The position numbers and the translations under genes are program-made. From NCBI GenBank assembly GCA_004284765.1, contig NQJD01000007.1, forward strand, positions 70,831-102,830: a DNA stretch of 32,000 bases, given 5' to 3'. This document shows, in pieces, positions 1 through 32,000 of the stretch. Source of the DNA: Candidatus Electronema aureum (GTDB lineage Bacteria > Desulfobacterota > Desulfobulbia > Desulfobulbales > Desulfobulbaceae). Positions within the stretch are counted from its first letter, which is position 1. The number at the start of each line of letters is the position of its first letter. The notes under the pieces were generated by a model. That model saw only the letters and a list, made by a program, of their open reading frames with translations. It had not been told where the DNA came from and searched no databases.

Positions 1-89
1 CAGAAAACGCTGGTGAGATAACTTGACTTGATTACGACAACTACCCTGAGTACAAAGAAAAATAGTTCTTTGCTGCTTCATCGGAAAAC

Positions 90-105
90 TGGCACAGTTC
101 TTGCT
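90..105 (+). promoter_or_regulatory. sigma-54 (RpoN) -24/-12 promoter upstream of the pilin gene
   Basis: TGGCACagttcTTGCT at 90-105 matches the TGGCAC-N5-TTGC consensus exactly. It lies about 80 nt upstream of the pilin ATG at 187. RpoN/PilR-dependent pilA promoters are established in Geobacter, Myxococcus and Pseudomonas. Confidence 0.6.
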
Positions 106-186
106 TCATTTAAAGCAAATGAGACAAACGCCGATAGCGAGGCACGTACGCCCCCGGCGCACAACACACCAGAACGGAGGAACACC

Positions 187-621
187 ATGAAACTGAATCA
201 ATTGAAAATGAAAGCCAACGAGAAAGGCTTCACCCTGATCGAGCTGATGATCGTTATCGCCATCATCGGTATCTTGGCGGCAGTAGCAATTCCTAACTTC
301 ATTGCGTATCGTGATAAATCGTATTGTTCAGCTGCTGAATCGGATGCAAATGCGATTGCTGCTTCCTTGGCAGATTATTATGCCATTCCTACACATACAG
401 CTGCAATCACAGGTGCTATTGCCAACGGCGCAACACAGCTTCTCGGTATGAAAGTATCACAATTGTCAGGAACTAATACCGCTGGTATTTCTGGAACAAT
501 AGATAGGTTAGTTATTACTGTAACTGACGGCTCTAAACGTTGCCCTACAGACTACCGGAAGGCTATTGATGATTGGAGTGATACTGCTGCTGGTGGTGTT
601 TTCACAAAGACAATGGAATAA
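187..621 (+). CDS. pilA: type IVa pilin (PilA-like major pilin precursor)
   Basis: The ORF track gives 28..621, but the ATG at 187 is preceded by GGAGG (176-180). The product MKLNQLKMKANEKG/FTLIELMIVIAIIGILAAVAIPNFIAYRDKS has the classic class III signal (G/F cleavage site, Glu5) and a hydrophobic N-terminal helix. The C-terminal half is rich in Ser, Thr, Gly and Ala, and carries two Cys (YCS and RCP). Confidence 0.9.
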   Translation: MKLNQLKMKANEKGFTLIELMIVIAIIGILAAVAIPNFIAYRDKSYCSAAESDANAIAASLADYYAIPTHTAAITGAIANGATQLLGMKVSQLSGTNTAGISGTIDRLVITVTDGSKRCPTDYRKAIDDWSDTAAGGVFTKTME

Positions 622-654
622 AGTTTCAAGTAGCAACGTCAAGTGAAGCAAAAG

Positions 655-690
655 GAGGTGCATTTCTGCACCTCTTTCTCTATTTTTTAT
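655..690 (+). terminator. rho-independent terminator after the pilin gene
   Basis: GAGGTGCA (655-662), loop tttc, TGCACCTC (667-674), followed by the T-rich tract tttctctatttttta. Confidence 0.6.
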
Positions 691-810
691 TGGGGCAAAC
701 CGATTGATCAGTCACATTTAACCTTGTGATGATAGATAGTTAAGACAGCGTATCAACATTTTTGCCCCACCACCCTGTTTTTCATATAACTATTTGTTTT
801 TAGAATAAAT

Positions 811-2913
811 TTGAAAAAATTCAACCGTATGAATAAATCTATAGTTAACTGGAATCATTCATTCGTATTTTTTTTAATTGCATGCATTGTTTTTGTTACA
901 TACTCTAACACTTTCAATGCGTCATGGCAGCTCGATGATGAGCCAAATATAACCAACAACAGCAAAATACATGTTACCACGTTAAATTTTCATCAAATAA
1001 ACAATACGTTTAGAGCAAATCCAATTGTCAATGATAAACTTTACCGCCCTCTTCCGTGCCTAACCTTTGGTCTAAATTGGTATGTAGGGCAAGGTAATGT
1101 ATTTGGATATCATATAGTTAATCTTGCAATCCATATTTTGACCACTTGGTTTCTTTTTTTATCTCTGCATCTGCTCCTGCACATCCATTATCAAAAAAAA
1201 TATCCGGCGCAATTTTTTTTCACCGCTGCTTTGTTTGGCACACTATTTTGGGCATTGGCTCCCATTCAGACCCAAGCTGTTACATATATAGTTCAGCGCA
1301 TGGCATCAATGGCGGCAATGTTCACTATTATTGCCATCTACGCTTATTTGCGGGGGAGAACAGAAAGAAAATACGCATGGTTCATCCTCTGTTTACTTTC
1401 TTTTTTTGCCGCTTTAGCCAGTAAAGAAAATGCTATTCTTTTGCCCCTTTCCTTGGTACTTATTGAATTTGCCTTTTTCCCTCATCGGATCACAAAAAAA
1501 CAGCTATTTCGCTTGATATTTAGCAGTCTCATAATCTTGATAGCGGGCTTTCTTTTTGTTCGCTACGGCTTAGGTCTCGTTCCGTTTAAGCTATCCAATC
1601 CCCTAAGCTTCCTTGACAGCTACGCAAACCGTTCCTTTTCATTTAGTGAGCGCATCCTTACTCAGCCTCGCATTGTGCTGATGTATCTTTCTCAGATATT
1701 TCTGCCAGTGGTAGAACAATTTTCCATCGAGCATGATATTGTTATGTCAAGCTCCCTATTTTTTCCTTGGACAACATTGCCTGCAATGTTAACAATTTTA
1801 CTGTCTATATTAGCAGCTATTTTTTTCTTGAAAAAATATCCACTAATCTGCTTCCCTGTTCTTTTTTTCTTCCTAAATCATGTCGTAGAATCAACTATTT
1901 TGCAATTAGAGCTGATTTTTGAACACCGCAATTACCTCCCTTCATTTTTTCTTTTCCTTCCTATAGGCGTTCTAATTGCCCGCATTTTATACAGTAATCC
2001 GAAGCAGTCGGCTTTCCGACAGGTCACGGCTGCGTTGTGTTCAATTTTTTTTCTGATTGTTTTTGGTCAAGCGACCTATACTCGTAATTTAGCTTGGGCA
2101 ACAGAATATACCTTATGGGCAGATGCCATTCGCAAAGCTCCTAACAGTTCAAGAGCAGCACATCATTTGGGTAAATGGCATTATTATTCTAAGAACTACA
2201 ATCACGCAATTTATTATTTTCAATTAGCATTACGCAGCACAGATAAAGCGCCAACACCGAAATATAGCAAATACCTTGTTCTTAATGCATTAGGATTAAG
2301 CTATGCTGCTCTTGGAAAACACAATCAGGCAATCCTGTATCTTAATCAGTGTTTAGAATTAGGCGATTATGCAGAATGTTTACAGAACAGATCCGTTGTG
2401 TATGCTGACAAAAAAATGTATAAGCAGGCATTGACCGATGCTACACAGTTAGCCAATTCTGTTACTGATTACATTTATCAATTAAATGTAGCCATCGTTG
2501 CTTTTGAAGCCGGAAATTATGCAACTTCTTATGGGTATCTAAAAAAAATAATCAATTTTTCTCTTGAAAACCATCAAGTCATGCATTTAGCTGGTCTTTT
2601 GCTGATGAAAGAAGGTGCCTATCCAAATAGCTTATTTTTTTTAAAGCAGGCAAATAAGCTCGCGCCTGATGAAATCAGTTATCAGCTTACTCTCGCTGCT
2701 GCATATCATGTGGATCATCAACCTGCGTTAACAGAAACGGTTCTGAATGATATATTCAAAAAATACTCGCTACCTGTCATTACCAATGCTCTAAAGGAGT
2801 TCAGACGGCAGAATAGCTTCGTTATCAATGCAGTCAGCTTCATCGAACGTCGTATTGACAGCATGATCAAAACTAATGCGATAAACCATGAACAACAACC
2901 ACCTGCACCGTAA
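811..2913 (+). CDS. polytopic GT-C-type membrane protein with C-terminal TPR repeats (TMTC/PMT-like putative protein O-glycosyltransferase)
   Basis: 700-aa ORF starting at TTG 811, with the first ATG at 829. The N-terminal ~420 aa are very hydrophobic with many TM helices. The first loop carries WQLDDEPNITNN, resembling the x-x-DD-x-x-x-I-x-x-N loop motif of TMTC/PMT-type GT-C enzymes. The C-terminal ~270 aa contains TPR-like repeats (e.g. ALGLSYAALGKHNQAILYLNQCLEL). The gene is visibly AT-rich compared with its downstream neighbours. Confidence 0.6.
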   Translation: MKKFNRMNKSIVNWNHSFVFFLIACIVFVTYSNTFNASWQLDDEPNITNNSKIHVTTLNFHQINNTFRANPIVNDKLYRPLPCLTFGLNWYVGQGNVFGYHIVNLAIHILTTWFLFLSLHLLLHIHYQKKYPAQFFFTAALFGTLFWALAPIQTQAVTYIVQRMASMAAMFTIIAIYAYLRGRTERKYAWFILCLLSFFAALASKENAILLPLSLVLIEFAFFPHRITKKQLFRLIFSSLIILIAGFLFVRYGLGLVPFKLSNPLSFLDSYANRSFSFSERILTQPRIVLMYLSQIFLPVVEQFSIEHDIVMSSSLFFPWTTLPAMLTILLSILAAIFFLKKYPLICFPVLFFFLNHVVESTILQLELIFEHRNYLPSFFLFLPIGVLIARILYSNPKQSAFRQVTAALCSIFFLIVFGQATYTRNLAWATEYTLWADAIRKAPNSSRAAHHLGKWHYYSKNYNHAIYYFQLALRSTDKAPTPKYSKYLVLNALGLSYAALGKHNQAILYLNQCLELGDYAECLQNRSVVYADKKMYKQALTDATQLANSVTDYIYQLNVAIVAFEAGNYATSYGYLKKIINFSLENHQVMHLAGLLLMKEGAYPNSLFFLKQANKLAPDEISYQLTLAAAYHVDHQPALTETVLNDIFKKYSLPVITNALKEFRRQNSFVINAVSFIERRIDSMIKTNAINHEQQPPAP

Positions 2914-4069
2914 ACAAACCCTTCTCTGGCTTGCCGTCCTGCTGCTTGCCGTGACAGGTTTCACTGTCGCCCTTTATTCCGCCCACAGCCATTATCAGAA
3001 CTACACCGACCCACTTTACAGCAGCTTTTGTGCCATCAGCCAAGCCATCAACTGTGACACGGTCGCGCAAAGTCCGTGGTCAGTTATATTTGCAATCCCG
3101 GTCGCGTGGTGGGGTGTGCTGTTCCATGTTTTCCTCCTGCTCATCCTCCTGACAGAAGACCGTCGCAATCTTGCAGCTTGGCAGGGATTCTTCTTTGTGA
3201 TGCTCATCGCCTCCGCTGTCACACTGGGGCTGGCGGCCATCGCCGTCACGCAGATAAAATCGCTTTGCCTTGTTTGTCTTGTCACCTACGCCATCACCTT
3301 TGCCCTGACCTACACTTGCTGGATTGGCAGACGGCGGTGCAAAGAGGCTGTTGAAAAAAGCACCGAAGGATTCAGCGCAACATTCAGCAAGAAAGACATG
3401 CTGCGCAATTACAACGTCGCCGCCGGGGTGTTCTGCGTCAGCCTGCTGCTGCTATATGGCCTGATGCCCCGCTACTGGCTGCTTGCTCCGGCGCAGGCGG
3501 ACATCAGTGGCCTGCCGCAGGGCGTGACTGCTGACGGTCATCCTTGGATCGGAGCGGAAAAACCGCAGCTGACCATAACGCAATTTTCTGATTACCAGTG
3601 CTTTCAATGTAGCAAAATGTATTTCTTGTTACGCCAGTTCTTGATTGCGCACCCCGACACGCTGCGTTTTGTTCATCGTCATTATCCGATGGATCATAAA
3701 GTCAATTCAGTCATCGTGCCGGATGCGTTTCACGAAGGTTCAGGAGATTTGGCGAAAGTTGCCATCTTAGCCGCAATACGGAATAAATTCTGGTCAACTA
3801 ATGAGCTGCTCTACTCGATGATGCGCAGCGGCGGCAAGGTCAAAGAAATTTCTCTCAAAGAACTTGCGGAGAAAACTGGACTTGATAACAACGAACTTTC
3901 CGCTGCCTTGTCGCATCTGGCCATAGCAGAAATGCTCCGCCGGGACATCTGGGACGGCATGAAGCTGGGTATTACCGGCACACCGGCTTTTGAAATTAAC
4001 GGCAAAGTCTATCAAGGTCATATTCCTGCCGAAATCCTCAAACAGATTGCCGAGCTGCCGAAAAAATGA
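2888..4069 (+). CDS. VKOR-domain / DsbA-like thioredoxin fusion (periplasmic disulfide-bond formation protein)
   Basis: The N-terminal membrane domain has loop cysteines (FCAISQAINCD), SPWS, and a TM CXXC (SLCLVCLV), as in vitamin K epoxide reductase homologues. The C-terminal domain has the DsbA-type active site FSDYQCFQC. The ATG at 2888 overlaps the upstream stop by 26 nt. Confidence 0.85.
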   Translation: MNNNHLHRKQTLLWLAVLLLAVTGFTVALYSAHSHYQNYTDPLYSSFCAISQAINCDTVAQSPWSVIFAIPVAWWGVLFHVFLLLILLTEDRRNLAAWQGFFFVMLIASAVTLGLAAIAVTQIKSLCLVCLVTYAITFALTYTCWIGRRRCKEAVEKSTEGFSATFSKKDMLRNYNVAAGVFCVSLLLLYGLMPRYWLLAPAQADISGLPQGVTADGHPWIGAEKPQLTITQFSDYQCFQCSKMYFLLRQFLIAHPDTLRFVHRHYPMDHKVNSVIVPDAFHEGSGDLAKVAILAAIRNKFWSTNELLYSMMRSGGKVKEISLKELAEKTGLDNNELSAALSHLAIAEMLRRDIWDGMKLGITGTPAFEINGKVYQGHIPAEILKQIAELPKK

Positions 4070-5757
4070 CTTCGCAGCAAGCAAGCTTCGTCGGTGACCA
4101 CAAGAGCATCCGCTGGCTGTCGGCCGTTTGTCTTGCGCTGGCTGTCGTCTGTGTCGCGCTCTTAGCCTGCACCCCGCCCTTTGATCGTGATGGTCTAATT
4201 CACCATCTCCAAATTCCCAAGCTCTACCTTCAGCACGGCAGCATCTACGAGATTCCCGATCTCGTTTTTTCCTACTACCCCATGAATTTAGATATGCTCT
4301 ACATGGGAGCCTTATGGCTTGGCAGCGACATCTTGCCTAAATATATCCACATGGCTTTTGCTTTCGCCACGGCCCTGCTGCTTTTTTTTCATCTAAAAAA
4401 ACGGATAGCCAGCACCTATGCGTGGCTGGGAGCGGTCTTTTTCCTCAGCGTTCCGGTCATTGTCAAGCTCTCGGTGACGGTTTACGTTGACCTTGGCTTG
4501 GTCTTTTTCAGCACCGCTGCTTTGCTGTTGCTTTTTCGTTGGTTAGAGACAAAACGATGGCAGCACCTGCTGCTGGCAGGATTCTGCGGCGGCTTGGGTA
4601 TCGGCACCAAATATAACGGGCTATTAGTGCTCTTTATCCTGACTTTCATGGTTCCGGTGCTATGGATCAGAAGTCAGGTGTTGCATCAGAGAGCTGCTGG
4701 CCCGGCTGTGAAGGCGGCTGTGCTGTTCTGCCTTGCCGCGCTGCTGGCCGCCTCGCCGTGGTTGATCAGAAATGCGGTCTGGACCGGCAACCCGATTTAT
4801 CCACTCTACAACGGCTTTTTTAACCGAGCTGCTGCGTCTGCTGAAGATACTGCAACCAGTGATGGTGAAGCGCAGGGTGGCGGGGTTCGGGGCGTGTTCG
4901 CCACTCGCCATGTTTTATACGGAGAAAATATTTGGCAGCTGATCCTGCTACCGGTGAGGATTTTTTTTCATGAAGCGCAGGATGACGATCCTCGCTATTT
5001 TGATGGCAGACTCAATCCCTTTCTTCTGATTTTACCTATCCTTGCCTTGCTTCGTAGTATACGACAAGCAAACAAACAAACTCAACTTGAGCAAATAGCC
5101 TTGGCCGCATTCTGCTTGCTCTATTTTCTTTTCGCCTTCAACACCGGGGTACTGCGCATTCGCTATCTGGTGCCGATGGTGCCATTCCTGGTGATTTTAT
5201 CCATGTACGGGTTATATCATATTGAAATGCTCACGCCAAAACACGTGGCAAAACAAAGCATTGCTCTTGCAATCTGGCTGCTACCGATAACCCTGATGCT
5301 GATTTGGAACGGTCATTATCTTTATGGCCAGTTCAAAAAAATTTCTCCGTTGAGCTATATCAGTGGACGGTTAAGCAGGGATGAATATTTAGCCAAACAA
5401 CTTCCCGAATATCAGGTAATGCAATACGCTAACAAGCATTTACCTGCTTCAGCCAAAATTCTTTGTATTTTTATGGGCTGGCGGGGCTATTATTTGGAGA
5501 AGCCGCATTCATTTGACTCTCACGGCAATCCAAATGGCTTGATAGCTTTGCTGAACAAGCCCGGAACAACAGCAGAACAAATTGGACAATGGCTAAAAGA
5601 AAAAGGCTTCAATTATTTGCTGATTCGGCGGGATTTGCTCTACAATCAGCTGCGCAGCGAAGATATCAACGCCCAGCAGCTCTGGGTTGAGCTGGAACAA
5701 AAGCATTTGCTGCCGCTCTCATCCAATCAGGAATATACTCTATATCAGGCCTTCTGA
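4066..5757 (+). CDS. polytopic GT-C-fold membrane glycosyltransferase-like protein (PMT_2/ArnT/GT39-like)
   Basis: 563 aa with roughly 10 or more hydrophobic helices. It has an acidic first-loop motif (PPFDRDGLIHH) and a GTKYNGLLVL segment typical of PMT_2/ArnT-like proteins, plus a soluble C-terminal ~130 aa. An ATGA start/stop overlap (4066-4069) joins it to the VKOR-DsbA gene. The family assignment rests on motif resemblance only. Confidence 0.55.
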   Translation: MTSQQASFVGDHKSIRWLSAVCLALAVVCVALLACTPPFDRDGLIHHLQIPKLYLQHGSIYEIPDLVFSYYPMNLDMLYMGALWLGSDILPKYIHMAFAFATALLLFFHLKKRIASTYAWLGAVFFLSVPVIVKLSVTVYVDLGLVFFSTAALLLLFRWLETKRWQHLLLAGFCGGLGIGTKYNGLLVLFILTFMVPVLWIRSQVLHQRAAGPAVKAAVLFCLAALLAASPWLIRNAVWTGNPIYPLYNGFFNRAAASAEDTATSDGEAQGGGVRGVFATRHVLYGENIWQLILLPVRIFFHEAQDDDPRYFDGRLNPFLLILPILALLRSIRQANKQTQLEQIALAAFCLLYFLFAFNTGVLRIRYLVPMVPFLVILSMYGLYHIEMLTPKHVAKQSIALAIWLLPITLMLIWNGHYLYGQFKKISPLSYISGRLSRDEYLAKQLPEYQVMQYANKHLPASAKILCIFMGWRGYYLEKPHSFDSHGNPNGLIALLNKPGTTAEQIGQWLKEKGFNYLLIRRDLLYNQLRSEDINAQQLWVELEQKHLLPLSSNQEYTLYQAF

Positions 5758-6368
5758 CGTACCGACTCTTTCTCCCCGAATCGCTTTTCCGTGCCGTTCA
5801 GCAGTCGTTGGATGTTCTGCTGATGCTTGAGCCAGATCAGCAGGGCGATGACACAGGCCAGCCATAATTTCCAACTTGGTTCGTCGAGAAAATACAGAGC
5901 AGGTAGCAAGGTAGCTGAAGCCAGAAGGGAACCGAGCGAGACGAACCCGGTTGTTGCGACGATCGGGATGAAGACAGCAAGACTGATTAGCTGGGCCATA
6001 GGGGCAAGGCAGAGAAAAACCCCCAAGGCGGTGGCTACCCCCTTGCCGCCCTTGAAGCGAAGAAAGAGGGAAAACATGTGACCAACGACCACCGCTGCAC
6101 CGCAGAGTCCAATCACTAAATTTTGGCTGGAATTATCGCCAAAAAGTACACTAACGGCAAAAACTGTCACCCAGCCCTTGGCTGCGTCCAAAAAAAGAGT
6201 CAGCAAGCCGACCTTCTTGCCCACCAAGCGGGAGACATTGGTTGCGCCGATATTGCCGCTGCCGTGCTGGCGAATGTCGATGCCGCTGCTCCGTGAGAGC
6301 AGCAGACCGAAGGGAATCGAGCCGATCAGATACGCCGCCGCTGGCAGCAGAAAATACAGGCTGTTCAT
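5745..6368 (-). CDS. plsY: glycerol-3-phosphate acyltransferase PlsY
   Basis: The N-terminus LIGSIPFGLLLSR...DIRQHGSGNIGATNVSR and the later FKGGKGVAT are hallmark PlsY motifs. 207 aa, polytopic. Confidence 0.9.
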   Translation of the reverse strand: MNSLYFLLPAAAYLIGSIPFGLLLSRSSGIDIRQHGSGNIGATNVSRLVGKKVGLLTLFLDAAKGWVTVFAVSVLFGDNSSQNLVIGLCGAAVVVGHMFSLFLRFKGGKGVATALGVFLCLAPMAQLISLAVFIPIVATTGFVSLGSLLASATLLPALYFLDEPSWKLWLACVIALLIWLKHQQNIQRLLNGTEKRFGEKESVRQKA

Positions 6369-6385
6369 GACCGACTTGGTCCTTT

Positions 6386-7504
6386 TTAATTGAGATATTC
6401 TAAAAGAATATTGAGCATCCGCCGCACCGGCTCCGCCGCACCCCAGAGAAGCTGGTCGCCGACCGTAAACGCGCTCAGGTACTGCGGCCCGAGGTTCATC
6501 TTCCGCATTCTGCCCACCGGAACAGTCAAGGTGCCACTGACACTGGCCGGACTCAGCTCGCGGAGGGTGTCCTCCTTCGTGTTGGGCACTAAGCGCACCC
6601 AGTCGTTGTGACCCGCAATTGCCGCCTCAATCTCAGCCAGAGGGATGTCTTGATTCAACTTCACCGTGACCGCTTGACTGTGGCAGCGCATCGCGCCGAC
6701 CCGGACGCAGCAGCCATCGACCGGGATACGGTTGTTCTCGTCCCGCCCCAGAATTTTGTTGGTTTCGGTAATGCCTTTCCATTCCTCGCGAGTCTGGCCG
6801 TTGTCCATCGCCCGGTCAATCCAAGGAATTAGACTGGCCGCCAGCGGCGCGCCGAAATGCTGGGTGAGAAAGCGCGGGCTGCGGATTGTGTCGGTCACGT
6901 TGCGGTCGATAGCCAAAATGTTGGCGGCATCGTCGAGCAGATTCTGGCAATTCTCGCCGATCAACCGCATTTGGTTGACCAACTCCAGCATATTCTTGGC
7001 TCCGGCCCCGGAAGCGGCCTGATACGTCTGCGAGCTGATCCACTCCACCCAGCCTTTTTCAAACAGCCCGCCTAAAGCCATCAACATCAACGAAACCGTG
7101 CAGTTGCCACCGACATAATTTTTGATGCCTTCAGTCAGTCCTTTGTCGATAACCGCTCGGTTGACCGGATCAAGTACAATGATAGCATCTTTTTCCAAGC
7201 GCAGGGTCGAAGCAGCATCAATCCAGTAACCTTGCCAGCCCGCCTCGCGCAGCTTAGGATAAACTTCTTTGGTATAATCACCACCTTGGCAAGAGAGGAT
7301 GATGTCCATCCCTTGCAGCAACTCAACATTGAAGGCATCCAGTAGCTCGTAGGTTGTGCCGTTGATCTCCGGCCCTGCTTGCCCTGCCTGCGAAGTGGAG
7401 AAAAACAGCGGCTCAAACCTCTGAAAATCATTTTCCGTCCGCATCCGCTCCATAAGCACAGAGCCGACCATGCCCCGCCAACCGATGATGCCTGTCTTTT
7501 TCAT
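6386..7504 (-). CDS. asd: aspartate-semialdehyde dehydrogenase
   Basis: [24 protein letters not shown](P)-binding N-terminus, [13 protein letters not shown] active-site Cys region, 372 aa, like proteobacterial Asd. Confidence 0.92.
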
Positions 7505-7554
7505 GATGTTTTCCTGAAAGAATTTTTGCAGAGTTTTTTTCTTTTCCTGACGGG

Positions 7555-8475
7555 CTACACAATCCGTAGATAATGAATCAGCTCCTTGGCGATGACCGGG
7601 GCAACGGAATAAACCTCCAGCAGCTCATCGCTTTTGGTACCCGGATAGGTATCTGCGCCGATGATTCGACGGATGCCTTTTTCTTGAAAACGTTCGCGGG
7701 CGTTGCCAGACAGCACCAAATGGGTCGCCATAACCATGACATCCACTGCACCTGCCTCGTAACAGCGGTCAGCGGTCTGGAGCATGGAACCACCGGTGCG
7801 GATCATGTCGTCACAGATGATCGCTGTTTTGCCTTTAACCGCGCTGGAGAGCTGACTAACGATAGTTTTATCCACATCATAGCGGTCTTTGTTGGCCGCC
7901 GTATGAGGACAACCCAAAATACCCGCAACCTGCGCTACCCGCTTACTGAAACCATAATCTGGTGAAACAAGAACATAATCGCTCAGATTCATGCCTCGAA
8001 TTTTCTGAGCAGCCAGCTCCTCGGTCCACAGATGCCGAGTTTTGATTTCGCCAGAATGAGCGTGTAACACCGCCTCGGAATGTAAATCAATAAAGGCAAC
8101 ATAATCAGGCCGAGTGCGGAATATCTGCCGTGTCCTCGTCACGCCCTTAGGAATTTCGCCGGATTCCGGCTTCGCCCGTTCCATAGTCGAATAGCCGAGA
8201 TAGGGGACAATCACGTTGACGCTACGGGCGTTCCAGTAGCGCCCGCCGGCAATCAAATCCAGCAGTTCTTGGAGTGCGCTGTCAGTGTGAGTGGCTGAAA
8301 TGATGACCATATCAACACCAGAAACATCACGGGGAAAAGCGTGGTAAATCTCTCCATCGGCAAACTGTTTGCGTACCATCGGAGTGCATTCGATCTTGAG
8401 TTCCGAGGCTACTTTGTCCGCCAGCAGGACTGAGTCTTGGGTGGCCAAAAGAAGAATGTTTTCGCGTCTGGTCAT
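7555..8475 (-). CDS. ribose-phosphate pyrophosphokinase family protein (divergent)
   Basis: Prs-like architecture: FADGE, VPYLGY, DLHS, VSPDYG, and the PRPP loop [13 protein letters not shown]. The canonical YARQDR segment is replaced by YSTMER. Confidence 0.75.
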
Positions 8476-8482
8476 ACTGTTT

Positions 8483-9418
8483 TCAGAACCATCTTTTTTT
8501 CATGAGAAAAAGAACACCAAGAGCTGACATGCTGAATGATATTCCCAACACAATAAAGGCTGAATAGGTTGAATGTTGAAAAGGGAGTTCAATATTCATT
8601 CCGTAAAAACTTGCAATCAGCGTTGGAATCATCAGAATGATGGTGATGGAGGTCAGTATCTTCATCACCGCATTTAAATTGTTAGAGATGACCGAGGCGA
8701 ACGCATCCATCATACCACTAAGAATGTTGCTGTAGATATTCGCCATCTCTATAGCTTGCTTATTCTCGATGATCACATCTTCCAACATGTCTTCATCATC
8801 ATCATTCAATTTGAGCGTTTTTATTTTTAGCAGACGTTCCATCATCAGCTCGTTTGACTTCAGAGAAGTTGTAAAAAATACTAAACTTTTTTCTAAGTTT
8901 AGCAGTTTGATCAGCTCCTCGTTTTTCAGAGACTTCTGTAACTCTTTTTCGATGTCTCCTGTCCGCCGGTTAATTTCTTTTAAAAATTTTAAATACAATA
9001 AGGCTGTACGTAGAAAAATGCGAAGAACAAACCCTATTTTACTGCTGGGAACAATATTTTTTGCCTTGCCAACATGCAATTCAAGAATATCTGTAATATC
9101 TGATGAGCATACAGTAATGAGCATGTTGTTATTTGCAAGTATTATTCCTGCCGGGAGTGTTACAAAAGGGATTTCTGAATTTTTTTCATCGTATTCAGGG
9201 ATTCTCAATACAATGAGAAGATTGCCTTCTTCTATCTCAATCCTTGCTCGTTCATCAATATCTAACGGGTCTGTTAAGAAATCGAGAGGAATGCAGGTTG
9301 CTTTGGATAACTGTTCGAGTTCTTGTTTTGCCGGGCAGATAACATTTATCCAGCAATTTTCTTCAATCGTATCAGTCTCAATATATCCGCTTCCTGACCA
9401 TTTGAATAGTTGAATCAT
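8483..9418 (-). CDS. corA: CorA-family divalent cation (Mg2+/Co2+) transporter
   Basis: 311 aa. The C-terminus has two TM helices bracketing YGMNIELPF (the GMN signature). The gene is strongly AT-rich compared with flanking genes. Confidence 0.85.
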   Translation of the reverse strand: MIQLFKWSGSGYIETDTIEENCWINVICPAKQELEQLSKATCIPLDFLTDPLDIDERARIEIEEGNLLIVLRIPEYDEKNSEIPFVTLPAGIILANNNMLITVCSSDITDILELHVGKAKNIVPSSKIGFVLRIFLRTALLYLKFLKEINRRTGDIEKELQKSLKNEELIKLLNLEKSLVFFTTSLKSNELMMERLLKIKTLKLNDDDEDMLEDVIIENKQAIEMANIYSNILSGMMDAFASVISNNLNAVMKILTSITIILMIPTLIASFYGMNIELPFQHSTYSAFIVLGISFSMSALGVLFLMKKRWF

Positions 9419-9517
9419 TTTTTGTCACATTTCCGTATATCGTTTAAATTTTTCCTGAGAGGGAAGATTGCCATCGGTGCAAGGAAGATACTTTTCCTTA
9501 CACCTTGTTATTTCAAC

Positions 9518-10627
<1,110 letters not shown>

Positions 10628-10677
10628 TTAAAATTTTTTGGAGAGAATACCAGAAAAAAAACCGATTGCCAAGGCTG

Positions 10678-11319
10678 TCAAGGCTGTTTCCGTAGGGCGG
10701 TCAGTAGGCGCGGATGGCCAGAAAATGGTAGGCTGCATTTGAGGCTATCAACCGTCTGCCAGCGATCTACGTTCCATGTTTGCCGCTCCTCTGCTGCCAG
10801 CATCAGGATAACTAAGGTTTCCGGCCCAGCAGTCTGCTCGATGAGAGGCAGAAAAATATCCGGCGCAGCCACGGCCCGACTGGTGATAAAGGTGAACGCT
10901 TCTGGCAGTGCTTTGCTTGGTTCAAGTCGCTCTTCGCGCACCGAGACATTGGTCAGCTTCAGCGTCCGCGCGATATGGCGAAGAAAGGCAGTGCGTTTCT
11001 GACGTGGCTCCAGTAGCGTTACGCACAATTCTGGTCTGACCGCAGCCAAAACCAGACCGGGAAAGCCTGCGCCGCTGCCCACATCAAGCAGGTGTGCGCC
11101 TTCACTACCGTGTCGATCCAGCAACGGCAGTAGGATTAGCGAATCGAGGAAATGCTTTTCCATGATTTCCGCCGCTGAAGTGTCGCGCGCGATCAGATTG
11201 ATCTTCCGATTCCACTTTCGCAGCTCGCTACAGTAAATCAGGAGCCGTTCTACGGCGTGTTCTTCAAGCCTGATACCAAGCCGATTCACTCCGGTCAATA
11301 ATTGCTTATAGTCGCACAT
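10678..11319 (-). CDS. rsmG: 16S rRNA (guanine527-N7)-methyltransferase RsmG (GidB)
   Basis: KWNRKINLIA, HFLDSL, the SAM motif LLDVGSGAGFPGLVLA, 213 aa. Confidence 0.85.
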   Translation of the reverse strand: MCDYKQLLTGVNRLGIRLEEHAVERLLIYCSELRKWNRKINLIARDTSAAEIMEKHFLDSLILLPLLDRHGSEGAHLLDVGSGAGFPGLVLAAVRPELCVTLLEPRQKRTAFLRHIARTLKLTNVSVREERLEPSKALPEAFTFITSRAVAAPDIFLPLIEQTAGPETLVILMLAAEERQTWNVDRWQTVDSLKCSLPFSGHPRLLTALRKQP

Positions 11320-11343
11320 TTAGTATCTGAGAGGTGCAGCTTT

Positions 11344-12657
11344 TCAAGACGCATCGTCGGACTGATCGGGAAGGCTGTTGCTACAGCTTTCCCCACTGAG
11401 GCAGAACAGGCTGCGCACCACAGAAATGCGCTCTTGCCGGTCAACGCACTCGTGTTCTGCTTTGAGGTACCGCAGGGGATGATGAAGCAGCTTGTTAGCA
11501 ATCGCCGCTGCCATACGTTCAATGCTCTGCCGTTCTTTTTCGCCAAGACCGTTGATTCGGGGTAGGGTTTTCTCTAACTGATTACGGCAGATAGATTCGG
11601 CAAGGGTTTGCAGTTCAACGATGGTTGGCGTGACCTCCATCGCCTCTAACCAACGCATGAATTTGAAGGTTTCCTCCTCAACAATATGCCGCGCCTTGAC
11701 CGCTTCTTTGTCCCTTTGCTCCCGGTTCATCTCAACGACGTTGTTTAAGTCGTCGATGTCGTAGAGATAAACGTTGTCGAGGGTGTTGATTTCTGGATCA
11801 AGGTCACGGGGTACGGCGATGTCGATCAAGAAGAGCGGACGATTGCGGCGGCGCGGCATGACCGAGGCCACGTCCTGTTTGTGGAGAACAAGGCCCGTTG
11901 CGCCGGTGGAACTGATAATGATGTCCGCCTCAGCAAGCTGCGCAACTAATTCATCTAATCCGGCGGCTCGACCTTTGAAGCGGGCAGCAAGATTGACAGC
12001 CCGCTCTAAGGTACGGTTGACCACCACTACCTCGGCGATACCTTGGCCGACTAAATGCTCGGCAGCTAATTCGGCCATTTCACCCGCGCCAATCAGCATC
12101 ACCCGCTTGCCTTCCAAAGAGCCGAAAATTTTTTTGCCCAACTCCACTGCGGCATAGGAAATTGAGACCGCACTGGCTCCGATGCGGGTTTCTGTTCGCA
12201 CTCGCTTGGCCGCTGAAAATGCCTTGTGCAACAGTCGATTGAGGATCAGGCCAGAGGTTTTCAACTCAGAGGCGTGACGGTAGGCTTCCTTGAGCTGGCC
12301 GAGAATCTGGGCCTCGCCCACAATCATAGAATCTAAGCTGGCTGCAACGGTGAAGAGATGCCGCACCGCCTCGCTGCCGGAGTGGGTATAGACGCAGCTT
12401 TCAAGCTGCTCTTGGCTGACCCGGCCAGCAAAGAGTAGGTTTAGCACCTCGGCCCGCATCTGTTCTGGCTCCTCGCTGGCAAAGAGCACCTCCACCCGGT
12501 TGCAGGTGGAGAGCAGGTAATATTCTTTCAAGCCGCGCAGCTGGCGGAGCTGGTTCAGTGGTTCTTCATAACCGCCAGTCAGGGCCAGCTTTTCACGAAT
12601 TGCTAATGGAGTTTTCTTATGATTCACTCCCAGCAGAATGATGGATTCACGCGCCAT
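11344..12657 (-). CDS. hemA: glutamyl-tRNA reductase
   Basis: LLGVNHKKTPLAIREKL, the active-site region LSTCNRVEV, and the NADPH motif VMLIGAGEMAEL. 437 aa. Confidence 0.92.
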   Translation of the reverse strand: MARESIILLGVNHKKTPLAIREKLALTGGYEEPLNQLRQLRGLKEYYLLSTCNRVEVLFASEEPEQMRAEVLNLLFAGRVSQEQLESCVYTHSGSEAVRHLFTVAASLDSMIVGEAQILGQLKEAYRHASELKTSGLILNRLLHKAFSAAKRVRTETRIGASAVSISYAAVELGKKIFGSLEGKRVMLIGAGEMAELAAEHLVGQGIAEVVVVNRTLERAVNLAARFKGRAAGLDELVAQLAEADIIISSTGATGLVLHKQDVASVMPRRRNRPLFLIDIAVPRDLDPEINTLDNVYLYDIDDLNNVVEMNREQRDKEAVKARHIVEEETFKFMRWLEAMEVTPTIVELQTLAESICRNQLEKTLPRINGLGEKERQSIERMAAAIANKLLHHPLRYLKAEHECVDRQERISVVRSLFCLSGESCSNSLPDQSDDAS

Positions 12658-13462
12658 AATCAGCTACTCCTTTCATCAGCAGCAACCAGAACGTCAGCAG
12701 AACAGCGGCAAAGGCCAGCACGGTGAGCAGGGCGGCCCGTCTGCCCCGCCAGCCTTGGACAAAACGGTGGTGCATCAGACCGGCGTAGAGCAGCCACGTG
12801 ATCATCGCGCTGATGATTTTGGTGTGCCAGCCCAAGCCTCGGTGTCCGCCAAGTTGGAAGGCCCAGACCGTGCCGATGCTCATGCCCAAGGTCATTAACA
12901 GGAAGCCGATGCCGATGCAATGCTGGTTAAGGTTGTCCAATGCCTCCAGCGAGGGCAGACGGTGATAGAAGAAACCGAAGTGCTTTTGCTTGAGCTGCCG
13001 TTCCTGAATTAGGTACATCAGACCGCCAATGGCCGCGAGCGAGAGAAAGGCATAAGCGACAATCGAGATGGAAGCATGAACCGGCAGCAGCCAAGTCCGC
13101 AGCTCCGGCGGCAGAGGCAGGATAGCCTGCGGGGCTGCGGTGGCGGCCAGCATCAGGATAGTGATCAGCAAAACGGCAAAGCTGCCGAAGTTCTTCACCG
13201 CATATCGCCAGCGGAAGGAAAGGTAGCAGCAGGCCAGCGACCAGGCAAAGAACGAGATGATCTCGTGAATACTGGTGATCGGCGTATGTTCTGCCTCAAC
13301 ATAGCGGGCGGCGATGTTGACAGTGTGCAGTCCAGCCGCGACGCAGAAGATGACGCGGGCCACCGTGTGGAGCGTTTTCTTCTGTCTGATGAAGAAGACG
13401 GTATAGACTGCCGCAGCGGCGAGATAGGCTGCAAGGCTGAGTTGAAAAAGCAGATGGCTCAT
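12647..13462 (-). CDS. cytochrome c assembly family membrane protein (CcsA/HemX-like)
   Basis: 271-aa polytopic protein sitting between a precorrin-2 dehydrogenase gene and hemA, the position of hemX in Bacillus hemAX operons. It has a Trp-rich C-terminal segment (GTVWAFQLGGHRGLGWHTKIISAMITWLLY). It overlaps hemA by 11 nt. Confidence 0.65.
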   Translation of the reverse strand: MSHLLFQLSLAAYLAAAAVYTVFFIRQKKTLHTVARVIFCVAAGLHTVNIAARYVEAEHTPITSIHEIISFFAWSLACCYLSFRWRYAVKNFGSFAVLLITILMLAATAAPQAILPLPPELRTWLLPVHASISIVAYAFLSLAAIGGLMYLIQERQLKQKHFGFFYHRLPSLEALDNLNQHCIGIGFLLMTLGMSIGTVWAFQLGGHRGLGWHTKIISAMITWLLYAGLMHHRFVQGWRGRRAALLTVLAFAAVLLTFWLLLMKGVADYGA

Positions 13463-14130
13463 CTGTTATTTTCCGGCTGACTAAAGTCAAAATTGGCATC
13501 CGGCCCCAGCACTGTGCGCAGATGGCTGCGCAATCGCTCCCCTTGGCCGTTTCGTATCCAGCCGAGTATATCCTCATGCAGCAGATTCTCAAACAGATTT
13601 CTTCGCGCCGAGCCGTCTGCTATCCCGGCCAGTGCCTGTTCGCGGATGCGGCCCAGCAGCTCCAGCAGGACAGCATATTCTGGGCCGTAATCAGCTTCTA
13701 TCTGTTTCCTAATCCGGGCGGCAAGGGCTGGGCTTTTGCCATTGGTCGATACAGCAATACTCAGATCGCCCTGCCGAACAACCGCCGGAACTTGGAAGTT
13801 GCACAGCTCCGGTGCGTCGGCTATGTTGACTAATTGGCCGCCCGCTGCTGCCGCCCGCGCCACAGCTTCATTGACGTACCTGCTGTCTGTAGCTGCGAAA
13901 ACTAACAGAGCCTCAGCAAGATCGCTCGATTGAAAACAGCGCGGCAACCAGTCAATCCGTCCTTCAGCGGCTAAAGCGGTCAAGGCATCAGTCAACTGCG
14001 GACTGATTACCCGCACATGCGCCTCAGCTTCGAGCAAGGAAAGAATCTTACGTTCTGCTACTCTGCCGCCACCGATGACTACGCAGCGTCGTCCACTGAT
14101 ACTGAGAAAGATTGGGTACATATACTGCAC
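13459..14130 (-). CDS. precorrin-2 dehydrogenase / sirohydrochlorin ferrochelatase (CysG N-terminal / SirC / Met8-like)
   Basis: The Rossmann motif CVVIGGGRVAERK and NIADAPELCNFQVPAVV...ISTNGKSPALA are typical of siroheme synthase N-terminal domains. The start is GTG at 14130 (GAGAGG 8 nt upstream) or ATG at 14121. Confidence 0.8.
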   Translation of the reverse strand: MQYMYPIFLSISGRRCVVIGGGRVAERKILSLLEAEAHVRVISPQLTDALTALAAEGRIDWLPRCFQSSDLAEALLVFAATDSRYVNEAVARAAAAGGQLVNIADAPELCNFQVPAVVRQGDLSIAVSTNGKSPALAARIRKQIEADYGPEYAVLLELLGRIREQALAGIADGSARRNLFENLLHEDILGWIRNGQGERLRSHLRTVLGPDANFDFSQPENNR

Positions 14131-14156
14131 AATGAATTCCTCTCATCAAAAGAACG

Positions 14157-14894
14157 ATGAACCTTGTCCTTTTTGAAGAACATGAGCTACAGACAGGTGG
14201 TCTGCTAGTTCTATCTGACGTTCGGGCCGAGCATATCCGCAAGGTGCTTGGTCTTCTTGTTGACGACAGCCTGCGTATCGGCATGATTAACGGTACGTTA
14301 GGCCGAGGAACTGTTCTCAGTATTGATGCTGAAGCAGTGACGCTCGCGGTGCAACTTGACCGAGAGCCGCCGCCACTGGTGCCGGTGGAACTGATTCTCG
14401 CGCTACCCCGCCCGATCATGCTCCAGCGTATCCTCAAGCAGGCGGCTACGATAGGCGTGGGGCGTATTCACCTGCTCCGCTCCGCCAAGGTGGAGAAATC
14501 TTTCTTTCACTCCCCTGCCCTGCTCCCGGAAAAAATTCGCGAGCGGCTACTGGAAGGACTGGCGCAGGCGACGGTTGATACTCGCCTGCCGGAAGTCTGC
14601 ATTCATCCGCTCTTCAAAGTCTTTGTTCAAGATGCGCTGCCGGAATTGGAAGGCTGCCGTCTGCTCGCTCATCCCGGCGTGCTGCCTACCCTGCCGGAGG
14701 TCTTTCCCCGCAGCAAAGAGCGCATTCTTCTTGCGGTTGGCCCAGAAGGTGGCTGGAATGACTACGAGGTAAGCTGCTTTTTGGAGCAAGGTTTTGCCGC
14801 CTTTGCTATGGGCAGCAGAATCCTGCATGTGGATACCGCTGTGGCGGTGCTACTTGGCCAGCTTGCGCTGCTGCGGACGTTGACTGCTGGTTGA
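14157..14894 (+). CDS. rsmE: 16S rRNA (uracil1498-N3)-methyltransferase RsmE family
   Basis: 245 aa. PUA-like N-terminus and a SPOUT C-terminus with LLAVGPEGGW and LGSRILHVDTA-type motifs. Confidence 0.8.
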   Translation: MNLVLFEEHELQTGGLLVLSDVRAEHIRKVLGLLVDDSLRIGMINGTLGRGTVLSIDAEAVTLAVQLDREPPPLVPVELILALPRPIMLQRILKQAATIGVGRIHLLRSAKVEKSFFHSPALLPEKIRERLLEGLAQATVDTRLPEVCIHPLFKVFVQDALPELEGCRLLAHPGVLPTLPEVFPRSKERILLAVGPEGGWNDYEVSCFLEQGFAAFAMGSRILHVDTAVAVLLGQLALLRTLTAG

Positions 14895-14897
14895 GTT

Positions 14898-17420
14898 TTA
14901 CTTCCGTTTGTCTGTTGCCAGCACCGAGTAAAACTTATCGATCATCCGCTTGTGACTGAGAGCAACGCTAGAATCACGCAGCAGCAGGCTGGTCATGTCT
15001 TTTTCCGAAATCGGCATACTGAAGAGATAGCCTTGGCCTTCGTCACAGCGGCTTTTTTGAAGAAAAAAGAGATGTTCCTCGGTTTCAATACCTTCAGCGA
15101 TGACCTTGAAGCCGAGATTTTTGGCAATGGAGATAATGCCCAACGTGATGGCCGCATCAGTCTTGTTGGTGGTGACATTGGTGATGAAAGAGCGGTCGAT
15201 TTTTATTTTATCTACCCGTAAATGTTGGAGATAACTAAAGGAAGAATAGCCGGTACCAAAGTCATCAATGGCTGTTTTCACGCCCTGCTCTCGCAGTTTG
15301 TTGATCAGATCAACCGTGAATTCCATATTCTCAATGAGTACACCTTCGGTGAACTCCACCTCCAATGCCTCAGGCGGATAACCGGTGCTTTCAATGCAGC
15401 TCATGATCTGATGGTAGAGATCACGCCGTCGCAGCAGTCGTCCGGAGAGATTGACCGCCATGATGAATTTCTTAAAGCCCATGTCCCGCCATTTTTTCCC
15501 TTGAGCGCAGGCTTTGCGTACTAAGTCCAAGCCGAGCTTTTCGATCAGGCCGGTGTTTTCGGCAATAGGAATGAAGGCTGCCGGAGAAATCATCCCCTTG
15601 ACTGGATGCACCCAGCGGGCGAGTGCTTCCATACCGCAGATCGAACCGTTGGTTAGGCTGACTTGAGGCTGATAGTAATTGATCAGCTCGTTGTCCGCCA
15701 CGGCCTTGCGTAGGTCGTTTTCCAAATACAGGCTTTCTGCCGCTTGGATTTTCATCCCGCTGTCCCACGAGCAGATGCGGTTGCCGCCTTCGCCCTTGGC
15801 CGCCTCCATTGCTGTGTCTGCATTACGCAAGATTTCCAACGGACTGCCACCGTCTTCGGGATAAACGCTAAAGCCGATGCTGGGCCGAATGAGAATAGCG
15901 CGGGCTTCATTGTTGACCGGGGTGCGGAAACGCTGCATGATTTTTTCTGCCAGCTTTTTAGCCCGCTCTCGGCTTGCAGGTGGTGGCAGAACTATGGCAA
16001 ATTCATCTCCACTCAGGCGAGCAACTAAATCTGCACCTGCGTCGTCAGCACATTTCTTGAGAATCGTGGCTACGCTGCACAGGATTTTATCGCCGAAGCC
16101 AGGGCCAAAGATGCGGTTGATGCGCTTGAAATGATCGAGATCAACATAGAGCAGCGCAATGCCGCCCTCAGATTCCTTACCGAGCAGCGAAATAGAATCC
16201 TCAAGATACTGCTGAAATGAAGGACGATCAGCCAAGCCAGTTAGCGCATCTATGCCGAGACTGCCTGTACGCTGATTTTCCTTGGCTGAAGCTGCGGTAG
16301 CAGGAGGAAAGGTGCAGCGTTGGAGAGCTGATTCGTTATCCTTCGGGAAAAGCAAGCAGATGTACCCTTTTTCCCTGCCCTCTTCGTCACCCTCGCTGCG
16401 GGTAATAGACAGGGCTGAAGGTTGTAGCTCGCATTTCTGCTCATCCTGGGCACCTTGGAGCAGTGCCGCCTTGCCCTGCCAACTGCCTTTTTCTTCGGCC
16501 TCTTGCAGTGCTTCTTCTAAGCTCTGGTTTGGTTCGGTCAGTTCAATCAGCTGATCAAGCCGTTTGGTCTGTACTGCGTTCAGTGTGCAGTCACAGCGAT
16601 TGAGGAAAACAGGATTCGCATATAGAATTTTCTGTTCTACGCTGATAAACAGGATGCCGCAGCTTTGACTATCCATGACCTGTCGCCGGATAGACAGCTC
16701 TTTCTGCATCCTAAACGAGGCAGTTCTGGCCTGATGGAGTTGGGATTTGTATTGCATCAACTGCTGATGCAGGATTTCAACGCCGACATCCGGCTCTGCT
16801 GCCACGTCCCCGGTTTCTTCATCAAGAGGTGTTAGTTGTTCCTCTTCCTCATGTACTTCCGGCTCTGGCTTTGGTGCTTCGCTCTTTTTTTCGTCGATCT
16901 TCAGCTCGACAGGCGGCACAGCCACAGTCGGTTTGATGCTGTCATTTTCTGATGGTGCAACTTCTTCTTGCTGTTCACGCCCAATACTTATTGTGCCCCA
17001 GCTCATGATATGTTCTTCACAAAAAATGACTGCTGGAACGCTGTGGCCCGGAGCAAGTCCTTTGCTTCGGCTCACCGGCTTAACCGTCACGGTAAAACAA
17101 ACCGGCCCAGTTTTTATCACGCTGATTAAGCGGGAAAACTGGCGAAACGGCTCAACCGTCAGCTGTGGTTCCTCAACGCCATCTATTACAAAAGTTAGCT
17201 GGAAAACAGTCTCTTGCTGTTCTGAGGACGGAGGCAGGCGCAGCTCTTCCGGCTGCCAGCTGATGACCGCGCTGGCACTGGTACTGTTTTTGTTTTTATC
17301 AAGAAAGGGGAAAGGGCTTTTGAACCGGCAGAACTGGCAGGTGAAGCTGTTGGTTTCAATCAGAGCCGGGCTTAGAGTGATGCTATTCCGCTGTCCGCAT
17401 TCCTCACAAAAGAGAATCAT
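14898..17420 (-). CDS. c-di-GMP signalling protein: N-terminal zinc ribbon, acidic linker, PAS-like region, degenerate GGDEF (SGDEF) and EAL phosphodiesterase domain
   Basis: CEECG...(x20)...CQFC zinc-ribbon at residues 5-32. The GGDEF domain has RLSGDEFAIVL. The EAL domain has GMEALARW, NLSGR, DDFGTGYSS, KIDRSF, EGIETEE and GQGYLF. Confidence 0.85.
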   Translation of the reverse strand: MILFCEECGQRNSITLSPALIETNSFTCQFCRFKSPFPFLDKNKNSTSASAVISWQPEELRLPPSSEQQETVFQLTFVIDGVEEPQLTVEPFRQFSRLISVIKTGPVCFTVTVKPVSRSKGLAPGHSVPAVIFCEEHIMSWGTISIGREQQEEVAPSENDSIKPTVAVPPVELKIDEKKSEAPKPEPEVHEEEEQLTPLDEETGDVAAEPDVGVEILHQQLMQYKSQLHQARTASFRMQKELSIRRQVMDSQSCGILFISVEQKILYANPVFLNRCDCTLNAVQTKRLDQLIELTEPNQSLEEALQEAEEKGSWQGKAALLQGAQDEQKCELQPSALSITRSEGDEEGREKGYICLLFPKDNESALQRCTFPPATAASAKENQRTGSLGIDALTGLADRPSFQQYLEDSISLLGKESEGGIALLYVDLDHFKRINRIFGPGFGDKILCSVATILKKCADDAGADLVARLSGDEFAIVLPPPASRERAKKLAEKIMQRFRTPVNNEARAILIRPSIGFSVYPEDGGSPLEILRNADTAMEAAKGEGGNRICSWDSGMKIQAAESLYLENDLRKAVADNELINYYQPQVSLTNGSICGMEALARWVHPVKGMISPAAFIPIAENTGLIEKLGLDLVRKACAQGKKWRDMGFKKFIMAVNLSGRLLRRRDLYHQIMSCIESTGYPPEALEVEFTEGVLIENMEFTVDLINKLREQGVKTAIDDFGTGYSSFSYLQHLRVDKIKIDRSFITNVTTNKTDAAITLGIISIAKNLGFKVIAEGIETEEHLFFLQKSRCDEGQGYLFSMPISEKDMTSLLLRDSSVALSHKRMIDKFYSVLATDKRK

Positions 17421-17707
17421 AGATATTGCATCGGAAGAGTAAAAGATTTACTGTACGCCCTGCGCTGCCCGCAGCGAAAAGCGGCAGCGGAAACCCGACA
17501 GCCTGCTTGTTATTTTTCTATTGGTGAAAATACCATGTATTCTGGCTGCGGTCAATGACCGGGCAGTCTTTACCTATGCCGCATATCCCAGCTGCTTTCC
17601 TGCGAAAGAATCCACAAAATATGTACATCTTGCCCAAGGAGCAGTCCTGAGCGAGGAAATATTGTTCTGCACCCTGCCGGACAGAGACCGGAACAAGGAA
17701 ACACACG

Positions 17708-18241
17708 ATGAGTGAAAACGGACAAAAAGGCCTATTGATAGTCTATACCGGCAACGGCAAGGGCAAGACCACTGCCGCCCTCGGCTTGACCTTGCGCGCT
17801 CTCGGTCACGGTCACCGGGTTTGCTTTATTCAGTTCATCAAAGGCAGCTGGAAGTACGGCGAGCTGACCGCAGTGGAACGTTTTGCCGATTTGCTCGACT
17901 TTCATGTGATGGGCCGTGGTTTCACTTGGAAATCCGATGATCTGGAAAAAGATGCCGCTGCTGCCCGTGAGGGCTGGGAACTGGTACAAAAGATCATCGC
18001 CGAAGGAAGACATCAGCTGGTAGTTTTGGACGAGCTGACCTACTTGGTCAGGTACAACATGCTGTCTGAACAGGAAATCTTAGACGTGCTGGCGCGACGC
18101 GGGCCGTCTGTGCATGTGGTGGTTACGGGCCGAGGAGCTGGAGAACAGCTCATGCAGGCTGCTGATTTAGTCACCGAGCTGCGCGAGGTTAAGCACCCCT
18201 ACCGACAAGGAATCAAGGCGCAGAAGGGAATTGAATTCTAA
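17708..18241 (+). CDS. cobO: cob(I)yrinic acid a,c-diamide adenosyltransferase (CobO/BtuR type)
   Basis: The P-loop YTGNGKGKTTAALG, FIKG, LDELTY and EVKHPY are characteristic of CobA/CobO/BtuR. AAGGA lies 9 nt upstream of the ATG. Confidence 0.9.
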   Translation: MSENGQKGLLIVYTGNGKGKTTAALGLTLRALGHGHRVCFIQFIKGSWKYGELTAVERFADLLDFHVMGRGFTWKSDDLEKDAAAAREGWELVQKIIAEGRHQLVVLDELTYLVRYNMLSEQEILDVLARRGPSVHVVVTGRGAGEQLMQAADLVTELREVKHPYRQGIKAQKGIEF

Positions 18242-19371
18242 GGCGCAGCAGGCCCGTCTTCCCGCTCCTGCTTTCTCTGAGAGCGATCTTCGTCCAACTG
18301 CTGAAGACCTTCCATCAGCAGCTTCATAAAATAACCAATCTCAGGCGCATCAAAATCCTCTGGCGGCAAGCCAGGATTAAACTTGAAGCGACCTTTCTTT
18401 TCTCTAAGTATCTTGAAGAACGCTTCTTTACCCTTCTGTCCGTCGTAAGATGCCTTGATCAGCGCACCTTGCCGCAGTGAGAAACGGGCCGTACCTTTTG
18501 ACACTTCTGTAATAGTGAGAATACCGGTCTTGGCGTTGGCGTGCAGGGTTTGAAACAGGGCTTCCGGCGGAATTTCCTCTAATCTGCCGATCATCCCAGA
18601 AGCATAGTCATCAAAACGAATTTTGTTCGAGCGGCTTAGGCGCTGGGCCATCAGTTTAGTGAAATAACGCTGCATGGTCGGATAGCGATCTAACACGAGC
18701 TGAAAATGGCGGTGGTGGACGCTAAGAATCTTGCAATCCATCGCCGCTTGGACAGTAGCCCCGATGTTCTCGTCGCAAATCAGGCTCATTTCACCGAAAA
18801 CTTCCCCTTGCTCTAAGGTCGAGATAGAAATACCGGTATCGTTGAGAATGCTCACCTTGCCCTCGGCCACAATATACAGCTTACTGCCCGGTGCGCCTTG
18901 ACGGATGATAATGTCGTCCTTCTTAAATTCCTCCAGCTCGGCATGGCGCAGCAATTCAGCTAAACTTTCATGACTGATGATCTGGAAAAAAGGGAAGCGG
19001 CTCAATTCATCAAGCAGAGTGGAGAGTTCCTTGTTGCTGTTCAGCAGAGCTTCCTGCTCTGGGCCAGTTTTTCTATTCCGGTTGTGTTCCAAGCGGAGGG
19101 AGCCGGTGCAACCAGTGCAGGAAATCAGACAGTCTGGGATTTGGTCGGCACGCTCATATTTGATGATGATTTTGACTAAATCGCCGTAGAGAATTTCACA
19201 ATTTTCCCGGTTCTGATTAGTATGAACAGCAGTACTGTTGACAAAGGAGCTGTCTCCGCCGTTGGTTCGCATCATCACTGCCACGCCAGAAACCGTGAAG
19301 GAATCACCGTACTGGAACTTTGGACAGTTCAGGGTCTCGCAGACCCGAAAGATTACTCGTGGAACTCCCAT
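18238..19371 (-). CDS. cyclic-nucleotide-binding protein with Cys-rich N-terminal domain and C-terminal DUF4388-like domain
   Basis: The central cNMP-binding domain has IIRQGAPGSKLYIV..G.V and FGEMSLI. The C-terminus (GMIGRLEEIPPEALFQTLHANAKTGILTI...GKEAFFKIL) resembles DUF4388. The N-terminal ~95 aa carries cysteines at CETLNC, NCE, and CLISCTGCTG. Confidence 0.7.
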   Translation of the reverse strand: MGVPRVIFRVCETLNCPKFQYGDSFTVSGVAVMMRTNGGDSSFVNSTAVHTNQNRENCEILYGDLVKIIIKYERADQIPDCLISCTGCTGSLRLEHNRNRKTGPEQEALLNSNKELSTLLDELSRFPFFQIISHESLAELLRHAELEEFKKDDIIIRQGAPGSKLYIVAEGKVSILNDTGISISTLEQGEVFGEMSLICDENIGATVQAAMDCKILSVHHRHFQLVLDRYPTMQRYFTKLMAQRLSRSNKIRFDDYASGMIGRLEEIPPEALFQTLHANAKTGILTITEVSKGTARFSLRQGALIKASYDGQKGKEAFFKILREKKGRFKFNPGLPPEDFDAPEIGYFMKLLMEGLQQLDEDRSQRKQEREDGPAAP

Positions 19372-19428
19372 TGCCTACTTGACGTATCCTGTCAGTCTCT
19401 CTGAAAATGAGGTGAAAAATCATGCTGC

Positions 19429-21081
19429 ATGGTCTATTATGACCAGAAAGTTTTCGTGAGCGCAACGTTTTTGTCGAAAAACATGTTTCTTTCCGGCAGC
19501 AGCCAGATGACCGCCATGCTAAGAACCTGCGTGACATCCACAGGGAAATTTCGGGTCGGCGTACACCGACCAAGCTATGCTGTTCGTAATTTGCGAGACC
19601 AAGATTTTTTGCTGCGTCTCGGCACACTGCCCGACGGCACCGTAGTGGACAATCAAGCGAATTTCCCCTCGGGCGATGTGCGTGAGACGGAAGGCCGCTG
19701 GATTTACGAAATCCCCAATGCCTTTCCTTGTCACGGCGCGACCTATATTGACTCCGTTTGGGCAGCGGCGCGTGCTGAGAACCCCGGCCTGATTCAAATT
19801 GAACCGCCGCCGGAATGCTCCCTCTCGCAGTCGCTTGGCCTGAGCGAAGAAGAACGACGAAGTGTGCTTGACCACCTGCCTTTACCGCTGAAATACGCTT
19901 TAGCCGCTAGTTCCACCGACCCAGAAGAGCTGATTCTGCTGGCGCACACCTGCTGCCGGATGGAGTTTAACGGCGAAGGTCAGCCCGTCGGCCTGAAATA
20001 TTTGCGGCCCGGCAAAGCGGACATTGATGATTTCGAGCTGTTCGAGACCATTGCCAATAACCCACATCTGCCTGATCAATACAAAGAGATCATGGTGCTG
20101 CGGCCCGGTGTGCAGGGCAACAGCGAGATTATTGGCCGTTACGCAGAGGACACCCATGTGTTCGAGTACCTGCGCCGTAACTCCTATATCCCGTGGGGCC
20201 ATTATGCCGCCAACATGGCGCACGATGCTGTCCGCTACCGCACCTCTGATCTGACCTTCAGCGACATCAGAGGATTGCGCCATCTCTATTATCAGCGAAT
20301 GATCGTCACACTGGCCGAACGCTTCGGCATCAATCTTGATTTGCCCAAACGCAGTTTGACGACGGATGAGCTGGAATCTTTGCGCAGAAAAGTGCTGACA
20401 GCGGCAGAACAAAGCGGCCAGCATCCAGCCACGCTTTGGGGCTGGAATTTCGGTTATGATTTCTCCGGCTCCGGTTATCGGCTCCATGCCTCCCATCAGA
20501 TGATTCATCAGCAGTACGCGCTCACTCCTGAAGAGATTGAGACAACGGACGGCGACGCGATGCCGAGCTATAGTTGCGGTGATCAAGTGGCAGAAGTGAT
20601 TGCACAGTACGGTGGCGATTTTTTTTGTGATTATCTTCGCTGCATCCGCGAGAATAAGCGCACAGACCGCGATCCGGCAAAAGAGCGCAGTTTAATTGTC
20701 CACGAAGATGCAAACATGCTGCTTTTTGTGCCCAAGGCGCAGACTTCACAGTGGGAATTGCAGCTCATGGTTATTGCCGATGCGGATGGCCAGCCAATCG
20801 GCAATGTGCTGGAGGCGGACGCGGCGGTGCGCGAGTCAATTGACCGTGGCATCCTGCTGGCCCAGCATATCTTTGCAAAACTGGGGGCAAGAATGGTCAC
20901 TTCGCTGGAATACTCCAAGCGGATCGGCATCCGCAACGGCCAGCGGCTGCTCTATGCCTTTCTGCCCAAGCTGCCGTGGTCAATGGGCGCATTCAGCGAG
21001 GCCCAGCACCGGTATATCAGCAGTCATTTTCCAGAGGATTTTGCGACGGCGTGCCGCAGGCAGATTGAACACATTCAATGA
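19429..21081 (+). CDS. hypothetical protein (about 520-550 aa, no family recognised)
   Basis: A long ORF with coding-like composition, same strand as the next gene and 16 nt upstream of it. The start is uncertain: candidate ATGs at 19429, 19483, 19507 and 19516, none with a clear SD. Notable segments are YIPWGHYAANMAHDAVRY, WGWNFGYDFSGSGYRLHASHQMIHQQY, and LLFVPKAQTSQWELQLMV. The last faintly recalls GalT/HIT-type half-domains. Confidence 0.6.
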   Translation: MVYYDQKVFVSATFLSKNMFLSGSSQMTAMLRTCVTSTGKFRVGVHRPSYAVRNLRDQDFLLRLGTLPDGTVVDNQANFPSGDVRETEGRWIYEIPNAFPCHGATYIDSVWAAARAENPGLIQIEPPPECSLSQSLGLSEEERRSVLDHLPLPLKYALAASSTDPEELILLAHTCCRMEFNGEGQPVGLKYLRPGKADIDDFELFETIANNPHLPDQYKEIMVLRPGVQGNSEIIGRYAEDTHVFEYLRRNSYIPWGHYAANMAHDAVRYRTSDLTFSDIRGLRHLYYQRMIVTLAERFGINLDLPKRSLTTDELESLRRKVLTAAEQSGQHPATLWGWNFGYDFSGSGYRLHASHQMIHQQYALTPEEIETTDGDAMPSYSCGDQVAEVIAQYGGDFFCDYLRCIRENKRTDRDPAKERSLIVHEDANMLLFVPKAQTSQWELQLMVIADADGQPIGNVLEADAAVRESIDRGILLAQHIFAKLGARMVTSLEYSKRIGIRNGQRLLYAFLPKLPWSMGAFSEAQHRYISSHFPEDFATACRRQIEHIQ

Positions 21082-21097
21082 TGAAGGATATGGAGCC

Positions 21098-21910
21098 ATG
21101 AAAAAAGTCGCATCGCTGAAATACGGGGTCGTTTTCAGAAAGGCGTTCTGCGATCCTGAGATATTCACCGCATTTGCGCAGGACATCATCGGCCTGCCTG
21201 TGAGTGTCGAGCTGGTGGAGACGGAGAAGGAGTTTGAGCCGCCTGTCGGCTATATCAAGCCGCGCTTCGATCTCTTTGCCGAAGACACGCAGCACCGGAT
21301 CATCATTGACATCCAACACGCACGCACCGCCGACCACTACGACCGTTTTCTGTACTATCACTGCGCCGCTCTGTTGGAACAAATCGCCAGCTCACACAAC
21401 TACCGCCCACCTTTGGCCGTCTATACCGTGGTAGTCCTCACCTCTGGCGACCGTCATCAATGCGACATTGCGGTGACGGATTTTGATCCTCATGATCTCG
21501 CAGGCAGGCCACTGAAGGAGATTCCCCACAAGGTGATTTATCTTTGCCCGAAATATGCGGACGAAAACACGCCGGAGCCGCGCCGCGCTTGGCTGCGCGC
21601 CATTAACGACACGCTTGACGAGGAAGTTGATGAAAGTCTGTACCAGCAGAGCGCGATTCAGAAGCTCTTTGCCGCCATTCAACGCAACTGCTTCTCCCCA
21701 GAAGAGCGGGCGCGGATGATTGAGGAGTATCATCAAGAGGAGCTGCGTCAGACCAAGTTTGAGGAGGGGAAAGCGGAGGGCATACGGATCATTGCGGAAC
21801 GGATGCTGCGGCAAGGCATTGCGCCGGAGATGGTTGCTGAAGCTACAGAGCTGTCTACTGCCGAACTGGCCACGCTTGCGGATGAGATGCGGTGGAAGGC
21901 GGATTATTGA
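21098..21910 (+). CDS. PD-(D/E)XK nuclease family protein (Rpn/PDDEXK_2 'putative transposase' type)
   Basis: The true start is ATG 21098 (GGAG 3 nt upstream), inside track ORF 20696..21910. Pattern: VVFRKAFCDPEIF..FAQDIIGLPV, then FDLFAED, then IIIDIQHAR...YDRFLYYHCAAL (a D...D-x-Q core, as in the E-x-Q of this family). The C-terminus has EEGKAEGIRIIAERMLRQGIAPEMVAEATELSTAELATLA, the typical tail of this family. Confidence 0.75.
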   Translation: MKKVASLKYGVVFRKAFCDPEIFTAFAQDIIGLPVSVELVETEKEFEPPVGYIKPRFDLFAEDTQHRIIIDIQHARTADHYDRFLYYHCAALLEQIASSHNYRPPLAVYTVVVLTSGDRHQCDIAVTDFDPHDLAGRPLKEIPHKVIYLCPKYADENTPEPRRAWLRAINDTLDEEVDESLYQQSAIQKLFAAIQRNCFSPEERARMIEEYHQEELRQTKFEEGKAEGIRIIAERMLRQGIAPEMVAEATELSTAELATLADEMRWKADY

Positions 21911-22162
21911 ATGGAGATGAAAATGCAGGCAAATATAAACAAGGTTCAGATTGGTCATCAGACAATTGATCTGCTTGATCTCCCTGAAGTAGCGCAGCAG
22001 GAATTGCTGACATTTTATAATTTCTTGATCTTTAAATATCAGGTGCGGAAGGAACGTGCTGATCAGGACAGAAAGACTGTTCTAAAAGGCATCTTTCAGG
22101 AGGCAAAAGGAAAGTTACCAGCAGGATACGTATTTGACCGGGCAGAGATTCATGAGCGATAG
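21911..22162 (+). CDS. type II antitoxin candidate (DUF2281-like)
   Basis: 83-aa ORF starting immediately after the upstream stop and overlapping the PIN gene by 11 nt. LPEVAQQELLTFYNFLIFKY resembles the DUF2281 antitoxin motif. Confidence 0.6.
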   Translation: MEMKMQANINKVQIGHQTIDLLDLPEVAQQELLTFYNFLIFKYQVRKERADQDRKTVLKGIFQEAKGKLPAGYVFDRAEIHER

Positions 22163-22556
22163 ATTCTTTACCGACACAAATATTCTGGTGTATTCTATGG
22201 CGGATGATCTTCGGAAGAGGGAGATTGCGGAAGAGCTGCTGCTGCAAGACGGCGTTGTAATGAGTCCGCAGGTGATCAGCGAGTTTGTCGCGGTGACACT
22301 TCGCAAGCGTATTTTAGAACCGGAGAAGGTGCTTGAATATGCCCGCAAGTTTCTCCATATTTTTCAAATTACAGCGACCAATGCCGACACCGTTGCGACA
22401 GCCCTTGATGTCATGGCCAAATACCATTTTTCCTATTGGGACAGCCTGATCCTTGCAGCAGCATTGGAAAGTTCGTGCGCTGTGGTTTACTCTGAGGACT
22501 TGCAGACTGGGCAGCAGATTCAAGGCAGACTGACGATTGTCAATCCATTCAAATGA
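22152..22556 (+). CDS. vapC: PIN-domain ribonuclease toxin (VapC-like)
   Basis: The ATG at 22152 gives MSDRFFTDTNILVY (first acidic residue). Later acidic residues are in SPQVISEF, YWDSLILAAA and YSED. 134 aa, classic VapC size and spacing. Confidence 0.8.
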   Translation: MSDRFFTDTNILVYSMADDLRKREIAEELLLQDGVVMSPQVISEFVAVTLRKRILEPEKVLEYARKFLHIFQITATNADTVATALDVMAKYHFSYWDSLILAAALESSCAVVYSEDLQTGQQIQGRLTIVNPFK

Positions 22557-22595
22557 GCACATTTCTTTAAAAGAAATCCAAAGGAGGATATTCCC

Positions 22596-23552
22596 ATGAA
22601 CAAGAGGACTATTTCTATTTGCGGCGCGGCGATGTTTCTTTCGCTGCTGGTGTCTTCGGCGTTTGGCTATGAGAAGGAGATTGAGGAGCTTTCCGCGCAG
22701 ATGGCGGAGAAGATTGCTGGGAAAGGCAAGAAGACCGTTGCGGTGGTGGATTTCACCGATTTGGAAGGCAATGTAACGCAGCTTGATCAGTTTATCGCTG
22801 AAGAATTTTCCGTTGCGCTTGCGAGTGCGGGTAAAGGATTCCGGGTGATTGACAGAACCCGTCTGAAGAGCATTATCAAGGAGAACAAGCTCGCAGCAAC
22901 GGGCCTGATTGATCCGGCAACAGCAAGCAAGTTGGGAAAGATTGCCGGAGTTGATGCGCTGGTGACAGGAACGCTGACACCGTTTGGCGACAACGTGCGG
23001 CTAACGGTCAAGGTATTGGATTCAGAGACGGCAGACATTATCGATTCAGCAAAAAGCAATTTTGCGAAGACGCAGGCGATTAACGAGCTGTTTGGGAAAG
23101 AAATCGATTCAAAAAATGTTTCTTCTCTTACAGAGAGAACGAAAGCGGCAGATGGAAAAACGGCAGATTCTCAGGTTGTTAAAGGTATATTGTTTGAAGC
23201 GAAAGGGTGTAAACTATCCGGCGGATCGTTAATCTGTCGCCTCCTTGTTACAAGTCAAGATGAAGATAAAGAAATTTCTGTTTTCAATGACCATGACTGG
23301 AGTGCAAGGACTAGAGTTTTTGACAACATGTCAAACGAATATAGAGCATCTATGTTGGAAATAGCAAATAAAAAATCTAGATCAAGCAGTGCTGGACACA
23401 CGCTTGTGTCTGGAGTTGCAACAAAATTAGCTTTTACTTTTGAAGGGATTAAAGAGAGTATGGAGTCTTTATCGCTTCTCGAAGTGGCTTTTTCAGATGA
23501 AAACGATAACAGAAGCAAGGCGCAACTCCGCAATATCCCTGTATCAAGGTAG
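22596..23552 (+). CDS. secreted protein with FlgO/LpoB/CsgG-like (TolB-N-like) domain plus an unknown C-terminal domain
   Basis: Strong SD (AAAGGAGG) and the signal peptide MNKRTISICGAAMFLSLLVSSAFG. KTVAVVDFTDLEGNVTQLDQFIAEEFSVALA...GFRVIDRTRL...KLGKIAGVDALVTGTLTPFGDNVRLTVKVLDSETADII matches the FlgO/LpoB-type fold pattern. The last ~140 aa could not be assigned. Confidence 0.65.
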   Translation: MNKRTISICGAAMFLSLLVSSAFGYEKEIEELSAQMAEKIAGKGKKTVAVVDFTDLEGNVTQLDQFIAEEFSVALASAGKGFRVIDRTRLKSIIKENKLAATGLIDPATASKLGKIAGVDALVTGTLTPFGDNVRLTVKVLDSETADIIDSAKSNFAKTQAINELFGKEIDSKNVSSLTERTKAADGKTADSQVVKGILFEAKGCKLSGGSLICRLLVTSQDEDKEISVFNDHDWSARTRVFDNMSNEYRASMLEIANKKSRSSSAGHTLVSGVATKLAFTFEGIKESMESLSLLEVAFSDENDNRSKAQLRNIPVSR

Positions 23553-23583
23553 GAGCTGATCTTCTATACATTTTTGTTGGCAA

Positions 23584-24129
23584 ATGAGCGATAACGGCAA
23601 TAAGTGGGACAGGAATCAAATACTGACGCTCATCGGCGTTATTGTTGCAGCAGCAACATTGGTAGCTTCTGTCGTAATTCCTGAAATGAGGAATTGTTTC
23701 GGCCTGAAAGACGACAATACGCCTGCGCCAGTGCTTCCCGCACCGACACCGCAGCCGGAACGGAAAACAATTCCGCCGAAGATTGAAACGCCGCACGCGA
23801 AACCGGCAGCAGTGCCAAAACCAAAGCCGCCGGTGATTCATCAAGCGGTGCAGGAACCTGCTGATCCGCAAGAATACACCATCGGCGAAAACAAGAGCGA
23901 GCTGGTCAAAGAGGCGAAGGCAAGATTGTCTGTTTCGTTCCATGATGATACTGGAGAGATAACAGCCAAAATTACCATCTCGCCTGCTGGCAAGGACTCA
24001 ATCGTTCTTCCAACCGTTGGCATCGGCAGCAAGGAGTTTGCTTCCTCAACAGGAGTTTTCCTTGTCCACGTCCTGAATGTGGATTGGAACAGCCGGACAG
24101 TCACGGTTCAGGTGAGCCGGAAAGGATAA
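23584..24129 (+). CDS. single-pass membrane-anchored protein with Pro-rich linker (hypothetical)
   Basis: 181 aa. TM helix ILTLIGVIVAAATLVASVVI, then a Pro/Lys-rich linker (PAPVLPAPTPQPERKTIPPKIETPHAKPAAVPKPKPPV), then a ~90-aa beta-rich C-terminal domain. The SD is weak. Confidence 0.5.
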   Translation: MSDNGNKWDRNQILTLIGVIVAAATLVASVVIPEMRNCFGLKDDNTPAPVLPAPTPQPERKTIPPKIETPHAKPAAVPKPKPPVIHQAVQEPADPQEYTIGENKSELVKEAKARLSVSFHDDTGEITAKITISPAGKDSIVLPTVGIGSKEFASSTGVFLVHVLNVDWNSRTVTVQVSRKG

Positions 24130-24165
24130 AGATAAAGCGGGGAAACGTCTCACTTCGTTTGCCGC

Positions 24166-24417
24166 GTTTCACGCTTAAATCGTCGCAAATCACGCTTCAA
24201 GCAAGACGATTCACGCGTGAAACATCCCGTTTTAAGCGTGAAGCAACATGATTCACGCGTGAAATGCTCTGGTTCACACGTAAAGCGTCACGTTTCACGC
24301 TTAAAATGAGCCGATTGAAGCGTGAAACGCCTTGGTTGAAGGGTGAAGCACGATGATTGAAGAGTGAATTGCCTCGTTTCAAGCGTGAATCAGGGCGGTT
24401 TAATCAGCGGATGCGGC
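24166..24417. repeat. tandem array of 11-12 units of exactly 21 bp with a (pseudo)palindromic 12-14 bp core (TTCACGCGTGAA type) and a ~7 bp variable spacer
   Basis: Parsed by hand from 24166 in strict 21-nt register: gtttcacgcttaaatcgtcgc / aaatcacgcttcaagcaagac / gattcacgcgtgaaacatccc / gttttaagcgtgaagcaacat / gattcacgcgtgaaatgctct / ggttcacacgtaaagcgtcac / gtttcacgcttaaaatgagcc / gattgaagcgtgaaacgcctt / ggttgaagggtgaagcacgat / gattgaagagtgaattgcctc / gtttcaagcgtgaatcagggc / ggtttaatcagcggatgcggc (degenerate). Confidence 0.9.
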
Positions 24418-24472
24418 GGTTACGGCTTCTGAAAAAATGAATTAAGTCAGCAGAATCAAAAAAGGATCTTCT

Positions 24473-25702
<1,230 letters not shown>

Positions 25703-25872
25703 GCGCGTCTGCTGCGCATGAGGCGGAAAGAAGGAAAAAATGAACGACATATTGCCAAAGAGCAGGATATGCGATACACAGAGACTGCGTTGACTTTTTA
25801 TTTGATGAAAATTCGCGGCTGAACCTTGACTGCGGGCGGCTTTTCCCGCTGAAGATTCCGGCAATCCGGCCT

Positions 25873-27510
25873 GTGGAACCTATGAGCGAAAAAAAATACA
25901 CCCTTCTCATCATCGATGACATCATCGACAACTTGATGCTCCTCGGCGAGGCGATGTCGCCTGCTTACAAGATCAAGGTGGCGACCAGCGGGAAGCAGGG
26001 GCTTGAGCTGGCTGTGCAGGAACCGCTGCCGGACTTGATTTTGCTCGACATCATGATGCCGGGCATGGACGGCTACGAGGTTTGCCGCCGCCTCAAAAAG
26101 GACAGTCGCACCAAGCACATCCCGGTGATTTTCCTGAGCGCATTAGATAAGGAGAGCGACGAGCTGCAAGGGTTAGATGCAGGCGCGGTGGATTTCATCA
26201 CTAAGCCTTTCAAGCTGGAAATTGTCCGCGCTCGGATTAGTACGCAGCTCGAATTATTGAAGATGCGGCAGCAGCTTCAGGAAGCACGGCTACGGGCCGA
26301 GGCTGCATCGCAATCGAAATCGGTTTTTCTCGCCAACATGAGCCATGAAATCCGCACGCCGATGAGTGCGATCATGGGCATGACCGATTTATCCTTAGAA
26401 AAGGCGGTTGATTCCCAGCAACGGAGCTACTTGGAGACAGTGAAATTGTCTGCCGACTCCTTGCTTTCATTGATCAACGACATCCTCGATTTCTCGAAGA
26501 TCGAGGCGGGGCAGATGGAATTAGACGAGCATCCCTTTGTCCTCGCCGAAGCGGTGGAGGCTGCTGTGCGCACAGTTTCGGTGCTATCGCAGGAAAAGGG
26601 GCTGGACATTTTCGTCGATATCGCGCCCTCTGTCCCGGCGATGGTCGATGGCGACAGTCTGCGCTTCCGCCAGATCATCCTGAATCTCCTCAGCAATGCG
26701 ATCAAATTTTCTGAAAAAGGCCCAATTCGCATAACTGTCATCCCGGACAAAATTGGGCCAGAGACGATTGCGGTGCGGGTGGCGGTAATCGACCGAGGTA
26801 TCGGAGTGAAGGCGGACAAAATCAGCTCGATCTTCAGTGCCTTCTCGCAGGAAGACAGTTCGGTTTCGCGCAAATTCGGCGGCACGGGATTGGGTCTTGC
26901 TATCTGCCGCCAGCTCTGTGAGCTGATGGACGGCACGATCAGCGTGCAGAGCGAACAAGGCAAGGGCGCAACGTTTACCTTTGTTGTTATTTTCGGCCTC
27001 ACTTCTCAAGAGTTGCCGCAGAAGAAAGTTATTGCTGCTTCGTCAGAGGAAATCAAGCTCCAGCCAGTGCGTATTCTGCTGGTTGAAGATAACCCGGCCA
27101 ATCGCTTCCTGCTCCGGGTGGTATTAGAAAAGGACCAGCATCAGGTGATAGAGGCGATCGATGGCGTGGAGGCACTGCATGTCCTGCTCGACGATGACCG
27201 TTTCGACCTGATTCTATCAGATGTACAGATGCCTCGATTAGACGGCTACAGCCTGACGCGGCTCATCCGCTTCTGTGAACAGGGGGAAGAGCTGGATGAA
27301 GATACTTCTGACAAAGTAGAAGCCAGCTTGATTGACCGATTACGCCGCCGCTTGCACGGTCGGCACCGCTTGATCATCGCCATGACCGCCAATGCTATGA
27401 GTGGAGATCAAGAAAAATGCTTTGATGCAGGCATGGATGACTACTTGACTAAACCCATTGACAAAAAACAACTCGCTTGCACCCTGCGTCGTTGGCTGCC
27501 TGCGGCCTGA
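25873..27510 (+). CDS. hybrid histidine kinase: REC - HisKA - HATPase_c - REC
   Basis: The N-terminal receiver has LLIIDD...LLDIMMPGMDG...KP. The H-box is FLANMSHEIRTPM. N, G1 and G2 boxes are present (LLSNAIKF, DRGIGV, GGTGLGLAI). The C-terminal receiver has ILLVEDN...ILSDVQMPRLDG...TKP. The start is GTG 25873 or ATG 25882. No TM or sensor domain is visible. Confidence 0.88.
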   Translation: MEPMSEKKYTLLIIDDIIDNLMLLGEAMSPAYKIKVATSGKQGLELAVQEPLPDLILLDIMMPGMDGYEVCRRLKKDSRTKHIPVIFLSALDKESDELQGLDAGAVDFITKPFKLEIVRARISTQLELLKMRQQLQEARLRAEAASQSKSVFLANMSHEIRTPMSAIMGMTDLSLEKAVDSQQRSYLETVKLSADSLLSLINDILDFSKIEAGQMELDEHPFVLAEAVEAAVRTVSVLSQEKGLDIFVDIAPSVPAMVDGDSLRFRQIILNLLSNAIKFSEKGPIRITVIPDKIGPETIAVRVAVIDRGIGVKADKISSIFSAFSQEDSSVSRKFGGTGLGLAICRQLCELMDGTISVQSEQGKGATFTFVVIFGLTSQELPQKKVIAASSEEIKLQPVRILLVEDNPANRFLLRVVLEKDQHQVIEAIDGVEALHVLLDDDRFDLILSDVQMPRLDGYSLTRLIRFCEQGEELDEDTSDKVEASLIDRLRRRLHGRHRLIIAMTANAMSGDQEKCFDAGMDDYLTKPIDKKQLACTLRRWLPAA

Positions 27511-27656
27511 TATGGCTTCGAGAGGATGCGACACGCGGCTCTGTTGTAGAAAAAATCACCCGCACGACAAAGCAGACTTTCCTTTTCAGCGGGTTCGTTT
27601 TAAATATAGATCAGCAGCCGGTTTCATTGGCACTGCCATCAACTTTTGGAGAACTC

Positions 27657-28658
27657 ATGGATCATCGCCACAACCTACCCGACTTTATCGGGGCCTTGCT
27701 GCGCCCGGAAGCCTATCCGCATCCAGCCGCCGAGGTACGGCTGGTGCAGACGCATATTTCCTTTGTCCTCATCGCAGGCGATTTCGTCTATAAATTCAAG
27801 AAGCCGGTCAATTTCGGCTTTCTCGACTTTTCCACCTTGGAGAAGCGGCGGCACTGCTGCGAACAGGAGCTGCTGCTCAACCGCCGCCTCTGCCCGGAGA
27901 TTTATCTTGATCTGGTCACGATGACAGCGGAGGGTCTCAGCGGCTCCGGCGAGGTGATTGAGTACGGCGTGAAAATGGCCCGGATGCCGGAAGAAGGCAT
28001 GATGGGCAATCTGATCAAAGCGGGCAAACTGGGCCGCGAGCAGGTGGATGCGGTGGTTGAGCGGCTGATTCCCTTTTATCAGCAGGCGGAGCGCAGCGCG
28101 GAGATTGACAGTTTCGGCTTGGCGGACAAGGTGGCGGTCAACATCTTGGAGAACTTCGAGCAGACGCTCGGCTTCATCGGCCAAGGCGCGCTCAGTCAGG
28201 CTCAGTTTGACCGCATCTCGGCGTGGTCAAAAGCCTTTCTCGCGCAAGAAGAACGCTTCAAGCAGCGCATTGCAGGCGGTTATATCCGTGACTGCCACGG
28301 CGATTTGTATTCGGCCAACATCTGCTTGGCGGATAAAGTCTATATCTTCGACTGCATTGAGTTCAACCAGCGCTTCCGCTATTGCGACGTGGCCAGCGAC
28401 GTGGCCTTTTTGGCGATGGATTTGGATTTTCACGGCTTGCATGAGTTGTCCGAATACTGCATCGACCGTTTCAGTCAGCTTTCAGGCGACAGCGGCCTGA
28501 AGCAAATGCTGAATTTTTACAAATGCTACCGGGCCTACGTGCGCGGCAAGATCGGTCTCTTCACCGCAGGCGACCCGGCAGTGGACGCGGCGGTGCGCCA
28601 GAGCTGCACTGAGGCGGCGGCCAAGTATTTCGCCCTTGCGGAAAGCTATGCCGTCTGA
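27657..28658 (+). CDS. aminoglycoside-phosphotransferase/choline-kinase-fold protein (COG2187-like N-terminal half)
   Basis: The likely start is ATG 27657 (MDHRHNLPDF), inside track ORF 27477..28658. The catalytic loop is RDCHGDLYSANI and the metal-binding motif is IFDCIEF. VQTHISFVLIAGDFVYKFKKP is typical of this uncharacterised kinase family. Confidence 0.7.
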   Translation: MDHRHNLPDFIGALLRPEAYPHPAAEVRLVQTHISFVLIAGDFVYKFKKPVNFGFLDFSTLEKRRHCCEQELLLNRRLCPEIYLDLVTMTAEGLSGSGEVIEYGVKMARMPEEGMMGNLIKAGKLGREQVDAVVERLIPFYQQAERSAEIDSFGLADKVAVNILENFEQTLGFIGQGALSQAQFDRISAWSKAFLAQEERFKQRIAGGYIRDCHGDLYSANICLADKVYIFDCIEFNQRFRYCDVASDVAFLAMDLDFHGLHELSEYCIDRFSQLSGDSGLKQMLNFYKCYRAYVRGKIGLFTAGDPAVDAAVRQSCTEAAAKYFALAESYAV

Positions 28659-29226
28659 GCGGACGATTTATATCTTCTTCGGCCTGATCGCGTCGGGGAA
28701 ATCCTTTCTGGCCGAGCACTTCGCCGCTGAACGTGGCCTGCCGTACTTCAACTCCGACCGGGTGCGCAAGGAGCTGGCGGGCATCGCCGCAACCGAACGC
28801 CGCCCGGACGGAATTGGGCAGGGCATTTACACGCCGGAACTGAGTGCCAAGACCTATCAAACCATGCTGGCGCGGGCCGAAGAATCGCTGCAAAATGGCG
28901 CGGCAGGCGTGATTTTGGACGGCTCTTACAGCATCGCCGCAGGCCGCAGCGAGGTCAGGCGGTTGGCGGAGAGCGTGGGCGCAAAGACGCTGTTCATCCT
29001 CTGCTCCTGCTCGGAAGCGGAGACCAAACGCCGCCTTGAGCTGCGGGCTAAAGACCCCAACGCGGTCTCTGATGGCCGCTGGGAGATATTTGTCCGCCAG
29101 CGCGAAACCTTTGCCCAGCCGGATGAGCTGCCGCCGGAACTGCTGCTTCGGCTGAACACGGAAGCGGAGCCGGAGGCTTTGCTCAGGCAGATCAACCTTC
29201 ACCACCAAGGAATCGGAAATGACTAA
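28648..29226 (+). CDS. P-loop kinase (AAA_33 / COG0645-like ATP-binding protein)
   Basis: Walker A FFGLIASGKSFLAE, then DRVRKEL and ILDGSY. About 192 aa. Its ATG at 28648 overlaps the upstream stop by 11 nt. In many genomes this domain is fused to the preceding APH-like domain. Confidence 0.75.
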   Translation: MPSERTIYIFFGLIASGKSFLAEHFAAERGLPYFNSDRVRKELAGIAATERRPDGIGQGIYTPELSAKTYQTMLARAEESLQNGAAGVILDGSYSIAAGRSEVRRLAESVGAKTLFILCSCSEAETKRRLELRAKDPNAVSDGRWEIFVRQRETFAQPDELPPELLLRLNTEAEPEALLRQINLHHQGIGND

Positions 29227-29656
29227 GATATTCCTCCTCAGCTACCCAAAAGAAAACTCCAGCCAGCCGGTGATCTGCCAGCTCGTCAAGCACTACGATG
29301 TGGAGTTCAACATCCTCAAGGCGGAAATCCTGCCCCAGCGCGACGGCTACCTGATTCTGGAGCTGAAGGGCCTCAAGGAGAACATCAACTCCGCTCTTGA
29401 ATACCTCAAAAGCTTGGGAGTCAAGGCGGAGCGCATCGCCGGGCGGGTGCATCGGGACGAAAAAAAATGTTTTCAGTGCGGAGCCTGCACCGGCATCTGT
29501 CCGGTCGGCGCATTGCACATTCAGCAGCCCGAAATGACGGTCGTCTTTGAGCCAGAGAAATGCACAGCTTGCGGTCTCTGCGTCACCGGCTGCCCAGTGC
29601 GGGCGATGGCGGTTTCCTTTGATCCGGCCACTGAAGAAAGCTGCGTCATGGCCTGA
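29219..29656 (+). CDS. NIL-domain / 2x[4Fe-4S] ferredoxin fusion protein
   Basis: The N-terminal ~75 aa (SQPVICQLVKHYDVEFNILKAEI...GYLILELKG) is a NIL domain. The C-terminus has CFQCGACTGICP and CTACGLCVTGCP ferredoxin motifs. It overlaps the upstream gene by 8 nt, and AAGGA lies upstream. Confidence 0.85.
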   Translation: MTKIFLLSYPKENSSQPVICQLVKHYDVEFNILKAEILPQRDGYLILELKGLKENINSALEYLKSLGVKAERIAGRVHRDEKKCFQCGACTGICPVGALHIQQPEMTVVFEPEKCTACGLCVTGCPVRAMAVSFDPATEESCVMA

Positions 29657-29695
29657 GCAGTTCACCCCAGCAACAACGCATAACAGGAAGGCGCG

Positions 29696-30082
29696 ATGAA
29701 TTCCAGCAGCGGCTCGGCATCTTTTTTCAATAAAGTTCCTTGGACCTTTCTCGTCATCATTTATCTCGTGGTGACGCAGATTATGGAGATTCCTTTAGAC
29801 GGCGTGCCGGGATTTGTCCTGATCGGCCTCGGCGTGTTCGTGCTCTTCGCCGAATTTTTCAAATCCGGCGACATCGGCTTGGCGGTTTTCATGATCGACG
29901 TGATCACGTCCGTGATCGGGCTGGTGGCCGCCACTGTCCTGCTCTGCTATTTGGTCTGGGTAATGGGCCAGCAGCTGACCTTCTACCACTGGTTCGGCTA
30001 CACCATCCTGCTCGGCGACGCTATCTTCAGCCCGCTTAATTCCTTCCGCACTGCATTGCGGAATTTCGGCGTGGGAGCGTGA
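29696..30082 (+). CDS. small integral membrane protein (hypothetical, ~4 TM)
   Basis: 128 aa with an AGGAAGG SD 6 nt upstream. Four hydrophobic segments. No family recognised. Confidence 0.6.
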   Translation: MNSSSGSASFFNKVPWTFLVIIYLVVTQIMEIPLDGVPGFVLIGLGVFVLFAEFFKSGDIGLAVFMIDVITSVIGLVAATVLLCYLVWVMGQQLTFYHWFGYTILLGDAIFSPLNSFRTALRNFGVGA

Positions 30083-30102
30083 CGAAGCAAGGAAGCTCAC
30101 AC

Positions 30103-30270
30103 CTGACATGCGGCAGATACGGTCTGCTTTGTGACATGTTAAGCCCGACATGCGGCACGTCAAGGCTGCTTTGCCCCATGTCAAGCCGGACACGAGGCAG
30201 GGGCGACCTGTTGTACGGCAGGTCAGGCTTGACATAAGGCAGATGCGGCGGCATGTAATCCTACACAGGC
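30103..30270. repeat. four tandem degenerate 42-bp units (3 x 14 bp sub-period) with conserved core GACATGCGGCAG
   Basis: Parsed by hand in strict 42-nt register: ctgacatgcggcagatacggtctgctttgtgacatgttaagc / ccgacatgcggcacgtcaaggctgctttgccccatgtcaagc / cggacacgaggcaggggcgacctgttgtacggcaggtcaggc / ttgacataaggcagatgcggcggcatgtaatcctacacaggc. Units 1 and 2 match at 31 of 42 positions by my count. Confidence 0.8.
30229..30259 (+). promoter_or_regulatory. possible sigma-70 promoter for the DAHP synthase gene, inside the last repeat unit
   Basis: TTGACA (30229-30234) and TGTAAT (30254-30259). The spacer is 19 nt, longer than optimal, so this is weak. Confidence 0.3.
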
Positions 30271-30283
30271 AAAAGAAGCCAGC

Positions 30284-31687
30284 ATGTCTCTCCTCCAGAT
30301 TTCAACCTTTGCAAATACCGCTATGACTACTTGGAACAAATCTTCTTGGAAAAGCAAAACCGCCCTGCAGCAGCCGGAATGGCCTGCGGCGGAGCTGCAT
30401 GAAGCCAACAAACTGCTCTCGCACCTGCCGCCGTTAGTGGCTGCGGGCGAAATCCGCGACCTGAAAGCGCATTTGGCCAAGGCGGCCAAGGGCCAGGCCT
30501 TCCTGCTGCAAGGCGGCGACTGCTCGGAGGAATTCGCCCGCTGCTCCGCGCCGAACATCAAAAGCACGCTGAAAGTGCTGCTGCAAATGGCCGCGATTTT
30601 GACCTACGGCGGCGGCAGGCCGGTGATCAAAGTAGGCCGCATGGCCGGCCAGTACGCCAAGCCGCGCTCCAGCCCGACCGAGATGGTCAACGGCGTGGAG
30701 CTGCCCAGCTACCGGGGCGACATGTGCAACTCGGTGGAGGGCACGCCGGAGGCCCGCAAGGCCGACCCGCAGCGGATGCTCAAGGGCTACTATCTTTCCG
30801 CCGCCACGCTGAACCTGCTCCGCGCCTTTGCCCAAGGCGGCTTCAGCTCGCTGCACAACGTGCATAAGTGGAATCAGGAGTTTGTCAAAAATTCGCCAGT
30901 CGGCGGCTCCTACGAGCAGAGCGTGGCCCGGCAGATCGAGCGGACGCTGACCTTCATGGAGAACATCGGCATCCACACCGACATGCCGCAGATCAAGGAG
31001 GTGGAGTTCTTCACCTCGCACGAGGCGTTATTCTTGGATTACGAGGAGTCGCTGGCCCGCGAGGATTCAGAGGACGAGGTGCCGGGCCGCTGGTACGACT
31101 GCTCCGGCCACATGCTCTGGATCGGCGACCGCACCCGCCAGCTTGAGGGCGCGCATGTCGAGTTCCTGCGCGGCGTGCGCAATCCGCTGGGCATGAAGGT
31201 CGGGCCGGGCCACAACCCGGAGGAGATCGTCAAGGTGATCCAGCGGCTCAACCCGGACAACGAGGAAGGCCGGATGACCCTCATCACCCGCTTCGGCGCG
31301 GGCAAGGTGGAGCAGTATCTGCCGCCGCTGATCCGGGCGGTCAAAGGCGAGGGCTTGAACGTCCTCTGGTGCTGCGACCCCATGCACGGTAATATTCGCA
31401 AATCTCTGAGTGGTTGTAAAACCCGCAGCTTTGAGGATATTTTGGCAGAGTTGCAACAATTTTTTGCCGTTTGCCAAATAGAAGGCGCAGTACCGGGTGG
31501 GGTGCATTTTGAGCTGACCGGCAAAGACGAGCAGACCGGCGATGTCACCGAATGCACAGGCGGCGCGTCCGGCCTGAGCGACGAAGGACTGCGCCGCAAC
31601 TACTGCACCGCCTGCGACCCCCGCCTGAACGCCGAGCAGTCCTTAGAAATGGCCTTTAGAATTGCTGAGATGATAAAGGGAAGCTGA
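30284..31687 (+). CDS. class II (plant/actinobacterial type) 3-deoxy-7-phosphoheptulonate (DAHP) synthase
   Basis: WNKSSWKSKTALQQPEWP, LPPLVAAGEIRDLK, and GQAFLLQGGDCSEEF are the class II DAHPS N-terminal signature. Further motifs are KVGRMAGQYAKPRS, WIGDRTRQ, DPMHGN, and CDPRLN. The start is ATG 30284 or 30323. Confidence 0.9.
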   Translation: MSLLQISTFANTAMTTWNKSSWKSKTALQQPEWPAAELHEANKLLSHLPPLVAAGEIRDLKAHLAKAAKGQAFLLQGGDCSEEFARCSAPNIKSTLKVLLQMAAILTYGGGRPVIKVGRMAGQYAKPRSSPTEMVNGVELPSYRGDMCNSVEGTPEARKADPQRMLKGYYLSAATLNLLRAFAQGGFSSLHNVHKWNQEFVKNSPVGGSYEQSVARQIERTLTFMENIGIHTDMPQIKEVEFFTSHEALFLDYEESLAREDSEDEVPGRWYDCSGHMLWIGDRTRQLEGAHVEFLRGVRNPLGMKVGPGHNPEEIVKVIQRLNPDNEEGRMTLITRFGAGKVEQYLPPLIRAVKGEGLNVLWCCDPMHGNIRKSLSGCKTRSFEDILAELQQFFAVCQIEGAVPGGVHFELTGKDEQTGDVTECTGGASGLSDEGLRRNYCTACDPRLNAEQSLEMAFRIAEMIKGS

Positions 31688-31691
31688 TGAG

Positions 31692-31725
31692 ATACAAGGG
31701 GCGAAAAAATTTTAGCCCCTTGTAT
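31692..31725 (+). terminator. perfect 11-bp stem-loop just after the DAHP synthase stop (possible terminator)
   Basis: ATACAAGGGGC (31692-31702), a 12-nt loop, GCCCCTTGTAT (31715-31725). The following sequence is A/T-rich but has no clean U-tract. Confidence 0.4.
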
Positions 31726-31850
31726 TATGAACCATAATTTATTAGGAGTTAACCCAAGTTGTGACCTATAACTCTTGAAAAATCCATGCTTCCCCGCGTA
31801 TGGTATACTTCTGCTGTCTGGCACGAATATAATCGCACACGGAGGAGAGC

Positions 31851-32000
31851 ATGGAACTCAAGATTACAACATGTTACTGTTTATGCGATGATTTTTTAAT
31901 TTCCAAGGGCTGGCACGATGACCCGCAATGCACGATGAGCACGGCTGAGGTCATGACCGCAGCTTTGACTGCCGCCGCTTTCTTTTCCGGCAGTTATGAA
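31851..32000 (+). mobile_element. 5' end of a DDE transposase gene (IS982/IS4-like N-terminus), truncated by the window edge
   Basis: GGAGGA (31841-31846) then ATG 31851. The frame is open to the window end: MELKITTCYCLCDDFLISKGWHDDPQCTMSTAEVMTAALTAAAFFSGSYE. A C-x-C-DDF motif followed by an S-x-x-E-V-hydrophobic helix is a common N-terminal pattern of IS982/IS4-type transposases. It is absent from the ORF track because no stop falls within the window. Confidence 0.5.

Follow-up and report, generated by a model that had tools for sequence, protein, structure and literature searches.

Described systems of pilin glycosylation and oxidative folding

Periplasmic glycosylation of type IV pilins from a lipid-linked donor is carried out by TfpO/PilO and PglL, which belong to the Wzy_C family; tfpO is located directly after pilA, and pilin alleles of Pseudomonas aeruginosa pair with their own accessory genes. 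General O-glycosylation of many envelope proteins is known from PglL in Neisseria and from the system of the Bacteroidota. In the oligosaccharyltransferase, a GT-C catalytic subunit is accompanied by thioredoxin-like proteins, namely Ost3/Ost6 and TUSC3/MagT1, and glycosylation is coupled to oxidative folding. As for disulfide formation, VKOR homologues replace DsbB in bacteria lacking the latter, and fusions of VKOR with thioredoxin-like domains are known, e.g., the Synechococcus VKOR.

Besides these systems, TfpW is the GT-C pilin arabinosyltransferase of P. aeruginosa group IV (Pa5196, PA7); encoded directly 3' of pilA, it exhibits 11 transmembrane (TM) segments, the motif DDx and a TPR domain on the periplasmic side, glycosylates the pilin and is, in some species, clustered with donor-sugar genes (bioRxiv 10.1101/2020.04.19.049825). 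TMTC1-4 (GT105) and TMEM260 are eukaryotic TPR-bearing protein O-mannosyltransferases, the TPR domain of which is thought to select a folded protein domain (PMC7801869; PMC10214176). In three-component periplasmic systems, i.e., GtrA/GtrB/Gtr*, ArnC/ArnEF/ArnT and GT136, a GT2 enzyme synthesises a polyprenyl-phosphate sugar, which a small transporter flips and a GT-C enzyme then uses (PMC11127046). Regarding pilus assembly, the MdbA/VKOR pair is reported to be needed in Actinomyces and Corynebacterium (PMC9974433).

The pilin locus of Candidatus Electronema aureum

In the freshwater cable bacterium Candidatus Electronema aureum, the window considered here, i.e., the whole 32-kb stretch of DNA analysed, carries a sigma-54 promoter, pilA, a strong terminator and then three overlapping genes, namely ORF2, ORF3 and ORF4 (Table 1). 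Together, pilA-ORF2-ORF3-ORF4 form a genuine and conserved candidate module for pilin maturation, with a function deduced from sequence; a first sequence-only reading had proposed such a module for glycosylation and disulfide maturation, and GT-C identities, redox residues of ORF3, synteny and the link between ORF3 and pilin cysteines support it. More likely than not, the module is the enzyme arm of the cable-bacterium major type IVa pilin locus, an explanation built on observed gene content, folds and motifs, synteny, the ORF3-pilin cysteine link and the glycan islands of relatives.

Table 1. Features of the pilin locus, with positions in the window.
Feature	Positions	Strand	Evidence
sigma-54 (-24/-12) promoter TGGCAC-N5-TTGCT	90..105	+	exact motif match; 82 nt ahead of pilA
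pilA, major type IVa pilin	187..621	+	Pfam N_methyl 1.3e-10; NCBIfam IV_pilin_GFxxxE
intrinsic-terminator-like hairpin and T-run after pilA	652..690	+	11 bp, 5 GC; hairpin 652-677
ORF2, putative TMTC/TfpW-like GT-C glycosyltransferase	829..2913	+	motifs, architecture, transitive homology
ORF3, VKOR-DsbA fusion	2888..4069	+	Pfam VKOR 1.9e-21, Thioredoxin_4 3.6e-13, DSBA 3.2e-12
ORF4, predicted GT-C glycosyltransferase (PMT/PMT_2, GT39/ArnT-like)	4066..5757	+	Pfam PMT 33 bits, PMT_2 34 bits, both above cut-off

The sigma-54 motif is the sole exact match within the 32-kb window, for a chance expectation of 0.07. The stretch of the genome immediately preceding the window carries the divergent pilS-pilR, PilR being a sigma-54 activator, as well as minor-pilin genes and a PilY1-like gene; 26 related loci have a neighbouring pilR homologue. 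PilA, which reportedly ranks first in abundance in the E. aureum proteome (PMC10580974), is a 144-aa prepilin (130 aa once mature), where the leader ends in KG ahead of FTLIE. It possesses exactly two cysteines, as first noticed, namely mature C33 (KSYC) and C105 (RCP). The accompanying claim of a Ser/Thr-rich C-terminal half was overstated, S+T amounting to 24% beyond residue 54 and to 18% overall, an ordinary content.

The strong terminator standing between pilA and ORF2 counts against the favoured explanation, and had been regarded as a potential insulator of the pilin transcript. The strong hairpin is indeed present but common in the family, since a strong hairpin with a T-run is found 3' of 40 out of 60 major pilin genes from related loci. 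Such a structure thus belongs to the conserved layout and, being the rule in these pilin loci, is no argument against a link between pilA and the trio. For ORF2, a convincing promoter or ribosome-binding site was looked for and none was found.

Two probable GT-C-type enzymes

ORF2 starts with an ATG at 829 (public protein, 694 aa) or an alternative TTG at 811 and is composed of 11 TM segments (1-425) followed by a periplasmic TPR domain (426-685; Pfam TPR_2 1e-10; AF2 model pLDDT 81). The DD-containing first loop of this polytopic protein, WQLDDEPNITNN, and the TPR repeats hold as originally described. In homologues, D36 is invariant and D37 near-invariant, and other conserved residues are R73, P74, N83, K199, E361, H366, R367 and Y369. 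With Pfam, PMT_2 scores 17.7 bits, below cut-off, and DUF1736 and DUF2723 give no match; the TM region nonetheless matches PMT_2-passing paralogues (tblastn E 2e-15 and 1e-12), ORF2 aligns with the ORF4 family (hhalign E 6.5e-4 over 293 collinear columns), and the TMTC signature motifs DD, KxYRP..C.LT.F.LN, KE and E.R.Y are in the right loops. Motifs, architecture and transitive homology thus support ORF2 as a putative GT-C-type enzyme. Of its initial designation as a TMTC-like GT-C/TPR protein, the TMTC motifs and TPRs stand, with the reservation that it falls below Pfam thresholds and is without DUF1736.

Like TMTC and TMEM260, ORF2 combines an N-terminal 11-TM GT-C module with a lumenal or periplasmic TPR domain, but differs from them by the absence of a DUF1736/DUF2723 match and a sub-threshold PMT_2. 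Compared with TMTC, the motifs occur in the same loops with similar spacing, i.e., M1 (DD), M4 (KE) and an M7-like E-x-R-x-Y (PMC7801869), M2 being K-x-Y-R-P-L..C.LT.F.LN in ORF2 and SHKSYRPLCVLTSFRLN in TMTC1, whereas M3 (RxD) and M5 (DW) are not clearly retained. Further differences lie in the bacterial host, the undecaprenyl-type donor that would be used and the pilin as presumed client. By architecture and position, the closest bacterial analogue of ORF2 appears to be TfpW, with a likeness going beyond gene position: both lie directly 3' of pilA and share the 11-TM, DDx and periplasmic TPR arrangement. However, the TfpW motif YX6PFX7P is not present as such in ORF2, which has Y369-L-P-x6-P, and TfpW systems are without VKOR-DsbA gene or second GT-C enzyme, unlike the E. 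aureum cluster. TfpO/PilO and PglL belong to an unrelated O-antigen-ligase-like family, and the searches with ORF2 and ORF4 yielded no match to Wzy_C or PglL.

ORF4, the start of which lies in an ATGA overlap with ORF3 and the 3' end of which overlaps the convergent plsY by 13 nt, had been described as ArnT/PMT_2-like, in agreement with both Pfam scores. It is composed of 11 TM segments and a 135-aa periplasmic alpha/beta domain (AF2 model pTM 0.78). At E below about 1e-3, Foldseek gave 19 PDB matches, all of them to GT-C enzymes, including STT3 (2e-8), AglB, ArnT (TM 0.53-0.57), PglB, AftA and ALG9, so that for ORF4 the HMM and Foldseek check suggested earlier returned no assignment to non-glycosyltransferase families; D42, K182 and R364/R366/Y367 are invariant. 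By HMM and predicted fold, the identification of ORF4 as a GT-C-type enzyme is supported.

Within the E. aureum window, no donor-synthesis or flippase gene was found, which sets it apart from three-component systems with their synthase and flippase. In relatives, glycan-synthesis islands sit between ORF2 and ORF3, i.e., in the cable bacteria E. gigas (GT2, methyltransferase-GT2 fusion, UDP-GlcNAc 2-epimerase and a third PMT_2 enzyme) and E. halotolerans (GT4), in both of which ORF3 is immediately preceded by a flippase-like LPG_synthase_TM gene. In Electrothrix, genes of the rmlB-like and dTDP-sugar isomerase types are found 5' of pilA. Compared with the clusters of TfpW, those of the relatives hold rml-like, GT2, GT4, epimerase and methyltransferase genes. 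The E. gigas cluster also resembles three-component systems in grouping GT2, flippase-like and GT-C genes, although the latter systems modify polysaccharides or lipid A, not protein (PMC11127046).

The VKOR-DsbA fusion and the pilin cysteines

With five predicted TM segments and a periplasmic DsbA domain, ORF3 exhibits the CLVC and CFQC motifs and the 26-nt overlap with the end of ORF2 that were noted at first reading, in accordance with Pfam and coordinates. Among 52 homologues, C127xxC130 and C238FQC241 are kept in 100%, C48/C56 in 96% and the cis-Pro T365-P366 in at least 95%. As in VKOR-thioredoxin and MdbA systems, ORF3 has a thioredoxin-fold oxidase fed by a VKOR membrane domain that carries loop Cys and a CXXC motif, and pilin disulfide formation is a known requirement for pilus assembly. 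Here, though, the gene lies inside a type IV pilin locus and is translationally coupled to a GT-C gene, whereas in the cited VKOR systems genes are unlinked from pilin genes and pili are of sortase type. The pairing of a GT-C enzyme with a thioredoxin-fold oxidoreductase recalls, by analogy only, the oligosaccharyltransferase, STT3 being the best structural match of ORF4; the ORF3-ORF4 pair is known from adjacent genes, and no fused protein occurs among the best 150 ORF3 relatives.

ORF3 is present in 26/28 loci with a C33/C~105 pilin and in 0/7 with a pilin having at most one Cys (hypergeometric p ~5e-6, phylogeny ignored). These seven Cys-poor loci share a Geobacter-like PQFSAYR pilin, and their lack of ORF3 may represent a single loss event. 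Where pilins have a C29/C-terminal Cys pair, ORF3 is in the cluster in only 1/7 loci, so not every pilin with a disulfide requires a linked oxidase.

Conservation and divergence of the module

Synteny was considered in 37 loci of Desulfobulbales and Desulfobacterales that extend 8 kb or more to either side of an ORF4 homologue, which served as search anchor, the downstream side being the internal control. Within 8 kb of ORF4, pilA was upstream in 29/37 loci and never downstream, ORF2 upstream in 22 and downstream in 0, and ORF3 upstream in 24 and downstream in 2, a gene arrangement far above chance; the neighbourhood check advised over Desulfobulbales hence retrieved a kept cluster. The order pilA-ORF2-ORF3-ORF4 is also found, at 35-45% identity, in Desulfoprunum benzoelyticum, Desulfofustis glycolicus, Desulfosarcina alkanivorans and others, and linkage is kept through rearrangements (pilA-ORF4-ORF3, pilA-ORF3-ORF4, inverted ORF2). 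This layout, kept in many sulfate-reducing relatives, suggests a dedicated, undescribed toolkit for pilin decoration and cross-linking.

The pilA-ORF2 pair behaves as a swappable low-GC cassette (GC3 0.37 and 0.35, respectively, against 0.55-0.69 for neighbours), and the shift in base composition coincides exactly with the ORF2/ORF3 junction; the three downstream genes thus do not share a single origin. Among Electronema species, identity is 49-60% for pilA, 37-54% for ORF2, 69-76% for ORF4 and 87-95% for asd. The ORF2 TPR domain is far more variable than the TM domain (29% vs 50% identity), and its distance correlates with that of the pilin head (partial Spearman 0.42, permutation p 0.005), whereas ORF4 distance does not (0.05). 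Co-divergence and joint swapping with pilA form the pattern that would be expected of a cognate enzyme-substrate pair.

Proposed maturation route and alternative explanations

As regards substrate, donor, step order and co-transcription, the module can be envisioned as follows. From the PilR/sigma-54 promoter, pilA would be transcribed with most transcripts ending at the hairpin, and ORF2-ORF4 would be expressed at a lower level, via read-through or a separate weak promoter. All three products would be exposed to the periplasm, with the membrane-anchored pilin as their target ahead of assembly: (i) the VKOR-DsbA fusion would take electrons from the C33/C105 pair to form the disulfide and pass them on to quinone, (ii) ORF2 would bind the variable pilin head by its TPR domain and transfer sugar from a polyprenyl-phosphate donor to pilin Ser/Thr via the D36-D37 loop, and (iii) ORF4, tightly coupled to ORF3, would be a second GT-C enzyme attaching an additional sugar or one of another kind, probably to a feature that is conserved, because its divergence does not track that of the pilin. 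Besides the terminator, this explanation has to reckon with the compositional break within the trio, the remote ORF3-ORF4 pair of Electrothrix YB6, the pilins with a C29/C-terminal Cys pair, the possible single loss behind the Cys-poor loci, the divergence of ORF4, the window free of donor-synthesis and flippase genes, and the ordinary S/T content of the pilin.

Alternatively, pilA-ORF2 alone could be a pilin-specific, TfpW-like cassette, and ORF3-ORF4 a housekeeping envelope pair neighbouring it by ancestry, with ORF3 as a general DsbA/DsbB substitute and ORF4 as an ArnT-like enzyme acting on lipid A, glycolipid or many proteins. This is the strongest contender, albeit rather unlikely. ORF3-ORF4 adjacency is the most constant feature and outlasts the split from pilA (Electrothrix YB6, where the pair is ~370 kb from pilA-ORF2, E. 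laxa and others); the pair differs from pilA/ORF2 in composition and divergence, ORF4 distance being uncorrelated with pilin distance, VKOR-DsbA fusions make up an extensive family, with 300 cluster representatives at E<=1e-30, and ArnT is among the best ORF4 structural matches. Yet, pilA precedes ORF4 in most loci in two orders, including ORF4 directly after pilA without ORF2 (L033, L039, L045, L079), clusters lack ORF3 exactly where the pilin lacks the Cys pair, the glycan islands between ORF2 and ORF3 have not displaced the pair, and neither an ArnT equivalog match for ORF4 nor arn-type genes nearby were found.

That the two GT-C enzymes provide general periplasmic O-glycosylation, or serve minor pilins or the PilY1-like giant protein with PilA as one client or none, is distinctly improbable. 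TPR domains are able to bind many partners, ORF2 relatives exceed 4000 with several paralogues per genome, some of them in glycan clusters with pilin absent within 6 kb (L004, L007), and minor pilin and PilY1-like genes adjoin the locus; against this, ORF2 lies directly after the major-pilin gene in 4/6 ORF2-anchored places and in most ORF4-anchored loci, its divergence goes along with that of the pilin head, and it has been exchanged jointly with pilA, as a cognate enzyme would be. Finally, a functionless adjacency of four unrelated envelope genes, by chance or gene-order inertia, could appeal to the terminator and the mosaic base composition of the region but has hardly any likelihood given linkage at such low identity, in two orders and through inversions and order changes, the strict upstream position of pilA (29 vs 0), and flanking plsY, asd and prs that are syntenic within Electronema only.

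Major Pilin Locus

The window belongs to Candidatus Electronema aureum, a freshwater cable bacterium. The pilin gene and the three genes downstream of it (Table), in which the sequence-only reading had seen a candidate module for glycosylation and disulfide maturation of the pilin or of periplasmic proteins, were all found with the features ascribed to them, and the four genes probably form one functional module. The first gene, pilA, encodes a prepilin with the hallmarks of a type IVa major pilin, namely a class III signal peptide (G-F-T-L-I-E, cleaved after the G), E5 and a hydrophobic alpha1-N region, the mature protein starting with FTLIELMIVIAIIGILAAVAIPNF. On the longer contig of the same genome, divergent pilS and pilR, four minor-pilin genes, pilX and a giant PilY1-like gene lie upstream of the window, which starts just inside this pilin locus. 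PilR is a sigma-54 activator, and pilA stands at a pilS/pilR-controlled locus with a sigma-54 promoter; together, these neighbours and the unique sigma-54 site identify the gene as that of the major type IVa pilin. A comparative study reports that no protein detected in the E. aureum proteome is more abundant than PilA, and describes its role in cable bacteria as unresolved (PMC10580974).

Table. Features of the window discussed in the text.
Feature	Position (nt)	Strand	Description
Sigma-54 site	90-105		TGGCAC-N5-TTGC, 82 nt before pilA; sole exact consensus match in 32 kb (0.07 expected by chance)
pilA	187-621	+	144-aa prepilin; N_methyl 1.3e-10, TIGR02532 1.4e-9
Terminator-like hairpin	652-677		11 bp, then T-run; 3' of pilA
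ORF2	829 or 811 to 2913	+	694/700-aa polytopic protein, WQLDDEPNITNN, TPR repeats
ORF3	2888-4069	+	VKOR-DsbA fusion, CLVC and CFQC; 26-nt overlap with ORF2
ORF4	4066-5757	+	563-aa PMT/PMT_2 protein; start within ATGA overlap
ORF4/plsY 3' overlap	5745-5757	+/-	Convergent, 13 nt
corA	8483-9418	-	GC 0.37, GC3 0.39
GGDEF-EAL protein gene	14898-17420	-	
cNMP-binding/DUF4388 protein gene	18238-19371	-	
Lower-GC segment	19429-24129		GC 0.45-0.48; sharp GC-skew rise (0.18)

Mature PilA contains exactly two cysteines, C33 and C105, of which C33 sits in the alpha1 region and not near the C-terminus, where type IVa pilins have their disulfide-bonded D-region loop. To call the C-terminal half Ser/Thr-rich, as had been done, was generous, serine and threonine making up 24% of the residues past position 54.

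The terminator-like hairpin had been considered a possible argument against a link between the pilin and the downstream enzymes. This objection does not hold, since a strong hairpin with T-run stands behind 40 of 60 major pilin genes in related loci, and as such the terminator appears to be part of a conserved design with an abundant pilin and scarce enzymes. As sigma-70-like sites were no commoner in a promoter scan than in shuffled sequences (10 vs 9.2), no internal promoter is proposed. A search of the window against Rfam returned no RNA family.

Two Predicted GT-C Proteins

ORF2, with its ATG at 829 placed 208 nt after the pilA stop, encodes a product 100% identical to the NCBI protein CDV28_10763. 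The AlphaFold2 model (pLDDT 81) predicts 11 membrane helices and, at residues 426-685, a TPR solenoid, in agreement with Pfam TPR matches and TPR structural matches. From its lysine-rich N-terminus the protein is predicted to be N-in, which would place both its first loop and its TPR domain on the periplasmic side. Across 32 and 25 relatives, D36 in this first periplasmic loop is invariant and D37 is conserved in at least 90%; never or almost never varying are likewise R73, P74, N83, K199, E200, E361, H366, R367 and Y369.

Of the Pfam families anticipated from the sequence, the TPRs were confirmed as the only family to pass on ORF2, PMT_2 stayed below threshold (17.7 bits for a cut-off of 26.1), and DUF1736, i.e., the EL4 loop, was matched at E<=1 neither by ORF2 nor by any of 25 relatives scanned with the transmembrane (TM) region only. 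In the same TM-only scan, PMT_2 was matched by three of the 25 relatives (best 2.2e-5). Sequence and profile searches of the PDB, with the full-length protein or a TM-only profile, returned the TPRs as sole meaningful matches and nothing for the membrane part. The TM region nonetheless aligns by tblastn with paralogues from the clusters (E 2e-15 and 1e-12), and these score above the PMT_2 cut-off (31.5 and 38.4 bits). When the ORF2 and ORF4 families were compared as profiles with hhalign, the alignment was collinear over 293 columns (E 6.5e-4), pairing D36 with D42 and K199 with K182, but it is weak (probability 12-28%) and was thus used as support only.

The signature motifs of TMTC proteins, namely M1 DD, M2 SHKSYRP, M4 KE(T/Q)xxT and M7 ERxxY, lie in EL1, EL1, EL3 and EL5, respectively (PMC7801869). 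Their counterparts in ORF2, all invariant or nearly so in relatives, are D36-D37, K70-L-Y-R73-P74-L-P-C-L-T-F-G-L-N83, K199-E200-N and E365-H-R367-N-Y369. The DD in EL1 and the KE in EL3 are common to both, with a DD-to-KE spacing of 163 residues in ORF2 vs 167 in TMTC; SHKSYRPLCVLTSFRLN of TMTC1 answers the stretch from K70 to N83, and ERxxY answers E-H-R-N-Y in the loop between TM9 and TM10, while M3 and M5 have no clear counterpart. This comparison was made by eye against published motif strings rather than aligned TMTC sequences (PMC7801869). As such, ORF2 is retained as TMTC-like by its motifs; membership of the TMTC family by Pfam definition was rejected, since DUF1736 is missing and PMT_2 is sporadic among the 25 relatives.

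In architecture, ORF2 equals TMEM260, which has 11 TM segments in residues 1-410 and then TPRs (PMC10214176), and TfpW of Pseudomonas aeruginosa, a protein of 646 aa with 11 TM segments, a DDx motif and a periplasmic TPR domain, which is needed for pilin glycosylation and whose gene comes straight after pilA (bioRxiv 10.1101/2020.04.19.049825). Like TfpW, ORF2 combines a gene 3' of pilA, an N-in protein with 11 TM segments and a TPR domain, and DDx, the likeness being one of architecture and position. Five independent lines, i.e., the model, the conserved residues, the TMTC motifs, the tblastn link to PMT_2 paralogues and the ORF4-family profile, place ORF2 in the GT-C/PMT clan, and on this sequence and model basis it is very probably a GT-C enzyme.

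The product of ORF4 was assigned to the GT-C enzymes by both approaches that had been suggested for it. In Pfam, it passes PMT (33.0 bits, cut-off 22.7) and PMT_2 (34.0 bits, cut-off 26.1). Its AlphaFold model (pTM 0.78) predicts 11 membrane helices and a periplasmic alpha/beta domain of 135 residues, and Foldseek against the PDB matched GT-C enzymes only at E below about 1e-3, namely STT3 (2.4e-8), AglB, ArnT (TM 0.53-0.57), PglB, AftA and ALG9. A profile of the ORF4 family found nothing meaningful among PDB sequences. The first periplasmic loop contains an invariant residue, D42. A eukaryotic-type PMT or ArnT proper was rejected, since ORF4 has no Pfam match to a MIR domain, no NCBIfam match to the ArnT equivalog (the best being Agl23, with 31.8 bits for a cut-off of 126) and no arn genes near it. 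An O-antigen-ligase-type identity (TfpO/PglL) was rejected as well, neither ORF2 nor ORF4 having such matches in Pfam or NCBIfam. At their 3' ends, ORF4 and plsY overlap convergently, which leaves no space for a terminator between them.

A VKOR-DsbA Fusion

The expected domains of ORF3 were all detected by Pfam, i.e., VKOR (1.9e-21), Thioredoxin_4 (3.6e-13) and DSBA (3.2e-12). Among 52 homologues, the VKOR loop pair C48/C56 is kept in 96% and C127xxC130 in 100%, the DsbA motif C238FQC241 in 100% and the cis-Pro T365-P366 in at least 95%. A periplasmic location of the DsbA domain is predicted from five hydrophobic stretches in the sequence. By these sequence features, ORF3 is predicted to be a complete, self-contained disulfide generator.

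A fusion of VKOR with a GT-C domain, looked for as a Rosetta-stone test of the ORF3-ORF4 pair, was absent from the best 150 of 16,345 ORF3 relatives; in this set, long proteins consist of VKOR plus two to six DsbA domains. Several tandem DsbA/Thioredoxin_4 domains occur in ORF3-related proteins of 650-1196 aa (P0254, P0288, P0348 and about 30 others); in those scanned (P0348, P0264, P0243 and P0248), an N-terminal VKOR domain is followed by two to four of them. We know of no description of such an architecture of VKOR with multiple tandem DsbA domains.

Conservation of the Gene Order

Relatives were searched from ORF4, with one genome per GTDB species, and 80 loci were fetched, corresponding to the best 80 of 348 ORF4 relatives. 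Upstream and downstream neighbours were counted in those 37 loci that extend 8 kb or more to either side of ORF4. The conservation of neighbourhood called for by the proposed module was found: within 8 kb of ORF4, a homologue of pilA stands upstream in 29 of the 37 loci and downstream in none, ORF2 upstream in 22 vs none, and ORF3 upstream in 24 and downstream in two. Exactly the same arrangement, pilA-ORF2-ORF3-ORF4, with proteins 35-45% identical, is found in Desulfoprunum benzoelyticum, Desulfofustis glycolicus, Desulfocapsaceae, Desulfobulbus, Desulfosarcina alkanivorans and many Desulfobacterales MAGs. Linked variants are pilA-ORF3-ORF4, pilA-ORF4-ORF3 (Desulforhopalus, Desulfopila), pilA-ORF4 alone, and pilA followed by an inverted ORF2 and ORF4. 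A pilR gene adjoins in 26 loci. One locus (L015, CALNYB010000016.1) comes from a MAG labelled “Cyanobacteriota bacterium,” where ORF3 and ORF4 are 71 and 62% identical to the cable-bacterium genes; the contig is probably a mis-binned piece of Desulfobulbaceae.

Within the cluster, pilA and ORF2 behave as a cassette, judging from composition and divergence. Their GC3 is 0.37 and 0.35, vs 0.61 for ORF3, 0.55 for ORF4, 0.65 for plsY and 0.69 for asd. Between Electronema species, identity is 49-60% for pilA, 37-54% for ORF2, 69-76% for ORF4 and 87-95% for asd. ORF3 of Electronema falls into two allele types, whose identity to that of the window is 72-79% or 44-47% (loci L010 and L027 vs L011, L012, L013 and L030), while the adjoining ORF4 stays at 69-76%, so that the swappable cassette sometimes takes in ORF3. 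The mean identity of ORF2 is 29% in the TPR domain vs 50% in the TM domain. With ORF4 distance controlled, pilin-head distance correlates with ORF2-TPR distance (partial Spearman 0.42, permutation p 0.005; 21 loci, kinship ignored). The pattern resembles that of P. aeruginosa, where pilin alleles come with accessory genes as cassettes.

Many relatives carry ORF2 paralogues as a tandem pair (L001 8001-12121, L009 8001-12145, L036, L043 and L027); each is about 46-49% identical to the counterparts of the other. A second pilin gene often stands behind them (L001 12258-12737, L002 10192-10662), which points to a separate enzyme for each pilin or for each sugar.

The main rival to a single four-gene module is that pilA-ORF2 alone is pilin-specific and that ORF3-ORF4 form a general envelope pair, which we hold to be unlikely, though worth weighing. 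In the cable bacterium Electrothrix YB6, ORF3-ORF4 are located about 370 kb away from pilA-ORF2, and pilin-head distance shows no correlation with ORF4 distance (21 loci, kinship ignored). The presence of ORF3 for its part varies with the pilin cysteines, the gene being in the locus for 26 of 28 pilins with a C33/C~105 pair and for none of seven with zero or one cysteine, where ORF4 is present and ORF2 usually so (p ~5e-6, our own calculation from the counts, which ignores kinship); the seven Cys-poor loci, with a common Geobacter-like pilin, may represent one event. Pilins with C29 and a C-terminal Cys pair have ORF3 in the cluster at one of seven loci. That the genes belong to a general O-glycosylation system is improbable; ORF2 lies directly 3' of pilA in most related loci. 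Meaningless adjacency can be practically dismissed, since the plsY-asd-prs flank is syntenic within Electronema only, unlike the deep pilA-ORF4 linkage, which gene-order inertia therefore fails to explain.

In six Desulfobacterales loci (L061, L063, L065, L077, L085 and L088), the pilins are Geobacter-like and full-length (IPQFSAYR, 114 aa mature, zero or one Cys) and often stand in tandem pairs, followed by an inverted ORF2 homologue and ORF4, without ORF3.

Glycan Genes in Related Loci

In Electrothrix species, an rmlB-like gene and a dTDP-sugar isomerase gene directly precede pilA. In E. halotolerans, a block pilA-ORF2-ORF2'-pilA2 is parted from ORF3-ORF4 by an island of about 14 kb encoding DUF354, AsnB-like and glycoside-hydrolase-like proteins, methyltransferases, an oxidoreductase, a GT4 and a flippase-like LPG_synthase_TM protein. 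The island of about 11 kb in E. gigas encodes a methyltransferase-GT2 fusion, a UDP-GlcNAc 2-epimerase, a small GT2, a third PMT_2 enzyme and LPG_synthase_TM. In both species, the LPG_synthase_TM gene is immediately upstream of ORF3 (L013 7790-8749; L019 7797-8819). As this family is that of the MprF flippase domain, its member is a candidate flippase for a lipid-linked sugar donor. The gene set of the E. gigas island matches that of a three-component periplasmic glycosylation system (PMC11127046). Neither a polyprenyl-phosphate-sugar synthase (GT2) nor a flippase is encoded in the E. aureum window.

Proposed Maturation of the Pilin

From sequence, predicted structure and gene neighbourhood, a mechanism can be proposed for the four-gene module, which as a whole we favour with some reserve. 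Transcription of pilA would be driven by PilR and sigma-54, most transcripts stopping at the hairpin and a minority presumably running on into the translationally coupled ORF2-ORF3-ORF4. With the prepilin in the inner membrane and its head in the periplasm, the VKOR-DsbA protein would oxidise C33 and C105, passing the electrons to quinone. The TPRs of ORF2 would dock on the allele-specific pilin head, and the enzyme would move a sugar from a polyprenyl-phosphate donor onto Ser/Thr, D36/D37 forming the catalytic loop. ORF4, paired with ORF3 and indifferent to the pilin allele, would add another sugar or act at a conserved site.

By analogy, and speculatively, the ORF3-ORF4 pair might be a bacterial counterpart of an oligosaccharyltransferase with its thioredoxin-like subunit, in which a VKOR-DsbA oxidase that recharges itself would work with the GT-C enzyme to time pilin glycosylation against oxidative folding, while the swappable TMTC-like ORF2 would add an allele-specific glycan. 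If this doubtful reading were true, PilA would form a polymer in the periplasm or on the surface that is locked by disulfides and carries much glycan.

Relation to Known Systems

Membrane glycosyltransferases of the TfpO/TfpW type encoded after a pilin gene, VKOR-thioredoxin fusions and the disulfide dependence of pili are already known, and the glycosylation of pilins has been worked out in a few pathogens. Human TMTC1-4 and TMEM260 are linked to disease, and their substrate recognition is poorly understood; ORF2-type enzymes would offer a tractable bacterial model for such TPR-bearing protein O-glycosyltransferases. In the literature, we found no description of a fixed set of a TMTC-like TPR GT-C protein, a VKOR-DsbA fusion and a second GT-C protein at a major pilin locus, nor of its breadth across Desulfobacterota or its covariation with pilin cysteines. 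Across this environmental phylum, a different enzyme set is fixed beside the major pilin gene, so that genes for glycosylation and for disulfide formation are brought together. Cultured carriers of the full four-gene cluster, such as Desulfoprunum benzoelyticum DSM 28570, Desulfofustis glycolicus DSM 9705 and Desulfosarcina alkanivorans PL12, make the idea directly testable. The cable-bacteria cluster was drawn in one paper, where the ORF2 genes are labelled as TPR proteins for protein-protein interaction (PMC10580974). Seeing these genes as glycosyltransferases would change the interpretation of proteomic masses, antibodies and envelope chemistry in cable bacteria.

Other Features of the Window

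Downstream of ORF4 come convergent plsY, asd, prs and corA, then unrelated housekeeping genes. By its GC and GC3, corA is a second compositionally foreign gene besides pilA-ORF2, its prs and isocitrate/isopropylmalate dehydrogenase neighbours having a GC3 of 0.55-0.59. No sign of linkage to the pilin locus was seen for the two genes that encode a GGDEF-EAL and a cNMP-binding/DUF4388 protein, at a distance of about 9-13 kb from it. The lower-GC segment carries a 550-aa ORF without Pfam match overlapping a 404-aa PD-(D/E)XK transposase-like ORF, as well as a CsgG/FlgO-like lipoprotein gene and a 181-aa ORF without match, and may be a mobile or recently acquired segment.

Follow-up and report, generated by a model that had tools for sequence, protein, structure and literature searches.

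In a 32,000-nt stretch of the Candidatus Electronema aureum genome (contig NQJD01000007.1; hereafter the window, meaning this whole stretch), a phased array of 21-bp repeats lies directly ahead of trpB. We concluded, with a probability of roughly 50%, that this array belongs to a dispersed family of non-coding cis-elements specific to cable bacteria, and that the element is a putative cassette for cooperative protein docking beside a promoter. We regard as established the anatomy of the array, the existence of its family, selection on motif and phase, the link between one array end and gene starts, and the insertion at trpB.

Reading the sequence in 21-bp steps gave 11 clear units at 24166-24396 (not assigned to either strand) and one degenerate unit, GGTTTAATCAGCGGATGCGGC, at 24397-24417 (likewise without strand), in exact register and with zero indels over the whole of 24166-24417. 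The eleven-unit array was also delimited by Tandem Repeats Finder, a repeat search and position frequencies, and the terminal unit by unit alignment and comparison of array ends; the latter carries the end motif of the family, GGTTNAAGCGGC...TGCGG. Tandem Repeats Finder, which the preliminary description of this DNA had proposed for exact statistics, reported a period of 21 and 0% indels in two blocks (24190-24263 and 24313-24389), and the repeat search of the window returned 10 copies spaced 21 bp apart, in agreement with the strict 21-bp phasing of 11-12 units described earlier. Each unit consists of a head resembling G-W-TTCACGCGTGAA followed by a variable tail, and the division into a conserved head and a non-conserved tail was found again in this array. 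Allowing up to 2 mismatches, the core TTCACGCGTGAA has 8 matches in the 32 kb against 1.5 expected; 0 shuffles reached 8, and all 8 matches are in register within the trpB array. Units 3 and 5 had been described as fully palindromic, and both contain the perfect core with 0 mismatches (24210-24221 and 24252-24263, no strand assigned). The ATG of trpB is at 24473, i.e. 55 nt past the end of the degenerate unit, exactly as given before. The array is therefore a real feature, and its earlier description was confirmed.

The genes around the array are those of an ordinary chromosome. Upstream genes in the window include a pilA/TPR cluster, asd, prs, corA, leuB, rsmG, hemA, a gene for a GGDEF-EAL protein and cobO, followed by an Rpn-type PD-(D/E)XK gene, a VapC toxin gene with its 79-aa partner, a CsgG-like lipoprotein gene (22596-23552), and a gene for a 181-aa membrane-anchored, proline-rich protein (23584-24129, plus strand). 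The last was taken from the ORF list; the translated protein has a transmembrane segment at its N-terminus, a Pro-rich linker and no Pfam match. Synteny around this gene is conserved in relatives, and the gene is a neighbor outside the element. Past the array are trpB (24473-25702, plus strand; PALP domain with E value 5.7e-41, homologs named tryptophan synthase beta), a hybrid histidine kinase gene and, further on, a class-II DAHP synthase gene. An identical TrpB protein is encoded on OW818638.1 (assembly GCA_942492785.1), and the nearest relatives are labeled Ca. Electronema, which identifies the window as DNA of a freshwater cable bacterium in the Desulfobulbaceae.

This setting bears on the earlier comparison of the array with plasmid iterons and partition sites. 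Such an array would stem from an integrated replicon or be a chromosomal parS-like site. Iterons of theta plasmids and the lambda origin (O-some) have sites of ~17-22 bp at two helical turns, to which one protein binds cooperatively to form a nucleoprotein structure, and the lambda ori sites are internally symmetric. Centromere arrays consist of many phased repeats onto which a DNA-binding adaptor is loaded. Among them, F sopC has 12 x 43 bp (~12 units, each with a 16-bp inverted repeat), R1 parC has 10 x 11 bp and pSK41 parC has 20-bp repeats. The trpB array resembles these systems in its many helically phased tandem repeats of iteron length (21 bp, 11-12 units), in a unit number similar to that of sopC, and in its half-site GTTTCAC, which is identical to the parS half-site. 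It differs from iterons and the O-some in that arrays of this kind have 10-17 units instead of 3-7, occur at many chromosomal loci, have arms pointing inward instead of all-direct repeats, and lack an adjacent initiator gene and a plasmid or phage relative. Neither the entire window nor the 21-kb locus contains a Rep gene by Pfam annotation, no rep, parA, parB or parR is present within ~10 kb, where the neighbors are housekeeping genes, and BLAST gave no similarity among 72,556 plasmids or 50,697 phages. In contrast to centromeres, the arrays stand before unrelated genes with no par operon nearby, and the core TTCAC-GC-GTGAA is longer than parS by two central base pairs. The parS consensus TGTTNCACGTGAAACA was absent from the window at up to 3 mismatches, and at the same threshold 189 kb of cable-bacterial DNA contained a single 3-mismatch site (locus L001). 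A viral or plasmid origin was also rejected: two viral-contig scans gave only unrelated repeats, namely perfect coding-type 21-mers and a different palindrome, GCGTGAAAATCACGC (L005). The iteron or centromere explanation is largely refuted, and we consider it extremely improbable.

Next, the occurrence of the array elsewhere was examined. A scan for two adjacent units in one genome per species (185,579 species) matched several contigs each in Ca. Electronema sp. PJ, TJ, JC and JM and two Desulfobulbaceae MAGs, and every cable-bacterial match proved to be an array that keeps a strict 21-bp register over 10-17 units. A looser three-unit pattern applied to metagenomes found further arrays. Orthologs of the trpB array were recognized at L052, L087, L102 and L112, and in reversed orientation at L010, L071/L096 and L084. 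In genomes and metagenomes of Ca. Electronema and Ca. Electrothrix, such arrays occupy at least seven other intergenic contexts. One separates pdxJ from tig (L054), and one is on the aroC side of a remnant ORF (L061). Others precede a spy-like gene (L069), an opp ABC ATPase gene (L060), a metallophosphoesterase gene (L123), a TP-methylase gene (L114) and a gene for a 200-aa fn3-domain protein (L081, L094 and L119). The downstream genes share no common functional theme. Whether the element was a unique locus or a dispersed one had been left to such a search, and the outcome, with 2-3 arrays detected per draft genome, is a dispersed family ahead of many unrelated genes, not an element unique to trpB. 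The two-unit pattern has a sensitivity of ~60% (it matches 3 of 5 independent arrays found by the other pattern), and a genome probably contains a handful of arrays rather than hundreds. Every cable-bacterial array has stop codons in each of the six frames, which excludes a coding repeat, and within the 189 kb of cable-bacterial DNA the 16-bp site pattern is confined to arrays.

Arrays with a 21-bp period in Aminicenantes, Thermoanaerobaculia, Myxacorys/Leptolyngbya, Verrucomicrobiales and several metagenome families show near-identical units, open reading frames or a periodicity of 7 bp. Since they could reflect chance ascertainment of 21-bp tandem repeats, they were not counted as members. 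No description of the 21-bp unit or its core was found among 8 million papers and preprints or in the cable-bacteria genome papers checked, and the earlier statement that no described element with such a unit was known holds for the literature, Rfam, and the plasmid and phage collections searched. CRISPR arrays have repeats of ~23-50 bp and unique spacers of ~26-72 bp. The whole unit here measures 21 bp, of which only 5-7 nt vary, and the earlier exclusion of CRISPR is upheld.

The family allowed the anatomy of the unit to be determined. The consensus derived from 127 units reads G A T T C A [C/A] G C [G/T] T G A A T C R N N N Y. A pyrimidine never occurs at position 1 and always occurs at position 16, whereas nearly all units have a purine at position 17 and a pyrimidine at position 21. 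These constraints are strand-symmetric (R1/Y21, Y16/R17, and T3T4.A6 mirrored by T11.A13A14), and they are mirrored about two dyads 10.5 bp apart, the core centre and the spacer centre, as predicted for recognition of double-stranded DNA. At positions 7 and 10, 42 units have C/T, 59 have A/G, 11 have C/G and 7 have A/T, so nearly every unit is composed of one strong (TTCAC) and one relaxed (TTNAA) half-site, which in full read GATTCAC and GATTNAA. The unit is asymmetric, being either TTCACGCTTNAA or its complement TTNAAGCGTGAA; the TTCACGCTTNAA form is found in the left part of the array (mean relative position 0.15-0.31) and TTNAAGCGTGAA in the right part (0.63-0.83) in 10 out of 10 independent arrays. 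Since this polarity is unchanged by reverse complementation, each array is an independent trial of inward versus outward orientation, and inward orientation in all ten would arise by chance about once in 1000; the same polarity recurs in Electrothrix. In the trpB array the unit classes in order are Sw Sw SS wS SS S? Sw wS wS wS wS, which matches the "left-strong" and "right-strong" units of the preliminary description. What had been taken for a mixture of palindromes is instead one strong and one weak half-site per unit with a fixed inward polarity.

Unit composition and order also bear on two further explanations. The first is protein-free structural DNA, a curved or anisotropically flexible element that would stimulate or insulate a promoter by its shape. 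TT (positions 3-4) and AA (13-14) recurring every 10-11 bp and the YR steps at 16/17 and 21/1 would suit such an element. In a wedge model the trpB array is in the most curved 0.3% of the 231-bp stretches of the window and L119 is extreme, whereas L123, L061, L054, L097 and L081 have ordinary predicted curvature; being ordinary in half the family, curvature is not a family trait. Shape also leaves the C7/T10 or A7/G10 coupling, the invariant T11 and the inward polarity unexplained, and we regard this explanation as quite improbable. The second is an RNA-level element, i.e. a leader, 3' UTR or small RNA working as a long hairpin or through sites for an RNA-binding protein. The array is located between co-directional genes and may well be transcribed, and its inverted layout gives either strand a better fold than dinucleotide shuffles have (z -3.8 and -5.5). 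However, in 12 arrays the real unit order shows no advantage in folding over permuted orders (z -2.0 to +2.3), spacers lack complementarity across the array, the bases at positions 7 and 10 of a unit mostly do not pair (C/T or A/G), and each array contains the motif in both orientations under strand-symmetric constraints. Rfam gave 0 matches to the array at gathering score, and the chance-level ones were far below threshold. A function in RNA is, in our judgment, highly unlikely. Long hairpin or foldback pairing, in RNA or in DNA, was rejected because the spacer triplets are non-complementary on any axis and permuted units fold no worse.

To what extent the motif is maintained can be seen at the fn3 locus. 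In three genomes with fn3 proteins 74-81% identical, the register runs intact through 12 units without an indel. In pairwise comparison, identity is 0.79 overall at the pattern positions (1.00 at T11, 0.94 at A6 and A14), 0.60 at the positions defining strong and relaxed half-sites, and 0.31 (saturated) at spacer positions 18-20; the non-array intergenic DNA beside the array aligned poorly by eye. Comparison of these sequences indicates that motif and phase are under selection on double-stranded DNA, and the family appears to be maintained for motif and phase, not for exact sequence. Ca. Electrothrix aestuarii and Electrothrix sp. Rat3 (fn3 proteins ~65% identical) likewise have an array at the fn3 locus, with the register, inward polarity and end type seen in Electronema. 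From this retention in both genera, the family appears to predate the Electronema/Electrothrix split. The trpB-array orthologs belong to close relatives (TrpB 95-98% identical), too close to reveal much about constraint. Among them, exactly one 21-bp unit was gained (L052) or lost (L071), and multi-base switches took place between strong and relaxed half-sites.

The array is the middle part of a larger cassette at 24132-24453 (no strand assigned; bounds good to ~10 bp), with a hairpin module before it and a promoter-like module after it; this cassette is missing at the same site in near relatives. The left end module is a modest hairpin at 24135-24169 on the plus strand (GCGGGGAAACG...CGTTTGCCGC; -13.3 kcal/mol, z -2.6), which is kept in orthologs and whose right arm is TTTGCCGC, a motif bordering several arrays of the family. 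A possible hairpin closing the upstream gene had been noted ahead of the array; the hairpin exists, but it is not a canonical terminator, as a terminator scan called no terminator-like site at 24135-24169. The right end module, at 24431-24453 on the plus strand, comprises an A-tract (GAAAAAA), TG, a -10-like AATTAAG and TCAGCAG, and faces trpB. An A-tract followed by TG and a -10-like hexamer is found at one end of 10 arrays, beside a gene reading outward, and faces the gene start at most loci (trpB, fn3, tig, spy-like, TP-methylase, metallophosphoesterase and opp ABC); the consensus of six copies is GTGCTTTGCGGAGAAAAAAGCTGTATAAT.CTCAGA. From its resemblance to consensus, the end module at 24431-24453 is a putative promoter, as we infer; its -35 is poor and a generic promoter scan called no promoter there. 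A sigma-54 promoter at the array end was rejected, the spacing being off by one as judged by eye. Across the family the array ends consist of a degenerate unit followed by TGCGG-like bases and share GCCGC/GCGGC.

How the cassette came to lie before trpB was addressed by comparison with relatives. Three near relatives with TrpB 91-94% identical (L128, L124 and L130) are array-free at trpB. L128 (TrpB 94% identical) has the same CsgG-like gene, and its homolog of the 181-aa protein gene stops 48 nt before trpB; in L124 the stop of this homolog leads straight into a toxin-antitoxin cassette. More distant relatives have other neighbors and no array. Since the near relatives have trpB with no array before it, trpB does not strictly require one. 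Several orthologs have a toxin-antitoxin cassette between array and trpB, and this, together with the array-free relatives, speaks against an element specific to trpB. By parsimony, ~322 bp (24132-24453) was inserted before trpB in the ancestor of the group to which the window belongs. The junctions of the window versus L128 showed neither a target-site duplication nor a clean terminal inverted repeat, and no donor of the trpB copy was found by array comparison. Elsewhere, the promoter-like module of L123 runs into the start codon of the metallophosphoesterase gene, and a truncated version of this gene start is carried along in L061 and L060. Within one genome, entire arrays resemble each other in more than the motif (L060/L061 in TJ and L054/L069 in PJ). 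Shared array sequence with a carried gene start means that arrays have been copied as blocks with flanking DNA.

These observations are the basis of the main rival to the docking platform, a non-autonomous, foldback-like mobile repeat. Its inverted arms would be sites for a transposase or recombinase supplied in trans, and the trpB copy would be selfish with at most incidental effects, such as those of an outward promoter. Presence/absence polymorphism at an otherwise conserved trpB site is as found for a MITE or non-autonomous transposon, and the dispersal of copies over at least seven contexts, the overall inverted symmetry with similar ends (GCCGC...GCGGC), the whole-array duplicates within a genome, and the truncated metallophosphoesterase gene start that travels with copies all fit mobility. 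REP/BIME repeats are hundreds of dispersed intergenic imperfect palindromes, often in alternating orientation, and some REP/BIME, MIRU, BOX and Correia-type repeats carry promoters or protein-binding sites. With this group the arrays share short palindromic or tandem units, intergenic dispersal and presence/absence between relatives. They differ from it in having probably few copies per genome (2-3 detected per draft genome with the ~60%-sensitive pattern) instead of hundreds, in a strict 21-bp register with diverged spacers around a conserved motif, and in long-term persistence at one orthologous locus in two genera, with no linked RAYT or transposase and no target-site duplication seen. Foldback elements of the eukaryotic FB type likewise have two inverted arms of short tandem repeats, but the arms here are non-complementary beyond the motif, the location is a bacterial chromosome, and no transposition machinery was found. 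The units within an array are old and diverged, and the fn3-locus copy, in place across two genera with motif and phase kept and spacers randomized, is unlike an inert relic. The copies with flanking gene fragments resemble segmental duplication, not transposition. We consider a purely selfish repeat unlikely. The platform and mobile-repeat explanations are not exclusive, and a mobile promoter-plus-operator cassette would fit both.

The docking platform is the best explanation of the array, and selection on head and phase is as expected of a protein platform, in line with the "landing pad" idea of the preliminary description. A sequence-specific DNA-binding protein would occupy each unit on one face of the helix, 21 bp being two helical turns. 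Cooperative polymerization of the protein may start at both ends of the array, a point suggested only by the inward polarity, and would thereby control or insulate the adjoining promoter, here ahead of trpB. Binding, cooperativity, and control or insulation of the adjacent promoter are what we infer from the features above. As judged from sequence, the element is best classed as a putative phased protein-binding repeat array that is cable-bacteria-specific, conserved, portable and promoter-associated.

No recurrent DNA-binding gene was found among the genes flanking the family loci. A Ros/MucR gene is a neighbor at the E. aestuarii locus only, and a LytTR gene was seen only near the Thermoanaerobaculia mini-array, where a LytTR regulator is 3.7 kb away in the unrelated MAG, and in a Bacteroidetes locus; both were rejected as consistent neighbors. 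LytTR sites consist of 9-11 nt repeats separated by 11-13 nt, direct or inverse, with a period of ~21 bp (PMC4847170). The array has the same spacing, with a conserved block of ~12 nt and ~9 looser nt adding up to 21 bp; however, known LytTR sites are paired and runs of 10-17 occur here. CACGCTTAAA resembles AgrA/Pln-type boxes. None of the cable-bacterial array loci examined contains a LytTR gene, and a LytTR-type regulator as the binder is a candidate on geometric grounds only.

Beyond the docking platform itself, we tentatively propose a possible lineage-specific "super-operator" system: a portable cassette of 10-17 phased sites plus promoter, older than the genus split, that may have been copied to new genes and would wire them to one filament-forming DNA-binding protein. 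Cable bacteria have not yet been obtained in pure culture, and they form centimetre-long filaments with cells differing in chemistry. To our knowledge, almost nothing is known about gene regulation along such a filament. A large ordered array by the promoters of several genes offers a concrete handle on this question, and the 21-mer can be used as bait for the protein. The same genes with and without the cassette in sister lineages constitute a natural experiment. The cassette family would represent a route by which a whole regulatory platform and its promoter can be moved before new genes, and the super-operator, if true, would give a multicellular bacterium a form of global or position-dependent gene control not seen before.

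The composition of the DNA preceding trpB differs between the window and a relative whose TrpB is 88% identical. In the relative (L131), a 550-aa gene is followed directly by trpB with 110 nt between them (3891-4001). In the window, a 3.4-kb stretch (21081-24473) carries the genes for an Rpn-type PD-(D/E)XK protein, VapBC, the CsgG-like lipoprotein and the 181-aa membrane protein, followed by the array. Since the 550-aa gene stands directly before trpB in L131, comparison of the two gene orders indicates that this whole stretch was either inserted in the window or deleted in the relative. The short stretch that leads from the array, or from the upstream gene, to trpB is a hot spot for small cassettes, found immediately behind the array or, in some cases, behind the stop codon. 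The cassette region was located at 3026-3906 in L052, and also in L087, L102, L112 and L010 (all orthologues of the window array) and in L124, a near relative with no array before trpB. Two cassette types, a TumE-toxin pair and a cassette starting with ATGGCAGTGCAGAC, occur before trpB in some relatives and are absent from the window.

Besides the array before trpB, a second odd repeat precedes an aromatic amino-acid gene. A 42-bp unit (GACATGCGGCA...CTGCTTTG...CATGT.AAGCC), with inverted repeats inside each unit, is present in ∼2.3 copies at 30105-30200, ∼85 nt upstream of a class-II DAHP synthase gene (30284-31687). In the DNA examined, no copy was found beyond this locus. At the other end of the window (28-2913), a PilA-like gene with an N-terminal methylation motif and, after it, a TPR protein gene correspond to the pilA/TPR cluster reported for cable bacteria (PMC10580974).

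Several other 21-bp tandem-repeat families were found in metagenome contigs (L090/L101, L095/L116, L108, L111/L121, and L122). They have the skeleton TT.A....T.AA.YR...Y in common and their units are highly alike within them; in L095 and L116 the repeats lie immediately upstream of a gene start. Tandem repeats of 7 bp, GC(G/T)TGA(A/G) or ACTTGAA, occur at several loci per genome in Bacteroidetes MAG MFD05513 (L026, L028, L039, L058, and L082) and in a Saccharibacteria MAG (L024 and L032), and these heptamers are the same as the two halves, GATTGAA|GCGTGAA, that make up the heptads of the unit in cable bacteria. In Thermoanaerobaculia MAG SMAG_U1735, ACTTCACGCGTGAAGTGCRCG forms three arrays whose units are nearly identical (L057 251-460, L070 77-202, and L076 7306-7515); 3.7 kb away from the L070 array are genes for two LytS-type kinases and for a response regulator of the LytTR type (3916-4683). 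In Aminicenantes MAG LacPavin_0920_SED2_MAG_46_26, GATTCACGCGTGAAAC recurs with a 21-bp period in two to three copies (L049 5263-5325), and ∼29 units of 21 bp are arranged within a 189-bp higher-order repeat (L031 6194-6802), with the gene for a giant histidine kinase-like protein on one side and that for an ECF-type sigma factor on the other. In the Aminicenantes repeats, the cable-bacterial kind of site may have arisen independently in another phylum, or they could reflect chance ascertainment.

Downstream of the oldest array lies the gene for a 200-aa fn3-domain protein (L081 6519-7127, L119 3677-4285, and L132 3001-3606). With its homologues (P0121-P0240), this protein retains ∼60% identity across phyla as distant as Sumerlaeota and Planctomycetes, a level of conservation that suggests horizontal spread.
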